Below are positions 1 to 64,000 of a stretch of 64,000 bases of DNA, in pieces. The notes below the pieces were generated by a model that did no database searches, was not told where the DNA came from, and saw only the letters and a list, made by a program, of their open reading frames with translations. Each line of letters opens with the position of its first letter. Position 1 is the first letter of the stretch. Position numbers and translations under genes: made by a program. Source of the DNA: a virus; IMG/VR virus record IMGVR_UViG_3300035034_000207, positions 5,879-69,878 of that record, one strand, 5' to 3'.

Positions 1-132
1 CCTACAAAAAGAAAGTCATTAACATTATACGTAACTCATGGGATTTTCTCAAAGGGTACCGATATTCTAAAAGAAGCTGGGTATGATAACGTTTCATGTT
101 ATAATGATATGCGGAAGGATAATATATTATGA
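1..132 (+). CDS. 3' end of ribose-phosphate pyrophosphokinase (Prs/Adps-like), truncated by window edge
   Basis: Frame 1 reads PTKRKSLTLYVTHGIFSKGTDILKEAGYDNV...NIL*; LYVTHGIFSKG is the C-terminal motif of PRPP-synthetase-family proteins. Not in the supplied ORF track. Confidence 0.7.
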   Translation, partial: PTKRKSLTLYVTHGIFSKGTDILKEAGYDNVSCYNDMRKDNIL

Positions 133-380
133 AAACGCGTAAAGTCAGATACATCGAATGTTCAAATTTAGACACCGGTATTTTGGTTAAAGCATACTTT
201 GATGTTGGTGATTTTGATGGCACCGGCACGCTATACAAATCCTTACAGGGAGATAAGTGGCTAACAACAATTGAAACAGATCACGAACTGGGTATTTTTG
301 AAACTAAGTTTAACGTTGATAACCATTTAGCTAATATGAATAGCTGGATTGGCGATCACAAAGTTAATGGAGAAGACTAA
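129..380 (+). CDS. hypothetical protein
   Basis: 83-aa ORF, ATGA-coupled to the upstream stop, AAGGA RBS. Confidence 0.65.
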   Translation: MKTRKVRYIECSNLDTGILVKAYFDVGDFDGTGTLYKSLQGDKWLTTIETDHELGIFETKFNVDNHLANMNSWIGDHKVNGED

Positions 381-381
381 C

Positions 382-915
382 ATGGAACTAAAACCAAAAT
401 ATAACATAGGTGATGTGGTGTTGTACCCTTCAGCTTCATACATACCCGTTCGTGATGGGTGTTCAGATTGTCTAGAATCTGGTAAAGCCATTTTAACATT
501 AGGCACAAAAGAATCAATAGAAGTTAATTGCCCAACGTGTAAAGGCGTTGGGAACATACAAAGACACGACTGGAAATGTTGTATTAATACCATGGTCGTC
601 GGTCTAATAAAATACGATTCTAGTGAAGGATTTTCTTATATGTGTAACGAAACTGGAATTGGTTCTGGAGCAGTCTATAAAGAGCACAAGTTGTTTAGTG
701 ATACGCATCTTGCTGAAACTGTTGGTAGTCAGGAAGCTTTAAACAGAATGAAGTCTATCGCTAAGCAAAACCTAACAAACAAGAAACCTTTTGATAGAAT
801 TAATGAAATGTTAGAGACTCTTGGTTATACTAGAAACCAATCTGCGAGACAGAAAGCTAAATTCATATCATGGGCAAATTCTGCCAATTTAGATGAGACA
901 CAAACCAATGTCTAG
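382..915 (+). CDS. hypothetical protein with CxxC...CxxCxGxG zinc finger
   Basis: CSDC and CPTCKGVG motifs; ATG at 382 directly after the previous stop, GGAG RBS. Confidence 0.7.
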   Translation: MELKPKYNIGDVVLYPSASYIPVRDGCSDCLESGKAILTLGTKESIEVNCPTCKGVGNIQRHDWKCCINTMVVGLIKYDSSEGFSYMCNETGIGSGAVYKEHKLFSDTHLAETVGSQEALNRMKSIAKQNLTNKKPFDRINEMLETLGYTRNQSARQKAKFISWANSANLDETQTNV

Positions 916-1495
916 AACACCCACAAACTATTACATATCAGACACGCACTTTGCTCATCGTAATATCGTTGTCTTTACTGATAATAATGGCAATAAAATC
1001 CGTGAGTTTGAAACATATGAAGAACACGACGAAGCTATTATTAAAAACGTAAATTCAATAGTAAAACCACAAGATAGACTATACATATGCGGTGATGTTG
1101 CAATTTCTAAAAGAGGCATAGAAAACGTTGGTAGATTAAACGGCCGCAAGGTTCTAATCAAAGGTAACCACGACATTTTCAAACTAAAAGATTATACGTC
1201 ATATTTCGACGACATCAGGTCATATAAGATGATCCCAAAACATGGCGTTATAGTTTCACACATTCCAATCAGATTGGAACCAAGAGACTATCATAGATGG
1301 GGTTGGAACGTGCATGGTCACACTCACCACAATGTAATAGACGATCCAAGATATATTAATATATGTCTAGAACACACCAATATGTTTCCAGTGAGCTTTG
1401 ATGAGATTTTGGAAACAATTAAAGAACGTGAAGAAATCATGTTTAATATGCAAGACAATAACGAAACACTAACACACTTAACAAATTGGAAATAA
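908..1495 (+). CDS. calcineurin-like metallophosphoesterase
   Basis: SDTHF, GDV, GNHD, SHIP, HGHTH motifs. Confidence 0.9.
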   Translation: MSRTPTNYYISDTHFAHRNIVVFTDNNGNKIREFETYEEHDEAIIKNVNSIVKPQDRLYICGDVAISKRGIENVGRLNGRKVLIKGNHDIFKLKDYTSYFDDIRSYKMIPKHGVIVSHIPIRLEPRDYHRWGWNVHGHTHHNVIDDPRYINICLEHTNMFPVSFDEILETIKEREEIMFNMQDNNETLTHLTNWK

Positions 1496-1502
1496 CACAA
1501 TC

Positions 1503-1718
1503 ATGGCCGCTAAATTACAATTTCTATGGTACGGGTACGTTGAACAACCTTCTGGAGATCTTAAAGTAAAAAGATTCTATTCGCATACTGACATTAGAGA
1601 ATTACAACAGAAAACAGTTGATGAAATTTCATATGTAACGCCAATGCCATATGAGGCAACTAATAAGGATGGAGCTATTCTTATACTTAAATCTAGAATA
1701 AGACAACTAGGAGATTGA
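1503..1718 (+). CDS. hypothetical protein, tandem paralog A
   Basis: Shares LWYGYV..PSGDL.VK.F and SYVTP motifs with the next ORF. Confidence 0.75.
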   Translation: MAAKLQFLWYGYVEQPSGDLKVKRFYSHTDIRELQQKTVDEISYVTPMPYEATNKDGAILILKSRIRQLGD

Positions 1719-1722
1719 TAAT

Positions 1723-1950
1723 ATGACAACATCAGAAAATAAAAACTTATGGTATGGGTACGTTTATAAACCATCTGGAGATTTACAAGTAAAACTATTT
1801 TTTGATATGTTAGACATCAAAGAAGCACAACAAATGTTAGGGTATACTGTCTCGTATGTTACACCAGCGCCATTTGGAGCCGATAGTCGTGAAGATGCTT
1901 TATCTATTCTTCGAGTAAGATTAGGGCAGCTAGTTAAAGAAAATACTTAA
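1723..1950 (+). CDS. hypothetical protein, tandem paralog B
   Basis: Paralog of 1503..1718; GGAG RBS. Confidence 0.75.
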   Translation: MTTSENKNLWYGYVYKPSGDLQVKLFFDMLDIKEAQQMLGYTVSYVTPAPFGADSREDALSILRVRLGQLVKENT

Positions 1951-2089
1951 AATAAGTAGTTGATTTTAAACATGAATTTGATGTAAAAACACATTAAATG
2001 TGCTTCTATTGGTAATCCATCAGTAAACACAAAATAAACGAATTTAAATGAAATAAACTGTTTACATCTATTATTGATTGTTGTAATAT
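1948..2089 (+). repeat. dispersed non-coding element, copy 1 (IHF-consensus site + conserved core + early promoter)
   Basis: Similar to the reverse complement of 22290-22410; core TCTATTG(G/A)TAATCCATCAGTAAAC at 2005-2028 matches 22331-22354 at 23 of 24 positions. Confidence 0.8.
2060..2089 (+). promoter_or_regulatory. early (sigma70-type) promoter
   Basis: GTTTACA-17 nt-TAATAT upstream of 2131. Confidence 0.75.
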
Positions 2090-2130
2090 TATTCTATAAA
2101 CAATAACTACAACAAATTGAGGAATATATC

Positions 2131-2508
2131 ATGTCTAATAACAAAATCACAGATTTCAATAAACAAAATCTTAAAATGCTTCGTGAAGAGTTAAACGCCG
2201 CTCTTAAAGCTGTCGCAGATAAATATGAAATAAATATTCATGTAGGTAATATGACGTTTCGACCAGATGAAACTAGTGTTAAGATGGTAATGTCTACAAA
2301 GTGTCAATCTGAAGCGCAGCGTCAAGAGCTTAAAAAATACGCAAAGGTCTTTGGTTTAGAAAGTATTGAAAATACAAAATATAAATTGGTAAAAATTGAT
2401 TCACGCAAACCAAAGTACCCGTTTATTATTGAAAGGTCTGATACGCCTGGTAAATTATTTAAAATAAGCAAAGATCATGCTCAAGCTATCTTTGGAATAT
2501 CAAAATAA
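2131..2508 (+). CDS. hypothetical early protein
   Basis: 125-aa ORF with strong GAGGA RBS behind an early promoter. Confidence 0.8.
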   Translation: MSNNKITDFNKQNLKMLREELNAALKAVADKYEINIHVGNMTFRPDETSVKMVMSTKCQSEAQRQELKKYAKVFGLESIENTKYKLVKIDSRKPKYPFIIERSDTPGKLFKISKDHAQAIFGISK

Positions 2509-2525
2509 AGAGATTAATAACATAT

Positions 2526-2738
2526 ATGATCAAATTAACTCACTACAAAGGGAAGCTAGGATATGTTAGCTTCCCTGAATACCAAGAAGTTATTATTGAC
2601 GAAGTGGAATTGCACGACGATAATATTGATGATTATCATTTTATAGTTAAAGCACATTCTGGTGATACTATCTTAAATGCGACGTTTAAGTTTACTGTTT
2701 TAGAGTTTTACACTAAATTCCTATTAGACAATAAATAA
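2526..2738 (+). CDS. hypothetical protein
   Basis: 70-aa ORF in operon context. Confidence 0.6.
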   Translation: MIKLTHYKGKLGYVSFPEYQEVIIDEVELHDDNIDDYHFIVKAHSGDTILNATFKFTVLEFYTKFLLDNK

Positions 2739-2778
2739 AAAGTCTTACTTTATATACACGAAAGGTCTACAAGCTTCA

Positions 2779-3153
2779 TTGACAACAAAACCAAACACCT
2801 CATTCTGGGGATTTCACATGATGTTGGACGTTCTAAAATGCAAAGAACATTCTGGGTATACCAACCCATATATTCTAAAACAATGGGTTCAGACTCTAGT
2901 TAAAGAAATTGATATGGTTCCACATGGTGATCCACAGATTGTTCATTTTGGTGATGGGGATTTGGCAGGCTGGACAGTAATTCAATTAATCACAACGTCT
3001 AATATCATGGCTCATTTTAATGACGTAGACGGTTCAGCGTATATAGATGTATTTTCGTGTAAACCGTTTGATTCTAACGTCGTTCTAGACCATTTCAATA
3101 AGATTTTTGAGCCAGAGTCTATCAGAACAACTTTCTTGACTAGACAAGCATAA
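2779..3153 (+). CDS. speD: S-adenosylmethionine decarboxylase-family pyruvoyl proenzyme
   Basis: WGFHMMLD N-terminus, ITTSNIMAHF self-cleavage region, YIDVFSCKPFD motif. Confidence 0.8.
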   Translation: MTTKPNTSFWGFHMMLDVLKCKEHSGYTNPYILKQWVQTLVKEIDMVPHGDPQIVHFGDGDLAGWTVIQLITTSNIMAHFNDVDGSAYIDVFSCKPFDSNVVLDHFNKIFEPESIRTTFLTRQA

Positions 3154-3158
3154 TTTTG

Positions 3159-3187
3159 TTGACATTAGTAATGAAATGTTGTATAAT
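3159..3187 (+). promoter_or_regulatory. consensus sigma70 promoter with no downstream ORF
   Basis: TTGACA(3159-64)-17 nt-TATAAT(3182-87), with TG extension. Confidence 0.8.
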
Positions 3188-3192
3188 AATAA

Positions 3193-3300
3193 CTATATAA
3201 ACCTCAAGTTCGTCTTGGTATAAAACAATAAAAACCCGCCAGATTATCAAGACGAGCAAACTATAAAGAGAACTGGATTAAATTCTAGTTCTCTTTTCTT
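3193..3300 (+). ncRNA. candidate small RNA (~105 nt)
   Basis: Between the perfect promoter and a terminator; 13-bp stem 3208-3220/3245-3257 with two G-U pairs that form only on the + strand; no ATG. Confidence 0.5.
3265..3300. terminator. intrinsic terminator, probably bidirectional
   Basis: AAAGAGAACTGGA/TCTAGTTCTCTTT stem followed by T-rich tail, abutting the gene 13 stop. Confidence 0.7.
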
Positions 3301-4128
3301 TTACTGGAAAAAACCCATTGCTGGATATTCGTATTCTTTACGTAGCTGTTCTTCTAATCTAACGATCTCAGCCTCTGCACGTTCTAGAATATCATCGCCC
3401 CTCATTTGAACACCACCGATCATAGTAACACCACGATACTTTGAAAGGTTCTTACCCCAATTGCGTTCTATTAGAGCAACAGTGTATTCTTGAAGCCATC
3501 TATTACCCCAGATGTTATCTACAGATTCCATAGAGTCTTCTGTTGGATCTAACTTTCTAAAACATTTGACAACAACTCCGCCCCACGCGTTTCTGGTGTG
3601 TTTTAAACCGCCTGCGATATACAATCTCTTTGTAATATGGTTAAAGTCGTACGTTAATTCTGGGTTAAAGAAATAGTTAAGAAGAGCAATATTGGACATT
3701 GTTATATAATAGTTTAACATGTCTGCAGCTGGATAACCGTGTTTAAATATACCTTGAATGTATGATGCAAATTCCATAGATCCGCCGGCTATACCAACAG
3801 CTGGTCTAAACACATCAACAACACCTTCTACATCATCAGGTAGCTGGATATAAGTTCTCTCAGTGTCTGTGTCAGATGTGTAAACTGGTTCTCCATTTGA
3901 ATCAACTATGATCTCGCCATTAGAATCTAGCATCTGTTCTGGTGATGTAATGGTGTGTAAAAGAAATGTTAACTCTGTGGCATGGGCGTGGCGTTCGTAG
4001 AACCTATACAAAGCGTCGTCTATTCTATCGTCTATTTGCGACGTGTGTACATCTACCTTTATAACTGGTGACCCTAGTTCACGCAGACAACGGTCTTTAA
4101 ATTCTTCTCTATTTTTTGGTATACTCAT
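3301..4128 (-). CDS. 13: neck protein gp13
   Basis: R.LG.PVI.V....QIDDRIDDAL N-terminus; WL.EY..ALI..NWGKNLSKY.GV.MIGGV C-terminus. Confidence 0.9.
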   Translation of the reverse strand: MSIPKNREEFKDRCLRELGSPVIKVDVHTSQIDDRIDDALYRFYERHAHATELTFLLHTITSPEQMLDSNGEIIVDSNGEPVYTSDTDTERTYIQLPDDVEGVVDVFRPAVGIAGGSMEFASYIQGIFKHGYPAADMLNYYITMSNIALLNYFFNPELTYDFNHITKRLYIAGGLKHTRNAWGGVVVKCFRKLDPTEDSMESVDNIWGNRWLQEYTVALIERNWGKNLSKYRGVTMIGGVQMRGDDILERAEAEIVRLEEQLRKEYEYPAMGFFQ

Positions 4129-4133
4129 GTAAT

Positions 4134-4141
4134 TATTTATA
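4134..4141 (-). promoter_or_regulatory. T4-type late promoter
   Basis: TATAAATA on the minus strand just upstream of gene 13. Confidence 0.75.
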
Positions 4142-4150
4142 CATTTTATT

Positions 4151-4180
4151 GTTTACATCTTTACTAAAATATTGTATTAT
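4151..4180 (+). promoter_or_regulatory. early promoter feeding the DNA-modification operon
   Basis: GTTTACA-17 nt-TATTAT; followed by tightly packed + strand ORFs to 12526. Confidence 0.75.
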
Positions 4181-4219
4181 AGTTATATTGAAATTAATAA
4201 AAATGTTGAGGGATATACA

Positions 4220-4432
4220 ATGATAACAGAACAAATACACATCAACGAAATTAAAAACACTCGTAACATTAAAGTTGAACATAAACAATATTTTAATGAC
4301 GCTTGGGAAACGTATAGAAGTTATGTTATTTCACCGGATGATCATGATTACGATAAAGACATGAAAGCTGTAAGCAACGATTCAGAAAAGGATAATGTTC
4401 AGCTTTATTTCAACGGCCACCTTGCAAAGTAA
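4220..4432 (+). CDS. hypothetical early protein
   Basis: ATG at 4220 behind GAGGG RBS. Confidence 0.65.
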   Translation: MITEQIHINEIKNTRNIKVEHKQYFNDAWETYRSYVISPDDHDYDKDMKAVSNDSEKDNVQLYFNGHLAK

Positions 4433-4438
4433 TAGAAT

Positions 4439-4708
4439 ATGATAACACTTCCACCACAATTTATAGAGCATAAATACCCAGGGTACTTCTTCAATGTTAT
4501 AGATAATAGATTATATTCTATAAAGATAGATGGTATATTAAAACCTCTAAGATCTTATAGTTTGTTTTTTGTTAATAATAAACCAGTTAAAATAAAACAC
4601 TATCAAATATCGCATAAGGGTAAACGAAAGCATGTTACTTTAGATTCCTTAATGCTATTGAAAATGAAACACCCATCACGCCACGAAATTCCTGTTAAGA
4701 AAGAATAA
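4439..4708 (+). CDS. hypothetical basic protein
   Basis: 89-aa ORF, 2 nt before the kinase gene. Confidence 0.7.
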   Translation: MITLPPQFIEHKYPGYFFNVIDNRLYSIKIDGILKPLRSYSLFFVNNKPVKIKHYQISHKGKRKHVTLDSLMLLKMKHPSRHEIPVKKE

Positions 4709-4710
4709 TA

Positions 4711-5253
4711 ATGATCATATTAGTAGAGGGCTTGGACAGATGTTTCAAGTCTGGATCTGTTGAATACTTAAGAAGCAAAATTAAAAACCCTAAAATTCTA
4801 AATACGCATTGTGGTAAACCTCCTAAAGGTGTTAACGACTTTGGGTGGTCACTTGAATACTATAAGTTCTGGTTTAAAAACTTAGAACAAGTACATTCAA
4901 GTGGTGGCACAGTTATTTCAGATAGATCGCATCTTGGCGAATCAGTATATGCAGACTTATATAGAAATTACTCTGGTTTATATGTATATGACTTAGAGAA
5001 ATTATATGTTACAACAGATTGGTATTTACTATTGCTAACTGATGATGTTTGTGATATAATAGCTAGAGATGATGGGAAATCAATCGAAAACAATGCCAGT
5101 CAAATGCAAGCAACAAAAGAAAAATTCATATCGTCATTTAATAAATCACGTATACCAAATAAGTTACATATTGATTATGCTAGAGACGACATAACACTAG
5201 AAACACTACCAAGCGTTTTAGATAGATTTTTTGAATTAGAAGAAAGAGATTAA
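4711..5253 (+). CDS. thymidylate-kinase-like dNMP kinase (putative modified-dCMP kinase)
   Basis: MIILVEGLDRCFKS P-loop-like motif and DRSHLGESVY motif. Confidence 0.8.
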   Translation: MIILVEGLDRCFKSGSVEYLRSKIKNPKILNTHCGKPPKGVNDFGWSLEYYKFWFKNLEQVHSSGGTVISDRSHLGESVYADLYRNYSGLYVYDLEKLYVTTDWYLLLLTDDVCDIIARDDGKSIENNASQMQATKEKFISSFNKSRIPNKLHIDYARDDITLETLPSVLDRFFELEERD

Positions 5254-5258
5254 TAACG

Positions 5259-5912
5259 ATGTATAATACAGTAAAAGATATTCGCGAAGCCTTTAAACTA
5301 AAATTGAGTCGCGAAGAATTTGTAATTGATAAGACTGGTGTTAAAACAATTGAAATCGTTGGTAGTAGTTTTATCGCAGATGAACCGACTATTTTTGGTG
5401 AAGTAAACGAAGGCTACGTTAAGCGTGAATTGGAATGGTATGAAAGTCGTTCTCTTAAAGTTGCAGATATCCCTGGAAAAACTCCTAAAATCTGGGAAGA
5501 TGTTTCTTCAAAACAACATGGCGAAATTAATTCCAATTATGGATATCTTATTTGGTCACCAGAGAATCATAATCAATATCTAGAAGTTCTTGGCGAATTG
5601 TCTAGAAATAAAGATTCACGAAGAGCTATCATGATTTACACTAGACCAACAATGCATCTTGATTATTGTCGTGATGGTATGTCTGACTTTATATGTACCA
5701 ACACGGTTCAATATCTAATCCGTGATAATAAACTAAATTGTGTAGTAAATATGAGAAGCAATGATTGTATTTTTGGATTTGCTAATGATTACGCATGGCA
5801 AAAGCATGTTCTTGATAAGTTAGCAGATGATCTAGATATTGCAACTGGCGAAATTCTATGGCAGACCGGTTCTTTACATGTTTATGAAAGACACTTTAAC
5901 TTAGTTAAGTAA
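5259..5912 (+). CDS. 42: dCMP hydroxymethylase (thymidylate synthase family, T4 gp42-like)
   Basis: DKTGVKTIEI, RELEWY, GEINSNYG, DGMSDFICTNTVQYLIRD, MRSND..FGF.NDYAWQ, GSLHVY.RHF match recalled T4 gp42; Asp of NDYAW is the dCMP-specificity position. Confidence 0.93.
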   Translation: MYNTVKDIREAFKLKLSREEFVIDKTGVKTIEIVGSSFIADEPTIFGEVNEGYVKRELEWYESRSLKVADIPGKTPKIWEDVSSKQHGEINSNYGYLIWSPENHNQYLEVLGELSRNKDSRRAIMIYTRPTMHLDYCRDGMSDFICTNTVQYLIRDNKLNCVVNMRSNDCIFGFANDYAWQKHVLDKLADDLDIATGEILWQTGSLHVYERHFNLVK

Positions 5913-5919
5913 TACGCAT

Positions 5920-6270
5920 ATGAAATTAGACAATATAGATACGTTAGTAGTTGACGTTGATGGGACTCTTTGTTATATTGAGCCAGATGGAAACTATTCA
6001 ACAGTAAAACCAATACAAAACGTTATAGATAAAGTTAATGAATGTTTTAACTCTGGTAAATATATCATATTATTTACTGCGAGGGGTATGAGAACCTTTA
6101 AGGGTAACGTTCATGAAATTGATAAACATCATAGACCTATATTAACTAAATGGTTAATTGATAATGGTGTTAAATATCACGAATTGCACTTTGGTAAACC
6201 GTGGAATAGAAGAACGGCGTATCTAGATGATAATGCCTTAACAATAGAAATGTTTTTAGAAAATGAATAA
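5920..6270 (+). CDS. HAD-family (capsule-biosynthesis type) sugar phosphatase
   Basis: DVDGTL, FTARG, YHELHFGKP, YLDD motifs. Confidence 0.85.
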   Translation: MKLDNIDTLVVDVDGTLCYIEPDGNYSTVKPIQNVIDKVNECFNSGKYIILFTARGMRTFKGNVHEIDKHHRPILTKWLIDNGVKYHELHFGKPWNRRTAYLDDNALTIEMFLENE

Positions 6271-7786
6271 AACTTTATACATTATACCAGCAGCTGGTCA
6301 AGCAACCAGATTAAGACCGATTTCAAACAGATCATCCAAGTGTATGGTTCCTGTTAACGGTAAACCAATAATTTCATACATCATTGATAAAATAGATCTT
6401 GATACATCAGATGTTATTATTGTGCATGGCGATAATACAGACGTTGTTTCATATTGCGAAAAGAAATACGGATATTTAAAAATATCATTTGCTAGACAAA
6501 CCAAGACACAAGGACCTCTACACGCTGTTTATTGTGGTTTACAAAAAGTAAACGATCTTAATAATTACGATAAAGTTATTATTTGGCTAGGTGATACTAT
6601 CGTAGATAGCGAAGATGATATTTCTGATGATCATTCTTTAGTTGTTTCAGTTAAGGATTGGCAGAGATGGTGTTTTATGGATTTCGATGGTAAACTTTAT
6701 GATAAGCCTGAAAAACAACCACCAACAGATTTAGCTCTTATAGGTGTATACTGTTTTTCAGATTACAAAAGATTTAAAGAAGTCACAGATGAAATATGTG
6801 AAAGATCTTTCATGTTAAATGGTGAATACCAAATTTCTCAGTTATTAGAACGAATGGGTAACAGACCACAAGTAATTCTATCCAGCGAATGGTATGACTG
6901 TGGTGATTTACCATCATTATATGATTCATCCGCTAGAATTCTAAAGAAACGAGCGTGTAGACCAGGATCTTCTGTTTCAATTGATACGATTAGCGGAACG
7001 TTTACTAAAGCGGGGAAACGATGTGAAAATGAAGTATATTGGTATAATAATGTTCCAGATAAAGTAAAACCGTTTATACCAAATGTATATAAAACAGATG
7101 ATCTATCTTATACAATGGAATTACTACCTTCTGTTACTGTTGCAGATATGTTAGTCTTTGAAGATATGCCTGAAGATTCAATAAGATACATTATCAATAG
7201 ATGTTTAGATACATATAGATTAGCGTTCAACACTCATGATAAGTATAAGAATGATTCTGAAGGAATGTTCTTTACTAAAAACTTTGAACGTGTTACAAAG
7301 TATAAAAAGCTTGATATTCATCAGCAAGAGATCAATGAGTACCTTCGGTATACTCAGAAGATGCAACAAAAGTATTCTAGTAAATTAAATGGCGAAACTT
7401 CATGCGTGCATGGCGACTATCATCTTGGTAATATAATGTTCTCTCCTGAAACTGGCAGAGTTAAGATGATTGATCCTCGTGGTAACTGGGGTCTATTCCC
7501 GACTATTCATGGAAATTATTATTACGATTTCGTGAAGTTTATGCAATCTATCTATGGTGAATATATATGGCTGTACCCAACTATGGATACAAATATTAAT
7601 GTTCGTGATATTTGTATGGATGAAGCTGGCAAATGGTTTGGTAAAAATAACTTTGATTTTGAAATGATTTGTGATCTTGTCCCAATTATTATGGGTTCAT
7701 GTCTAGAATTTCACGACGATTCAAAAACCAGGCAAGATATGATATGGGATAAAACACTACAAATTATAAGAAACAAAAATGTATAA
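6263..7786 (+). CDS. sugar nucleotidyltransferase fused to APH/choline-kinase-like domain
   Basis: N-terminal IIPAAGQATRLRP..K.M.PVNGKP and WLGD; C-terminal HGDYHLGN and MIDPRG kinase motifs. Confidence 0.87.
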   Translation: MNKTLYIIPAAGQATRLRPISNRSSKCMVPVNGKPIISYIIDKIDLDTSDVIIVHGDNTDVVSYCEKKYGYLKISFARQTKTQGPLHAVYCGLQKVNDLNNYDKVIIWLGDTIVDSEDDISDDHSLVVSVKDWQRWCFMDFDGKLYDKPEKQPPTDLALIGVYCFSDYKRFKEVTDEICERSFMLNGEYQISQLLERMGNRPQVILSSEWYDCGDLPSLYDSSARILKKRACRPGSSVSIDTISGTFTKAGKRCENEVYWYNNVPDKVKPFIPNVYKTDDLSYTMELLPSVTVADMLVFEDMPEDSIRYIINRCLDTYRLAFNTHDKYKNDSEGMFFTKNFERVTKYKKLDIHQQEINEYLRYTQKMQQKYSSKLNGETSCVHGDYHLGNIMFSPETGRVKMIDPRGNWGLFPTIHGNYYYDFVKFMQSIYGEYIWLYPTMDTNINVRDICMDEAGKWFGKNNFDFEMICDLVPIIMGSCLEFHDDSKTRQDMIWDKTLQIIRNKNV

Positions 7787-8879
7787 GAATTCGTTAATAT
7801 ATTCTACAAGATCTTTAACTGGTAAATTCGTTCAAAGCTTACTTCAGTGTATGAAAGTTGTTGAAACATGTTCTAACAATATAGATATATGTATGACTAC
7901 TAAAGAATTTTCTACAATAGATAAAATCAGAATAGAATCATGTTTACCAGATCTAAATCCTATTCACTTATACTTTGATTATTATTTTAAAGAAGTTAAT
8001 CCACATAAAGGATATTGGGAAGATATCTATAATGAAATAGATATCGAATGTTTTAAGAAATATGACGCTATCTTTATCTACGGCGGTATTCTATCTAGCG
8101 CTTCTAATATATTTCGTGGAACAAAAAGAACTATATTATTCCCAACAAACAATGATAGATTCCAGATCAACTTTGTGTCTGTTGGTATACATTTAACTCA
8201 CCTCTTAGGTTGTATTAAAGCATCTAAAGAATTGGGCATACCTTTATACGAAATTGTCTACGATACACAAGAAGCTTCTATTGGTGATTTTCATTCTGAT
8301 TATGTTCCAGAAAAATATCAGAAGATTCATAACTATGATATTGAAGATTATAAGATGAAACGCGTTGATATGTTACAATATTTTTATGACACTGAAGATC
8401 ATATGTTTTTTGAAGGCGAAACAGATCTATCACAGAAGATATATGATTTTACGTTTGGATACACTATTATAACTAAAAACAGAGCAGAAGCTCAGGATTC
8501 ATATGATAATATTTTTAGTAAATTTAAGAAGACTAATATATTTGCTCATAATAAACTAGAAAAGACATCCAATTTTGTTGACAGAGATACGTATCTTAGA
8601 TATATTAAACATTCGAAATACACGTTAGTAATACCTCCGTATGATAAGAAATCTATTTCAGTGTTTAGAATCATAGAATCTATAAAGAATAATTGTATAC
8701 CACTTATTCACCCAGATTGTACTATTTCTGACATTGAAAAGTCATATGATGTAAGTTTCAATGATTTAATTATTGATGATAGTTGGGAAGTATTCTCAGA
8801 TAGTAAATACGCTAAAGTATTGGAATACCTTAAAGATAAATTTTTACCATTTAGAATTGGATTTGATAAAATAACATGA
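7779..8879 (+). CDS. GT-B glycosyltransferase, resembling the RB69-type arabinosyltransferase (Aat-like)
   Basis: YLRYIKHSKYTLVIPPYD...VFRIIESI...CIPL donor-binding region; family assignment from recalled similarity only. Confidence 0.65.
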   Translation: MYKNSLIYSTRSLTGKFVQSLLQCMKVVETCSNNIDICMTTKEFSTIDKIRIESCLPDLNPIHLYFDYYFKEVNPHKGYWEDIYNEIDIECFKKYDAIFIYGGILSSASNIFRGTKRTILFPTNNDRFQINFVSVGIHLTHLLGCIKASKELGIPLYEIVYDTQEASIGDFHSDYVPEKYQKIHNYDIEDYKMKRVDMLQYFYDTEDHMFFEGETDLSQKIYDFTFGYTIITKNRAEAQDSYDNIFSKFKKTNIFAHNKLEKTSNFVDRDTYLRYIKHSKYTLVIPPYDKKSISVFRIIESIKNNCIPLIHPDCTISDIEKSYDVSFNDLIIDDSWEVFSDSKYAKVLEYLKDKFLPFRIGFDKIT

Positions 8880-10105
8880 AACATATAGCCTTCGCAAAAA
8901 TTGGTAAATCTATTAAGTTTAAGACAGCGTTCTCTCCTATTGGCGGCGATAACGAGCCAGGATCTATGTTAAGAATTCTTGCTAACAATAATCCAGATAA
9001 AACTTTCTATTTAATTGGTAAGTCAGATTTTAGGAAACTATCATATGATGATCGCATTACGTTATTTCCATATGATAATGTAGTTGATGTTCTAACTGGG
9101 TATAAAAACGAAAACCGTGATTATCTAAAGAATAAGCTTGCTTCTATGAATATAACTATTGACTATTCTATTTTCATGATTGGTCAGATCGGTACTGTTA
9201 CTATTCCAAATAGAATTGAACAAATTAAGGACAGATCGCTAACTGCTTCAGTAATTGAGATGACCTTAGGATATTCTACACCAATTATTGAATGGATAAA
9301 TTCTGAGAAGGTTCCATTCATTGAAATAGTTAACGATCCTAGATATACTTTAGCTCAAAGCCGGGATATAATTGAAAACCCAGTTAAGACTCTGTCTCAG
9401 TTTACAGGAACATATGAGAAGAAGACAATACGATCATACGAAGACCAGACACGAGAGAACCACACTATAAATACTAAGTACGCTGAAATGGAAAAGATCT
9501 TTCTTTATGATAGAAAATTCCCAATTAATATTGATAAAAATACTAATTTTGTAATGATTCTAAACGAAGGACACCCTTCAAGATTCCAACAAGTTAAAGA
9601 ATGGATCCTAGATAATATTGAACATGCCAATATCTATGGCAAATGGGAACATCCTTTATCTTTACCTTACAATAATTTTAAAGGTACAATACAAATTGAA
9701 CATGCACAAAGACTATTGACAAGTGTGAAGTATACGTTTATAATACCAATATTAAAAGGTTGGGCTACATCAAAATATATTGAAATGATTCAAGCAGGCG
9801 TTATACCATTCTTTCATCCTGACTACGCCAGCGAAGTTCCTGAAGTATTAAAAAGAATACCAGAGTTTCTAATATGTAAGAAGCCTGAAGATCTTGGTAA
9901 AAAAATTAAATTCTTAAATGATAGTGATGAACTACGTGAAAAGATTTTGGCACTACTACAAAAAGAATTTCTAACAGATGATATGTATGATGGGACTAAA
10001 CTAAATGATATTGTAATGTCTTCTATTAATAGCGATTATGTACAAGTTAATAAAGGTGATTATAAGAAACTAGAAACAAACTTATTAGATGGGTTATTTA
10101 AATAA
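8876..10105 (+). CDS. DNA beta-glucosyltransferase-like GT-B enzyme
   Basis: NDPRY.LAQS (T4 BGT TDIRLPFSQS, catalytic Asp), PVKTLSQ, FKGTI, TSKYIEM, SDELREKIL are colinear with recalled T4 BGT segments. Confidence 0.75.
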   Translation: MKHIAFAKIGKSIKFKTAFSPIGGDNEPGSMLRILANNNPDKTFYLIGKSDFRKLSYDDRITLFPYDNVVDVLTGYKNENRDYLKNKLASMNITIDYSIFMIGQIGTVTIPNRIEQIKDRSLTASVIEMTLGYSTPIIEWINSEKVPFIEIVNDPRYTLAQSRDIIENPVKTLSQFTGTYEKKTIRSYEDQTRENHTINTKYAEMEKIFLYDRKFPINIDKNTNFVMILNEGHPSRFQQVKEWILDNIEHANIYGKWEHPLSLPYNNFKGTIQIEHAQRLLTSVKYTFIIPILKGWATSKYIEMIQAGVIPFFHPDYASEVPEVLKRIPEFLICKKPEDLGKKIKFLNDSDELREKILALLQKEFLTDDMYDGTKLNDIVMSSINSDYVQVNKGDYKKLETNLLDGLFK

Positions 10106-10106
10106 T

Positions 10107-11363
10107 ATGAAAAGTACTAAAGATATAACATGGTCTGCATTGATTCCTCTTATTGGAGGATTTCCGTTAGGTGCTGAAGCTGAGCTAAATAAACCACCCG
10201 AGCAAATAATTGGTTACGGTTTTCCGCATGATAATCAATACATACACTATCAGGAAGAAGTTCTTGGAAGGAAAATGGATAAGGTTGTTCTAAATGAAGA
10301 AGGTGTTGTTATATCAGGTAATGCTCTAAAACATGTTAATATTATTGTAGCAACACCTCCATGTTCGGCTTTGTCATCTTTAAATTGTGGTAAATGCAAT
10401 TCTGTTAAAGGCGCGACCGCGGAATCTACAAAGTGGATGGATTATGCTCTACGCGAATCGTTGGGAACAATCAAATGTGATGTTTTCATGTTAGAAAATG
10501 CGCCAGCACTTGCTTCTAATAAAGGGGCTGAAATGGCGAAAAGATTATCTGAGACAGCTAATCAATATGGTTATTCGTCTGGTTATTATAAAACAAGTAC
10601 AAAACACCATGGTATACCACAAAACAGACAACGAACGTTCTTTTTTGCGTGGAAATCTGATAGAGCTCCAGAACTGCCATGGGTTCGTAAACCTAGAGAA
10701 AACTTTAAGACGTTTCTAGAAAATATACCTAGCGATCTAACACAACAAGATCTTATCATAAACACGAAAGTAACATCTGAACCATATTATATATACATGA
10801 AAGATAAACTTAATCTTGATGTTAGATCGGCAATGATAGAATCAGGATTAAAGACAACGTTACAATATGTTATGAAACGCGATGATATTGAAAAGGCGTT
10901 AGCTTATTTTAACGAAACAAATAACGAACTTGGTATTAAACTAGCCAGTCATGTAATTAAAAAGAAAGCTATGGGTCTTGGTGTTTGGGATGGATCTGTT
11001 CATGTTTTTGACGATACTATGAATGCGCTGATTGGTAGAAACATGAATGATACAATTCACCCAAGTCATGATAGATCGTTGAATGTTCGTGAAGCGCTTT
11101 GTCTGATGGGCTTTCCTGAAGACTTTGAACTACAAGGTGGTCTGAAGAATACAAACATGATAGCTCAGAACGTTCCTGCTTGTACTGCAGCCGACATGGT
11201 CATGTTTGCTTGTATGTTTATTAACAGAGAACTTCAAACGTCAAATTCAAATGTTATTTTCCAGAATAATGAAAACAAAAAACATTTACCTGTTACGTTT
11301 AAAAGCGATATAATAGCGGTCGATGAATTAGCTTCTCCCATGGAAGAATTATTTACAAAATAG
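10107..11363 (+). CDS. C5-cytosine DNA methyltransferase-fold protein with atypical cofactor motifs
   Basis: Motif IV TPPC, VI LENAP, VIII PQNRQR, IX RSLNVREALCLMGFPEDF intact; motif I is IPLIGG and motif X is IAQNVP. Confidence 0.85.
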   Translation: MKSTKDITWSALIPLIGGFPLGAEAELNKPPEQIIGYGFPHDNQYIHYQEEVLGRKMDKVVLNEEGVVISGNALKHVNIIVATPPCSALSSLNCGKCNSVKGATAESTKWMDYALRESLGTIKCDVFMLENAPALASNKGAEMAKRLSETANQYGYSSGYYKTSTKHHGIPQNRQRTFFFAWKSDRAPELPWVRKPRENFKTFLENIPSDLTQQDLIINTKVTSEPYYIYMKDKLNLDVRSAMIESGLKTTLQYVMKRDDIEKALAYFNETNNELGIKLASHVIKKKAMGLGVWDGSVHVFDDTMNALIGRNMNDTIHPSHDRSLNVREALCLMGFPEDFELQGGLKNTNMIAQNVPACTAADMVMFACMFINRELQTSNSNVIFQNNENKKHLPVTFKSDIIAVDELASPMEELFTK

Positions 11364-11377
11364 AAAGAAATAAAAAT

Positions 11378-11905
11378 ATGTCAGAATTTAATGAATGTGC
11401 AGATCTTCTAAAAGAAGATGATGTTTCTAAATTTAAAACTCTATATAAAACAATGTTAGATAAGGGTGTTAATCCACTTGACGAAATGTTTAAGATGCAA
11501 AACTCTCTACAAGAAGCTCTTGGTTCTAAGTTTCCTGAACGTTGTAAACCACCAAAAGCTATACAAACAAAAGGAGAACTAACAGATTTTCTAAAAGATC
11601 AAAAATCCGCTATTGATGATGAGTTTCGTGAATTGTTTGAAGCAGTTGTTGGTATGTCTAGAGATTCATCTATTCGATCTGCAAACTGGAAGAAATGGAA
11701 ATCTAAATACGATGATATTAGATCAGAGAAAACAAATGAAAACTTAACAAGTAACGACGTAGCCGAACGTTCATTTGAAGCTATTGACATTTTCCATTTT
11801 GTTATTAATTTATACCTTGGCTTAGACATTGACGCTGAGATGTTATTTGTCATGTATTGTATTAAAAATAAAGAGAATTTTGATAGACAAGACAGAGGAT
11901 ACTAA
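11378..11905 (+). CDS. 56: dCTP/dUTP pyrophosphatase (T4 gp56-like)
   Basis: FNECA.L N-terminus, IDDEFREL, WKKWK, FE.IDIFHF, KN..NF.RQD.GY. Confidence 0.92.
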   Translation: MSEFNECADLLKEDDVSKFKTLYKTMLDKGVNPLDEMFKMQNSLQEALGSKFPERCKPPKAIQTKGELTDFLKDQKSAIDDEFRELFEAVVGMSRDSSIRSANWKKWKSKYDDIRSEKTNENLTSNDVAERSFEAIDIFHFVINLYLGLDIDAEMLFVMYCIKNKENFDRQDRGY

Positions 11906-11908
11906 TAT

Positions 11909-12526
11909 ATGTCATATTCAGTCGGTGAAGACAACCTACTACAGAGTTCGTGCAATTATGTTGAACAAATAGACCACGACCTTAAGAAATATTCTCAGGG
12001 TAGAAATATATGCGACTATGTTGTTATACATTACACAGCGGGTGGGTCCAAAACTTCAGCCTTAAATAGTTTCAAAAATCCCAACACACAAGCGTCGTGG
12101 CACCTAACAATTGATAGAGAAGGCGGCGTGTCCCAGCTATATGATTTTAGAAAAATTGCATGGCATGCTGGAAGATCAGAATATATTCGTAGAGATTTGA
12201 TGAGAATAAATGGATTAAACAAATGGGCAATTGGTATTGAATTAATTGCTTGGGGTCAACTAACAAAAAAGAACGAAGTTTACTATTCGTGGGCAGGCAC
12301 AAAGGTTCCAGCTGAAGAAGTTTATATTGATTCGGCTGGCGTTCCGTTTCATACAATCACAGAAAAACAGATTAAAACATGCAGCGAAATAGTTCCAGCA
12401 TTGTTTAAGAAGTATAATTGTGTAGATGTTGTTGGTCACTGTGAAATATCACCAGGTAGAAAGACAGACCCAGCTGAACAAGGGATGAAAAGAATTGTGT
12501 TTCCACTAAGAAAACAGTTGACATAG
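11909..12526 (+). CDS. N-acetylmuramoyl-L-alanine amidase (Amidase_2), probable endolysin
   Basis: VIHYTA, ASWH, AWHAG.S, IGIE, GH..ISPGRK.DP motifs. Confidence 0.88.
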   Translation: MSYSVGEDNLLQSSCNYVEQIDHDLKKYSQGRNICDYVVIHYTAGGSKTSALNSFKNPNTQASWHLTIDREGGVSQLYDFRKIAWHAGRSEYIRRDLMRINGLNKWAIGIELIAWGQLTKKNEVYYSWAGTKVPAEEVYIDSAGVPFHTITEKQIKTCSEIVPALFKKYNCVDVVGHCEISPGRKTDPAEQGMKRIVFPLRKQLT

Positions 12527-12546
12527 TCTTGTAGATGTTGTATTAT
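12518..12546 (+). promoter_or_regulatory. early promoter
   Basis: TTGACA-17 nt-TATTAT. Confidence 0.75.
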
Positions 12547-12588
12547 ATCTAATTGAAATTAATAAACAATAAACTTGAGGAATATATC

Positions 12589-12678
12589 ATGGGTTATTAT
12601 ACAAATCACGAAGGCATTGCAACAGGATTCAAAGACCAAACAGAAGCTGAGTTTTTCGAATTTAAAGAGATTGTGTAA
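12589..12678 (+). CDS. 29-aa early peptide MGYYTNHEGIATGFKDQTEAEFFEFKEIV
   Basis: Directly behind the early promoter; RBS region TTGAGGAATATATCATG identical to that of the 2131 gene. Confidence 0.55.
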   Translation: MGYYTNHEGIATGFKDQTEAEFFEFKEIV

Positions 12679-12786
12679 TTTAAATGAGTATAGTAAGATG
12701 TGAACATTGCGATAGATATATTGACTTGGATTATATTGATTCATGTGATGACGACGATAACACAACATGTGCTATAAGCATATATA

Positions 12787-13518
12787 ATGGAAGCGTTAAT
12801 GAGACAAAATAAAATATTATTTCCAAGGATAGTTGATTATAGAATACTATTTGATGATAACACATTCCCAGATCTCCTTTGTGAAACTCTAGAAACTGGT
12901 AGAACATATCAGAATCCTAGTGGTAATAAATATCCATCTATAACAACTGTTCTCGGCCAATCTAAAACAGATGAAGACATGGCTGGTATTCAACGTTGGC
13001 GAGATTCTGTTGGTCATGAAGAAGCTGATAGAATCTTTAAAGAAGCTGGTAAACGCGGGACAGCTTTGCATGATCTGTGCGAGAATTTCATAAAGGATTA
13101 CAACAATTTTAAAGAACCTAAAAAACTTACACGAGACTATTATTTGTTCAAACAAGTTTATCCTTATTTGGAGCATGTTAATGATGTTCTAGGTATTGAG
13201 GCTGCCATGTATTCTAATACTTTAAAGGTAGCAGGTAAGACAGACTTAATAGCATCATATAAATCAACAAGATCTATCATAGACTTTAAGACATCTAGAA
13301 AACGTAAAGACTACTGGATGATACAAGACTACTTTATTCAAATGTGCGCGTATGGTTTGATGTATGCTGATATGTTTAAAGTTCCAATTACACAAGGCGT
13401 TATTCTAATGGCCATGGATGATAATAAACAAAGTCCTGGCGACGAATTCATAGTAGATTTACGTGATTATATTAAACCTCTTCTAGAAAGAGTTAGAGTG
13501 TTCTATGCCAAATACTGA
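12787..13518 (+). CDS. Cas4-like / PD-(D/E)XK exonuclease
   Basis: YPSITTVL, RGTALH..CE, AGKTD, IIDFKTS, YFIQMCAY motifs. Confidence 0.85.
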   Translation: MEALMRQNKILFPRIVDYRILFDDNTFPDLLCETLETGRTYQNPSGNKYPSITTVLGQSKTDEDMAGIQRWRDSVGHEEADRIFKEAGKRGTALHDLCENFIKDYNNFKEPKKLTRDYYLFKQVYPYLEHVNDVLGIEAAMYSNTLKVAGKTDLIASYKSTRSIIDFKTSRKRKDYWMIQDYFIQMCAYGLMYADMFKVPITQGVILMAMDDNKQSPGDEFIVDLRDYIKPLLERVRVFYAKY

Positions 13519-13660
13519 ATATATTAAACAACTTAATGTTATTATACAGAATTATGAAAATAAAATTCGCGAATTAAAAACCACAATAGGATATAAAGAG
13601 TTTGAAATTGGTAAACTTAGAAAACAAGTTAGTGTGTTAAAACAAACATTAACTTGTTAA
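13505..13660 (+). CDS. small coiled-coil protein (51 aa)
   Basis: MPNTEYIKQLNVIIQNYENKIRELK...; fills the gap between two genes; not in ORF track. Confidence 0.5.
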   Translation: MPNTEYIKQLNVIIQNYENKIRELKTTIGYKEFEIGKLRKQVSVLKQTLTC

Positions 13661-13703
13661 CCGGGTGTAGAAAAGATAAAAACCACAACAAAAAGAAAAA
13701 CAA

Positions 13704-14234
13704 ATGACAGATATAATGGCAGACATTGAGACACTTGGTAAGAAGCCGGGCTGTATAGTATTATCAATCGGCGCAAGCACGTTTGATCCTTATGATGAAT
13801 ATGAATCAAACGATTTCTACGTTAATATATGTCCATACGACAGTATGAAGCTTGGATTTACTACAGACCCAGATACAATAAAATGGTGGTCTAAACAATC
13901 AAAAGAATCCAAAGAACAACTAAAAGATAATAGAAAATCTGTATATGATTCTGTTAAAGAGTTTCATACGTGGTTTAAAGACGTTAAGGGTGAAAAGCTA
14001 TGGTGTCAGGGTATAAATTTTGATGAACCAATTATGAATGAGTTGTTTGTACGTATGGATATTCCTATTCCATGGAAATTTTGGAATGTTAGGGATACTA
14101 GGACTGTATATGATGTTTGTAATTTTGATGCTAGATCTGAACCACGTGGTGGAACATATCACAATGCGTTGGATGATTCCAAACATCAGATTAAATGTTT
14201 ACGTAAAGCTTTAAGTTTTGAAGGAGTAGAATAG
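13704..14234 (+). CDS. DEDDh 3'-5' exonuclease (DexA/Rv2179c-like)
   Basis: DIETLG, TIKWWSKQ, W..G..FD, RDTRT, HNALDD motifs. Confidence 0.85.
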   Translation: MTDIMADIETLGKKPGCIVLSIGASTFDPYDEYESNDFYVNICPYDSMKLGFTTDPDTIKWWSKQSKESKEQLKDNRKSVYDSVKEFHTWFKDVKGEKLWCQGINFDEPIMNELFVRMDIPIPWKFWNVRDTRTVYDVCNFDARSEPRGGTYHNALDDSKHQIKCLRKALSFEGVE

Positions 14235-14236
14235 AA

Positions 14237-14429
14237 ATGATTGTTATAAATGTATTATGGTGTTTTACCATTGTGTTGCTTGGAGCTCTAGTAGTAAGCT
14301 TGTTTGTTCCTATTATGGTTGGTGAGCCCGATCGTGCTGTTTTGTGTCGTTTTAATGAGTCTGACTGCCGTGGCTGGCACAGCACTTGAAGCGTATTTTG
14401 TTGAAATGGGTTGGAGACAAAAGAAGTAA
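14237..14429 (+). pseudogene. small membrane protein apparently split by a 1-nt frameshift
   Basis: Hydrophobic frame MIVINVLWCFTIVLLGALVV continues as ACLFLLWLVSPIVLFCVVLM...WRQKK* if one A at 14296-14297 is removed. Confidence 0.4.
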
Positions 14430-14432
14430 TAC

Positions 14433-14490
14433 AAAAAAAAAATTGGTTGCACAATATATTACTAATCAATACCGTGCAACCAATTTATAT
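14433..14490. terminator. hairpin terminator between convergent units
   Basis: AAATTGGTTGCAC(14440-52)/GTGCAACCAATTT(14474-86) perfect 13-bp inverted repeat with an A-run on the left. Confidence 0.7.
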
Positions 14491-14491
14491 A

Positions 14492-14626
14492 TTAGTCTTC
14501 TAACATTTTACGTAACTTATTCAAATCAGCAGATAGTTTACGCATATGTCTTTTAGTTCTTTCATGTGATTTTTTTACATCTTCAGACATAGTTAATATA
14601 GCCGACGCTTGTGTTTTATTTTTCAT
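14492..14626 (-). CDS. 44-aa hypothetical protein
   Basis: MKNKTQASAILTMSEDVKKSHERTKRHMRKLSADLNKLRKMLED*; not in ORF track. Confidence 0.5.
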   Translation of the reverse strand: MKNKTQASAILTMSEDVKKSHERTKRHMRKLSADLNKLRKMLED

Positions 14627-14641
14627 AATTTTATCTTTCTA

Positions 14642-14788
14642 TTAGAAGTTTAAGTTGTTGTAGTCGTTTAACATAGAAATAGCAATCATTTTCGAATTTG
14701 TTATATCTACGATCTGTTGTGAGATTGTATCTATAATACAAATACTTCCTGATGCTAGTTCCCTTTCTAATCTATACCTTTTACACAT
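14642..14788 (-). CDS. 48-aa hypothetical protein
   Basis: MCKRYRLERELASGSICIIDT...; AAGGAG RBS; not in ORF track. Confidence 0.55.
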   Translation of the reverse strand: MCKRYRLERELASGSICIIDTISQQIVDITNSKMIAISMLNDYNNLNF

Positions 14789-14956
14789 TTATCAACTCCT
14801 TTCAATTGTTGTTGTTATAATACAAACAATTGAAAAAGAAAAATGTTCTAAAAATAATTTAAAAAATATGCATTTTTATGATTTATTTTACTATAATAAC
14901 TTAAAACCTAATCTAGACATCAAATTACATGTTTATTAAATAAGAATAAATATAGA

Positions 14957-15568
14957 ATGGTTATGAACAAAGACGAATCGATACTACAACAGCTTGAACA
15001 AGCGGCAACTGCTCAAGGCATTCTTGATCATTCAAGGGAGTCTATTGACTGGTTTAGAAAGAAAGCTCTAAACGTTTCTAGATCAGCCGCAAGAGAATCG
15101 GTTCTAAAAGATCAACACAAACGTACACCGTCCAAAGCAAGAGATATGATAGGTCACATGTTTGTGTACGCCTATGATGCTAAACACAAAGACACGCTGC
15201 CATATTTTGACGCGCTCCCATTAATATTCATGATAGGCCCTACTACTAAAGGTGATTGGTGTGGAATAAATCTGCACTATATCCCGCCTCGTCTAAGAGC
15301 CGTTCTAATGGACAAACTAATGGATATAACAAACAATAAGCGATATAACAACACTACACGTATACAACTATCGTACGATCTACTTAATGCTTCTAAAGAT
15401 TTGAAATTTCTTAAGGCGGGTTATAAAGCATATCTAAGTTCGCAACTTCGTTCACGCATGTCACATATACCAGCAGGAGAATGGCGGTCAGCGTGTATGT
15501 TACCAATTGCAGACTTCCAAGGTTCCACCAACTCTAAGGTATGGAAAGACTCTTTGTCTAAGTTTTAA
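14957..15568 (+). CDS. 2: DNA end protector protein gp2
   Basis: S..WFR, YDAKHKDTLPYFD..PLI, GINLHYIPP..R motifs; AATAAATA late promoter at 14945. Confidence 0.9.
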   Translation: MVMNKDESILQQLEQAATAQGILDHSRESIDWFRKKALNVSRSAARESVLKDQHKRTPSKARDMIGHMFVYAYDAKHKDTLPYFDALPLIFMIGPTTKGDWCGINLHYIPPRLRAVLMDKLMDITNNKRYNNTTRIQLSYDLLNASKDLKFLKAGYKAYLSSQLRSRMSHIPAGEWRSACMLPIADFQGSTNSKVWKDSLSKF

Positions 15569-16058
15569 TAATAACAGCATCATCATCATCAACAATGGTT
15601 TTAAATACAATCATATCTTTGATGTCGTGTTCGCTAATGACAATGAATTTTTTACCAAGCTTTTCAGCATACAAAGTTGCGGCATCCCATTTGTTTTGGT
15701 TTTTAACATAAGTTAGAGACTCATTAAGATATCGCTTCTTTGCTTTCCAGTTATTGGTCTTAGATGGTTTTGGTGGTATACACTGTGAAGCTGGCTTATA
15801 TTCTATGATATGTTCAACTATCTTGCCAGACTTAGTTTTAAACTTAGTGTCAAAGTCAACAAAATATCTGTGTGGTTTCTGATCTACGTCATATAGATAT
15901 TGTACTACAGTAACCTCTGAACCCCATTCTAAACAATCTTTACACTGATCTAAGAAGGCCATTACTTGTCGCTCTTTAAGTGATCTATATATTATTTTTG
16001 TGTAGTCGCCACGATATTTAGATGGGTTTTTTGGTTTGAATTTTCCGCTGTACGCCAT
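15558..16058 (-). CDS. 4: head completion nuclease gp4 (TnsA-like)
   Basis: MAYSGKFKPKNPSKYRGD...YRS.KE, HRYFVDF, EYKP..Q, NQNKW.AA. Confidence 0.92.
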   Translation of the reverse strand: MAYSGKFKPKNPSKYRGDYTKIIYRSLKERQVMAFLDQCKDCLEWGSEVTVVQYLYDVDQKPHRYFVDFDTKFKTKSGKIVEHIIEYKPASQCIPPKPSKTNNWKAKKRYLNESLTYVKNQNKWDAATLYAEKLGKKFIVISEHDIKDMIVFKTIVDDDDAVIIKT

Positions 16059-16063
16059 GTTAA

Positions 16064-16078
16064 TATTTATAATAAATA
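16064..16078. promoter_or_regulatory. back-to-back late promoters
   Basis: TATAAATA (minus, 16064-71) and AATAAATA (plus, 16071-78) between divergent genes 4 and 48. Confidence 0.7.
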
Positions 16079-16083
16079 CATAT

Positions 16084-16917
16084 ATGACAACATTAATGTT
16101 CCCATCAGATTTAGGCGATGTAAACGCCAATTATCCATACACAGAGTTCCAAATCATAGAATTTAGAGAGCGAAACTTTGTAGTAGACGAAAATAGACAA
16201 CTAACCAACATATCACCAAAAAGAGATATTCTTGATGTAATAGCACTTCCAATGCCAGAAGGCGTTGAAAACAACTACAACCTTGATTGGGAAATGGCTG
16301 ATACACGTATGATTAAAGCCATTGAAGAAGCTATGCAAAATGATAGTATTCTAGATGCGTTTAAGAGTTCTAAAACACAAGGTAATATTGGCGCAATACT
16401 ACTTGGTAGTGTATCTAAGGTGTTTGCACAGAAGACGCCAAACCCCAAAAAACAAGCGTTGTTTAATGGTCTATCACCCAGAACGTTTAGATTCGATTAC
16501 TCGTTTGCTCCACAATCCCTTAAAGAAGCACAAGATCTTGAAAAAATTATAAAAACTTTTATTAAAGCATCTCTGCCTAAAACATATGGTGCCACGTTTA
16601 AAGAATCTGAAAAAAGATCAGATAATTCTGAAACTCTTCAAGAAATCCAAGGCCCTGGCGCACCAGAGATTGAAGGGTTTTACGAGACGGTAGACGATGC
16701 GCTTTCTTCGTTTTTTGGTTTTCCATCAGAATTCATGATAACATTTAAGGGAACAAAGGGATTTCCTGTTATGTCTGGTTGTGTTTGCACAGCTATCAAC
16801 ACAAACTATACGCCACAGTCAATACAACTGTTTGAATCCGGGCATTCTATACAAATAAACTTATCTCTTCAGTTTATGGAAACAGAACTTCTTCGTAGAA
16901 CAAAACCAGGGATCTAA
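16084..16917 (+). CDS. 48: baseplate tail-tube cap gp48-like
   Basis: NP....LF.G...R.F.F.Y.FAPQS.KEA..L.KII..F motif. Confidence 0.75.
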   Translation: MTTLMFPSDLGDVNANYPYTEFQIIEFRERNFVVDENRQLTNISPKRDILDVIALPMPEGVENNYNLDWEMADTRMIKAIEEAMQNDSILDAFKSSKTQGNIGAILLGSVSKVFAQKTPNPKKQALFNGLSPRTFRFDYSFAPQSLKEAQDLEKIIKTFIKASLPKTYGATFKESEKRSDNSETLQEIQGPGAPEIEGFYETVDDALSSFFGFPSEFMITFKGTKGFPVMSGCVCTAINTNYTPQSIQLFESGHSIQINLSLQFMETELLRRTKPGI

Positions 16918-16926
16918 TATAAAAAC

Positions 16927-17433
16927 ATGACGGCCTACTTTTCACAGTTTCCAAAAATTAAATACAATGGTGTTGATATAACAGACATCACAATTAGACT
17001 TAGCGTGTTTAAGAACATTAAAGAGTCTCTTGTGGCGTTTCAACATATAAACATCAAAGGCGGCGAGAGACCGGAAGATATTGCAAACAAATATTATGGC
17101 AACCCAGAGTTGTTTTGGGTAATTATGATTGTTAATGATATAGTAGACCCATACGCTGACTGGCCGATGGAAGATAATTATCTATATTCGTTGGTGTCAG
17201 AAAAGTATGGTGAACACAACGAACATGCCGTTCATCATTACGAAACAACCGAAGACTCTGATTATGGTGAAGGAGTTGTTGTAAATGCTGGAGAACCATT
17301 TTCAGTTGCAGTTTCTAATCTATCTCACGAAGCTAAGTTAAACGAAGATAAGCGCAAAATAAAGATACTACGATATAATTATCTAGATCAACTTCTAAGC
17401 GAATATAAAACCGAATTAAAAACAAAGAATTAA
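16927..17433 (+). CDS. 53: baseplate wedge gp53
   Basis: YF..FP.I.Y, GERPE.IA.KYYG...L.WVI...N.IVDPY.DWP motifs. Confidence 0.9.
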   Translation: MTAYFSQFPKIKYNGVDITDITIRLSVFKNIKESLVAFQHINIKGGERPEDIANKYYGNPELFWVIMIVNDIVDPYADWPMEDNYLYSLVSEKYGEHNEHAVHHYETTEDSDYGEGVVVNAGEPFSVAVSNLSHEAKLNEDKRKIKILRYNYLDQLLSEYKTELKTKN

Positions 17434-17439
17434 ATATAA

Positions 17440-18957
17440 ATGGCATTAGACACTAGTTCAGTTCTTGGAGCAACTACACCAGTTTTTGATGATGTAACTC
17501 TTTGGCTGCCAAACCACGATCTTAAAATAGATCTTGCACAGTATATTACATACATAAAAATATATGAAGATATATTTTCACCCGTTCTTACTGGTCAAAT
17601 ACGTATATATGATTCTGTTAACCTTCTAAACAGAATGCCGATTGTCGGGAACGAACAAATAACCATAAAAGTATACTCAAGTAATTATAATGAAACTGAA
17701 AACGATGATCTAAACTTTCTACATAGAACGTTTGACATCAACAAAATAACAAACATAGTTGATGTCAATGACTATACAAAAGAATACACGCTACACTTTG
17801 CTTCCCCAGAGCTTAGACGATCAGAATCTTTAAAACTATCTAAAGGGTTTAAAAACAAGCGTTTGTCTGAAGTTGTAGATTCTGTATTGACATCAGAATA
17901 CTTTATTGGTCAAGAGCAAAACGGAACACCACAAGGTCTAGGTTTCCCATATGATACGGAGTTTGCTTTTGAATATAAACCAGTAACACCAACATATCTC
18001 CCAGACGTTGAAAAACGATATAAAAAAATAGACAAACAAGATTCTATTGAATTGTTCATAGAAAAAACTTTGTTTGATGAACCAGTAGTGTCGTTTCCAT
18101 ATCTCCGACCCCTTGAGGTTATTTCTTGGATATGCGATAGGTCTATTAGATCGTCAAGAGGCAGATCGTCGGGCATACACTCAGAAGCCGCAAATTTTCT
18201 GTTCTTTGAAAACAAAAGAGGTTTCCAGTTCTGTTCGATTGATACTCTTTTGGAAAATAAAGACTCAACAAACATGGCCAGATTTAAATACGGTAACGCC
18301 GTACAGAACATAACAAAAAATAGAGAAATTACTACACAAAGAATTGAAGAACTACAAGTCCAAAACTGTTATGACATCTTACAAAACATTAGGCGTGGTG
18401 TTTATGCTTCTAAATTGGTTTCGTATGATATTGCAACTGGGAACATGCGCGAATTAGATTATAACTATTTGGACTCTTTTCAATCAACAGAATCAACAGA
18501 GCGTAACGATCAAACCGAAGATTTCCCAATGATAGCTCATGATGATATAACATTATCAGAATCTTATTTGGCGTCTAGACATTTTATTGTTAATTCTCCA
18601 TACCCAACAGTCGATCCGTTTACGTGTTCCCCAACAGATAGAAGAAACGATTCAAAAGCTTTAAGCGGTCAAGAGGAGTATCTTCAAAATAGGCTTTCAC
18701 AAATTGGCAGACTTTCAAACTATAGGGCTGTATTTAATATACCAGCAAACTCTAAACACAAGGTTGGTGATTTAATAGAGATTGATATTAAGGATTTAAT
18801 ACCAAGCGAAAATGCAATGCATGCTGTAGAAGAGCCCAATAAATATTATTCAGGATACTACCTTATATCTTGTATTGAGCATTCAATTACAAAGACAGAA
18901 TATAAAATGAACATAGAAGCTATTAAAGACGCTTCAAGAAATAGGTTAACAAGTTAA
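17440..18957 (+). CDS. baseplate hub protein (gp27-like)
   Basis: IYEDIFSP.LTG.I.I.DS.NL...PI.GNE, FLFFENK.GF.F.SID.L, YYSGYYLI..I.H; position after gene 53. Confidence 0.7.
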   Translation: MALDTSSVLGATTPVFDDVTLWLPNHDLKIDLAQYITYIKIYEDIFSPVLTGQIRIYDSVNLLNRMPIVGNEQITIKVYSSNYNETENDDLNFLHRTFDINKITNIVDVNDYTKEYTLHFASPELRRSESLKLSKGFKNKRLSEVVDSVLTSEYFIGQEQNGTPQGLGFPYDTEFAFEYKPVTPTYLPDVEKRYKKIDKQDSIELFIEKTLFDEPVVSFPYLRPLEVISWICDRSIRSSRGRSSGIHSEAANFLFFENKRGFQFCSIDTLLENKDSTNMARFKYGNAVQNITKNREITTQRIEELQVQNCYDILQNIRRGVYASKLVSYDIATGNMRELDYNYLDSFQSTESTERNDQTEDFPMIAHDDITLSESYLASRHFIVNSPYPTVDPFTCSPTDRRNDSKALSGQEEYLQNRLSQIGRLSNYRAVFNIPANSKHKVGDLIEIDIKDLIPSENAMHAVEEPNKYYSGYYLISCIEHSITKTEYKMNIEAIKDASRNRLTS

Positions 18958-18959
18958 AC

Positions 18960-19691
18960 ATGAGCAATTTACCACTTCTCAACGCCCCAACATACTTCTT
19001 AGAAATACCAAGCACAAAGAAAAAGATCAAATACAGGCCGTTTTTGGTTAGAGAAGAAAAGATTCTTTTGATTGCTTTACAAGAAGATGATTTTGAAGTC
19101 ATCCTAAATTCTATTAAGGATATTATTAAAGGGTGCACGTTTGGCGAAGTTAACGTTGAAAAACTAGCGATGGCTGATATTGAATTCATCTTCTTGAACA
19201 TTAGAAAAATATCAAAAGGACCCGAAGTTGACCTAGAGTTTAAATGTTTGGCTGATGTTGGGGAAGACAAACACGAATGTGGAAACGTTGTTAGTATAAC
19301 ATATAATCTAGACAACATTAAAATATCAGAAGGTCATGACCCCAAAATTATAATTGAAGACACAACAAACACTGGTATAGTATTAAAGATCCCGTCAATT
19401 GATGTATCAGAAGCGTTACAAGAAGCTGTGCAAGAAGGCAACATCGATAAGTTATTTTCAACCACTTACGATTATGTAGACTACATGTTTCAAGGCGAAC
19501 AGATCTTTGATAATTTCACAAAAGAAGAATTTTCAGAATGGTTAGATTTGTTATCACCAGAACAATACTTCAAGATATCAGATTTTTTCAGAAACGTGCC
19601 GAAGTTGTATGACGACATCGACGTAGAATGTTCTGCTTGTAAATCTAAACATACAATCCGGCTGGAGGGATTGCGAAGTTTTTTAGCATAA
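18960..19691 (+). CDS. 26: baseplate hub assembly protein gp26
   Basis: LP.L..PTY.L.IPST.K.IKYRPFLVREEK.LL, DIEFIFL.IR..SKG, I..FF..VPKL. Confidence 0.9.
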   Translation: MSNLPLLNAPTYFLEIPSTKKKIKYRPFLVREEKILLIALQEDDFEVILNSIKDIIKGCTFGEVNVEKLAMADIEFIFLNIRKISKGPEVDLEFKCLADVGEDKHECGNVVSITYNLDNIKISEGHDPKIIIEDTTNTGIVLKIPSIDVSEALQEAVQEGNIDKLFSTTYDYVDYMFQGEQIFDNFTKEEFSEWLDLLSPEQYFKISDFFRNVPKLYDDIDVECSACKSKHTIRLEGLRSFLA

Positions 19692-19693
19692 GC

Positions 19694-19861
19694 ATGGATG
19701 GCGAAAGCTTAACGTCATACTATGCGGTAAACTCAATACTAACACTAAATTATGGTTACTCTATAAGAGATCTCGAGGATATGATACCGTGGGAACGCGA
19801 CGCTTATATAACATATCTTAATAAATATATAGAAAGTAAGAACAAACAACAACAAGAGTAG
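19694..19861 (+). CDS. 51: baseplate hub assembly catalyst gp51
   Basis: MDGESLTSYYAVNSILTLNYGYSIRDLEDMIPWERDAYITYL...; the M.PWER..Y motif; 55 aa, not in ORF track. Confidence 0.85.
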   Translation: MDGESLTSYYAVNSILTLNYGYSIRDLEDMIPWERDAYITYLNKYIESKNKQQQE

Positions 19862-19872
19862 GCGATAATATT

Positions 19873-20163
19873 ATGGCTAGAGAAGATGACCAAGGAAGAC
19901 CTAGCTGGTATATTCGTAGAAGAATTATCATAACTACTTTATTATTCTGCGCTTCTTGTGTTATATATATTCTATTGTTTTATCCTAAAACAGACTCTAG
20001 AGTTTTAGAAACTGTAATAGTATCGGCCTTTGCTCTCGGTGGTGGTACGATTGGATCATATGTGTTTGGTGCCGCGTGGACAGACATCAAAATAGATTCA
20101 AACAATAAAACCAATAGAAGAGAAACTGTTGTAATAAACGAACAGAATATTGACGAAAGATAA
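19873..20163 (+). CDS. two-TM membrane protein, possible holin
   Basis: RRR followed by two hydrophobic helices and a charged C-terminal tail. Confidence 0.55.
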   Translation: MAREDDQGRPSWYIRRRIIITTLLFCASCVIYILLFYPKTDSRVLETVIVSAFALGGGTIGSYVFGAAWTDIKIDSNNKTNRRETVVINEQNIDER

Positions 20164-20164
20164 C

Positions 20165-21820
20165 ATGTTACCAAAAATATCACCAAGTTCTATAGGAAGT
20201 TCGTTATCGTCTAAAATAAAAGATGGTGGTCTTGCTATTGCACAAACTATCAACCCTGTTGGTATTGCTTCTAAAGGTTTTGATTTAGTTAAGAACGAGT
20301 TGAGTAAAGAATTAGACGATGTTGATAGTTTACTTGGTGGTTTCAAATCTATCATGAACGATCTTAAAGGCAATTTTGTTAAAGCGATATCACAACTTAA
20401 AGCTAAACAAGAACAAGGCAACGATAAGCTAGAAAAAATTAGTTCCAGTTCTGAAAAATCCGAAGATAGTATTAAAGGTGTTGGTAGTGATATAAGCAGG
20501 ATGGCTGAAGACTTGGCTGTGTTGGTTAAAATAACATCAGACGTGTGGGGTGTTAATAAAGAACAACTAGATGAACAAAGAAAAATAGTTCAAATAGAAG
20601 AAGAAACGCTAAAGACTGATAGATTACGTCTCCAGAAAGAGCGTGCTAAATTGCGCGGCGAAAAGATCATTAAGAATCCTTTAGCCCCTGATATTACAAA
20701 GAAGACAGGATTTTTTGCCAACCTTCTAAGAACGCTTGGACCGATGATGATGTTGTTACGTCCATTACTTATTGCCATTACAGCACTAGGCGCATTGCTT
20801 ACTGCTGGTGTGGTTGGCGGCGGCCTTGCAAGCGTGGGCGCTCTTGCAACCGGCGGAATACTGGCTGGTAAAAAACTTTTTGCAAAAAGAGCAGCCAAGA
20901 AAGCTGGTACAGAGGTTATCAAAAAAACCGCAGGTAGAAAAGCTGGGGCAATGGCGGCAAGGGCTGCTGCAAGAGTGGCTGGAGGTGCCTTGTTATATAT
21001 GGGTGTAGAGGGAGCGTTTAAAGCTGCAAAAAATGTCCAAGAAGCTATTAAATCTGATAAGAAAATAGAACAAATTATAGCAAAGGGTGTAGAGGGTTTT
21101 ATTGTTGGGTCGTTAAACGGCGCCATTAACATTGTTAGTCTCGTGACTGGAAAGCAGTTTAAGAAGCTAGAAGATTCGGCCGACGTTGCAAAGCTGAATT
21201 CGGCCATGGCAGAACCCCTGAAAAAATTGATGAAAGCTACTTCTCCGTTGGCTGGTGGTGAAGCGTTTAAAACATTTGAAAAAATAACATCGTCTATAAG
21301 TGAATTCAATACAAGACAAGCCGATAAGTTGTCTTCGTGGTCCAAACGTCAAATGGAAATTATAGATCAAAGAACCGGAACATATCAGGAAAATATCGGC
21401 CTAGTAGCTGATGCTTTTACATCTCCGTTTGCAGACATTTCTAAATCAGTATCAAATACCATGTCGTCCGTTAAAAATACAATAGACGAATCTTTACTAT
21501 TGATGATGACAGACACTGCTAACACGTTTGCATTAAATTCCAATAGACCTGATTCTGTAGTGTTCACAAAGAAACAAGAGTCTGGGGAAATATCACCAAG
21601 TATTAATACTACATCCAACAAACTAGCTAGCTCTGTAGTGTTTAATCAGACAAAGAATAACGAATTAGAAAGCGTTGGTGGTAAAAACAATGGTTCTGGC
21701 GCTAACAGTATTATCAACCAACCAATATCAAACACCACAAACAACACCAACGTTATATCTGGTAACCTTATAACAAGAAACCCAGAATACCCAGGGCAAC
21801 CGTTTGGTATAAAGTTCTAG
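20165..21820 (+). CDS. tape-measure/baseplate hub protein (gp29-like)
   Basis: Coiled-coil N-terminus, Ala/Gly-rich hydrophobic middle, Asn/Thr-rich C-terminus; follows genes 26 and 51. Confidence 0.65.
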   Translation: MLPKISPSSIGSSLSSKIKDGGLAIAQTINPVGIASKGFDLVKNELSKELDDVDSLLGGFKSIMNDLKGNFVKAISQLKAKQEQGNDKLEKISSSSEKSEDSIKGVGSDISRMAEDLAVLVKITSDVWGVNKEQLDEQRKIVQIEEETLKTDRLRLQKERAKLRGEKIIKNPLAPDITKKTGFFANLLRTLGPMMMLLRPLLIAITALGALLTAGVVGGGLASVGALATGGILAGKKLFAKRAAKKAGTEVIKKTAGRKAGAMAARAAARVAGGALLYMGVEGAFKAAKNVQEAIKSDKKIEQIIAKGVEGFIVGSLNGAINIVSLVTGKQFKKLEDSADVAKLNSAMAEPLKKLMKATSPLAGGEAFKTFEKITSSISEFNTRQADKLSSWSKRQMEIIDQRTGTYQENIGLVADAFTSPFADISKSVSNTMSSVKNTIDESLLLMMTDTANTFALNSNRPDSVVFTKKQESGEISPSINTTSNKLASSVVFNQTKNNELESVGGKNNGSGANSIINQPISNTTNNTNVISGNLITRNPEYPGQPFGIKF

Positions 21821-22251
21821 TCATTATCATACGTTGATATTACTTCGGTGTTATATCCTAACGCATTTAAAACTTCTTCTAGTGCGCCATCAATTGTATC
21901 ATAGACACTACCAAAACATCCACCAGATTGATGACTGTATATTTGTTTATCATCTTTGCACATCTTTACGTTATACGTATCACCACCACAGCCAAGATCG
22001 CAATTATTATAGCCGGTGACGATTTCTATTTTAATCTTTGGTTTTCTATTATCGCCATTGAGCTTTAAAACTTTTTCTGGAGAAGTTAATCTGTTACGTG
22101 TAGAATCTTTGTTAGGTGAAATTCTAACCATCTTTGGTGTAAAGCCAACAACCACGCCGTTTTGTAAAGAAGCTCCAGCATTACGACCGTGTGGCTCTGC
22201 ACATATAACAACATCTCCAATTGCCAGTTCTTGATTGTTAAAATCTTTCAT
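21817..22251 (-). CDS. hypothetical early protein
   Basis: 144 aa, AAGGA RBS, behind the early promoter of repeat copy 2. Confidence 0.7.
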   Translation of the reverse strand: MKDFNNQELAIGDVVICAEPHGRNAGASLQNGVVVGFTPKMVRISPNKDSTRNRLTSPEKVLKLNGDNRKPKIKIEIVTGYNNCDLGCGGDTYNVKMCKDDKQIYSHQSGGCFGSVYDTIDGALEEVLNALGYNTEVISTYDND

Positions 22252-22289
22252 TGTTTTTCAATTCCTTCTTTGATAATTTCTATAATCTT

Positions 22290-22410
22290 AATTTATATCA
22301 TTTAAACATAGATGTAAACGGTTATTTTAAGTTTACTGATGGATTATCAATAGATGCGATTTTAAATGATTTTTAAGCCAAATTCATGTTTAATATCAAT
22401 GGCTTATTTT
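22290..22410 (-). repeat. dispersed non-coding element, copy 2 (IHF-consensus site + core + early promoter)
   Basis: Inverted copy of 1948-2089; TATCAATGGCTTA at 22394-22406; GTTTACA -35 at 22313-22319 on minus strand. Confidence 0.8.
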
Positions 22411-22427
22411 GGCATATTTACGTCAAA

Positions 22428-22460
22428 GTAAAAGAAAAGGACCGAATTTCTTCGATCCCC
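22428..22460 (-). terminator. intrinsic terminator after gene 32
   Basis: Minus strand GGGGATCGAAGAAATTCGGTCCTTTTCTTTT. Confidence 0.75.
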
Positions 22461-22489
22461 TTCGCATATTTTAATTTTATGTATATTAT

Positions 22490-23464
22490 CTATCCAAGTA
22501 GTTTTTTCAACGCTTCAAGCTCGTCGTCTTCATCGTCGCCATCAGTAGAAGGCATATCAATATCAGACGTTTGATCATCATCTTCTGCGTCTATGCTACC
22601 AATAATGTCGTCAATAGATTCTTCTTCATTTTCATCAGACGAGTTGTCCTGGTGTTTATGATTTTCAACTTTATCTTTAACACGAGTTTCTTCGATTGTG
22701 TTACCAGAATGTTCATATGTTTTATCACCAGCTGCTTCGCCAATTACAGATAGAAACTTCTTTTCAAGATCTTCATATGATTTGAATTGATCTTCTGCCA
22801 AGAATTGCATGAGAGAATATTCTTGACCCCAAATTTCTTCCATTTCTGCGTCAGTTTTTGCCACGGCTGATTTATCATCAAACGATGATGCTTCATAGCT
22901 AGCACCATATTCGCCACGAGAGATACGTAGTTTGAAATTTGCGCCTTCGTCGAAACAGAATGGATTAATAGCACCATCGCCGAACTTGTCTTCAATTACT
23001 TGCTGAATCTTATCATAGATTTTAACGCCATATTCAAACAAGAACACTTTACCTTCGTTGCCTGGATTTGCTGGATCAGACACAACAAGAACGTTTGAAA
23101 TATATTTAACTTTACGTTTACGCATACGTGCAAGTTCAATGTTTGCTTCGTCTTTGGTTGCCCATAAAGCGTTGTTGTGCTCAAGAACTGGACATGGTTT
23201 ATTAATAGTAGACGGGCAATTCTCGATGAACCATCTATTTGTGACTTTATCTTTAAAGCCAATCTTGTATACAGTTACAAACTCTAGGTCTTCGCCTTTG
23301 GGTGGTGGAAGAAATCTAATAACAGCTTTTGCGTTACCAGCTTTATCTTGCTCTGCTCGCCAGAAGCGATCGTCTGAATAGTCTTTTTTATTAAGTTTGC
23401 CTTTTAGAGCATCTAGGTTCTTTGATTGTTTTCTCAGTTCTGAGAATGATTTTGGAATAGTCAT
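22490..23464 (-). CDS. 32: single-stranded DNA-binding protein gp32
   Basis: DDRFW...DKAGN..AVIRFLP, WFIENC, RKRK..YISN.LVV.DP.NP.NEGKVFLF.YG.KI; acidic tail. Confidence 0.96.
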   Translation of the reverse strand: MTIPKSFSELRKQSKNLDALKGKLNKKDYSDDRFWRAEQDKAGNAKAVIRFLPPPKGEDLEFVTVYKIGFKDKVTNRWFIENCPSTINKPCPVLEHNNALWATKDEANIELARMRKRKVKYISNVLVVSDPANPGNEGKVFLFEYGVKIYDKIQQVIEDKFGDGAINPFCFDEGANFKLRISRGEYGASYEASSFDDKSAVAKTDAEMEEIWGQEYSLMQFLAEDQFKSYEDLEKKFLSVIGEAAGDKTYEHSGNTIEETRVKDKVENHKHQDNSSDENEEESIDDIIGSIDAEDDDQTSDIDMPSTDGDDEDDELEALKKLLG

Positions 23465-23531
23465 GTTTCTTTTTACCCTTTTTAATTTTTTATCTTTTGT
23501 GCTTATCCAATTAATTGCATAGTGTATAGTT

Positions 23532-24092
23532 TTATTGCTGATTAATTTCTTTGATAATATCAACCAGCAATGTTTTATTTATAGAAAAATAACAGCGAAT
23601 AAATGGTTTAATCTTTTCTATTTTCTGTATTGCTTCTTCCCATATCGGGTTATCCTGTAAAGTCTGCCCTAAGATCTTTAGCGTAGAACCGTTTGTTACA
23701 ATATCTAAAACAGTTAACCATATTAAATGGTCGCGATTGACTTTTGCTATTTCTATAATATGCGAACAGTCTTTATACTTTATACACTGTTCACGAAACA
23801 GATAGTTAAGGGATTCTTTATACCCTATGTACTTTTTAAAGTTATCTTGATTTATATCTTTAATCCATTTCACGTTTCCGAAGATATACGACGCAGAGAC
23901 GTATTCAATTGCTTTGTCTTCAGAGTGGAGATTTCTTGACATGCTATCAATGGCATACCTGCCTTTAAATTTCAACAGAGTGTTTTCGTTTACACGAGTT
24001 TTTCCAGAGTATTTAAAGAAGTCGTAGTTCCCTGGTTTAAAGTGTAAATTAATGGCTGAATATATTTCAAACAGTCTTAAAGGAGATATCAT
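23532..24092 (-). CDS. 59: helicase loader gp59
   Basis: Y.AI.LHF...YDFFKYSGK; synteny 33-59-32. Confidence 0.85.
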   Translation of the reverse strand: MISPLRLFEIYSAINLHFKPGNYDFFKYSGKTRVNENTLLKFKGRYAIDSMSRNLHSEDKAIEYVSASYIFGNVKWIKDINQDNFKKYIGYKESLNYLFREQCIKYKDCSHIIEIAKVNRDHLIWLTVLDIVTNGSTLKILGQTLQDNPIWEEAIQKIEKIKPFIRCYFSINKTLLVDIIKEINQQ

Positions 24093-24094
24093 TT

Positions 24095-24343
24095 TTAAAA
24101 TTCAATTCTATTTTCATCGCGTTCTGTTAGTAAGGAAAGTTTTTCAGCTTCGTTGCGAAGTTTACTTTTAAGCGATTCATCTACTAACGGCGCAGCATCT
24201 TCAGGTTCGATACCAGCGTTCTCCATAATTTTAATCATTGCGTCTAGATATTCACAACCACTTTCAGTAACGAGAGTTTGTACTTCTATGTGAAACTGTT
24301 CTGGTGTGTATACTAACACAATTTCTTGTAGTTCTTCTATCAT
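24095..24343 (-). CDS. 33: late transcription coactivator gp33
   Basis: F..EV..LV.E....YLDA......IEPE....L...LK.KL..EA..L. Confidence 0.85.
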   Translation of the reverse strand: MIEELQEIVLVYTPEQFHIEVQTLVTESGCEYLDAMIKIMENAGIEPEDAAPLVDESLKSKLRNEAEKLSLLTERDENRIEF

Positions 24344-25152
24344 ATAGTTACCATTAATTCCTTATTAAATTCTTTATCGTTTTCGTTACCATATCCATGA
24401 GGATTGCAAACAACTCTTATACTGTTTTTTTCGTAGTCAAACGAAGAATGAGTGTGGCCGTGAGCCCAAAGAGATATGTTATTATTATCATCTGGAAATG
24501 TTTTTTCTAGATCGTTTACAAACGCGCCGTTTAGTTTGTTGTGTTTCCATTGTTCGTGAACACTTTCTTGGAACGGCGCATTATGAGTTATTATAATCTT
24601 TTTCTTATCAGATGTCAATAGAAAAAAGCTCTGTAATGCTTCTAGAGATGTTTTATATGTTTCTATGATCGTTGACATCAAAAGAGGGGAACAATAGTTG
24701 TATGGATAGTTAGGATCGTTATCGTGTCTTATATATTTGTAATCTGCCATATAAGCCAAGGCCATGTTTTTACACAGAGGATCATCTTGATAATCTGTCC
24801 ATAGTGTGGACCCGAAGAACACAACATCTTCTATTTCAAGTGTTTCGTTTTCAAGAATATGAATGTTATCGTATTTAGAAAGAAACTGTTTTATAACGCT
24901 ATATGTTGAAGCCATGTTAGAATGGTAGTGTTCGTGATTACCCATAATTGTTATTACATGTTTAAATCTTTTTGACAGTTCGTCAAACCAACCACGATAA
25001 CGCTCGACTCTATGAGCTTGTAGAATATCACCAGCCAATATAAGTGTTGTGTCAGTATAGTCTTCATCTGGTTTGATGAATCTTCCTATTCCCCATTTTT
25101 CAGAATAAGTAAACTGTTCTAAGTGCCAGTCTGATGATATTAGTAATTTCAT
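24340..25152 (-). CDS. metallophosphoesterase
   Basis: SDWHLE, LAGD, GNHEHY, TH.AP, WAHGHTH, NP.GY. Confidence 0.9.
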   Translation of the reverse strand: MKLLISSDWHLEQFTYSEKWGIGRFIKPDEDYTDTTLILAGDILQAHRVERYRGWFDELSKRFKHVITIMGNHEHYHSNMASTYSVIKQFLSKYDNIHILENETLEIEDVVFFGSTLWTDYQDDPLCKNMALAYMADYKYIRHDNDPNYPYNYCSPLLMSTIIETYKTSLEALQSFFLLTSDKKKIIITHNAPFQESVHEQWKHNKLNGAFVNDLEKTFPDDNNNISLWAHGHTHSSFDYEKNSIRVVCNPHGYGNENDKEFNKELMVTI

Positions 25153-26564
25153 GTCTTTATTCCTGAAAAATTATTTGTGTTAGAAGACGACGAGCTTGTT
25201 TTATTGGTTTTAGGTGTTTGAATTGCAGAATGAACGCGTTGTGCTGGTCTACTATTGTTGGACAACGCCTGGTTAAGATCATAGAACTTCATTTTAGATC
25301 TATTAACACCAATTGAAAACACAGTGTCTTGGTATAGATCCGAATATCTATTTTTAAATTGTTTAATGACTGCTTGATTCATCTGTGATAGGTCATCAGA
25401 CATAATAATAGCAAACAACATATCTGAAGTCATTGGTCCGCCCATAGAATCTGCTATCATATTAATGTCTGGGTCTGAATTGGAGTTTCCAGAACGATTT
25501 AGCTGAACGGCTGACCACCCGATGGCATTAGACTCTTGTAAGAATCCGCGGACTTCTTCAAACACGCTTTTAATATAACCATACGAATTTGATTTATCTT
25601 TAAACTTAGCAGATGCGCAAATACCAATATAGTCAATCATGATAATAGATGGCACGAAGTTTTGTTTTTGTTTCAATTCTTTAAGAAGATATCTAAAATG
25701 TCCTACGTGTGCAGAGCCTGTTGGATATTCCTTTACAATTATATTGCCAGTATATCTTTTCTTTAATTCTGATATCTTGTTGTCCCATTTGTCCTTTGGA
25801 ATCTTTGGAACATCTTTCATTTCAATGTCCATGATATTAGCATCAATACGTTTAGATATGCCAGTCTTCTCGTTCATCTCCAAAGTTATATATAATACGT
25901 TGTGTCCTTGTTTGTAATAATCGGCGGCAAGATTGATTAGGAACATCGATTTACCACCGCCCGTGCCAGCTGAGACGACGTTCAGTGTTCCTGGTTCTAT
26001 ACCACCTTCTGTGATCTTATTAAAATATTCAAGAGTGAAAGGAGTTTTCTTTACTGGGTTGTTGTAGTCTCCCCAACGCTCATCAGCATCATCAATGTAG
26101 TTGTGGCCGATTCTGCTATCAAATTCAATAGCAAGGGCTTTCTGTAACAATTCTGGAATACCTGTCTTAGATATTCCAGTTGCATCGCTATCATCTTGAG
26201 AAATTTCAATTGCTTGCGATAGCGCATTTAACAAAGCATTATCTTTACAGAATGTCTCGGTAGAATCAACCATCCAATCGCTGTTATCAATAACCAACCA
26301 ATCAGATTTTAATTCTTTTAAAGTCTCACCAACAGAATCAATTAACGCAAGAGGTAACCGCTTATTAGATATTTCTATTTCAAGCGACGAATACTCTGGA
26401 AATCTATTATACTTTTCAAAGTACTCAGATATCGTTACAAATAGTATCTTATCGTGTTGTTCTTGAAAATATTCTTCTTTAAGGTGAGGATAAACTTTAC
26501 GTGAATACTCTTCATTAATCAGTAGATTCTTTAATATCAGATTTTCTATTTTTTGATTTTGCAT
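25149..26564 (-). CDS. 41: replicative helicase gp41
   Basis: AGTGGGKS Walker A, NVLYITLEM, RIDAN, KEYPT, IDYI.IC, Q.NRSG, KNRY. Confidence 0.96.
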   Translation of the reverse strand: MQNQKIENLILKNLLINEEYSRKVYPHLKEEYFQEQHDKILFVTISEYFEKYNRFPEYSSLEIEISNKRLPLALIDSVGETLKELKSDWLVIDNSDWMVDSTETFCKDNALLNALSQAIEISQDDSDATGISKTGIPELLQKALAIEFDSRIGHNYIDDADERWGDYNNPVKKTPFTLEYFNKITEGGIEPGTLNVVSAGTGGGKSMFLINLAADYYKQGHNVLYITLEMNEKTGISKRIDANIMDIEMKDVPKIPKDKWDNKISELKKRYTGNIIVKEYPTGSAHVGHFRYLLKELKQKQNFVPSIIMIDYIGICASAKFKDKSNSYGYIKSVFEEVRGFLQESNAIGWSAVQLNRSGNSNSDPDINMIADSMGGPMTSDMLFAIIMSDDLSQMNQAVIKQFKNRYSDLYQDTVFSIGVNRSKMKFYDLNQALSNNSRPAQRVHSAIQTPKTNKTSSSSSNTNNFSGIKT

Positions 26565-26964
26565 CTTGTTCTTTTTCAACTTGTTCGTCTATCACGTTGT
26601 TTATAATTATTGGAACTAATTCCTTTAAATATTCGGCGTGTTTGTTTATATATTCGTCTGTAGTATCAGAAGGACACGACTCAACAACAAATTTACCAGA
26701 GATATACGACTTGTTCTTTTTCATTGTCTCTATTTCAAAACCAAACAAAGATAGAATGAACTTATCGCACGGCCCAGCCTCTAAAATTATATAGATACTA
26801 TCTTTGACTGGCGGGAACCCTGTTGTAAACAGAACCTCGTTTGCCGATAGTGTTCTATATTGTATTGGTGTTGTGTCTATGGAATTAGTATTATTATTCT
26901 TCGCTGGTGATCTCACCAAACTTTTCAATAGTCGCTTTATCATGTTCTGTGCTTCTTCCGCCAA
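26515..26964 (-). CDS. hypothetical protein at the gene 40 position; start uncertain
   Basis: Fills the gap between uvsX and gene 41, overlapping both. Confidence 0.5.
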   Translation of the reverse strand: MAEEAQNMIKRLLKSLVRSPAKNNNTNSIDTTPIQYRTLSANEVLFTTGFPPVKDSIYIILEAGPCDKFILSLFGFEIETMKKNKSYISGKFVVESCPSDTTDEYINKHAEYLKELVPIIINNVIDEQVEKEQDAKSKNRKSDIKESTD

Positions 26965-27958
26965 TTTTGTATAATTCTTTTACTGCAAGTTTAAAATCAT
27001 CGCATTGTTTTAAATCTTCAATAATAGGTCCAAGATCTTTTCTTCTGTGCAGTTTTTCAGTATTCTTTAGAACATACCAACCAGACTTCGGCATTTCAAT
27101 ATATCCAAGGGCTTTAGCAATTTCAAACAGTCCGTGCTCGGGATCAATACCGCCTTTGAATGTTACTCGTAGTGGTATTCTAGCTTTCTCCCACACATAC
27201 CTAGACTTTTCAATATTCATAGTAAACACGAAACCGTCTAGTTCTGTTCCGGTTTTGGATTGCGCTTTTGAAATTAAAATAATAGTAGAAGCAGCATAAT
27301 ACGCGCCTTCACCACCAGCTAGAATCGTACGAGGATACATAGACCCGATTTCTTTATAGACATGTCCAATTGCAACCATTGGTACATCTCTTCTAGTTAG
27401 ATCTGGAACAATCATACGGAACAACGCTTTTAAGGCTTTTGCTCGTGTACCCATGTCTGCCGCGGTCTTACCAATTTGAGCGTCGTCCATTTCTTTTATA
27501 GACGCAAGGTTACCATATGAATCTAATAAAATAATTACTTTATCGTCGCGCGATATTTCTTTAAGTTTTTGCATTACATCAATTTTAAATTCTTCTAGAT
27601 TAGAAATTGGTATATGCAGAACCCTTTCAGTATCAACGCCCATCTCTTCTAGATATTCATTGGTTGTTCCAAATTCACAATCGTAGAACAGGCAAATAGC
27701 GTCTTTATATTTTTTCTGATATGACGCAACCATTTGTAGAGACATGTTTGTTTTAAATGTTGCCTTTGGACCTGCAAGAATCGTTAAACCCGAAGTTAGT
27801 CCGCCATCAAGTTCTCCAGATAACGCAATGTTTAATTCTGGTATACTTGTGGTAATCATGTCTTTGTTGTTTAGAAGGGAGGAAGATGAAAGAATTTCTG
27901 AATCTTTAATTGTTCCTGATTTTTTTAATTTGTTTAGAAGATCGCTTTTACTAGCCAT
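26894..27958 (-). CDS. uvsX: RecA-like recombinase UvsX
   Basis: LNIALSG..DGGL.SGLTILAGP...FKT, LFYD.EFG, DS.GNLAS.KE. Confidence 0.96.
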   Translation of the reverse strand: MASKSDLLNKLKKSGTIKDSEILSSSSLLNNKDMITTSIPELNIALSGELDGGLTSGLTILAGPKATFKTNMSLQMVASYQKKYKDAICLFYDCEFGTTNEYLEEMGVDTERVLHIPISNLEEFKIDVMQKLKEISRDDKVIILLDSYGNLASIKEMDDAQIGKTAADMGTRAKALKALFRMIVPDLTRRDVPMVAIGHVYKEIGSMYPRTILAGGEGAYYAASTIILISKAQSKTGTELDGFVFTMNIEKSRYVWEKARIPLRVTFKGGIDPEHGLFEIAKALGYIEMPKSGWYVLKNTEKLHRRKDLGPIIEDLKQCDDFKLAVKELYKIGGRSTEHDKATIEKFGEITSEE

Positions 27959-27993
27959 TCTTATTGTTATCCTTTTATATATTGTATTTGGTT

Positions 27994-28022
27994 ATTATAT
28001 ATCATTTGTGAGCGTAAGTCAA
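27994..28022 (-). promoter_or_regulatory. early promoter for uvsX operon
   Basis: TTGACT-17 nt-TATAAT. Confidence 0.75.
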
Positions 28023-28028
28023 TGGTTA

Positions 28029-28784
28029 TTATTGGTTATAGAAGTCTAGAATGGTTTCCGAGTATGTTTTGGCATCTAGACATGTTGGAACAATACCAAA
28101 ATCCTTAAAGCGGCTAGAGGTGCTTAACATGTCATTTATTTTTCCTTTTCTTTTTTCAAGGCGTTCCGGTGTTTGTTTAAAGTTTGATCCTTTTGGCTTT
28201 TCGTGTTTATACATTCCGGTGATAAGAGTAAAAACAAAATTAGGGCCAACAGATATTTTATTGTTTGATATATCGTAATACCAGTCATTAAAAGAAACAT
28301 CAAAACTTCTATCAATATAATCTATAACATATTTTCTAGTTAATTTCTCTGAAAGCCTCTGATAACTTAGCGATGGAGATAATACGAGGTCAGCAACAAT
28401 AGATGTTTTAGTAAACAAAGGTCTGTTAATGTGTTCTATGGTTCTATCATAGACAGATATACCATACCCGCAATTAACAGTTTTGTGAGTGCTATCAAGA
28501 TATAAAAGAAGATCTTTGTTTACTTTATGTCCTAAGAATATATCTATGTCTGTATTTAATGGTTCAAGTTCTTGGTTTGTAGATACTCTTCTAGGATTAT
28601 CAGACAAACACCATCTCATCAACGATGACCCAATAACAAACCCTCTATTATGATTAGACTTTAGGTTCTGTCTGATCTGCGATGATATAGACGTAGACAA
28701 GTGAGCTTTAAACTCGCGTATATTAAAATCAGTTAAATAATTCTCCAAGATCGTTTGAGTATTCGGCTTTCCATCCAACTGCAT
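28029..28784 (-). CDS. putative nucleotidyltransferase (CCA/poly(A)-polymerase head-like); start uncertain
   Basis: FVIGSSLMR...DIDIF and SFDVSFNDWYYD resemble hG[GS]..DxD and RDFTxN...D motifs. Confidence 0.5.
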   Translation of the reverse strand: MQLDGKPNTQTILENYLTDFNIREFKAHLSTSISSQIRQNLKSNHNRGFVIGSSLMRWCLSDNPRRVSTNQELEPLNTDIDIFLGHKVNKDLLLYLDSTHKTVNCGYGISVYDRTIEHINRPLFTKTSIVADLVLSPSLSYQRLSEKLTRKYVIDYIDRSFDVSFNDWYYDISNNKISVGPNFVFTLITGMYKHEKPKGSNFKQTPERLEKRKGKINDMLSTSSRFKDFGIVPTCLDAKTYSETILDFYNQ

Positions 28785-31299
28785 TGCAAATTCCTTTTAC
28801 TGGGTCTAAAAATGTTTTATCAAATTGTACATCGTAATCCACATATTTTTCAATCTCAAACTCTTTTGGTAGTTTATCTCTATACGAAAGTACATGAGAA
28901 AACATAGGGTTTTGTGGTTTTAAATATGTAAACAAAATCTTATCAGAGTTCTTAATAGTATCATATGTATTATCTAAATTCATATCTTTTAGTTTATTGT
29001 TATATGTTATAGAACCATTAACATGGATTGGTGTTCCAGACTTAGAAGTTCTACCATCTGTGTCAAGCCACTTATCAACATCAGACACAGACCTTGGTGT
29101 ACTAATTTCTTCAACTTCTAGCTTCATAAACTTGGTCTTAAACTCTGAAACAAAATCTTGAAGACCTTGTTCGTTTTTTGCTAGAACGATACTTATAATA
29201 TTCTCCAGGGCAGGTTTAACCGAGTCGGGCGTTGACGACCTAACAGTTTCCAAACCAGTGACTTTAAGCTCATCTGTTCTAAACCCTTCTTTATCAAGAA
29301 CGCGCATTGCGTATCGTTTCTTTCCAGTCCAGAACGCAGTTGATGCTATGTTTTCACGGTTCATCTTAAGAACGTTTTGTTTATGGTTTAGATTTTCGTA
29401 AATTCCATCAAGGCATTCTGCTATAGCTGGTTTTAGTTTCTCTTCGCCAAAACGGTCAACAAAATTCAATTTCGTTTCGTCAGACGCATTTTCTCCACAC
29501 ACCTTATTCACAAGATCATTGAGTTCAATATAATTAGAATCTGTATCAACTGCAATAATATAATCTTTGCTAGTTGTTTTTAATATTCCGTTTAGATATT
29601 CGTTGATGTGGTTGGCTATAGATCTAATGACAAATTGGCCTGTTAGCGTAATAGCTTCGGCATTATAGACATCATAAAACTGGAAGTTTTTGTTTGCAAG
29701 AGCACCATATAAACTATTCAGCACAATCTTAATAGCCCACTGGATTGTGTCTAGTCTTCTAATAGTATTACACAATTCTTCACAACTTTCTTTTTCGTTT
29801 TTAACTTTAGCAATTTTAAGTTGTGCTCTATAGTCTAATCGCATGTTAAATAGCTGTTCGGTTAATTTTGATATGAACGACTGGTTGTCTCTCGTATAAC
29901 AAACACCATTAACACCAAGTGAATAGTCAAGAGCTTTCATCTGTTCTTTAAATTTTGTTTTATCTTCTAATAAAGTAGAAACGTTGCAATTTTCTATTTT
30001 ATCAATATCTACTTTTGTTTCTATTCCTACATTCATCTGCCTAATTAAACTAGGATATAGTGATTGCAAGTCAAACGATATTACCCAGTCGGAAAACCCA
30101 TTCTTAGTATCTTTAACATAACCGCCTTCATATTCAACGTCGTCTGTTCTACCCATTCGTTTCATAGGAGCATGAATGTTATTTGATGATAGATAATGAT
30201 AGATCAGAGTTTCCCAATACTTAACAGTTCCAAGAGCTTCTTCGAATTGTGGTGCTTTCGCAAAATATGCAACAGTTAATAGAAGGTCTAAGAAGTTCAA
30301 TTCCTCGTCTAGCTCTAACACTCTTAAAGTATCAATAATATTATACTCTACATACGTTTGGAAATCGTTTCTAAGAAGATCGGATAATGTACCTTCATAT
30401 TCTAGTTTACCTTTACCAAGATGAACCTTTGAAATATAATCTAAGGCATAAGTTGGTCTTTTTGTCATCGAATACTTTTGGTATAAATCTTTATAATCAA
30501 TACATGATATACCATAGATATCATATGTGGTTTCTTCTTTTAAGCCACTCCATGTTTTAACCTTCTTCTTTCTCTCTTGAACAATTTTCCATGGGCTTAA
30601 CATTTTAGCAAACGAATCACCAAACAATAGCTTTAATCTAGCGTATAGATACGGCACGTCAAAAAAGTTTGAATACCAACCTGTAAGAATGTCGCATGTA
30701 TTACAAGAGAAATATGTAACAAATGACCTCAGCATATCGCGTTCATTTTTATATACGTGATAGAATACTTCGTAATTCTTTAGATCTTCTGGTTTAATGT
30801 GTTTTAACTTTTCAGAGGAGAATGCTCCATATTCTTTATTAACCCACACGTCTATTCTATTAGACCATTTTTGAATATATGTTAAACATGTAAACTCTTC
30901 TGTTGGGTTCTCTGGTTTTGGGAACATATTTAACGAGGATACTTCAATATCAATGGCTGCTATTCTAATAATACTAATATCATGAATTACATCGCGTTTA
31001 TCATATAAAGATTTTATTAGCTGATTACAATATCTATCAGATCCATGCATATTTGAGTTTGATGAAGCTCCCATTGATTTCATGAAATCTTTTGCATCTC
31101 TAACAGAATCTTTGTTTACTTTTCTTAGATTTGTGCCGTGTATTGTTTTGTGTTTAGAATCTTCTTCGCACGGAACGAAAAATTCTGGTTTGAAATCTGT
31201 CTTTTCTACTATTCTTTTACCTTCGTTGTCGTAACCAACGTAAAGGATGTTGTTGCCCCATTGCCGTACGTTCGTGTAAAACGATTTATTATTTTTCAT
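28729..31299 (-). CDS. 43: family B DNA polymerase gp43
   Basis: DIEV exonuclease motif, SFDL.SLYPS, K..LNSLYG, DTDS, KKRY. Confidence 0.97.
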   Translation of the reverse strand: MKNNKSFYTNVRQWGNNILYVGYDNEGKRIVEKTDFKPEFFVPCEEDSKHKTIHGTNLRKVNKDSVRDAKDFMKSMGASSNSNMHGSDRYCNQLIKSLYDKRDVIHDISIIRIAAIDIEVSSLNMFPKPENPTEEFTCLTYIQKWSNRIDVWVNKEYGAFSSEKLKHIKPEDLKNYEVFYHVYKNERDMLRSFVTYFSCNTCDILTGWYSNFFDVPYLYARLKLLFGDSFAKMLSPWKIVQERKKKVKTWSGLKEETTYDIYGISCIDYKDLYQKYSMTKRPTYALDYISKVHLGKGKLEYEGTLSDLLRNDFQTYVEYNIIDTLRVLELDEELNFLDLLLTVAYFAKAPQFEEALGTVKYWETLIYHYLSSNNIHAPMKRMGRTDDVEYEGGYVKDTKNGFSDWVISFDLQSLYPSLIRQMNVGIETKVDIDKIENCNVSTLLEDKTKFKEQMKALDYSLGVNGVCYTRDNQSFISKLTEQLFNMRLDYRAQLKIAKVKNEKESCEELCNTIRRLDTIQWAIKIVLNSLYGALANKNFQFYDVYNAEAITLTGQFVIRSIANHINEYLNGILKTTSKDYIIAVDTDSNYIELNDLVNKVCGENASDETKLNFVDRFGEEKLKPAIAECLDGIYENLNHKQNVLKMNRENIASTAFWTGKKRYAMRVLDKEGFRTDELKVTGLETVRSSTPDSVKPALENIISIVLAKNEQGLQDFVSEFKTKFMKLEVEEISTPRSVSDVDKWLDTDGRTSKSGTPIHVNGSITYNNKLKDMNLDNTYDTIKNSDKILFTYLKPQNPMFSHVLSYRDKLPKEFEIEKYVDYDVQFDKTFLDPVKGICNAVGWKAEYSNDLGELFN

Positions 31300-31367
31300 A
31301 TAGATTAATATCCTGCTTGTTGAATTTGTTTATTTAGGAAGAGTTCCGCGCATATAAACAGTTTATT

Positions 31368-31396
31368 AGTATAACAACTTCTAAGTGTGTTGTCAA
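31368..31396 (-). promoter_or_regulatory. early promoter for gene 43
   Basis: TTGACA-17 nt-TATACT. Confidence 0.75.
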
Positions 31397-31422
31397 CTAT
31401 TATTTTATAATACTTTCTTCTT

Positions 31423-31713
31423 CTAGTGTAGAGACTGATCGCCCTTTAAGAAGTCTGTTTGTTCTGATAAAATTTCTAGTTGTTCAAGCCACTGGTTTGA
31501 TAGCGATACTATGTCAGAATCAAGTTGATATCTTGTGAGAGTTTCTGAAAGAATATACTCGGCGATGTCTATCAAGTCGTTATATAGATCACATGTTTTA
31601 ACCACCCTTGCTAGATCGTTTGCAGAAAACATATGTAGTTTATCTGTAATGGTTTTTAGTTCAAATTCGTGTTCTTCAACCGTCTTAAACGACGGCGCTC
31701 TGTTATTAGACAT
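31423..31713 (-). CDS. hypothetical protein
   Basis: 96-aa ORF between regA and gene 43. Confidence 0.6.
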   Translation of the reverse strand: MSNNRAPSFKTVEEHEFELKTITDKLHMFSANDLARVVKTCDLYNDLIDIAEYILSETLTRYQLDSDIVSLSNQWLEQLEILSEQTDFLKGDQSLH

Positions 31714-31733
31714 GTGTATAGTGTATCTTTCAA

Positions 31734-32192
31734 TTAATTATTATTAGGGCCCATAGAATATTTCTGAACGAGGTTCCATTTTAATTTGTCTTTAAATGGA
31801 ATAACTCTAGTGTTAGATAAACAATAACCCTGTTCTTTGACTGTGTCAACATTAATTATCTTTAACATTCCCCAATCTTCTAATAATTTAGCAACTGCAT
31901 TGCGTCTTTGAACGTCTTCAATTGTTATGGAATCTGGTCTTCCATCTAATTTAAACATTTCTTTAAAGTGCATAATAGAATACAGACTTTCATCTTCTGA
32001 AGATCTCTTGTGTAATATATGACATGATTGATATAGAGCACCCTTTGCGTTAGACGATACACCAATTCTAGTTAATGTCTCTTTTATCTTTAAGAAATTG
32101 TCTTCTCCTATTAACTCAATATTAACGCCAAGATTCATAAAAGTATGATACTTATCGTTATAGTTAATGTCTGGTTCGTCATCGTTATTCAT
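31734..32192 (-). CDS. regA: translational repressor RegA
   Basis: FLKIKETLTRIG, LYQSCHILHK, HFKE.F.LDG, RRN..A.LL.DWG. Confidence 0.96.
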   Translation of the reverse strand: MNNDDEPDINYNDKYHTFMNLGVNIELIGEDNFLKIKETLTRIGVSSNAKGALYQSCHILHKRSSEDESLYSIMHFKEMFKLDGRPDSITIEDVQRRNAVAKLLEDWGMLKIINVDTVKEQGYCLSNTRVIPFKDKLKWNLVQKYSMGPNNN

Positions 32193-32208
32193 AATATATA
32201 TTACCTTT

Positions 32209-32589
32209 TCATGTTTCTTTATATATGTTGTTTATTTCTTTAATCTCGTCTTCTTGTAATAGTTTATAATATTGTTTAGCTATTCTTGATGAGCATTTAT
32301 AGTATTTACATATATTTTCTATTGTTTTTTTATCAAAACTATCTTTCTCAAATTTACCAGAGAACCTTCTTGCTTTTGGTAGACCATGATAATAAAATAA
32401 GTATTGCCATTGGTTCGGCATGTCTGGTCTACGATTTAGCATATCCGCAAAAAATATGGAATCTTGACACTTTCCAAAGAACGAATTTACTACATACGGA
32501 CTATAATATTTTTCGTTATTAATATCGGTGTCCATGATATTCTCAGACTTATCGTTTAAAGTTCTTATAACGTCTTTGAATAAATCCAT
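32209..32589 (-). CDS. 62: clamp loader small subunit gp62
   Basis: Y.PYVVN, D.IFFA...N, QY.F, I.KYY..S...A..Y; synteny 45-44-62-regA. Confidence 0.88.
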   Translation of the reverse strand: MDLFKDVIRTLNDKSENIMDTDINNEKYYSPYVVNSFFGKCQDSIFFADMLNRRPDMPNQWQYLFYYHGLPKARRFSGKFEKDSFDKKTIENICKYYKCSSRIAKQYYKLLQEDEIKEINNIYKET

Positions 32590-32597
32590 AATATTTA

Positions 32598-33557
32598 CTA
32601 TCCTTTAAACATACATTGGCCGATAATACGAACAATCATTGCAAGATCATTAAGCGCTCTATCGGCTGCAATAGCAACACCACGCTGAGCATCATCGAGT
32701 ATTAGTATTGCTTCACAAATAGATTCTGTTGTTAATTTTACTTCAAGCTCATTAAACAACTCTCTATAAAATTGCGCTGGATCTGTTGATTCATTATCAG
32801 CAACCCATTGTTTAATCTTGCCAAGATCTTTATCTTTAATATAATTAACAAGTTCCGACACCGAAAACTTGTCCATTGCTGTGAGCATTCCAGCATCAAT
32901 TTTTCCAGTTCTTGAATATGATTGTAGTTCGTTAAGCAACCTACGGAAATCTGGGAAATATTTTTTAATAACTTCAGCTACAACCGCAATATCATAATCA
33001 ACATTTTCTTCTTTTAGAATGTACAAGACGCGTTTAGTTGTAGCAACCATCAGATCTTGCTTTTCATTCTTATTGAATCCAAAGTCCAGAGTAACACACC
33101 TTGAATGGATTGGCTTGATAAGATTGGCTTTGAAGTTAGCAGTAAGAAAGAATTTTACAAAGTGGAACTCTTCCATTGCAGCACGTAATGCTGGTTGGGC
33201 TGTTGACCCAAGACCGTCAGCTTCGTCCAGAATGATTGCTTTTTCCTTACCAGATAGAGATCCAGTAGATGCAAATTCTTTAACCTTTGTTCTAATAGTA
33301 TCAATGTTTCTTTCATCTGACGCATTGATAAAAATATAGTCAAGATCTAATTCGTTGCATAGAGCACGAGCAAGAGTAGTTTTACCATTGCCGGCAGACC
33401 CAACAATTAGAAGATGTTCGCAGTTTCCTGAAGATACAATGGCATCGACCGTTTTCTTAATGTGCTTTGGAAACACACAGTCCTTAACTAATTTTGGTCT
33501 ATATTTTTCCACCCAAAGAGATGGTATAATTTTTGACTGTTGTGAATTACTATTCAT
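32598..33557 (-). CDS. 44: clamp loader ATPase gp44
   Basis: LWVEKYRP, G.AG.GKTT, ILDEAD, Q.ALR..MEEF, SRC, FPDFRR.LNELQ. Confidence 0.96.
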   Translation of the reverse strand: MNSNSQQSKIIPSLWVEKYRPKLVKDCVFPKHIKKTVDAIVSSGNCEHLLIVGSAGNGKTTLARALCNELDLDYIFINASDERNIDTIRTKVKEFASTGSLSGKEKAIILDEADGLGSTAQPALRAAMEEFHFVKFFLTANFKANLIKPIHSRCVTLDFGFNKNEKQDLMVATTKRVLYILKEENVDYDIAVVAEVIKKYFPDFRRLLNELQSYSRTGKIDAGMLTAMDKFSVSELVNYIKDKDLGKIKQWVADNESTDPAQFYRELFNELEVKLTTESICEAILILDDAQRGVAIAADRALNDLAMIVRIIGQCMFKG

Positions 33558-33585
33558 GGTAAAAACTACTCTTTCTCGTTACTTC

Positions 33586-34263
33586 TTAGGATAGTGTGGC
33601 CGCAATGATATATGTTAGGCTTGTGTCAACGGCGTGGTCCAAAACCAAGAACTTACGGTTCTGAGCAATTGAAACAACATAATCACCACTTACCATTTTC
33701 AGTGTGTCTGTAGCAATAGCAATATCAAGTTCTGTTGGAGATGTCAACTCTTCAAGAACATATTCATACGTGTTGGAGTCTGGGTTTCCAGCATTGTGTG
33801 TTACCATCACAACTTCGTTTTTAGAATTTGTTTTAAACTTAAGATCTTTAAGTTCCATTGCACGAGCCATTGATAGAACATTTTCTACAGCTGCTTGTGG
33901 TAGAGCAAACGTTACTTCAGTTTCTGGTCGTTTCAATATAGATGGTGGATGAAACACTGTGATGGGATTAGCATACACAATTTTAACTTTGTTCTTACCA
34001 TCAGAAACAATCATGTAAGTTTCTTTAAAGACAATGTCATAATTATCGCCCATAGACTTGATGACAGATAGTAACGTTGCAATTTTACCAAGAGCAACAG
34101 GGTATTCAAAAACATCGTCTACTTTAACTTCGCTGTAGATTTTGTTTGTCTGTGCAATGGTTTTTAGTTGTGTAAACCCTTGATCACTTTTTGTAATAAC
34201 AATTCCAGGGTTAATGTCTGTGAAATTGTCTAGCATCTTTAATGTATATTCTGATAGTTTCAT
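33586..34263 (-). CDS. 45: sliding clamp gp45
   Basis: MKLS..TL.ML.NF..INPGI, LKM..GDY.V.I; synteny. Confidence 0.9.
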   Translation of the reverse strand: MKLSEYTLKMLDNFTDINPGIVITKSDQGFTQLKTIAQTNKIYSEVKVDDVFEYPVALGKIATLLSVIKSMGDNYDIVFKETYMIVSDGKNKVKIVYANPITVFHPPSILKRPETEVTFALPQAAVENVLSMARAMELKDLKFKTNSKNEVVMVTHNAGNPDSNTYEYVLEELTSPTELDIAIATDTLKMVSGDYVVSIAQNRKFLVLDHAVDTSLTYIIAATLS

Positions 34264-34314
34264 TTTAGTTTCTTTCTTTCTTTCTTTCTTATTATAATAG
34301 TGGCAGTAGTAATT

Positions 34315-35259
34315 TTAGACAATTGCCGAAGTATACGCAAATTCGTCGTCAGATCTATACGTTTTTGCTTGTCTAACTTCAACCTTTGCTCCGTTTAGTG
34401 CTTCGTATATATCATACAACGATTCACCAATTGGAGATCTGTTGCAAGCAAGTTGAATTGGTTCCAATTCGTTACCAAGAATAGCAAACCCTTGTATGAT
34501 ATTGATTAGTGTTCTTGTGGAAATGGTAGCCCCATGTTCTGAAAAATTATCATCATCACGAACGTGGCCTGCCCATTTTAACAATTTAATAATGTACATT
34601 TGGCCAGCTTTAATCTTTTCGTCTTTGTTTTTATCGTTTGCAATGTTTTTAAAATCATCACAATAGTTAATGTAATAATTTGAAAGGATGAACTTTTCAA
34701 CTTCTTCGCTTGGGTATGTCTGTTCTATCATTGCTGCAAATCTATCAAGAAAAGCACCATTCATAATTGAAACACCAATGTATTGACCATCATCAGAACC
34801 AAGACCTTTTGTATTATCAGTAGCAAAAATTTGAAATCCTTGAGCCGGTTTAACCCATTCGGCCGTGTCTTTAATAAGAACGCCGTTGCCTTCTAGAATA
34901 GACTGCAAACAAAGAATTCTATTTGTGTGGGCCGCGGAGACCTCGTCTAGTAGAACTACAGCGCCTTCACGTAGGGCTCTAACAAGAATGCCCTCTTCAT
35001 AAAAGGTATCGCCGCCCCTTAAGCCCTTACCGCCAATTAACTGTGTTTCATCGGTTTCAGAAGTAAAGTTAACACGAACAAACTTTCTCTTAAGCTCAGC
35101 ACAAGCTTGTTCTATCATTGCGGTTTTACCACAACCCTTTTCGCCAACAACCCAAGTTGGATAGAATTTCTCAGATTTGATAATTCTGGAAACTAAATCA
35201 TAGTTACCCCAGGGATAATACATTTTGTCTTTGATTGGAATAGTAATTACGTTTGTCAT
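34315..35259 (-). CDS. MoxR/CobS-like AAA+ ATPase
   Basis: GEKGCGKT, RVNFT.ETDE..LIG, LLDE, ATDNTKG.GSDDG.YIG, AFLDRF. Confidence 0.9.
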   Translation of the reverse strand: MTNVITIPIKDKMYYPWGNYDLVSRIIKSEKFYPTWVVGEKGCGKTAMIEQACAELKRKFVRVNFTSETDETQLIGGKGLRGGDTFYEEGILVRALREGAVVLLDEVSAAHTNRILCLQSILEGNGVLIKDTAEWVKPAQGFQIFATDNTKGLGSDDGQYIGVSIMNGAFLDRFAAMIEQTYPSEEVEKFILSNYYINYCDDFKNIANDKNKDEKIKAGQMYIIKLLKWAGHVRDDDNFSEHGATISTRTLINIIQGFAILGNELEPIQLACNRSPIGESLYDIYEALNGAKVEVRQAKTYRSDDEFAYTSAIV

Positions 35260-35295
35260 TTTATATATCTCACTTAGTTTTGTTTATATGATTAT

Positions 35296-35324
35296 ATTAT
35301 ACCACAGTTATGAAACAATGTCAA
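35296..35324 (-). promoter_or_regulatory. early promoter
   Basis: TTGACA-17 nt (ending GTGG)-TATAAT. Confidence 0.8.
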
Positions 35325-37329
35325 TAAAAACATTAAGAAATTTTAAAGATTTTGTATTAATGTTTTTAATGGCTTGTTCAATTTTCTTATTTTGTAACGC
35401 ATTCGCTGATGATGGTGTTAGATACTCAGGCGAACTTGGCACGTTGCTTAAGCCTTCTTTAATCTTTGATATTTCATTCATTCGTCTAGGATCCACTATT
35501 ATATAATCGTCAAAGTGTTTATCCTTACCAATATTAACAGCACCATCATTAAAAAATTCGTGTTTTAGTTTGTTTTCATCATCGTTTAGTTTATTGGTTC
35601 TCATATACCGGTTTATATAATCAGCATTAAACGTTCCTGTAATATAAAACCCTATTAAAGAATTTAGATTATACTTTTGTTTAAAGTAACCAAACACGTC
35701 TAGGTATTGTGTTCGGTTATTTCCAAATTCAATATTTTTAAGAGTTTCTCTATCTTGTAAAATTATCCGACCACCATTGTTCTTTATGTAGTCAGACGAT
35801 CCGCCATCTGTAATAACAACCACATTATTCTTTTGTCTTCCGTGCCTCATTATAAAAGATTTGATATGATGTTCAAACGCCAACGACGCTGTTACTAAAG
35901 GAGTGCCACCGGGTGTATGAATTTGCTCCATGTCTTTGCTAAGAAGGGCAGATAGTGTTATATTAATTTTATTTCTTGTCATAGTAGAAGATACAATCTC
36001 AAATATAACAGCGCTATCACATCCACTAGTAACTAGAGCGTTTTGATGTTTTCTTTCTAAACTGCTTTTACTTGTAAAACCATAAACGCTAAACGGCATG
36101 TTTAGTCTATTGCAAAATTCTATTATTATGGTTAGTTGTTTGACTGTCTGTTTAATACAAGAAGTCATTGACCCAGACCAATCAACCAATATCATGAAGC
36201 CATGATTTTCAGCATCTGGGAACGTTTCGCTTGATAGGAACAGATCATCTCGTATTTGATATAGAGGAAGTTTTTTAGGGTTTAACTTTCCAGATATTGA
36301 TGTCTTTTTCTTTTGAAACTCGTCTGCTGATTTTTTTGAATTAAATCTAGACACCATAGAATTTAGAATGTTTTTTGTTTTCTTTCTAAATTCAAAATAC
36401 TCTTCCTGTCCGAAGAAATTTGAATTAATCTTAACTTTACTAATGACATCAGAAAACGTTGTGTTATCTATTGAGTGCATAGAAGTTTTGGATGCTGATT
36501 TTTGATCTTGTTGCATTGTTTCTTTACCAGACTCAAAGCTTTCTTGTGTAACACCAACATCATATTTAGAATCACCATCTTCAGCAGAAGTTTTATCATC
36601 GTCACCACAATCATCGCTGTTAGCAACACCATCACCATTTTGTGGTGAATCTTCTTCTCCAGCTTCTCCACTATTACCAGAAATAGAAATACCAACTTGT
36701 TTTATTTCTTGAATTTGACCATTCTTTTCCATGTGGTCCCATATTTCCTGTGCGGCGTTTACAGCATCATCAAATGTAATTTCATTCTCTACTAAATTAA
36801 CAAAGTATTCTTCTTCTTTAGAGAACGGAATATCAACACTGCCACCTATTTTAAATTCTAGATTAATACGATCAATTAATGATAGTTTACTAATATCCAA
36901 ATTGTCCTTGTGAATACCAAAGAAGTCGTATTCTTTATTGTGTATGGTTGTATAGAACTCTTTGTACTGTCTTGTTAATCCTGGAAATTTCTTCTGGATT
37001 AGTTTTTCAATTCTTGCGTCTTCTGTGATATTAACAAATGTAAAGAAATTCTTATCGAACTCTTTACATTCTTCTAGCGGTGTATGAAGAGCATGCGATA
37101 TTTCATGAGACAAAAACACGTCATACATATAACCAGTCATATCTTTTAAAACTGGAAGAGTGATAACGCGATCTGTTCCAATGTAAGCAGTTTTTGCTGA
37201 AGGATCATGAACAATCGTCATGTTTTCTTTTGCGAGTAAATTTGCAAAAACGTGTTTGTTATAAATGTTAACTTTATGTTCTTTGTTAACTTTGTTGGTG
37301 TTTATGGAAGTATTTGTATTAAAAAGCAT
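35308..37329 (-). CDS. metallopeptidase-like + VWA domain protein (CobT-like partner of the AAA ATPase)
   Basis: HEISHAL.T and N..EDARIE N-terminal motifs, acidic linker, DWSGSM MIDAS, GGTPL, ITDG. Confidence 0.88.
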   Translation of the reverse strand: MLFNTNTSINTNKVNKEHKVNIYNKHVFANLLAKENMTIVHDPSAKTAYIGTDRVITLPVLKDMTGYMYDVFLSHEISHALHTPLEECKEFDKNFFTFVNITEDARIEKLIQKKFPGLTRQYKEFYTTIHNKEYDFFGIHKDNLDISKLSLIDRINLEFKIGGSVDIPFSKEEEYFVNLVENEITFDDAVNAAQEIWDHMEKNGQIQEIKQVGISISGNSGEAGEEDSPQNGDGVANSDDCGDDDKTSAEDGDSKYDVGVTQESFESGKETMQQDQKSASKTSMHSIDNTTFSDVISKVKINSNFFGQEEYFEFRKKTKNILNSMVSRFNSKKSADEFQKKKTSISGKLNPKKLPLYQIRDDLFLSSETFPDAENHGFMILVDWSGSMTSCIKQTVKQLTIIIEFCNRLNMPFSVYGFTSKSSLERKHQNALVTSGCDSAVIFEIVSSTMTRNKINITLSALLSKDMEQIHTPGGTPLVTASLAFEHHIKSFIMRHGRQKNNVVVITDGGSSDYIKNNGGRIILQDRETLKNIEFGNNRTQYLDVFGYFKQKYNLNSLIGFYITGTFNADYINRYMRTNKLNDDENKLKHEFFNDGAVNIGKDKHFDDYIIVDPRRMNEISKIKEGLSNVPSSPEYLTPSSANALQNKKIEQAIKNINTKSLKFLNVFIDIVS

Positions 37330-37366
37330 TATATAATCCTCACAACGTATTATTTATTATATAGTA

Positions 37367-37396
37367 ATTGTATATAACATTTAGCGTCATGTAAAC
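37367..37396 (-). promoter_or_regulatory. early promoter
   Basis: GTTTACA-17 nt-TACAAT upstream of the VWA gene. Confidence 0.7.
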
Positions 37397-37752
37397 AAGT
37401 ATTTAAACAATTTTTCTGGATTTTTTCTAACGTCGTCTGGTATATCGGTTTTAAATTCTGGTTTTAACATGTTTTCTTTAATGGTCTCCCAAGATGAAAC
37501 GTTATCTGGGTTACATATAAAATATTTTCCGCGTTTTCCAGTTTTGTGATTATCAGAATTACAAACACCATACCACATAGCATGCGGCATTATTTTGGTT
37601 TTTACTAAAAGCCGATCAATATGTTCTTTTAGTTCTTTCCGCGATATAATAATACCGCTTAGTGATTTGTCTTCTTGTTTGTTAAATACGTATCTACAGA
37701 AAAACTCATAGTCTTTTCTTATTCTGTCTGTCATTTTTAATTCTGAAATCAT
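37387..37752 (-). CDS. hypothetical early protein
   Basis: 121 aa, behind TTGACA-18 nt-TATAAT at 37785-37814. Confidence 0.7.
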   Translation of the reverse strand: MISELKMTDRIRKDYEFFCRYVFNKQEDKSLSGIIISRKELKEHIDRLLVKTKIMPHAMWYGVCNSDNHKTGKRGKYFICNPDNVSSWETIKENMLKPEFKTDIPDDVRKNPEKLFKYLFT

Positions 37753-37866
37753 AATGTATCTTTCACTTTGTAACGTATATCTATATTATATAACACCATT
37801 TTAATGAATGTCAACAACTTTTAATAAATATTGTTAAATAATAATAAAAAAGAGCGGGCTTCATCA

Positions 37867-38391
37867 ATGACAACAGATCATCGCAGCGATCACCACAACA
37901 ATAACAAAATCACCACCGATGATCTTTTAACATTAATGTTAAAAAATCAACAGAATACAAATCAACTTACCGCAAAAGGTAATGGCTTAGACCCTAAAAC
38001 GATGATCACCATCGGTATCTTTCTAGTTCAGGTGTTTATTGGTCTCATAACGTGGACAATTCAAGAAAACATGAAACGATACGAAGCATACGAGCCACGT
38101 ATCAGAACACTAGAATCAAATTACATGGAGTTTAAAGGCGTTAAGGACGAGCTCAATACTCTGGCCAGAGAACTAAGAGAATTCTCATCTCGACCCAGGT
38201 TTACACTAGAAGACTTTAATTATAAGTCAAAAATATTAGAGGACTCTCTAGCCGACATTAAAGATTCTATTAAACAAAATAAAGGGCTTTACCAGAAGTC
38301 AACCGAAGACTCGCAAGTTTTGGATAGACGCATAGATACAATAGAACGCGAGCTTAAGTATCTGTCTAACAGAATAGAATCCACCAAATAG
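37867..38391 (+). CDS. single-TM, coiled-coil late protein
   Basis: Hydrophobic helix ITIGIFLVQVFIGLITW then heptad-rich region; AATAAATA at 37823. Confidence 0.65.
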   Translation: MTTDHRSDHHNNNKITTDDLLTLMLKNQQNTNQLTAKGNGLDPKTMITIGIFLVQVFIGLITWTIQENMKRYEAYEPRIRTLESNYMEFKGVKDELNTLARELREFSSRPRFTLEDFNYKSKILEDSLADIKDSIKQNKGLYQKSTEDSQVLDRRIDTIERELKYLSNRIESTK

Positions 38392-38446
38392 ACACGATAA
38401 TAAATATCTCTACAATTTGAAATATTAATAATAGAGGTATAGATAC

Positions 38447-39325
38447 ATGTCGTCTCTCAACCCAAAAGCGCTATTCAAATACGATTGGCGGCTTGAGAAA
38501 TTTCTACACAATTATAAAAATTCCAAACCATTTACAACCGTAGACGGTAATATCGCACTGCTAGAATATAGCAATGTTACTTATAATAACCTTAGCAATA
38601 GAATACCACAAAAGCTATTAGATGTAAATGGTAATCTTATATCTCTATCATCGCTTCTCAAAACTGAAGAGTTTGGCGGCAGGGGTTCTAATAATGGTTG
38701 TTATATTGAAAAGCAAACCATATTATCAATTAAGAAAAAGATAAAAGATAAAAACATCAAACGTATAAAGGTTGGTGATAATTTTTATAATATATCTGAT
38801 ATAGAAAATACCTTTGGAACTCCCAAGTCAGATTTTCATTTTACATGCGCTTCTACAAATAAACCCGTTTGTTTTATATCTCACAAAGCTGGTGATACTG
38901 TAAGGCATTTCCAACAATGGTCAGGGATGATAGATTTCCAGGAACACGAAGAGATAAGATCGTTTGTAGAAACTATTAGAGATAATGTTAATATTGTCAG
39001 GGATGATAGAATTAGACTATGGCGAAACATAGAGTGTAAAGATCTACAACAATTAGCTGTGTTTGGGAAAGATAGTGTTAAAAGTAATGAGTTTGGTATT
39101 AACAATGTAAATTGTGTTGTTCAGGGTTCTATTGATTTTAATAAGCATAAAGACGGATATCATGAGTTGACAGGATCAAATATTTTTTATAATATAGACG
39201 ATCTACCAGAAGATTATAAACCAAAGCTGTTTGTAAGATATACACGAGACAGATCTTCTTTTGGTATAGACAATGTTAGATTTATGATTCAGGGTGATAA
39301 CAATGGCAATGCAGAGCAAATATAG
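38447..39325 (+). CDS. putative PD-(D/E)XK-fold endonuclease
   Basis: KTEEFGG..E, TPKSDF, FISHK, FQQWSG pattern typical of restriction-like nuclease cores; AATAAATA at 38399. Confidence 0.55.
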   Translation: MSSLNPKALFKYDWRLEKFLHNYKNSKPFTTVDGNIALLEYSNVTYNNLSNRIPQKLLDVNGNLISLSSLLKTEEFGGRGSNNGCYIEKQTILSIKKKIKDKNIKRIKVGDNFYNISDIENTFGTPKSDFHFTCASTNKPVCFISHKAGDTVRHFQQWSGMIDFQEHEEIRSFVETIRDNVNIVRDDRIRLWRNIECKDLQQLAVFGKDSVKSNEFGINNVNCVVQGSIDFNKHKDGYHELTGSNIFYNIDDLPEDYKPKLFVRYTRDRSSFGIDNVRFMIQGDNNGNAEQI

Positions 39326-39878
39326 TTTTTTAAGTTGGAAAAAACCAGTTCATATATTTTTAGACATGGATGGTGTTGTTACTGATTTTTGTTCTTGTGC
39401 TCAAAGGATATACCCAAGATTTAACGAGATTAAAGGTTTATATCAAGATGGGTGTAATACGAAACTTCTAAAAGATTTAAGAAAAGAATTTATTGATACA
39501 CTAAAAGATGAAGATTTGTTTTGGTATAATTTAAAACCACTTCACAACACAAAGCGACTAATAAGTTTTCTATATGATAATTTTTATGGAAACATTAGTA
39601 TTATTACTGCTCCAATAGATGAAGACTATGAAAGATGTTATACACAGAAGTTTTCATGGAGTAATAAACACCTTAGTCAATTAAATATAAATTATGATAG
39701 GTTTCATGTTGAACACAATAAATATAGATTAATTGACTCCGTCAAAGCTAAAGCTCAAATACTTATTGATGACAGACCTTTAAATGTTGATGAGTGGAAC
39801 AGATATGGTGGTATTGGTATTCTACATGATGAGAACAATGTACAAAATACTATTGATCAGTTGATTGAATATATTTAA
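39303..39878 (+). CDS. HAD 5'(3')-deoxyribonucleotidase-like protein
   Basis: FLDMDGVVTDF, ITAP, K..W, LIDD...N..EW...GGIGILH. Confidence 0.85.
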   Translation: MAMQSKYSFLSWKKPVHIFLDMDGVVTDFCSCAQRIYPRFNEIKGLYQDGCNTKLLKDLRKEFIDTLKDEDLFWYNLKPLHNTKRLISFLYDNFYGNISIITAPIDEDYERCYTQKFSWSNKHLSQLNINYDRFHVEHNKYRLIDSVKAKAQILIDDRPLNVDEWNRYGGIGILHDENNVQNTIDQLIEYI

Positions 39879-39880
39879 CT

Positions 39881-39949
39881 AGTATAACAATATATAACTA
39901 ATATGTCATTGTGATACAATGATTATATACAGTTTTACCAGAATGTCAA
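39881..39949 (-). promoter_or_regulatory. two tandem sigma70-like promoters antisense to the upstream genes
   Basis: TTGACA(39944-49)-16 nt-TATAAT(39922-27) and ATGACA(39904-09)-17 nt-TATACT(39881-86). Confidence 0.45.
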
Positions 39950-39956
39950 TAGAAAA

Positions 39957-40376
39957 ATGAATAATAATTTAAAATACTCTGCATTTAACCCTGGAACCGT
40001 TACATACGTTGACTTTGATCTATCTTTCAGACAAAATCCACTAACTGACGATCTTGCTATAAGGTCAGACGAAGAAGCCATAAAACAAAGTTTAAAGAAC
40101 ATACTGTTAACACAAAGAGGCGAAAAGCCATTCCAGCCAGACTTTGGGGCTGGATTAGATTCTTTATTGTTTGAACAACTTAATAGAATAACAAAGAGTG
40201 TTGCTGAAAATAAAATATTAGCTGCGATAGAAAACGAAGAACCTCGTGTAAGAATTACTAATATAAATATAGATAGTAATTATGACAGGGGCGAATTGTC
40301 TGTAAAGATATTTTATAATATTTTAAATGTCATTTCTCCGCAAATGTTTGAAGTAATGCTTAAACGAACAAGGTAA
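39957..40376 (+). CDS. 25: baseplate wedge gp25
   Basis: D.DLSF..NPLT.D, AIKQSLKNILLT..GEKPF.P.FG, EPRV. Confidence 0.93.
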   Translation: MNNNLKYSAFNPGTVTYVDFDLSFRQNPLTDDLAIRSDEEAIKQSLKNILLTQRGEKPFQPDFGAGLDSLLFEQLNRITKSVAENKILAAIENEEPRVRITNINIDSNYDRGELSVKIFYNILNVISPQMFEVMLKRTR

Positions 40377-40385
40377 CACACTACA

Positions 40386-42218
40386 ATGACAGACCTAAAA
40401 GTATCAGAAGCAGACTTTTTTAAAGTTAGAGATAATTTTATAACATTTGCTAAAAGCAACCCGGCGTTTACTGACTATGACTTTTCGGGTTCCGCGCTAT
40501 CTGTATTGAACGATGCTTTAGCATATGTGACACACTATAATGCCGTCCACACAAATTTCGCTTTAGGCGAATCGTTTCTAGATTCTGCTGAAAAACGTTC
40601 ATCAATAACATCAAGAGCAAAAGAACTTGGTTATACGCCAAGATCAACATCAGCAGCACACGCCAGGATTCAACTTTCGTTTAATGTTTCTGGAAACCCC
40701 AGTCAGTATACAGTTCCAAAGGGAACAAGATTTACTAGTAATACAGCCGGAGAAACGTATTATTTTACTACGATAAAAGACACTTTGGTAAACAGACAAA
40801 CCGGAAACACATATATAATTGACCTTGATGTGTATGAAGGCCAATTTGTTTCGTATAGTTATACTGTTAATCTCAACAACCCCAAAACCAGATATGTTAT
40901 ACCAGCTAAGAACGTTGACACAAGGTTTTTAACCGTCAATATCAAAGATACAGCAGCATCGGAAGTTACCAACGAATATACATATATTAAAGAATTAAAC
41001 ATTGGCAGCCTAACAGGTGACACGCTTGTTTATTTTTTACAAGAATCTTACGATGAATTTTATGAAGTTTATTTTGGTGATGGTGTTGTTGGCAACTCTG
41101 TTAAAAACAATAACGTAATAAATTTAAATTATATAATATCTTCTGGCGATAAGGCCAATGGTATTAAGAAATTCAACCTAGTATCAACGTTGATAGACAC
41201 CTCTAATATTACAATTGCAACCGTCTCTGGCTCGTCTGGTGGAGCTGATAGAGAAACTAAAGAGTCTATTAAATATCTTGCACCATTCTACTACCAATCA
41301 CAAGATCGGGCTGTAACTTCGGTTGACTATAAAGCTATTATGCTTAATAACTATCCAAATATTGAAGATATACACGTTTGGGGCGGAGAAACAAATGATC
41401 CGCCTTATTATGGTAAAGTGTTCGCCGCAATAAAACCAAGGGGGTCAGACGTATTATCAAATACGACAAAAGAGATCATAAAGAACGACTTAACTAATAG
41501 ATTTTCGGTATTAACAATTCGTCCAGAGATAGTTGATCCTGATTATATAGATGTAACAGTTGATACTGTAGTGACTTATAACGCAAGACTTTTTAACAAC
41601 ACAACGTCGACCGATCTTGGTAATTCTATAAAAGATGCCATCGCTTTGTTTTTCTCAACTAACGCGTTAAAATTTACGAAGTCTGTTTATTACTCAAAAT
41701 TAGTAAAAACCATTGACAATTCGTCACAACTGGTGTTAAATAGTGTTACTAATCTATCGTTGAAAAAATCACGGACAATATACACGGGCGTATCATCTAC
41801 ATACACGTACGAGTTTAATAATGCTATACACCCTGGCTCTTTGGTGTCTAATGAGTTTATCGTGGATGGTGTTACTTATAAACTCCGTGATATTCCTGGC
41901 GGCCCGGGACCACATAACTTAGGAACCGTTGCCATATATAAAAAATCAAATACTGGATCTATAACATATTTAACTAAAAACGCTGGTTCTGTTGATTATA
42001 ATTCTGGAAAAGTTATTGTTTCTAATACTAAGATTGATTCTATTGTCGGCGATTCTATTAGAAAACTTCTTAAAATTACTATAAGCCCTGGCGCTTTTGC
42101 AAACATGGAAAACCCACAATCTGTATACACCGATTATAATGTCTATACAAACGATAGAGACCAATTAATACGTTTAGAAGAATCAAATGTTATATTAATA
42201 CCAGATGAGAGCGTGTAG
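40386..42218 (+). CDS. 6: baseplate wedge gp6
   Basis: FTDYDF.GS.LS.L.D.LAY.THYNA, ESFLDSA..RSSI...AK.LGY.PRS, QDRAVT..DY. Confidence 0.95.
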   Translation: MTDLKVSEADFFKVRDNFITFAKSNPAFTDYDFSGSALSVLNDALAYVTHYNAVHTNFALGESFLDSAEKRSSITSRAKELGYTPRSTSAAHARIQLSFNVSGNPSQYTVPKGTRFTSNTAGETYYFTTIKDTLVNRQTGNTYIIDLDVYEGQFVSYSYTVNLNNPKTRYVIPAKNVDTRFLTVNIKDTAASEVTNEYTYIKELNIGSLTGDTLVYFLQESYDEFYEVYFGDGVVGNSVKNNNVINLNYIISSGDKANGIKKFNLVSTLIDTSNITIATVSGSSGGADRETKESIKYLAPFYYQSQDRAVTSVDYKAIMLNNYPNIEDIHVWGGETNDPPYYGKVFAAIKPRGSDVLSNTTKEIIKNDLTNRFSVLTIRPEIVDPDYIDVTVDTVVTYNARLFNNTTSTDLGNSIKDAIALFFSTNALKFTKSVYYSKLVKTIDNSSQLVLNSVTNLSLKKSRTIYTGVSSTYTYEFNNAIHPGSLVSNEFIVDGVTYKLRDIPGGPGPHNLGTVAIYKKSNTGSITYLTKNAGSVDYNSGKVIVSNTKIDSIVGDSIRKLLKITISPGAFANMENPQSVYTDYNVYTNDRDQLIRLEESNVILIPDESV

Positions 42219-42224
42219 AGTAAA

Positions 42225-43802
42225 TTGTTTATAGGATCTAAAACAGAGCAAATAATTAATAGAACAATTCCTTCGTATATCAAAAGGGATCACCCTATAT
42301 TTGTGGAATTTGTTAGAACGTATTTAAATTGGTTAGAATCTGAAGAAAATACTCTTAATGTTTCAGCTAATTTTTTAAACTATCACGACGTAGACAACAC
42401 TATAGAGTCTCTTGTTAGATATTTTGAATATGAACTTATTCCAACTCTTCCGGCTGATATGCCTGTTGATAAAGCACTTTTAATAAAAAATATTAAATCA
42501 TTTTATACTATTAAAGGCACTGAGTCTTCTTACCGATTTTTGTTTAGGTTTCTATTCCAAGAAGACATTGATTTTTATTATCCAAAAGTAGACATTCTTA
42601 GGGCGTCTGACGGCAAATGGTTTGAACCAAAATCAATTAAGATATCCAAGACCCAAATAACAGACATATATTCTATTATTAATAAAGAGGTGGTCGGACT
42701 AACATCTGGTGCTGTTGCGTTAATAGAAGACGCCATTGAATATTTCGACAGAGACGAAACTATAATAGAACTGACATTATCTAATATTATTTCTTCCTTT
42801 CAATATGAAGAAAATGTACAAATAATAATAGACGATACTTTAACTGCTGTAGAAACAATATTGCCAGTAATAGGCGCTGTAACAATTATCAATGGCGGCA
42901 CTGGATATTCGGTCGGCGATTCGTTTTCTGTTAAAGATGCTACTGGTACAATAATATCATACGGTGAAGTGGCGCTTGCTGGTTCTGGCGGGATTTCAGC
43001 TTTAACAATTGACAATGGTGGGTTTCTTTATAATGGAAATCAGACTTCAGTTGAAAATTTTTTATATTTGCCAGTTGATTATACGTGGAATAATATGGAT
43101 CTTCTAAACACTCAGCTATATCCAGCCGATTCTAATTCATATGATTTTCTAAATCTGCAAATTAACGCGTTGATAGCAGAAGAGTTAATATCTAATACAG
43201 GTGACATAATACAAATAAGTCCAACCGGTGGCTCTTCTGGATCTGGGGCAGGCGGCGTGGTGTCCAAAGTTGATCAATACGGGACTATATTAGAAGTTAT
43301 ACTAACATCATTCGGTCAGAATTATCAGTCAGCGTCGGCCGCTGTTATATCTAATACGGGTCATGACGCTGATATATCCATAACAGCAGTTGGCGGGTCG
43401 ATCATTAAAGCAAAACTGGACTCCTTTCCAATAATAAAATACACTGATTATGATTCTAATAACGATTTAACTATATACCCAGACTTTAATTCGTCTGGCG
43501 ACGCTAACGCATCAGGTATAATATCAGTCGGCACTCTCATTGAATATAAAGGCCGTTATATTAATGACGATGGACATCTATCATCAACAAAAAAACTTCA
43601 AGATAACTTTTTCTATCAAGATTTCTCATACGTAATAAAATCTGGTTTATCAATAAACTCATGGGGCGATATTGTTTCTAGAATAGCGCATCCTGCAGGT
43701 CTAAAATTATTCGGTGAAGTTCAGTTTGTATCACTTATAGAAACGCAGACAGAGATATCAGATATAATAGTACAACAAACAGACATAGATTCAAACGGAT
43801 AA
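42225..43802 (+). CDS. 7: baseplate wedge gp7-like
   Basis: FY..KGT..SY.FLFR.LF, ILRASDGKW, LQDN.FYQDFSYVIK, HPAG.KLFGE. Confidence 0.85.
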   Translation: MFIGSKTEQIINRTIPSYIKRDHPIFVEFVRTYLNWLESEENTLNVSANFLNYHDVDNTIESLVRYFEYELIPTLPADMPVDKALLIKNIKSFYTIKGTESSYRFLFRFLFQEDIDFYYPKVDILRASDGKWFEPKSIKISKTQITDIYSIINKEVVGLTSGAVALIEDAIEYFDRDETIIELTLSNIISSFQYEENVQIIIDDTLTAVETILPVIGAVTIINGGTGYSVGDSFSVKDATGTIISYGEVALAGSGGISALTIDNGGFLYNGNQTSVENFLYLPVDYTWNNMDLLNTQLYPADSNSYDFLNLQINALIAEELISNTGDIIQISPTGGSSGSGAGGVVSKVDQYGTILEVILTSFGQNYQSASAAVISNTGHDADISITAVGGSIIKAKLDSFPIIKYTDYDSNNDLTIYPDFNSSGDANASGIISVGTLIEYKGRYINDDGHLSSTKKLQDNFFYQDFSYVIKSGLSINSWGDIVSRIAHPAGLKLFGEVQFVSLIETQTEISDIIVQQTDIDSNG

Positions 43803-43807
43803 ACATA

Positions 43808-44686
43808 ATGACAATTATAACAAGACCACAGTTTAAAACGCAACGTGCTATAGATTTCTGGGATTCGTTGTCTAGAGAAAACAGTCCAGAACACTTATAT
43901 AGTTTTCTTGGTAAACAAACGGCATGGGACAACGAATCTTCACCACCCCCTAGTTCTATAAACGACGAACAAGAAATTGAGACAAGAACAAACATATTCG
44001 CGCTTAAAAGAATCATACCATCTGGTATAACTTTTGTTGTTCCAAGAATAAACTGGACGACTGGTGTAACATATGCTAAGTATTTGGCGACAGACAATGA
44101 CCTCAACGAAAAAGAATTTTACGTTATAACTTCAAGTTATAGTGTATATAAATGTATTGGAAATAATAACAATTCCCCGTCTACTATACAGCCATCTGGG
44201 ACTAGCGTAATACCCATCAACACTGCCGATGGATATGTTTGGAAGTTTATGTATAATCTATCTTCTGCTGTAATTTTAAATTTTTTAACAACTTCATGGT
44301 TGCCGGTTCCATTTCTTGGTCAGAAAACAGCGTTCCAAAATGCTGTAGAGAACGCTGCAATTTATCAAAATGGTTCCCCTATTCGCGGCCATGGATATTC
44401 TGCCATTAATGAATTATTTTGCAATTCTATTATGGTAACGTCCGCGTTCTCTGGCTCTGAGAGTGCTGTGATTCCAACCGATACGTCGTACAGACAGGTT
44501 GGTTTGATTAATAATCCAACCTTACAATCATCGGGCTTACAAGCAGAGGGTACTGTTTACTCTGTCGGCGATACAAACTCTGATATAAATATAATGTCAG
44601 GTCAATTACTAGGATTTGAAAACAGCCCTCCAGTTTCAAGATCTGTTGGGCAAAACGACACAATAAAAATAGTACTATCTTTTTAG
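43808..44686 (+). CDS. 8: baseplate wedge gp8
   Basis: VVPRINW..G..Y, FYV......VYKC..N, T.DGY.WKFMY, YRQVGLI.NP. Confidence 0.9.
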   Translation: MTIITRPQFKTQRAIDFWDSLSRENSPEHLYSFLGKQTAWDNESSPPPSSINDEQEIETRTNIFALKRIIPSGITFVVPRINWTTGVTYAKYLATDNDLNEKEFYVITSSYSVYKCIGNNNNSPSTIQPSGTSVIPINTADGYVWKFMYNLSSAVILNFLTTSWLPVPFLGQKTAFQNAVENAAIYQNGSPIRGHGYSAINELFCNSIMVTSAFSGSESAVIPTDTSYRQVGLINNPTLQSSGLQAEGTVYSVGDTNSDINIMSGQLLGFENSPPVSRSVGQNDTIKIVLSF

Positions 44687-44695
44687 GAAATAAAA

Positions 44696-47600
44696 ATGGT
44701 TTTAGATAAAAACACCACCCCATACTTCAACGACTACGATGAAAATAAGAAATTCTATGAAATTCTTTTTAACCCTGGGCGTGCAGTACAGGCTAGAGAG
44801 TTATCACAAATCCAATCTATTATTCAAAAACAAGTTGAGCGATTCGGCCTTAATATATTTAAAGAAGGTTCAATGGTTGTGCCAGGAGAAGCGTCCATAA
44901 ACTTTAACGCCGAATACGTTTTATTGGAACAACAATTTAATTCGCTTGACATTAATACATCAGATTTCAACGATAAACTTATATGTGGAACATCGTCTGG
45001 CGCCATCGCTAATGTTATAGAACACATTCCAATTGATGGCGCGGATCCAAATACGTTGTATGTGTCATATCTATCTGGCGATTCTACTAGAACAATAGAG
45101 GGTAATATTACATCGTCTTCTAACATCATAACAAATCTATCAATTGCAGCTACACAGTTTATACGTGTTGGAACCAAGATAGAAGCTGCTGGAATTCCAG
45201 TTGGCTCGTACGTCTCAGAAATTATAGATAATGATTCTATAAAAATGTCACAAACCGCGACTGCTACAACATCGTCTCTTTCCATTGAGCTTGTCACTTC
45301 TAGTAAATTTGACCAGGGTGAGGATATATATGTAGTTGGAACGTCTGTTGGTTCAACTACTATAACCGATTCAAATGGGTGTACTGGTCAGGGAACAAGA
45401 TTTCAAATTCAGCGAGGCGTTTATTTCGCAAAGGGGTATTTCTTACTAGTTGACCAACAGTCCATGATAGTTAATAAGTATTCGTCATCCCCATCTGCTA
45501 AAATTGGCTTATCAATTACAGATAGTTTCGTGAGTGAAGAAGAAGAATTAAGCCTCGTCGATCCTGCACAAGGATCTCCAAACTTCAACGCTCCAGGAGC
45601 CCACAGATATAAAATAGATATGGTTGCAACTGCATATTCGTTATTAGCCGAAATACCAGACAACTTTGTTGAACTTATACGGGTGGAAAACGGTAACATA
45701 CTTAAATTTGTAGTCAACCCAGAATATGCTGAACTTGAAAAAACCTTGGCCCGCCGAACAAAAGATGAGTCTGGGTCGTATACAGTTAACGGGTTGAGCG
45801 TTCAAGTACGTGAGCATTTAAACTCTTCTACTAATTTTGGTGTTTATCCTTCGCCTAAAGGCGACCCAACAAAGTTGGTTTTTGCTGTGGACCCCGGCAA
45901 GGCGTACGTTGAAGGGTTTGAAATATCTTCGGTTGGCACAAAGTTTTTTGAGACACCAAAAACCAGAACGCTTGGCACAGTAAACAACGCAACGTTTCCG
46001 TCACTTATTGGTAATTACATAACAGTGTCTAACATGACTGGTCTATTCAACTTTACTACTTACGAGCAAGTTGACTTAGTTTCGGTTGCTGTTGGTGGTG
46101 GTGGTTATCCCGGAGACGTGTTAGGAACTGCTAGAGTTCGTGGTATTGAATTTGTTTCTGGGACACCAGGCGATTCAGGCGCAGTATACAAAATATATTT
46201 ATTCAATATTAATATGAATTCTGATACTAATGGGGTATTTGCATTTTCAGATATTAAAGGAATTAAAAATTCCGGTGATTCTAAAAACGCCAGTGTTATT
46301 TTAAGTTCTGGTTTGGCTATACTAAGCGACGTACAAAATAACAACGCATTATTAGAAATACCACAATACGCAATTAAATCGCTTAAAGATGACGATGACC
46401 TATCAGATACTACATATACAATTCGCAGACACGTATCAGGTAGTATGTCTGGAACAACATATACACTAAATGCTGGTACTGGGGAAACATTCGCGCCAAA
46501 CTCTATAACAAATTATCAGGTTTCTGTTGTTACAGCTTCTGGGACCGCAACAGGGAATGGGTACGCTAACGGTGATATCATTAACATGACAGCCGCAGGT
46601 AACACCATTGTCTTAGGAGGGTCTCCAGTAGGAAAACAAGTTGTTATCACCGCCCCTGATATAGAGGGCTCTACAATAACAGTAATGGCCACAATTATAA
46701 AAGAAACTTCTGTAGAGAAAACAAAAACATTAACGTCAAGATCACAGACCCTATCACATTCAAGTTTAATACAATTGGACAGGGCTGATATATTTGACAT
46801 AGTTTCTATAATTGACACAAGTTCTTCAAACGATATTACTGATAGATATATTCTAGACAATGGTCAAAGAGATAACTTTTATGACAGGGGTTCTATATCT
46901 CCTAGGCCCGGATATGTGTTACCGGCTACAACAATTCAGATTAATTATAGATATTTTGAACACGGTTCTGGGGATTATTTTTCTGTTGACTCATACGATG
47001 CTATTATTGATTATGAAGATATATATACATACGACTCTGTCACAACTGGTAAATCGTATGACATGCGTAATTGTATAGATTTCCGCCCAAGAATTTCTAA
47101 TACAGGAAGCACCTTTTCTGTTCTATCTGAAATTCTGGCGCCTGGGAATACATTTCGGTGTGACTATTCATTTTACTTAGGAAGGGTTGATAAATTAGTA
47201 TTAGACTCCACGGGGGAATTTTCTATCATAAAAGGAACACCTGCATTAAATCCTAAAACGCCAACATCCCCTTCTGGTACTATAACGTTGTACGAATTTA
47301 ATATTCCACCTTATACTTTTAGTGTATCTGATATATATGTTAATAAAGTAGACAACAAAAGATATACTATGAGGGATATTGGTTCTTTAGAAAAAAGAAT
47401 TGAATCGCTGGAATATTATTCGAGTTTGTCCTTACTTGAGAAATCAACAGAATCTCTGTTTATTGATGATGGAACTGGTTTAAATCGGTTTAAATCTGGT
47501 TTTCTTGTAGACAACTTCACATCACACTTTGTTGGAAATTCAAGTTTGTCTGAATACCGTTGTTCTATTGATAACTCTTTAGGTATTCTTAGACCATCTT

Positions 47601-50008
47601 TTTATTCAGATTCTGTTAAAATGTTAATAGACGAAGGTGGTTCTAGTAATTTTCAAAAAACTGGTGATCTAATAACACTACCATATACTGTCACGCCGTT
47701 TATTACTCAACCAGTAGCGTCTGAAAAGATAAACGTTAATCCATATGATGTGTTCAATTGGGAAGGGACTACTAAATTAATACCTTCATCGGACGAATGG
47801 TATGAAACTCAACGCGTTGCTGATTACATTATATATGAAGACGATGGGCTTGCTGATCAACTGGCCGCATATAATGGAAAAACTATTTGGAACGATTGGC
47901 AAACAACATGGACCGGGTCTACAAGAACATTGGTAGATCGCCAACAGTTATTCTCTGACTTAGATGGTACTAACATATCTCAGCGGGGTAAAACAGCTGG
48001 TCGTATTAAAACCGGTACAATAGAAGAAATATATTCTAATACAACTACTTCTGGGCAAACAAAATCTGGTGTGTCATATTCGGTCGTAGAGTCTAGATAT
48101 ACTGAATCGCAGGGTGATAAAGTTATTACTACAACTGTAATTCCGTTTATGCGTGAAAACGATGTTAATTTTGAAGTTAAAAATCTAAAACCATTTACAC
48201 GTGTATATCCATTTTTTGATAATATACCAGTTACTGATTATTGTAAACCGTCTTCTGGCGCCTTAGGAGATCCTCTAATAACAGACGTTCACGGATATAT
48301 AGATGGGACATTTTCAATTAAAAACAATGATGAAATACGTTTCAGAACTGGCGAAAAAACATTTACGTTAACCGATAATGTTAATAATGATTTTGAATTG
48401 CAAAGAACTAATTCAGATGGGACATATATAGCAAAAGGGCTTTTGGAGACAGTACAAGACACGATCATATCAACTAGAACAGCCACACTTGTTACTCAAA
48501 ACGTAACAGATTCCCGTAGTATTGTTATAGGAAGTTCCAAAGAGTCGGTTATTATTAAGTACTCTGATCCTGTTGCTCAGTCGTTCTTGGTTGATAAAAC
48601 TGGTGGCGTATTTCTATCAAAAGTGGACATATTCTTTGCGACTAAAGATAGAACTGGAGTTCCAATAACGCTTCAAATTAGAAATATGGTTAACGGGTAT
48701 CCAGGGCAAGTAATAGCACCGTTTTCAGAGGTTACTATAAACCCAGAAGATATTACTATATCTGGCGATGCTACTATTGCAACGGAGTTTGTGTTTGAAA
48801 GTCCCGTGTTTTTACAAGAAGGCCAGGAGTATTGTTTTATGCTTAGGGCCAATTCGTCAGAGTATGAAATATGGGTTTCACGCATTGGATCCTTTGACGT
48901 TATATCAGGAGAGAGAATATCACAACAGCCATACGCTGGCTCGTTATTTAAATCTCAAAATACTAGCACCTGGACCCCCGACCAAGAGCTTGACGCTAAA
49001 TTTACGCTTCATAGATGCGATTTTGACACTGCAGTGTCTAGCAACATTATATTTAAAAACGGCGAAGTGTCAACTAGATTGATGCTAGAAGACACATTTA
49101 CAACGTCAGTTAGTTCAGCTGTTATCAACGTATATTTTCCAGATCATGGAATGTTAGACACGAATGAAATTACACTATCTGGATTCTCTGAGGATTTAAA
49201 TGGCATACCATTTTCTGAATTGAACGCCACACACGCTATAACATATATCGACATGGATAATTTCACAATAGCAGTAACTTCTACAGCCACGTTATCTGGC
49301 CGAGGTGGTGGTACTGCTATTTACGGAACGCCAAATCTTAGAGCCGATGTTATTTGTCCTTTGTTTGAAACAATTCTACTACCCAATACGGAAATGTCGT
49401 GGGGCTTACGTTTAAGAGATGAATCGAACGTTCTTGATGGAGATTATATTCCGTTTAATCTTAAAGAGAACCTAGAATTACCAGATGAACGGTTTGTTTA
49501 TTCTGTAGATAATGAAAATGCTGCGAAATCTGTGCATATAAGATCTATCTTGTCCACTGATAATTCTAATGTATCACCCGTTATTGATCTAGAACGGGCG
49601 TCTCTGATTGTTGTGTCAAACAGAATAAACAATCTAACAACAGGCGAAGATGAACCAAACTCTGGAAACGCTATTGCTAGATATATTACAAAGAAAATTG
49701 CATTAGAAATACCCGCAAAAGCAGCCAGAGTATATCTTGCTTGTAGAAGATTGTTTGGATCTGAAATCAGCGTTTACATTAAACATATGCCAGATGCTTC
49801 ATCTGATGTTAGTTTTAAAGATTTACCATACGTTGAATTGACAAAAATCAACTATCCAGATTTTTCTAAACAGCTTAAGGATTATGTCTTTGAAATAGAT
49901 GGCCTAGACGCGTTTTCGAATTATTCAATAAAAATTGTCATGACGTCTAATAAAACATCTGCTGTTCCGTTAATAGTCGATTTTAGAACAATAGCGCTTG
50001 GCACATAA
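44696..50008 (+). CDS. large virion structural protein (DUF4815/VrlC-like)
   Basis: PYF.DYD..K.FY.ILF.PGRAVQARELSQIQS, LARRT.DESG.Y, RFKSGF.VDNF, DPVAQSF. Confidence 0.88.
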   Translation: MVLDKNTTPYFNDYDENKKFYEILFNPGRAVQARELSQIQSIIQKQVERFGLNIFKEGSMVVPGEASINFNAEYVLLEQQFNSLDINTSDFNDKLICGTSSGAIANVIEHIPIDGADPNTLYVSYLSGDSTRTIEGNITSSSNIITNLSIAATQFIRVGTKIEAAGIPVGSYVSEIIDNDSIKMSQTATATTSSLSIELVTSSKFDQGEDIYVVGTSVGSTTITDSNGCTGQGTRFQIQRGVYFAKGYFLLVDQQSMIVNKYSSSPSAKIGLSITDSFVSEEEELSLVDPAQGSPNFNAPGAHRYKIDMVATAYSLLAEIPDNFVELIRVENGNILKFVVNPEYAELEKTLARRTKDESGSYTVNGLSVQVREHLNSSTNFGVYPSPKGDPTKLVFAVDPGKAYVEGFEISSVGTKFFETPKTRTLGTVNNATFPSLIGNYITVSNMTGLFNFTTYEQVDLVSVAVGGGGYPGDVLGTARVRGIEFVSGTPGDSGAVYKIYLFNINMNSDTNGVFAFSDIKGIKNSGDSKNASVILSSGLAILSDVQNNNALLEIPQYAIKSLKDDDDLSDTTYTIRRHVSGSMSGTTYTLNAGTGETFAPNSITNYQVSVVTASGTATGNGYANGDIINMTAAGNTIVLGGSPVGKQVVITAPDIEGSTITVMATIIKETSVEKTKTLTSRSQTLSHSSLIQLDRADIFDIVSIIDTSSSNDITDRYILDNGQRDNFYDRGSISPRPGYVLPATTIQINYRYFEHGSGDYFSVDSYDAIIDYEDIYTYDSVTTGKSYDMRNCIDFRPRISNTGSTFSVLSEILAPGNTFRCDYSFYLGRVDKLVLDSTGEFSIIKGTPALNPKTPTSPSGTITLYEFNIPPYTFSVSDIYVNKVDNKRYTMRDIGSLEKRIESLEYYSSLSLLEKSTESLFIDDGTGLNRFKSGFLVDNFTSHFVGNSSLSEYRCSIDNSLGILRPSFYSDSVKMLIDEGGSSNFQKTGDLITLPYTVTPFITQPVASEKINVNPYDVFNWEGTTKLIPSSDEWYETQRVADYIIYEDDGLADQLAAYNGKTIWNDWQTTWTGSTRTLVDRQQLFSDLDGTNISQRGKTAGRIKTGTIEEIYSNTTTSGQTKSGVSYSVVESRYTESQGDKVITTTVIPFMRENDVNFEVKNLKPFTRVYPFFDNIPVTDYCKPSSGALGDPLITDVHGYIDGTFSIKNNDEIRFRTGEKTFTLTDNVNNDFELQRTNSDGTYIAKGLLETVQDTIISTRTATLVTQNVTDSRSIVIGSSKESVIIKYSDPVAQSFLVDKTGGVFLSKVDIFFATKDRTGVPITLQIRNMVNGYPGQVIAPFSEVTINPEDITISGDATIATEFVFESPVFLQEGQEYCFMLRANSSEYEIWVSRIGSFDVISGERISQQPYAGSLFKSQNTSTWTPDQELDAKFTLHRCDFDTAVSSNIIFKNGEVSTRLMLEDTFTTSVSSAVINVYFPDHGMLDTNEITLSGFSEDLNGIPFSELNATHAITYIDMDNFTIAVTSTATLSGRGGGTAIYGTPNLRADVICPLFETILLPNTEMSWGLRLRDESNVLDGDYIPFNLKENLELPDERFVYSVDNENAAKSVHIRSILSTDNSNVSPVIDLERASLIVVSNRINNLTTGEDEPNSGNAIARYITKKIALEIPAKAARVYLACRRLFGSEISVYIKHMPDASSDVSFKDLPYVELTKINYPDFSKQLKDYVFEIDGLDAFSNYSIKIVMTSNKTSAVPLIVDFRTIALGT

Positions 50009-50009
50009 T

Positions 50010-50198
50010 ATGAAAGAACAAATAAAAGATAGAGAACACCTATTAAGAGATTCGTCTTCAAGAGCCATTATAAATACTAATACATCTGCTCTTATAGATG
50101 CAAAGTTGGCCAAAGAAAGACGCGTTTCTCAAATAGATAGACTTGATAGACTTGAAGAAAAAATGGACACACTATTAGAGATGTTGTCTAACAAATAA
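50010..50198 (+). CDS. small coiled-coil virion-associated protein
   Basis: L.RD..S.AIINT motif, typical of the gene following DUF4815 proteins. Confidence 0.7.
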   Translation: MKEQIKDREHLLRDSSSRAIINTNTSALIDAKLAKERRVSQIDRLDRLEEKMDTLLEMLSNK

Positions 50199-50217
50199 AC
50201 GGAAGAATATAGATTAG

Positions 50218-51231
50218 ATGGCAATTATACAAATAGATAAAAACACTGCAATTTTTGATGATGTTATAAACACCATTAACGACTTGGTTACTGGTATTAA
50301 TGATCTTACTAGTTTTGATTCTATAACTATAACCAACTCATCAATATCAACAACATCAATTGAGAATTCAATAATAGGTGCAGTTACGCCAGCAGCTGCC
50401 ACGTTTAGTAATACAACGGTAAATTCTACTTTAACGACAGACACCCTCGTATTCACGAACGTTGTTGCTAATGACGTACCAGGCGCACAGGCGGCCTTTG
50501 GCCTAACTATTGGATCTGATGTTCAGGCGTATTCTACTAAATTGTCTAATTTATCAACACTATCTGATTCTTCTGGCACTATAGAAAAAACCGGTGCAAG
50601 CACCTATGACGTTTACACAGTTACAACTTTTGCAAAAAGTATGCTAGACGATACTACAGCCGTTGCCACAAGAGCAACGCTTGGTCTTGGGTCTATATCA
50701 ACGCTATCTACTATTGCAGCAACAAACATATCATCAAACGCTGTAACCGAAGCAAAGATTGCTGATGGCGCTGTTACAGAGTCTAAACTTGCATCAAACG
50801 CTGTAACTGAAGGAAAAATAGCATCGGGCGCAGTTACTGTTACTAAAATTCCAGATAACACTATAACACCTGTAAAGATAACAATAGATGGCGTTCAAGA
50901 AATAAGAGCAGTGCCCCAATTATCAAAAAGTTCTGCATATACTACAGTGGCAAGCGATGCTGGTAAACATATTCTTCATCCGTCGGGCGACACCACAGCT
51001 AGAACATGGACCATTCCATCTAATGCATCTGTTGCGTATCCAATCGGCACTGCTATTACTTTTATTAATCAAAATGCCGCCGGCGTCATAACAATTTCTA
51101 TAACGTCTGACACTATGCGCTTGGCCGATAAAGGCACAACAGGAAACAGATCGCTAAAAGCCAATGGTATTGCCACAGCCATTAAGATTGCTTCAACTGA
51201 GTGGATTATATCAGGGGCCGGGCTTTCGTAA
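50218..51231 (+). CDS. tail fibre protein
   Basis: Ser/Thr/Ala-rich, IG..TPAAATF, GL.IG.DVQAY, four 10-aa AVT..K repeats, beta-rich C-terminal domain. Confidence 0.75.
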   Translation: MAIIQIDKNTAIFDDVINTINDLVTGINDLTSFDSITITNSSISTTSIENSIIGAVTPAAATFSNTTVNSTLTTDTLVFTNVVANDVPGAQAAFGLTIGSDVQAYSTKLSNLSTLSDSSGTIEKTGASTYDVYTVTTFAKSMLDDTTAVATRATLGLGSISTLSTIAATNISSNAVTEAKIADGAVTESKLASNAVTEGKIASGAVTVTKIPDNTITPVKITIDGVQEIRAVPQLSKSSAYTTVASDAGKHILHPSGDTTARTWTIPSNASVAYPIGTAITFINQNAAGVITISITSDTMRLADKGTTGNRSLKANGIATAIKIASTEWIISGAGLS

Positions 51232-51232
51232 T

Positions 51233-52036
51233 ATGAGCATTCAACAACTTTTATTAGCTGGAGCCACCCCGTTTGAAGCGACAGGTGGTTCAATATCAAC
51301 TATAACAGACGGTGGCTTTACATATAAAGTTCATACTTTTACGTCTAGTGGAACTTTAAATGTTATATCCGGCACAACAGATGTCGAATACCTCGTGTGT
51401 GCCGGGGGCGGCGGCGGCGGGTCTAAGAATGGCGGCGGAGGTGGTGGCGGCCGTGTTAAAGTTGGTAATGTAGAATTAAGTGCGAGTTCGTATAGTATTT
51501 CTGTTGGGGCAGGTGGAGCAGGTGGTGTTGTTACGCGCGGGTCTAACGGTGGGGCTTCCAGTGCTTTAGGTATAACGGCTCAAGGTGGTGGTGGTGGTGG
51601 TAACGAGTATGGAGCAGACGCGTCTGCTGGCGGTAACGGCGGTGGTGGTGGTAGATTTACAGCAGCGGCTGGATCAAATGACGGTGGTACGTCGGGGGGC
51701 GCTGGAAAGGGATCGAACCCTAAAGCCGGTGGCGGCGGGGGTGGTGGTAACAGTAGTTCAGGGAACGCATCTGCCAGTGGCGGTAACGGCGGCGCCGGGT
51801 TGTACAGTACAATAACAGGATCAAATTTAGATTATGGCTCTGGTGGTGGTGGTGCTCAATATGAAGCGGGTGGAGCACAAAAAGGCGGCCCTGGCGCTGG
51901 TAACGGTGGTTATTTAAATGTCGGACAGGCCGCAAATGCGCGTGGCGGAGGCGGCGGAGGTAACAAAGAGGGGTACGGAAGTTTTAACGGGCACGCTGGG
52001 GCGTCTGGACAAGTGATAATAAGATATAAAATTTAA
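51233..52036 (+). CDS. glycine-rich fibre-tip adhesin-like protein
   Basis: ATGG, YKVHTFTSSG, VEYLVCAGGGGGG, many poly-Gly runs, G.SG.VIIRY end. Confidence 0.75.
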   Translation: MSIQQLLLAGATPFEATGGSISTITDGGFTYKVHTFTSSGTLNVISGTTDVEYLVCAGGGGGGSKNGGGGGGGRVKVGNVELSASSYSISVGAGGAGGVVTRGSNGGASSALGITAQGGGGGGNEYGADASAGGNGGGGGRFTAAAGSNDGGTSGGAGKGSNPKAGGGGGGGNSSSGNASASGGNGGAGLYSTITGSNLDYGSGGGGAQYEAGGAQKGGPGAGNGGYLNVGQAANARGGGGGGNKEGYGSFNGHAGASGQVIIRYKI

Positions 52037-52050
52037 AGGAAATTAGAAAC

Positions 52051-52614
52051 ATGATATACACAATATTAATACCACTTATGATGGGAATACTAGCTGGATA
52101 TGCTGGTGGTTCTTTACCGTTTTCAAGCATGTTAGATAAGAAGGGCGATTTAGATAAAAATGGCCGAGATATAGGCGGGGTCATGCCTATTAATTTGTCA
52201 AACTTGCCTGAGTTGCTAATGGGCCTTATTGTTATTTTAGCACTTGTTCCAGTATTTGGTTGGTATTCTATTCTCGCCGGCTGTTGGTTCTATGCGTGGT
52301 TTCAGTCTGGGACATGGCTTATGCTTCCGTGGTGGAAGGAGGGCGTACGCGATCCAGAAAGAGGTGGTAAGATTAGACCAGTGTCTGAATGGGTTGCAAA
52401 GAAATTTGGTTACGAATTCGACTCTGAAGGGCATGCTTGGATATTCGCTGCTATCAGAGGTTTCTTGATTACTATGCCGTTTGGTTGTCTTGGTCTAATC
52501 ACTTCCCCACTATCAAGAGAAGTTGGATCTCATTTTCAGAACCATGCAATAGCAGAATGTCTAGAGGGTTTTACTTTTGGATTGTGTCTAGTATTGTTTC
52601 TTATTCTTATCTGA
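52051..52614 (+). CDS. multi-pass membrane protein
   Basis: Several hydrophobic helices; AAGGA RBS. Confidence 0.7.
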   Translation: MIYTILIPLMMGILAGYAGGSLPFSSMLDKKGDLDKNGRDIGGVMPINLSNLPELLMGLIVILALVPVFGWYSILAGCWFYAWFQSGTWLMLPWWKEGVRDPERGGKIRPVSEWVAKKFGYEFDSEGHAWIFAAIRGFLITMPFGCLGLITSPLSREVGSHFQNHAIAECLEGFTFGLCLVLFLILI

Positions 52615-52866
52615 TATACCAGCAAACACGTGTTCTAATAATCGCAAGGCTTGCAACGTTTCAATCTCACGCGGCGTTGCGGGCCTAATTTCACGTTCTT
52701 CAATATTGTTTATTGTAAACTCTACACACCACACACCAGATTTGTTAATATAATAATCAGAAGAAAATCCAAGAGATAATTTAAACTCGTTCTTTAGATT
52801 TCTAATTATATCTTTTGGTTTTACATTAACACTGATTGTTCTTGATTCTGTTACGTTTATTTTCAT
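52588..52866 (-). CDS. hypothetical early protein
   Basis: 92 aa, coupled to the upstream ORF. Confidence 0.65.
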   Translation of the reverse strand: MKINVTESRTISVNVKPKDIIRNLKNEFKLSLGFSSDYYINKSGVWCVEFTINNIEEREIRPATPREIETLQALRLLEHVFAGISDKNKKQY

Positions 52867-53123
52867 TTTTGTTTTTTACCCCATCTTCTGTTTTCCAACA
52901 ATTCTATCAATGACAATTCAACGGCCAATGAAGGTGTGTCTATATCGTATTGTTCTCTAACACCACACCAGTCTATTTGCGTATCGTTAACAAGAGAACA
53001 AACATTAAAATTGTCTATCTTGACCACTTTATAACACAAACGCCAAGAGTCTTCAGCAAACAAAACGATGTGCTTATCTGTATCATCTCTTGGCCACAAT
53101 ACCGTTATTATTTTTATTGCCAT
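52863..53123 (-). CDS. hypothetical early protein
   Basis: 86 aa, AAGGA RBS. Confidence 0.65.
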   Translation of the reverse strand: MAIKIITVLWPRDDTDKHIVLFAEDSWRLCYKVVKIDNFNVCSLVNDTQIDWCGVREQYDIDTPSLAVELSLIELLENRRWGKKQK

Positions 53124-53139
53124 TTGTTTGTATCCTTTT

Positions 53140-53619
53140 TTAAAATGGGTAAAGTCCTTTAGTTTTGTTATCTTCTTGTTTTGATCTGTTGATAGCTTCT
53201 AGAAAAGCTTCGTCAACTCCAGATGTGTCAAAATCTGAATGTTCTTGTATTAGGGGGTCTTTAACATATATACCAATTGCAGACAGGGCGCTAGATAAAG
53301 ATGGAAAGAATCTGTCAAGTGCTTCAAGTTTACTTGTTTTACCGTCTCTAAACGAAAAACTTGTTATATATTCATCAACGTCGTCTACTATTACACGTTG
53401 AGTGAATATAGAATTAATTATCAACCGCTCTATTGTAATTTTAGTTGGGTCATATGATGGAGATGTTACACTATATAAAGGAGTTAAGCAAATCAGTTCC
53501 AATATATCTTCGTTGGTCATACCAGAGGCTAAACGCTTCTTAATATAAACACCTGCAGAGGTGTTCATTGATTTTATAAAATTATTAAATTTCTCTGCTT
53601 CTTTATAATTATTACTCAT
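53140..53619 (-). CDS. hypothetical early protein
   Basis: 159 aa behind an early promoter. Confidence 0.7.
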   Translation of the reverse strand: MSNNYKEAEKFNNFIKSMNTSAGVYIKKRLASGMTNEDILELICLTPLYSVTSPSYDPTKITIERLIINSIFTQRVIVDDVDEYITSFSFRDGKTSKLEALDRFFPSLSSALSAIGIYVKDPLIQEHSDFDTSGVDEAFLEAINRSKQEDNKTKGLYPF

Positions 53620-53656
53620 ATGAGATTGTTCCCTAATATTTAATTCAATAAATACT

Positions 53657-53686
53657 ATTATAACACAACACTATCGGGATGTAAAC
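53657..53686 (-). promoter_or_regulatory. early promoter, overlapping the gene 14 late leader
   Basis: GTTTACA-17 nt-TATAAT on minus; AATAAATA on plus at 53647. Confidence 0.75.
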
Positions 53687-53693
53687 ACAAATA

Positions 53694-54353
53694 ATGGCTG
53701 TTAATGATTTTTTTAATAATGGGCAAGGTCCTGGCGCTGGTGTTGAACAAGACTTGCTAGAATCTTTAATAGTAGAGCTAATTCAATTATCTGGCAACGA
53801 CGTTATGTATATTAAGAGAAATATGTTTAACCCAGACTATTTCTTCTCAGAGTCTAATCAAGATAAATTTGATAATGCCACAGAAATAGAAGTGTATGTT
53901 GAATCTGTTTTAGACTTCTCTGGGCAGGGTTCTATATTCTCAAAATTTGGTTTAGAGCTAAACGATAATATAGACTTCGTTGTATCGAGAACTAGATTTA
54001 TGGAAGAACTTCAGATGTCTCGTCCAAAAGCAGGTGATCTGATATATTTTCCACTAACAAAACATTTACTTGAGATTGAAATAGTAGAAGACGAACCAGG
54101 TGCTATTGGTAACTTCTATCCTTTGGCCAAATTATATACTTACATGATGAAGTGTAAAACTTATACGTATTCACACGAAGATTTCTCTACTGGAATATCA
54201 GACATAGACGATCAGATGATTACAGATTCAAACGGTGAAAGATACGATACTGGCGATAAGTATTCTGACAACACACAAATAAACGATGAAGCTGATGAAT
54301 CTCTTGATTGGTCTGAGACTTCGCCGTTCGGCCCAACAACTACAAGCGATTAA
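53694..54353 (+). CDS. 14: neck protein gp14
   Basis: EQ.L.E.L..E.I...G.DV.Y..R, FSKFG, RPKAGDLIYFP....L.EI..VE. Confidence 0.92.
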   Translation: MAVNDFFNNGQGPGAGVEQDLLESLIVELIQLSGNDVMYIKRNMFNPDYFFSESNQDKFDNATEIEVYVESVLDFSGQGSIFSKFGLELNDNIDFVVSRTRFMEELQMSRPKAGDLIYFPLTKHLLEIEIVEDEPGAIGNFYPLAKLYTYMMKCKTYTYSHEDFSTGISDIDDQMITDSNGERYDTGDKYSDNTQINDEADESLDWSETSPFGPTTTSD

Positions 54354-54359
54354 TTATAT

Positions 54360-55142
54360 ATGGCAATTCCATCACAACCTTTTTACTTTGAGACTTTACG
54401 TAAAACTACTATTGCATTTGGTTCTCTATTCAATAATGTTTATATTAGGCGGTTTGATTCTAATAAGAACGTTGTAAACACTGTTAAAGTTCCATTGTCA
54501 TATTCGTCTGGTCAAAAATGGTTTGTGTTTGAAAAAGAAAACATACCAGCGCAAACTGCTGTAAAGACAAGAATGTCGTTCCCAAGGCTTGCGTTTAAAT
54601 TGGAAGGAATATCATACGATCCTTCTAGAAAACTTCCAACAACGTCCGGGTTTCTTTCAACCCACGACACAACAGACCCAGGTAAGTTTTTGCAAACGCT
54701 TTCACCAGTTCCATACAACCTGTCGTTTTCTTTGTTTGTAGGCGCCAAGAACATTGATGATGCACTTCAGATAGTAGAACAAATTATACCACTATTTCAA
54801 CCATCGTTTAATTTACCTATTAAAGATATTCCAGAACTAAACCTTATAAGAGACGTTCCAGTTATTTTAGAAAACGTTGATTTTACTGATGATTATCTAG
54901 GTTCGTTTGAAGAGGAAAAGATAACAGAGTTTACACTTAGATTTTCTGTTAAGGGATATCTATACCCACCAATTTACGATCAGGCTATTATTAAGAAAAT
55001 ATTCTTAAACTTCTACAAAGACGCTGAAATGGCAGAGAAGCAATCTAAGATGTTAATAAAAGTCGAGCCAATATTAGCGGCATTTGATTCCAACTGGGAC
55101 ACAATAACAGAACATGTAGAATTAGACTCCAATGGAGAGTAA
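54360..55142 (+). CDS. 15: tail sheath stabiliser/terminator gp15
   Basis: FY.ETLRK..IAFG.LFNN, KVPL.Y, PR..F, YD.SRK, PVPY, DD..QIVEQI.P.FQP. Confidence 0.93.
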   Translation: MAIPSQPFYFETLRKTTIAFGSLFNNVYIRRFDSNKNVVNTVKVPLSYSSGQKWFVFEKENIPAQTAVKTRMSFPRLAFKLEGISYDPSRKLPTTSGFLSTHDTTDPGKFLQTLSPVPYNLSFSLFVGAKNIDDALQIVEQIIPLFQPSFNLPIKDIPELNLIRDVPVILENVDFTDDYLGSFEEEKITEFTLRFSVKGYLYPPIYDQAIIKKIFLNFYKDAEMAEKQSKMLIKVEPILAAFDSNWDTITEHVELDSNGE

Positions 55143-55151
55143 ATATATAAT

Positions 55152-55646
55152 ATGAACAATAACGATGAAGACGATAACAACACACCACAGATTAGTTTGT
55201 TTAGCCACGATAGCACAGATTTAACGGTACAACAACAGCAATCGACTGACGTTCTTTCGGTTGAAGATATAGAAGTAGCCGATTCAGACTTTAAATACGC
55301 CCGCGACAAATTAATACAACTGTTGGAAGATTCTGCTGATGTTCTAGAACATGCTAGGTCTATTGCCGACGAAACAGGAGAACCAAAAGCTGTTGATACG
55401 TACGCTGGGATGTTAAGAAGCGTTGCGAAAATAACAAAAGATTTGGTCGAACTTTCACGAACACGTAAAGCAATCAAAACATCACCAAACAGTTCTTCTT
55501 CTGGTAATAGACAAGAACCACACGCTTTAAATCAAATAAATAACAGTATATACTTAGGATCAACATCAGAGCTTTCAAAATTCCTTGAAGAAATACAATC
55601 TGGTTCTGACGTTATAGAAGTTAAAAATGATAAAGACGCCGAATAA
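55152..55646 (+). CDS. 16: terminase small subunit gp16
   Basis: DF.YAR..L, A.E...P.A, NN.IY.GSTSEL; precedes gene 17. Confidence 0.85.
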   Translation: MNNNDEDDNNTPQISLFSHDSTDLTVQQQQSTDVLSVEDIEVADSDFKYARDKLIQLLEDSADVLEHARSIADETGEPKAVDTYAGMLRSVAKITKDLVELSRTRKAIKTSPNSSSSGNRQEPHALNQINNSIYLGSTSELSKFLEEIQSGSDVIEVKNDKDAE

Positions 55647-57249
55647 TCCCCACGGACTAGAATACTTCTCAAGAAATCCAAAGCTTAAAGCTCCAGGCGT
55701 TGACTATCCATGGACAAAAGAAGAAGTTGAAGAATTCATTAAATGTAAAAAAGATCCAATTTATTTCATTGAAAATTATGTTAAGATTATAGACGTAACC
55801 GGTAAAGTAATAATACCAGAGCTATACGAATATCAAAAAAAGATTATAAAAAGTTATCTAAACAACAAATTGTCTATCACAAAGCAACCACGCCAATCTG
55901 GTAAAACTTTAACAGTTGTGATGTTATTCAATTGGTTCTTGATATTTGAACCAAACCGTGTTTCTTATATTCTAGCAAACAAGGCCGATGTCGCTAAAAA
56001 GATTCTTGCGCAGGTTAAATTCTCATACGAACAATTACCATTCTTTTTACAGCAAGGCGTTGTTTCGTGGAATAAAACATTCATCGAATTTGAAAACAAT
56101 TCCAAACTGTTTACGGCTGCAACCGCTGCTTCTGGTATTCGTGGCGAAACTGTTACAGGAATATTGTTGTGGGATGAAGCGGCCCACGTTGCAGATACAA
56201 TTGCACCAGAATTCTTTACATCAGTATACCCAACAGTTTCCCAGCCAGGATCCAAAGCCAAGTTTATTATTACATCAACCCCTAAAGGGTTTAATTTCTT
56301 TTATAAAATATGGAACGATTCTGAACAGGGTAAGATGAACTTTAAAACGTTTACTATACACTGGGCTGAGGTTCCTGGTCGCGATCAGGCATGGGCTGAC
56401 AACGAACTGAAGATCCTTGGAGATCAACTGTTTGCGCAAGAGGTTTTGGTGGATTTTTTAGGCTCAAGCAATGCCTTAATATCTGCAGATTCTATACGAA
56501 GATTGTCCGCATCGCAACCAGTTAAGTTCAACGATTCACTTTCAGTTTACGAAACCCCAGTAAAAGACAATAAGTATATGATTGTTTGTGATCCTTCAAG
56601 GGGAACTGGCAACGACGATTCTGCCTTTGTTGTGTTTAACATTACAAATTATCCAATAACAATTGCTGCCAGATTTAAAGATAATAAAATATCACCAACT
56701 GCGCTACCAATGGTTTTATATAATGTAGCAACGTCTTATAACATGGCAGACGTTCTAATAGAAATAAACGATAACGGTGAACAAGTTTCTACAATTCTTT
56801 GGCAAGATCTAGAATATGAAAACATAATACTGTTTGACATGTTTAGTAAACAGCCAAAATCTGGTATTAGAACAACTAAATCTGTTAAAGCCAAAGGCTG
56901 TGCCACGCTGAAAGAACTCGTTGAAAACCAGAAATTATTAATTAACGACGTTGATATTATTTTACAGATAACTAACTTCGTCCAGAAGAAATCTAGTTTT
57001 GAGGCAGATAAAGGGTATCATGACGACTTGGTTATGTGTCTTGTTCTGTTTGCTTGGTATTCAACAACGCTAGACTTTAAGAATTTGTTTGACGTTGACT
57101 TACGATCTCAGCTAATGAAAGCAAAAGAACAATGGGTTGAGGATTATATGACGCCGGTTGGCTTCTATGTTGACGGTGCAAGAGACGAAGAGATTGATCA
57201 TAGTGAATTAATAGTACAAGGCAACCCAGATGAAGTACATCTTTTGTAA
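55627..57249 (+). CDS. 17: terminase large subunit gp17
   Basis: KC..DPIYF..NY, PRQSGKT, LANK, DEAAH, STPKG.N.FY, D.SRG.G.D.S, HDDLVM. Confidence 0.96.
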   Translation: MIKTPNNPHGLEYFSRNPKLKAPGVDYPWTKEEVEEFIKCKKDPIYFIENYVKIIDVTGKVIIPELYEYQKKIIKSYLNNKLSITKQPRQSGKTLTVVMLFNWFLIFEPNRVSYILANKADVAKKILAQVKFSYEQLPFFLQQGVVSWNKTFIEFENNSKLFTAATAASGIRGETVTGILLWDEAAHVADTIAPEFFTSVYPTVSQPGSKAKFIITSTPKGFNFFYKIWNDSEQGKMNFKTFTIHWAEVPGRDQAWADNELKILGDQLFAQEVLVDFLGSSNALISADSIRRLSASQPVKFNDSLSVYETPVKDNKYMIVCDPSRGTGNDDSAFVVFNITNYPITIAARFKDNKISPTALPMVLYNVATSYNMADVLIEINDNGEQVSTILWQDLEYENIILFDMFSKQPKSGIRTTKSVKAKGCATLKELVENQKLLINDVDIILQITNFVQKKSSFEADKGYHDDLVMCLVLFAWYSTTLDFKNLFDVDLRSQLMKAKEQWVEDYMTPVGFYVDGARDEEIDHSELIVQGNPDEVHLL

Positions 57250-57299
57250 TTTTAATAAATATTAAATAGAATTATTCATATACATTTAAGGAGCATATA

Positions 57300-58943
57300 A
57301 TGACATTCAGCCTTTCACCTGCGGTAATTGTGCAGGAAATTGATTTAACAAATGTTATTCCTGCCGTATCTACATCAACTGCCTCTACTGTCGGTCAGTT
57401 CAAATGGGGTCCAGTTGAGGAAATTACTATTGTTAGTAACGAAGAAATATTGGTAGAACTATTCGGTAGACCATCTAGAACAGTCTATAAAGACTTTCTA
57501 ACAGCATCGTCTTTCCTATCATACGCAAGAGATTTAAGACTTATTAGAGTTGTAGACGACGCAACCGCTTTAAACGCGGCATACCCGTCAGACTCAAACA
57601 ATACGTCCGAACTGATTAAAAATCTACAAGAATATTCAGCAATGTCTTTCGGGTCTGATATTAATTTGTTTTATGCTAAATACCCTGGTGTGCTTGGTAA
57701 CTCTATTGGTGTTGCGTGGGTAAACGCGACTGGTTGGGCAGACGTTGATTCAAACGGTGTACAAAACTGGCCATGGAGTGACTTGTTTGAATCTGCTCCA
57801 CTTACAGACGAAATGCACATTGTAGTTTATGATGCTGATGGTGTTATAACTGGTAATGCTGGTACTGTTCTAGAAAGATGGGCATTTGTTTCAACTGTTG
57901 CTGGTACAAAATCGTTTGATGGTACTACAGCTTACTTTAAAGATAAGATTTCAAATGGTTCAAAATATCTGTATGTTGCAAACGAAACGCTGATGTCTGG
58001 TTCAAACGATGGCGTTGCTCTAATTGCTGGTAATGATGGTAGCGTTATATCTGAAGGTGATAGAACAAGAGGTTTTGCTCTTTTACAAAATTCCGAAGTA
58101 ACTGACGTTTCTCTTGTGTTTGCGTCTGGTGCTGGTGTTATTGCTTCAAAATGGATCATTGATAACGTTGCAGAATATCGTAAAGACTGTGTTGCTCTTG
58201 TTTCGCCACTTCAAAGCGATTGTGTTGGTATATACTCAGACCAAACGATTCTGAACAACATTAAAGTTACTAGAGATACATACGGATCATCTTCATATGC
58301 TGTTATGGATTCTGCGTACAAATATACATACGACAGATATAACGACGCATACAGATGGATTCCTCTAAACGGTGATATTGCTGGTGTTATTGCTAGAACT
58401 GACGCAAACTATGCTTCTTGGTATTCACCAGCTGGTTATGAAAAGGGTAGAATTAAAAACTCTATCAAATTGTCAATGGATCAAAACAAACAGGTTCGTG
58501 ATGATTTGTATAAAGCTGGTATTAACCCTTGTACGGCTTTCCCAGTAGAAGGTGCTTTGTTGTTTGGCGATAAAACGTTGCTGTCAAGACCAAGCGCATT
58601 CGCTCATATCAACGTTAGACGATTGTTCATTACACTTGAGAAAGCTATAGCAACCGCTTCCAAATATTACTTGTTTGACCAGAATAACACACAAACACGT
58701 ACACGTTTTGTTAACATGGTTGAACCTTTCCTTAGAGAAGTACAAGGACGTGAAGGTATTACAGACTTCAGAGTAGTTTGTGACGAATCAAACAATCCTG
58801 GTGATGTTATTGACCGCGGTGAGTTTGTTGCTGCAATCTACATCAAACCAACCAGATCTATTCAGACAATCAGACTATCGTTTGTTGCTGTTAGAACCGG
58901 CGTTGATTTTGACGAAGTGATTATTAACTCTTCACAAGCATAA
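57300..58943 (+). CDS. 18: tail sheath protein gp18
   Basis: SP.V...EIDLT, G.F.WGPV, W.PLNGDIAG, W.SPAG..KG, RD.LY..GINP, INVRRLF. Confidence 0.96.
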   Translation: MTFSLSPAVIVQEIDLTNVIPAVSTSTASTVGQFKWGPVEEITIVSNEEILVELFGRPSRTVYKDFLTASSFLSYARDLRLIRVVDDATALNAAYPSDSNNTSELIKNLQEYSAMSFGSDINLFYAKYPGVLGNSIGVAWVNATGWADVDSNGVQNWPWSDLFESAPLTDEMHIVVYDADGVITGNAGTVLERWAFVSTVAGTKSFDGTTAYFKDKISNGSKYLYVANETLMSGSNDGVALIAGNDGSVISEGDRTRGFALLQNSEVTDVSLVFASGAGVIASKWIIDNVAEYRKDCVALVSPLQSDCVGIYSDQTILNNIKVTRDTYGSSSYAVMDSAYKYTYDRYNDAYRWIPLNGDIAGVIARTDANYASWYSPAGYEKGRIKNSIKLSMDQNKQVRDDLYKAGINPCTAFPVEGALLFGDKTLLSRPSAFAHINVRRLFITLEKAIATASKYYLFDQNNTQTRTRFVNMVEPFLREVQGREGITDFRVVCDESNNPGDVIDRGEFVAAIYIKPTRSIQTIRLSFVAVRTGVDFDEVIINSSQA

Positions 58944-58950
58944 TAATCTA

Positions 58951-58993
58951 TAAATGCTAACTAGGGACATTAAAATTCTCTAGTTAGCATTAT
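58951..58993. terminator. hairpin after gene 18 between convergent units
   Basis: AATGCTAACTAG(58953-64)/CTAGTTAGCATT(58980-91) inverted repeat. Confidence 0.6.
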
Positions 58994-59038
58994 AATGAGC
59001 AACAGCTTCTTCAGTTGTATCTGAACGTAGAATGCCTG

Positions 59039-59167
59039 TTAGAGTGGGTTACTCTCTAAGTACAATTTCACTTTAATACTTTTTTGGTTCTTAGAATCTA
59101 GTGCTAACATACACACGTTGTGATCAAAAAATTCTAGAATTTCTTTTGCTGATGTTTGATGTTTCAT
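59039..59167 (-). CDS. 42-aa early peptide inserted between genes 18 and 19
   Basis: GAGGA RBS; TTGACA-17 nt-TATAAT promoter at 59202-59230. Confidence 0.6.
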   Translation of the reverse strand: MKHQTSAKEILEFFDHNVCMLALDSKNQKSIKVKLYLESNPL

Positions 59168-59293
59168 AATATAATCCTCATTAGTTTGTTTTATTATATT
59201 AATTATATAAAGAATGCTAACTAGTGTCAACAACTTTTTTGATAAATATAAATATAATATAATTCTACATGTACAAGGAAGATCGAGAGCAAT

Positions 59294-59818
59294 ATGGCTA
59301 ATATTACAAAATTTATGGGACAGTTTAGAGGTGGTACTAGACCTAACCGCTTCCGTGTTATTCTAACATACCCTGGTCTAGTGGGTTCACCAAACGTCCA
59401 AGACGAGATAGTTGTTACAGCAGCATCTATTCCAGAATCTACAATTGGAAGAATTGATGTGCCTTATATGGGTAGAACAATTCCCCTTCCTGGGACAAGA
59501 CAGTTTCCAGACTGGACAATTTCTGTTACTAACGATACTACATTTTCTCACCGTAACGCATTTGAAAAATGGTTAAACGCTTTGAATGCGCATGAAGGCA
59601 ATACACAAGCAACACTTGATACACGTGCTCTTATGGCCACGCTTGATGTTGCACAACTTGACTTGAACTCTGACAACGTTCTTAAGAATTACAAGTTCTA
59701 CAACGCGTTCCCAACAAACCTTTCACCAATTGATCTTAGTTATTCCAACAATGATCAACTTTCTAGTTTCTCTGTTACGTTTGCATATTCTCATTGGGGC
59801 GCAAACACTACCACATAA
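59294..59818 (+). CDS. 19: tail tube protein gp19
   Basis: GG.RPN.F.V, GR.I...G.R.F.DWT....ND, FEKW, FPT.LS.I.LSY; TATAAATA at 59247. Confidence 0.94.
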   Translation: MANITKFMGQFRGGTRPNRFRVILTYPGLVGSPNVQDEIVVTAASIPESTIGRIDVPYMGRTIPLPGTRQFPDWTISVTNDTTFSHRNAFEKWLNALNAHEGNTQATLDTRALMATLDVAQLDLNSDNVLKNYKFYNAFPTNLSPIDLSYSNNDQLSSFSVTFAYSHWGANTTT

Positions 59819-59850
59819 AACAATATAATAAAAATGAGAACCAACCTATA

Positions 59851-59887
59851 AAACTCTGCTTCATATTGTGTTGCAGAGTTTTTTCTT
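59851..59887 (+). terminator. intrinsic terminator after gene 19
   Basis: AAACTCTGC/GCAGAGTTT stem followed by T-run. Confidence 0.75.
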
Positions 59888-59928
59888 ATTATAAATATAT
59901 TATACAAAACTCAAGAAAGCTATAGATA

Positions 59929-61569
59929 ATGTCAAGCACTTTTAACGAAATTTTTGGATGGTCGTTTACACGAAAGGGGCAAGATGAAGATACCCCTGGT
60001 ATACAAGTTACCAAAATAGACTCGCCATACGTTAAACAAGAAAACGATGACGCTGCGTTTGTGATTGGTTCCAACAGTTATGGGCATTTCTCTGGCCAAA
60101 TGTCTTTTGATCAAGAGTTCAAAAACGAAGCAGACATGATACAAGCATATCGCGATGTTGCTTTGTTCCCAGAAGTAGATGCAGCAGTTACAGAAATATG
60201 CAATGAAGCGGTTTCGGTTGAAGATGGTTCTAAGCCGGTTGAAATCATAATGGACGATCTTAAAGTATCAGATAAGATAAAAGATTCTATTAGAAACGAG
60301 TTTGATCATATTTTAAACTTACTTAAATTTAATACAGAATCGTACGAGATTTTTAGAAAATGGTATGTAGACGGTAGAATCAACTATCATATTATTATCG
60401 ATCAAGAGTTTAAAAAATCTGGTATTAAAGAACTACGATATATTCCTCCTTTCAATATAAAGAAAGTTAAAGAAGAGAAAACGTCAATCATCAAAGGTAT
60501 TACGATGGTTGATTCTGTTGAAGAATATTTCGTATACACACCGGCACAAATTGGTAAAAACAGCATTCAAGCAAACACTGGAGTAATCCTTGCAAAAGAT
60601 TCTGTTTGTTTTGTACACTCTGGGTTGGTAGACGATTCTGCTGGAAGAATCTACTCATATTTACACAAAACAATTAAACCGGCCAACCAATTAAAAATGA
60701 TGGAAGACGCGTTGGTTATCTATCGTGTTTCAAGAGCACCAGAGCGTAGAGTGTTTTATGTTGGTGTTGGTGGTATGACTAGTAAGAAATCTGAAGAGTA
60801 CTTGAGTAACGTTGCAAACAAACTCCAGAACAAGATCAAATATGATGCCCAAACTGGTGAAGTAAAAGATCAGAAAAACGTCATGACAATGATGGAAGAT
60901 TTGTTCTTACCAAGACATGGCGGCGATGGTAGAAACACCGAAGTGTCTACTCTTCCCGGTGCTCAAAATCTTGGGACCATTGATGACGTTGAATATTTCA
61001 GAAAGAAATTGTACGGGTCGCTTGATGTCCCAGCTTCGAGAATCCTTTCAGATGGCGGCGGTTCTGCATTTACAATTGGTCGCGCGTCAGAAATTTCGCG
61101 CGAAGAAGTTAAACTAACAAAATTCATTGCAAGACTCCGTAAGCGCTTTGCTAAACTATTCTTTGAACTACTTCGTAAACAGTTGATTCTAAAGAACATC
61201 ATTACACCAAGTGAGTGGAAACAAATTGCAAAAGACATTTCGTTTGATTTCAATTCAGACAACTTTTTCTCAGAATTAAAGAAGTTTGAAGTTTTACGTG
61301 AACGTCTTGGAATGGTTGACCAAGCTAAAGAGTATATCGGCACAATCTATTCAATGGAATATATACGTAAGGATATACTTAAATTGACAGATGAAGAAAT
61401 ATCAACGATGAAGAAACAAATTGAACAAGAACGCGCCGAAGACCCAATGATGATGATGAAGTTTAGAGAGATGATGCTAACGGGAGATGCTAACGACGAT
61501 AGTAATGCTGGTGCCACTGAGAAGGAGCCCAGCGAAGAAATTGTTCAACAACAAGAAAACAATAAATAA
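59929..61569 (+). CDS. 20: portal protein gp20
   Basis: YR.VA..PEVD.A..EI.NE, FRKWYVDGR, MEDALVIYR.SRAPERRVFY, EI.REE.K..KFI.RLR..F; TATAAATA at 59890. Confidence 0.96.
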   Translation: MSSTFNEIFGWSFTRKGQDEDTPGIQVTKIDSPYVKQENDDAAFVIGSNSYGHFSGQMSFDQEFKNEADMIQAYRDVALFPEVDAAVTEICNEAVSVEDGSKPVEIIMDDLKVSDKIKDSIRNEFDHILNLLKFNTESYEIFRKWYVDGRINYHIIIDQEFKKSGIKELRYIPPFNIKKVKEEKTSIIKGITMVDSVEEYFVYTPAQIGKNSIQANTGVILAKDSVCFVHSGLVDDSAGRIYSYLHKTIKPANQLKMMEDALVIYRVSRAPERRVFYVGVGGMTSKKSEEYLSNVANKLQNKIKYDAQTGEVKDQKNVMTMMEDLFLPRHGGDGRNTEVSTLPGAQNLGTIDDVEYFRKKLYGSLDVPASRILSDGGGSAFTIGRASEISREEVKLTKFIARLRKRFAKLFFELLRKQLILKNIITPSEWKQIAKDISFDFNSDNFFSELKKFEVLRERLGMVDQAKEYIGTIYSMEYIRKDILKLTDEEISTMKKQIEQERAEDPMMMMKFREMMLTGDANDDSNAGATEKEPSEEIVQQQENNK

Positions 61570-61601
61570 TAAATACAATAAGAACAAGGCTATTCATTCT
61601 C

Positions 61602-62789
61602 ATGGTTGATATTAATATGAGCAATTCTATTAAAGCTGTTTCAGCGTCTAAGACCAGAAACAAAGAGGATAGACTATCTGCCATCGACAAAACATCTGAG
61701 AGAAATGGTGTTTCTGTTAGACAAATTTATAAAGCAATTCGAGACAAGAAAGAAAGAAAACAAAAAATGAGCGACGAAGACAATCAAAACCAACTTGACG
61801 AATTGTCAAAAGATACATTGAAAAGCTATGTAAACAAAGCAACCATCGACGTTGCTGATAAATCCTTTATGTCCGGAAACAAGTTAGCTAAAAAGGACGA
61901 ACCGACTAGACGTAGCGGGAGCGACGATTTAACAAAGGCGCGCAAAAGACAAAGACACATCAACAAAGCTGTTGATAAACTCGCAGAATCTAAAGATCTT
62001 GTTATTAACATTATGAACGGCAATCTTGTTGAATCAAAAGGCGATGTTCTTGATATCATAATGGAAAAGATTCAAGATAGAATTGAAGACATTAGAGAGT
62101 CTATTCAAGAAGGAACCGATTATGTTGATCATAAAGGCAATAAAGCGTTTACACGATATGCTGGTGGTATACAAACAAACAACACAAAAAAGACACACAA
62201 CAAAAAACTAAATACCAAGGTCTGGGAAGCTGGTGTTGATAGAAAAAGTACCAAACCAGAAACCGCCCGTGATGTTATTGGTGATCATACTTCTTCTCCA
62301 CGTAATAATAAAATTGTATATTCTGACCAACTCTCAAAACAACATTCTAAAGAAGGTAATATTCTTGGTAAGATCTTCGCCCCTGATAGGCAATCTAAAA
62401 AAATTGCGAAAAAGACGTTTTCGGAATCGGAACAGCTCGATGAACTTTCAACGAAAACGTTAGATTCATATCAAAGAAAAGCTCACGATTCTAAGGATCG
62501 TGCTGGTGCTGAAAGCGCTCGGAAAAGAAGAGCTTTAGACGATATTAAAAATGTAGCAAAAGCTTCTGTTTCTCCTGATTATAAAGGCTCTTCTTTGCAT
62601 AACGCAAAAGCTTCTAAAGGGTATATCCAGAAAAGAGATTTTGAAAACGAATTGGACAAAGGTGCCGATAAACTAAAGGACCTTGCAACAAAGCCAGAAC
62701 AAGATACTATTAGAAAGCGTGGCGCTGGGGCATCTCTTTCATATAAAGCTCTTGCGCGTGGGCGTGCGGCACACAATAAAAAGGACTAA
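61602..62789 (+). CDS. prohead core/internal head protein (gp67 position) with QLDELS repeats
   Basis: Follows portal; two QLDELS..TL.SY modules flank a helical gp67-like segment; highly charged. Confidence 0.65.
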   Translation: MVDINMSNSIKAVSASKTRNKEDRLSAIDKTSERNGVSVRQIYKAIRDKKERKQKMSDEDNQNQLDELSKDTLKSYVNKATIDVADKSFMSGNKLAKKDEPTRRSGSDDLTKARKRQRHINKAVDKLAESKDLVINIMNGNLVESKGDVLDIIMEKIQDRIEDIRESIQEGTDYVDHKGNKAFTRYAGGIQTNNTKKTHNKKLNTKVWEAGVDRKSTKPETARDVIGDHTSSPRNNKIVYSDQLSKQHSKEGNILGKIFAPDRQSKKIAKKTFSESEQLDELSTKTLDSYQRKAHDSKDRAGAESARKRRALDDIKNVAKASVSPDYKGSSLHNAKASKGYIQKRDFENELDKGADKLKDLATKPEQDTIRKRGAGASLSYKALARGRAAHNKKD

Positions 62790-62800
62790 TACAAAAACAA

Positions 62801-63394
62801 ATGTTATCATTCTTGGAATTCGTATCAGAAGTTATCAATGAGGAAGATGTTAAACCTTCTCTTCATAATAAGCAACTGTTACTTGATGCTTCTATCAAAA
62901 ATTCCAAGAATGGACCAGTTGTACTTAAGTATACTATAAACACAGATTCTTCATACCCAAAAACATTAACCAAAAAGTTTAAGTCTGAAGAAGATAAAAA
63001 CAAATTCATCAAAACTCTTTCTGGCGATGATTATGCTATACACGAAGAGCTAGACCTATTCATAGATGAAGACACAAACGAACATTATTACATTGAACTT
63101 TGTGAAGACACGTTGTTAGAAAAGAAGATTATAGTTCGCATCAACTCCAAAGGTCAACGATATTTTAAAATCATATGTCCACCGGGCCGCGTTGCAAAAA
63201 CTGTTAATGGCCGTAAAATCTGTTTGGTTCCATCTGGTATTGAACGCATGACAAAACGTCTTGCTATACGTAAAGCTGTTAGAACTAAAAAGGGTAAAGG
63301 CGCTGGTTATGCCAGACGAACAAACTTTAAACGCCAAAAAGCTGGTAGACAGCGTAAAAAATTTGGGATCACTGGTCAAATACAAGTAGGATAA
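62801..63394 (+). CDS. prohead core protein gp68-like
   Basis: Acidic middle and very basic C-terminus (RKAVRTKK...RQKA.RQRKKFG); MLSFLEFVSE N-terminus. Confidence 0.65.
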   Translation: MLSFLEFVSEVINEEDVKPSLHNKQLLLDASIKNSKNGPVVLKYTINTDSSYPKTLTKKFKSEEDKNKFIKTLSGDDYAIHEELDLFIDEDTNEHYYIELCEDTLLEKKIIVRINSKGQRYFKIICPPGRVAKTVNGRKICLVPSGIERMTKRLAIRKAVRTKKGKGAGYARRTNFKRQKAGRQRKKFGITGQIQVG

Positions 63395-63396
63395 AA

Positions 63397-64000
63397 ATGT
63401 TAACGTTTCTAGAATTTATTATTGAACAAGAACAGCTGGATGAGTTATCTAAAGACACTCTAAAGTCTTATATATCAAAATCTGTTAATGATAAAGAAGC
63501 TTCAGATAGAATATCAGCAAAATCTGATTCTATGGGAATGGATAAACTAGCAAAGACTTACGATGATAAATCTAAGAAACGTAAAGCTGGTATTAATAAA
63601 GCTATTGATAAACTATCAGAAGACTATAAACACATTGATAATAATGGTCTTAAAAACATATTATTGAAAAATATTAGCGACGCTAAAGCTGGTAAGATTG
63701 ACACCAAATCAGCAAATAAAGTTGCAAAAGACATAGGTAGCGAAATTACTTCTAGAGTGCAAAGCAAAATGAAGTCTATGAATTTAAATAAAGATGATGT
63801 TAGAAAACATATATCTAATTCTAGTAAAGATAATAAAACAAAAGTTGGCATGAATAAAGCTATTGATAAACTATCAGAACAAGAACAACTAGACGAACTT
63901 TCAAAAGATACTTTAGATAGATATGATAGAAAAGCGCTGGGTTCATATTCGCAATCAAACAAAATACTTTATAACCAGACAACAGGTAAACCAAATAACA
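63397..64000 (+). CDS. repeat-built internal head protein, truncated by window edge
   Basis: Open frame MLTFLEFIIEQEQLDELSKDTLKSY...; not in ORF track; 27-bp exact repeat at 63595-63621 and 63853-63879. Confidence 0.75.
   Translation, partial: MLTFLEFIIEQEQLDELSKDTLKSYISKSVNDKEASDRISAKSDSMGMDKLAKTYDDKSKKRKAGINKAIDKLSEDYKHIDNNGLKNILLKNISDAKAGKIDTKSANKVAKDIGSEITSRVQSKMKSMNLNKDDVRKHISNSSKDNKTKVGMNKAIDKLSEQEQLDELSKDTLDRYDRKALGSYSQSNKILYNQTTGKPNN

Follow-up and report, generated by a model that had tools for sequence, protein, structure and literature searches.

The 5-hydroxymethylcytosine (5hmC) system of phage T4 comprises gp42, gp1, gp56 and the alpha- and beta-glucosyltransferases. To our knowledge, T4 has no partner with a cytosine-C5-methyltransferase (C5-MTase) fold. 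T4 glycosylates its 5hmC without such an enzyme, a counterpoint to the reading that we prefer below. Like T4, the marine phage modules considered here encode a homologue of gp42, in this window also one of gp56, and transferases that resemble the beta-glucosyltransferase (BGT-like) or an alpha-glycosyltransferase (alpha-GT-like). They differ in having, in addition, a C5-MTase-fold gene (MT-like) and their own genes for NDP-sugar supply.

C5-MTase-family genes beside DNA glycosyltransferases also occur in phage clusters with TET/5mYOX genes. There, according to two reports (PMC8256090; bioRxiv 10.1101/2023.12.21.572611), the methyltransferase makes 5mC and TET oxidises it to 5hmC after replication. 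In contrast, gp42 provides 5hmC before replication in the modules described here, and a search without a positive control gave no Tet_JBP match.

A further relative is CmoX, the DNA cytosine C5-carboxymethyltransferase of Synechococcus phage S-B43 (PDB 8YF3), which is reported to make a handle for hypermodification (PMC12783734). CmoX and the MT-like protein share the phage C5-MTase fold, a similar (S/T)PPC motif and a changed residue in motif X. The partners of CmoX are CmoA and an amide ligase, whereas those of the MT-like protein are gp42 and glycosyltransferases.

Liutkeviciute, Klimasauskas and co-workers reportedly observed that, in vitro, C5-MTases lacking a cofactor can replace the 5hmC hydroxyl by thiols or strip off the hydroxymethyl group. 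The addition of Cys at C6, which is said to make the 5-hydroxymethyl group removable or exchangeable in these reactions, is also what we propose here; unlike our proposal, they are test-tube side reactions of SAM enzymes. The literature that we searched describes no natural enzyme whose dedicated role is cofactor-free 5hmC chemistry. The search also found, in main texts, no C5-MTase-like gene linked to a dCMP hydroxymethylase, and an earlier mention may exist, for example in supplements.

An obligate partner of gp42 and glycosyltransferase genes

The window, the whole 64,000-nucleotide stretch that was analysed, contains the gene string in Table 1. As the first-pass annotation had it, the MT-like gene sits between a glycosyltransferase and a dCTPase gene in a 5hmC context. 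The gp42 homologue matches the T4 dCMP hydroxymethylase (PDB 1b49) at E 2e-92, and the gp56 homologue is 40-45% identical to annotated dCTPases. The former keeps RSND...ND as in T4, with the cytosine-specifying Asp, and lacks the signature of 5-hydroxy-dCMP synthases (the D169N rule, as given in PMC13326640). The predicted structure of GTb reaches TM 0.64-0.75 to clusters of PF09198. The MT-like ATG follows the stop codon of GTb (TAA) by 1 nt, and homologue N-termini favour this start over an alternative in-frame ATG at 10089; the stop codon is TAG (11361-11363). Promoter and terminator scans of positions 4000-13000 showed no enrichment over shuffled sequence (54 vs 50.7 +/- 7.1 and 2 vs 2.7, respectively).

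Table 1. Features of the modification module and motifs of the MT-like protein, in window coordinates
Feature	Position	Strand	Remark
SAM decarboxylase (SpeD) gene	2779-3153		
dNMP kinase-like gene, candidate gp1 analogue	4711..5253	+	weak match
gp42-type dCMP hydroxymethylase	5259..5912	+	
HAD phosphatase, capsule-biosynthesis phosphatase-like	5920..6270	+	
Sugar-1-phosphate nucleotidylyltransferase fused to APH-like kinase	6263..7786	+	NDP-sugar supply
GTa, second putative glycosyltransferase	7779..8879	+	weak GT47-like match
GTb, GT-B glycosyltransferase	8876..10105	+	predicted structure T4 beta-glucosyltransferase-like
MT-like gene, C5-MTase fold	10107..11363	+	418 aa; phage-only clade; altered cofactor-pocket signature
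Motif I variant IPLIGG, residues 13-18	10143..10160	+	I13 at canonical Phe place, L15 at first Gly place
Motif II region GYGFPHD	10212..10232	+	low-confidence alignment
Motif IV PPC, residues 84-86	10356..10364	+	catalytic Cys86
Motif VI ENAP, residues 130-133	10494..10505	+	Glu130 retained, Ala replaces canonical Val
Motif VIII PQNRQR, residues 171-176	10617..10634	+	
Motif IX RSLNVRE, residues 323-329	11073..11093	+	
Motif X variant AQNVP, residues 353-357	11163..11177	+	
gp56-type (T-even) dCTPase homologue	11378..11905	+	directly downstream of the MT-like gene

A C5-MTase fold, already proposed in the first-pass annotation, is confidently predicted for the MT-like protein. Its AF2 model (pLDDT 94.7) retains the Rossmann-like order of strands and helices, with a helical variable region between motifs VIII and IX, and Foldseek ranks M.HaeIII, M.HhaI, DNMT1 and MET1 at the top (E 1e-13 to 1e-10 for HaeIII, HhaI and DNMT1; TM by target 0.66-0.70 for M.HhaI and M.HaeIII). 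The match to PF00145 (75.8 bits, cut-off 22) is confined to positions 55-299 of the 324-position profile and leaves out the N-terminal part that binds SAM, whereas canonical C5-MTases score 200-360 bits over positions 1-324. The first 70 residues could not be aligned by sequence to M.HhaI and M.HaeIII, and a profile of the N-terminal 105 residues found no methyltransferase in the PDB better than E = 1. A search for fused, longer forms found none, which is weak evidence; among longer distant relatives, Pfam identified a CXXC zinc finger in P0201 and otherwise nothing, and for P0171 a search with its last 1043 residues yielded no usable Atlas match.

Co-occurrence with gp42 homologues, which the first-pass annotation suggested checking, proved universal, in 46 of 46 loci with enough flanking sequence. 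In a first sample of 80 loci, gp42 was present in every one of the 25 whose upstream sequence extends 7 kb or more, and in 77 of the 80 the end of a glycosyltransferase gene is no further than 100 nt from the MT-like start; among the examples listed, that upstream reading frame stops 1 nt short of the start or runs 4 nt past it. GTa homologues were present in 10 of the 80. The second sample, gathered with a degenerate motif-X DNA pattern, is more distant (median 29% identity) and has gp42-type genes in all 21 loci that include 5.5 kb or more of upstream sequence; the glycosyltransferase in this sample is alpha-GT-like. Querying the viral collection with single distant relatives gave no matches. 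Linkage of the MT-like clade to modules of gp42 and glycosyltransferase genes is obligate, and the clade is a fixed part of gp42-dependent hydroxymethylcytosine glycosylation modules of marine T4-like phages.

Phylogenetic analysis gives moderate support (0.80) for a monophyletic, essentially phage-only clade. One genome for each of 185,579 prokaryote species yielded a single match, on a 3.4-kb MAG contig. Unlike type II C5-MTases, the clade is therefore almost absent from cellular genomes, and we saw no restriction-modification context. The same module is found in the cultured Pseudoalteromonas phage vB_Psh_XG4 (XG4), which has both gp42 and gp56. The genome of S-TIM54 carries an MT-like homologue alongside a TS homologue with Asp at the substrate-specifying position.

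The close juxtaposition to a glycosyltransferase gene could mean that the MT-like protein leaves phage DNA unmodified and serves the glycosyltransferases as a base-flipping accessory that transfers nothing. A variant of this explanation is a cofactor-free covalent attack on unmodified host DNA, ending in deamination or protein-DNA adducts. C5-MTases deprived of SAM deaminate cytosine, and in a phage with gp42 and gp56 unmodified cytosine distinguishes host from phage DNA. We consider both variants very improbable: the gene lies within the modification module and not among host-shutoff genes, and a flipping scaffold would need no invariant Cys86. The partner glycosyltransferase also differs between branches (BGT-like or alpha-GT-like), which fits poorly with a specific complex. 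A structure prediction of GTb with the MT-like protein scored 0.00, a value that counts neither for nor against binding.

Motif conservation across the clade

Both the translation and an alignment of 125 diverse relatives (27-50% identity) agree with the first-pass annotation that the catalytic motifs (PPC, ENA, PQxRxR and motif IX) are intact and that motifs I (IPLIGG) and X (AQNVP) are altered; the replacement residues are themselves conserved. In common with M.HhaI and M.HaeIII, the MT-like protein has the catalytic Cys of the PC motif (here in the context TPPC), the Glu of ENV, QxRxR and motif IX, and the stretch from motif VIII to motif IX is likewise a variable region. C86, E130, R174 and R176 are each invariant (125/125), and R323 and E329 of motif IX are each kept in 122. 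The differences from M.HhaI and M.HaeIII are in motifs I and X and, in a low-confidence part of the alignment, in the missing acid of motif II. In profile alignments, I13 falls at the canonical Phe and L15 at the first Gly (both in the N-terminal part, where confidence is low), and Q354 falls at the Asn of the GN in HaeIII, which corresponds to R350 of CmoX.

Within the family, motif I has P14 in 118 and L15 in 122 of the 125 relatives, motif VI has A132 in 124, and motif X has Q354 in 121 and N355 in 118. The 28 canonical bacterial C5-MTases used as controls keep F.G.G (26/28), ENV (28/28) and GN[AS][VIL] (27/28), whereas F.G.G occurs anywhere in the sequence of only five family members. The family-type patterns P[LQR].GG and Q[NST].P are found in 115 and 118 of the 125 relatives, respectively, vs none of the controls. 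Because the variant residues are kept in the relatives and absent from the controls, the pattern goes beyond chance.

Beyond the changes first noticed, neither the motif II acid nor the motif III Asp is conserved among the relatives, although alignment confidence is low here. In this low-confidence alignment, strand 2 of the motif II region ends without an acidic residue; with the same caution, position 36 is Ser in 102 relatives (Gly in the MT-like protein itself) and an acid occupies position 38 in only 18. A family-specific insertion with F39 and an N/H41-D42 pair sits in this region, and position 42 is acidic in 116 of the 125. The motif III column is variable.

By alignment, then, the comparison shows the canonical AdoMet-pocket signature to be replaced across the clade (Phe to Ile, first Gly to Leu, Asn to Gln-Asn, Val of ENV to Ala, motif II acid not conserved). 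On this sequence evidence, SAM binding may have been lost in the MT-like clade. Against such a loss, D42 and the Asp or Asn found at position 63 in the majority of relatives could serve an adenosine. Two of the three relatives with Q354K (P0179 and P0258) also carry L15Q, and this pairing suggests that positions 15 and 354 line the same pocket.

A divergent but ordinary SAM-dependent cytosine-5 methyltransferase would account for the PF00145 score above cut-off, the intact catalytic motifs and the high-confidence Rossmann-like core, and in some clade members the Pfam alignment extends to profile position 10. As in the capping of residual cytosines raised by the first-pass annotation, such an enzyme would add further protection by methylating cytosines that escape conversion to 5hmC, or by acting in relatives without a dCTPase. 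Two relatives with the module, in records rated 99% and 100% complete, have no recognisable gp56- or MazG-type dCTPase, so unmodified cytosine may persist there and be the real substrate. Nevertheless, we regard ordinary methylation as unlikely. The Phe and first Gly of motif I, the Asn of motif X and, by a low-confidence alignment, the acid of motif II give way to conserved residues, although the controls keep them almost always, and the TIGR00675 score (68.2 bits) is below the cut-off of 100.65. Equipped with gp42 as well as gp56, the phage of the window and XG4 should retain little unmodified cytosine, and the near absence from prokaryote genomes also speaks against a plain methylase. Phage C5-MT clades with a divergent motif X had no detectable methylation, according to Burke et al. 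2021 (PMC8256090).

Alternative donors and oxidation

Another explanation retains unmodified DNA cytosine as the substrate and replaces the donor: the MT-like protein may carry out post-replicative hydroxymethylation that feeds the glycosyltransferases, or may use a SAM derivative such as host-made carboxy-SAM (Cx-SAM) or decarboxylated SAM (dcSAM). Q354 occupies the position of the group-selecting residue of CmoX, the window has a SAM decarboxylase gene, and a relative without a dCTPase would leave cytosine for conversion. CmoX can use Cx-SAM made by the host, as stated in PMC12783734. We consider such a donor distinctly improbable. A carboxy-SAM switch, which the first-pass annotation had raised, finds no support in the motif, since the signature Arg350 of CmoX is Gln354 here and only 4 of the 125 relatives have Lys or Arg at this position, the other 121 lacking a positive charge. 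Phe25, Glu47, Phe48 and Asp69, which bind the adenosine in CmoX, are not conserved in the MT-like family.

We searched six records for CmoA and TET, namely the window's own (40% complete), three of relatives (rated 99%, 100% and 73% complete) and, for XG4 and S-TIM54, the complete genomes as deposited. CmoA (TIGR00740) had no match in any of them, and the Cx-SAM route was rejected on this ground. The dcSAM route was rejected in turn, as SpeD occurs in only 2 of 11 related records. TET (Tet_JBP, PF12851) likewise had no match in the six records; PF12851 also matched none of 14 control genomes, so the sensitivity of this search is unproven. No folate-type binding signature was identified in the MT-like family, which counts against folate-dependent hydroxymethylation, and we know of no precedent for folate binding in the C5-MTase fold.

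A proposed reaction on 5hmC

The MT-like protein probably performs an undescribed step of phage DNA camouflage, given that the usual signature of the methyl-donor pocket is absent and that genes for glycosyl-5hmC are its constant company. The reading that we prefer, with a probability of roughly 40%, is a post-replicative enzyme that would have 5hmC or its glycoside as substrate and would not depend on ordinary SAM. Since the phage of the window has both gp42 and gp56, the substrate would already be 5hmC. A more specific form of this reading, which we find somewhat doubtful, is a natural SAM-independent enzyme of the C5-MTase fold whose covalent catalysis at C6 swaps or extends the C5 side chain of 5hmC or its glycoside in DNA, giving an undescribed cytosine hypermodification of marine T4-like phages, an abundant group.

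In the mechanism that we envisage, the enzyme would act after replication on phage DNA whose cytosine is already 5hmC, and would flip out 5hmC or its glycoside. Attack of Cys86 on C6, with Glu130 protonating N3, would give an enamine in which the 5-CH2-O-R substituent could be exchanged: elimination would leave an exocyclic methylene, and a nucleophile would then add to it. Instead of ordinary SAM, the remodelled pocket (L15, A132, Q354 and N355) may accommodate the C5 substituent together with the incoming group, and a subset of sites would end up with a further-modified cytosine. No candidate gene for supplying the nucleophile is conserved next to the MT-like gene.

If the substrate is 5hmC, or the partner is not SAM, this would extend one of the best-studied enzyme folds by a new class of reaction, and would also offer a natural enzyme for the site-selective derivatisation of 5hmC, a step for which epigenome-mapping chemistry so far relies on side reactions of engineered or cofactor-starved methyltransferases. 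A SAM-independent reaction on 5hmC would be the cytosine counterpart of the 5hmU-based pathways of thymidine hypermodification. The motifs would then give a sequence rule for sorting virome 'DNA methylases', with P-L-x-G-G, ENA and Q-N-V-P vs F-x-G-x-G, ENV and G-N-A-V. If the protein is a plain methylase instead, the AdoMet signature of C5-MTases is far more plastic than assumed. The preferred reading would further imply that ocean phages of a widespread group carry a new modified base; the cluster of one relative was found on 93 contigs, Tara samples among them.

Gene context and predicted fold

The record containing the window is viral, comprises 69,878 bases (rated 40% complete) and encodes a T4-like DNA polymerase with 38% identity to cyanomyophage polymerases. 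The gene for the C5-methyltransferase-like protein (hereafter MT-like) spans 418 codons in an open frame that ends in TAG; its ATG starts one base past the TAA of the upstream gene. It lies between a glycosyltransferase gene and a dCTPase gene, where the first-pass annotation had placed it, and translation of the exact sub-ranges returned the motif strings of that annotation to the letter (see table). Its description of a 5hmC phage with gp42 and gp56 (dCMP hydroxymethylase and dCTPase, as in T4) is well founded by homology, since both homologues occur in the gene string. The dCMP hydroxymethylase keeps the RSND...ND residues of T4 and, under the D169N rule of Lee et al. 2026 (PMC13326640), should thus produce 5hm-dCMP and not 5-hydroxy-dCMP. 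A genuine ThyA is encoded upstream of the window.

Features of the gene string (window coordinates) and motifs of the MT-like protein (residue numbers)
Feature	Position	Strand	Remark
S-adenosylmethionine decarboxylase	2779-3153	+	PF02675, 52.3 bits
dNMP-kinase-like	4711-5253	+	weak match
dCMP hydroxymethylase, close T4 homologue	5259-5912	+	E 2e-92 to PDB 1b49
HAD phosphatase	5920-6270	+	
Sugar-1-phosphate nucleotidylyltransferase fused to APH-like kinase	6263-7786	+	
Putative glycosyltransferase (GTa)	7779-8879	+	
Glycosyltransferase (GTb)	8876-10105	+	Atlas model like T4 beta-glucosyltransferase clusters, TM 0.64-0.75
MT-like gene	10107-11363	+	
gp56 dCTPase homologue (T-even)	11378-11905	+	40-45% identity to dCTPases annotated in 1398 phage records
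Amidase_2 (endolysin-type)	11909-12526	+	directly 3' of dCTPase gene, amid nucleotide-metabolism genes
Motif I, IPLIGG	residues 13-18		
Motif IV, PPC	residues 84-86		
Motif VI, ENAP	residues 130-133		
Motif VIII, PQNRQR	residues 171-176		
Motif IX, RSLNVRE	residues 323-329		
Motif X, AQNVP	residues 353-357		

The Pfam DNA_methylase profile (PF00145) matches the MT-like protein with 75.8 bits over profile positions 55-299 of 324 only, NCBIfam TIGR00675 stays below its cut-off (68.2 vs 100.65), and the best PDB chain by direct sequence search is M.HhaI (E 0.0017). An AlphaFold2 model built from 125 relatives was very confident (pLDDT 94.7, pTM 0.91), and its top Foldseek matches were M.HaeIII, M.HhaI, DNMT1, MET1 and DIM2; CmoX ranked 32nd. 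Based on this confidence and these matches, a C5-cytosine methyltransferase fold is predicted, as had been claimed; in the model the N-terminal strand-helix order is the usual one and the variable region is mainly helical. Its fold and catalytic motifs place the protein in the C5-methyltransferase superfamily.

A perfect sigma-70 consensus (TTGACA, 17 nt, TATAAT; 12/12) occurs at 9716-9744 (+), inside the glycosyltransferase gene towards its 3' end and about 360 nt ahead of the MT-like start; promoter-like sites overall were not enriched over shuffles. Upstream in the same record, cytidylyltransferase-like and ribose-phosphate pyrophosphokinase-like genes (G000:C1:1017-1565 and 5153-6010, the latter extending into window 1-132) could work together in NAD or nucleotide salvage.

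A phage family with altered motifs I and X

A word-indexed search returned 253 related proteins, the closest at 51% identity, and exhaustively searching the representatives of 50%-identity clusters gave 228 at E < 1e-30. Residues were counted per column in an alignment of 125 representatives (27-50% identity). The catalytic residues C86, E130, R174 and R176 are each present in 125/125. Conservation extends to the motif I region (G17 125/125, G18 124/125, L15 122/125, P14 118/125), to A132 of motif VI (124/125) and to Q354 (121/125; the remainder three Lys and one Arg) and N355 (118/125) of motif X. At the end of strand 2, position 36 is Ser in 102/125 (Gly in the MT-like protein) and position 38 is acidic in only 18/125. 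The alignment indicates that the altered motifs are a property of the whole family, beyond the MT-like protein alone.

Control C5-methyltransferases came from 151 bacterial genomes of one class, 38 of which had a match; 28 of 30 returned loci gave an open frame that passed the filter (L211 and L212 were dropped). F.G.G, ENV and GN[AS][VIL] occur in 26, 28 and 27 of the 28 controls, whereas anywhere in the 125 family sequences they occur in 5, 9 and 4. Conversely, P[LQR].GG and Q[NST].P are found in 115/125 and 118/125 family members and in 0/28 controls. A global profile-profile alignment (probability 99.95%) paired the family with 26 controls; it omits the two controls without F.G.G, so motif I is present in the control profile by construction. 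It places I13 at the canonical Phe, L15 at the first Gly, G17-G18 at the last two Gly and position 36 at the motif II acid, after which the family has six inserted residues of its own, F39 among them, all with low N-terminal confidence. Q354 falls on the Asn of GN; independent alignments give the same motif X placement, with Q-N-V-P opposite N-A-V-P of HaeIII and Q354 opposite Arg350 of CmoX. With the N-terminal 105-residue profile, no PDB methyltransferase scored better than E = 1.

L15Q and Q354K occur together in two of the three Q354K relatives (P0179 and P0258), a joint occurrence which hints that positions 15 and 354 line one pocket; covariation of motifs I and X is possible. A FastTree phylogeny that also included 26 controls and CmoX groups the 126 family members in a single clade (support 0.80, rooting arbitrary), the stem of which measures 1.9 substitutions per site. 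Among cellular genomes (one each for 185,579 prokaryote species), a close relative occurs only on a 3.4-kb MAG contig. The family is a phage-restricted clade with an intact active site and an altered cofactor signature.

Across the relatives with Lys or Arg at 354 (P0179, P0258, P0236 and P0156), Leu15 is replaced by Gln in two and by Arg in one. The distant relatives P0201, P0171 and P0195 are longer than other members; one (598 aa) has a C-terminal CXXC zinc finger, and two carry about 350 and about 1050 additional residues with no Pfam match.

Linkage to dCMP hydroxymethylase and glycosyltransferases

The co-occurrence with gp42 and glycosyltransferase homologues proposed as a check was borne out in two samples. 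In the first (192 IMG/VR relatives, 80 loci kept, searched with the window proteins), 76/80 loci encode a BGT-like transferase homologue. In 77/80 (68 GTb, 9 GTa), no more than 100 nt separate the end of a glycosyltransferase gene from the MT-like start; the median gap is 5 nt, and the upstream frame often extends 4 nt beyond that start. gp42 is present in 25/25 loci with at least 7 kb upstream and, owing to contig ends, in 42/80 overall. The second, independent sample was drawn with a degenerate nucleotide pattern covering motif X, which matched at least 119 stretches; all 80 listed loci that were analysed contain a family member (median identity to the MT-like protein 29%). TS-family genes were found in 30 of these 80, of which 29 are gp42-type, 1-5 kb upstream and on the same strand, and one is ThyA-type and downstream; a gp42-type gene is present in 21/21 listed loci whose upstream flank is 5.5 kb or longer. 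BGT-like genes are rare in this branch (5/80 listed loci). Scanning one representative per neighbour cluster identified, among the conserved neighbours, a T4 alpha-glucosyltransferase homologue (PF11440, 130 bits; 24 of 80 listed loci), a sugar epimerase (20 of 80), dCMP deaminase, UvsX, a gp41-like helicase and gp45. The two samples show genetic linkage of the MT-like family with pre-replicative 5hmC synthesis and with two different families of DNA glycosyltransferase.

Cyanophage S-TIM54 encodes a homologue at 32% identity and, three genes away on the opposite strand, an annotated 'ThyA' (L003 6105-6947 (-)). As Asp replaces the dUMP-specifying Asn of thymidylate synthases at the cytosine-specifying position, this protein probably modifies dCMP rather than acting as a thymidylate synthase. 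TIM5-like genome maps (figure legend in PMC10087341) include a DNA alpha-GT. The cultured Pseudoalteromonas phage vB_Psh_XG4 has a matching order (gp42, HAD, NT-kinase, GTb, GTa, MT-like, gp56). We found no description of a C5-methyltransferase-like gene coupled to dCMP hydroxymethylase in the main texts searched. The family is of high interest because of its size and abundance and because a cultured phage opens it to experiment.

The genes for NDP-sugar supply vary in arrangement among relatives (window 5920-7786 (+); L032 6337-8708; L005 6079-7573), a shuffling which suggests that the activated sugars or polyol phosphates produced differ. The window has the HAD phosphatase followed by the nucleotidylyltransferase-kinase fusion; other relatives have a ~345-aa protein with an APH-like kinase region, its N-terminal part matching the window HAD phosphatase, and then a separate cytidylyltransferase-like gene.

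Cofactor and candidate chemistry

Two sequence features that define SAM-dependent members, motifs I and X, are missing from the MT-like protein, and the presence of motif II is uncertain. With M.HhaI Phe18, Gly20, Glu40, Asp60, Val121 and Asn304 as role reference, ordinary SAM binding is unlikely because of the roles of these residues. Plain SAM-dependent methylation of leftover cytosine, to which the intact catalytic residues would be suited, is a doubtful reading, though the strongest of the alternatives. By the same analogy, the changed residues would lie close together, in the region from the cofactor site to C5 of the flipped base. Those next to the base have smaller side chains (Val to Ala and, after the Cys, Gln to Ala or Ser), which would be consistent with a C5-substituted cytosine in the pocket. 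The likeliest mechanism, to which we give a probability of about 0.4, is cysteine addition to 5hmC or its glycoside in DNA: Cys86 would attack C6, and the 5-CH2-O-R group would then be eliminated and replaced. Two related records rated 99% and 100% complete (G001 and G002) encode gp42, a glycosyltransferase and the MT-like gene, and we detected no gp56-type (phrog_173) or MazG-type pyrophosphatase in either; unmodified cytosine may therefore persist in such phages, which counts against this mechanism.

Transfer of another group to unmodified cytosine is improbable. The carboxy-SAM switch raised in the first-pass annotation found no support: CmoA was not found in the window's record or in five related records, and Arg350 has no counterpart in the MT-like protein. 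CmoX of phage S-B43 has Arg350 where the MT-like protein has Q354, and the first 70 residues could not be aligned. PMC12783734 gives Phe25, Glu47-Phe48 and Asp69 as adenosine ligands of CmoX, plus Arg350; none of these features holds for the MT-like family. We do not class the MT-like protein as a CmoX. As for a decarboxylated-SAM route, a SAM decarboxylase gene was found in only two of 11 related records, those of the window and S-TIM54, and is absent from both records rated 99% and 100% complete. As for a TET partner, Tet_JBP was detected in neither the window's record nor five related records, in a search run without a positive control.

A host-directed or non-transferring role is the least probable reading.
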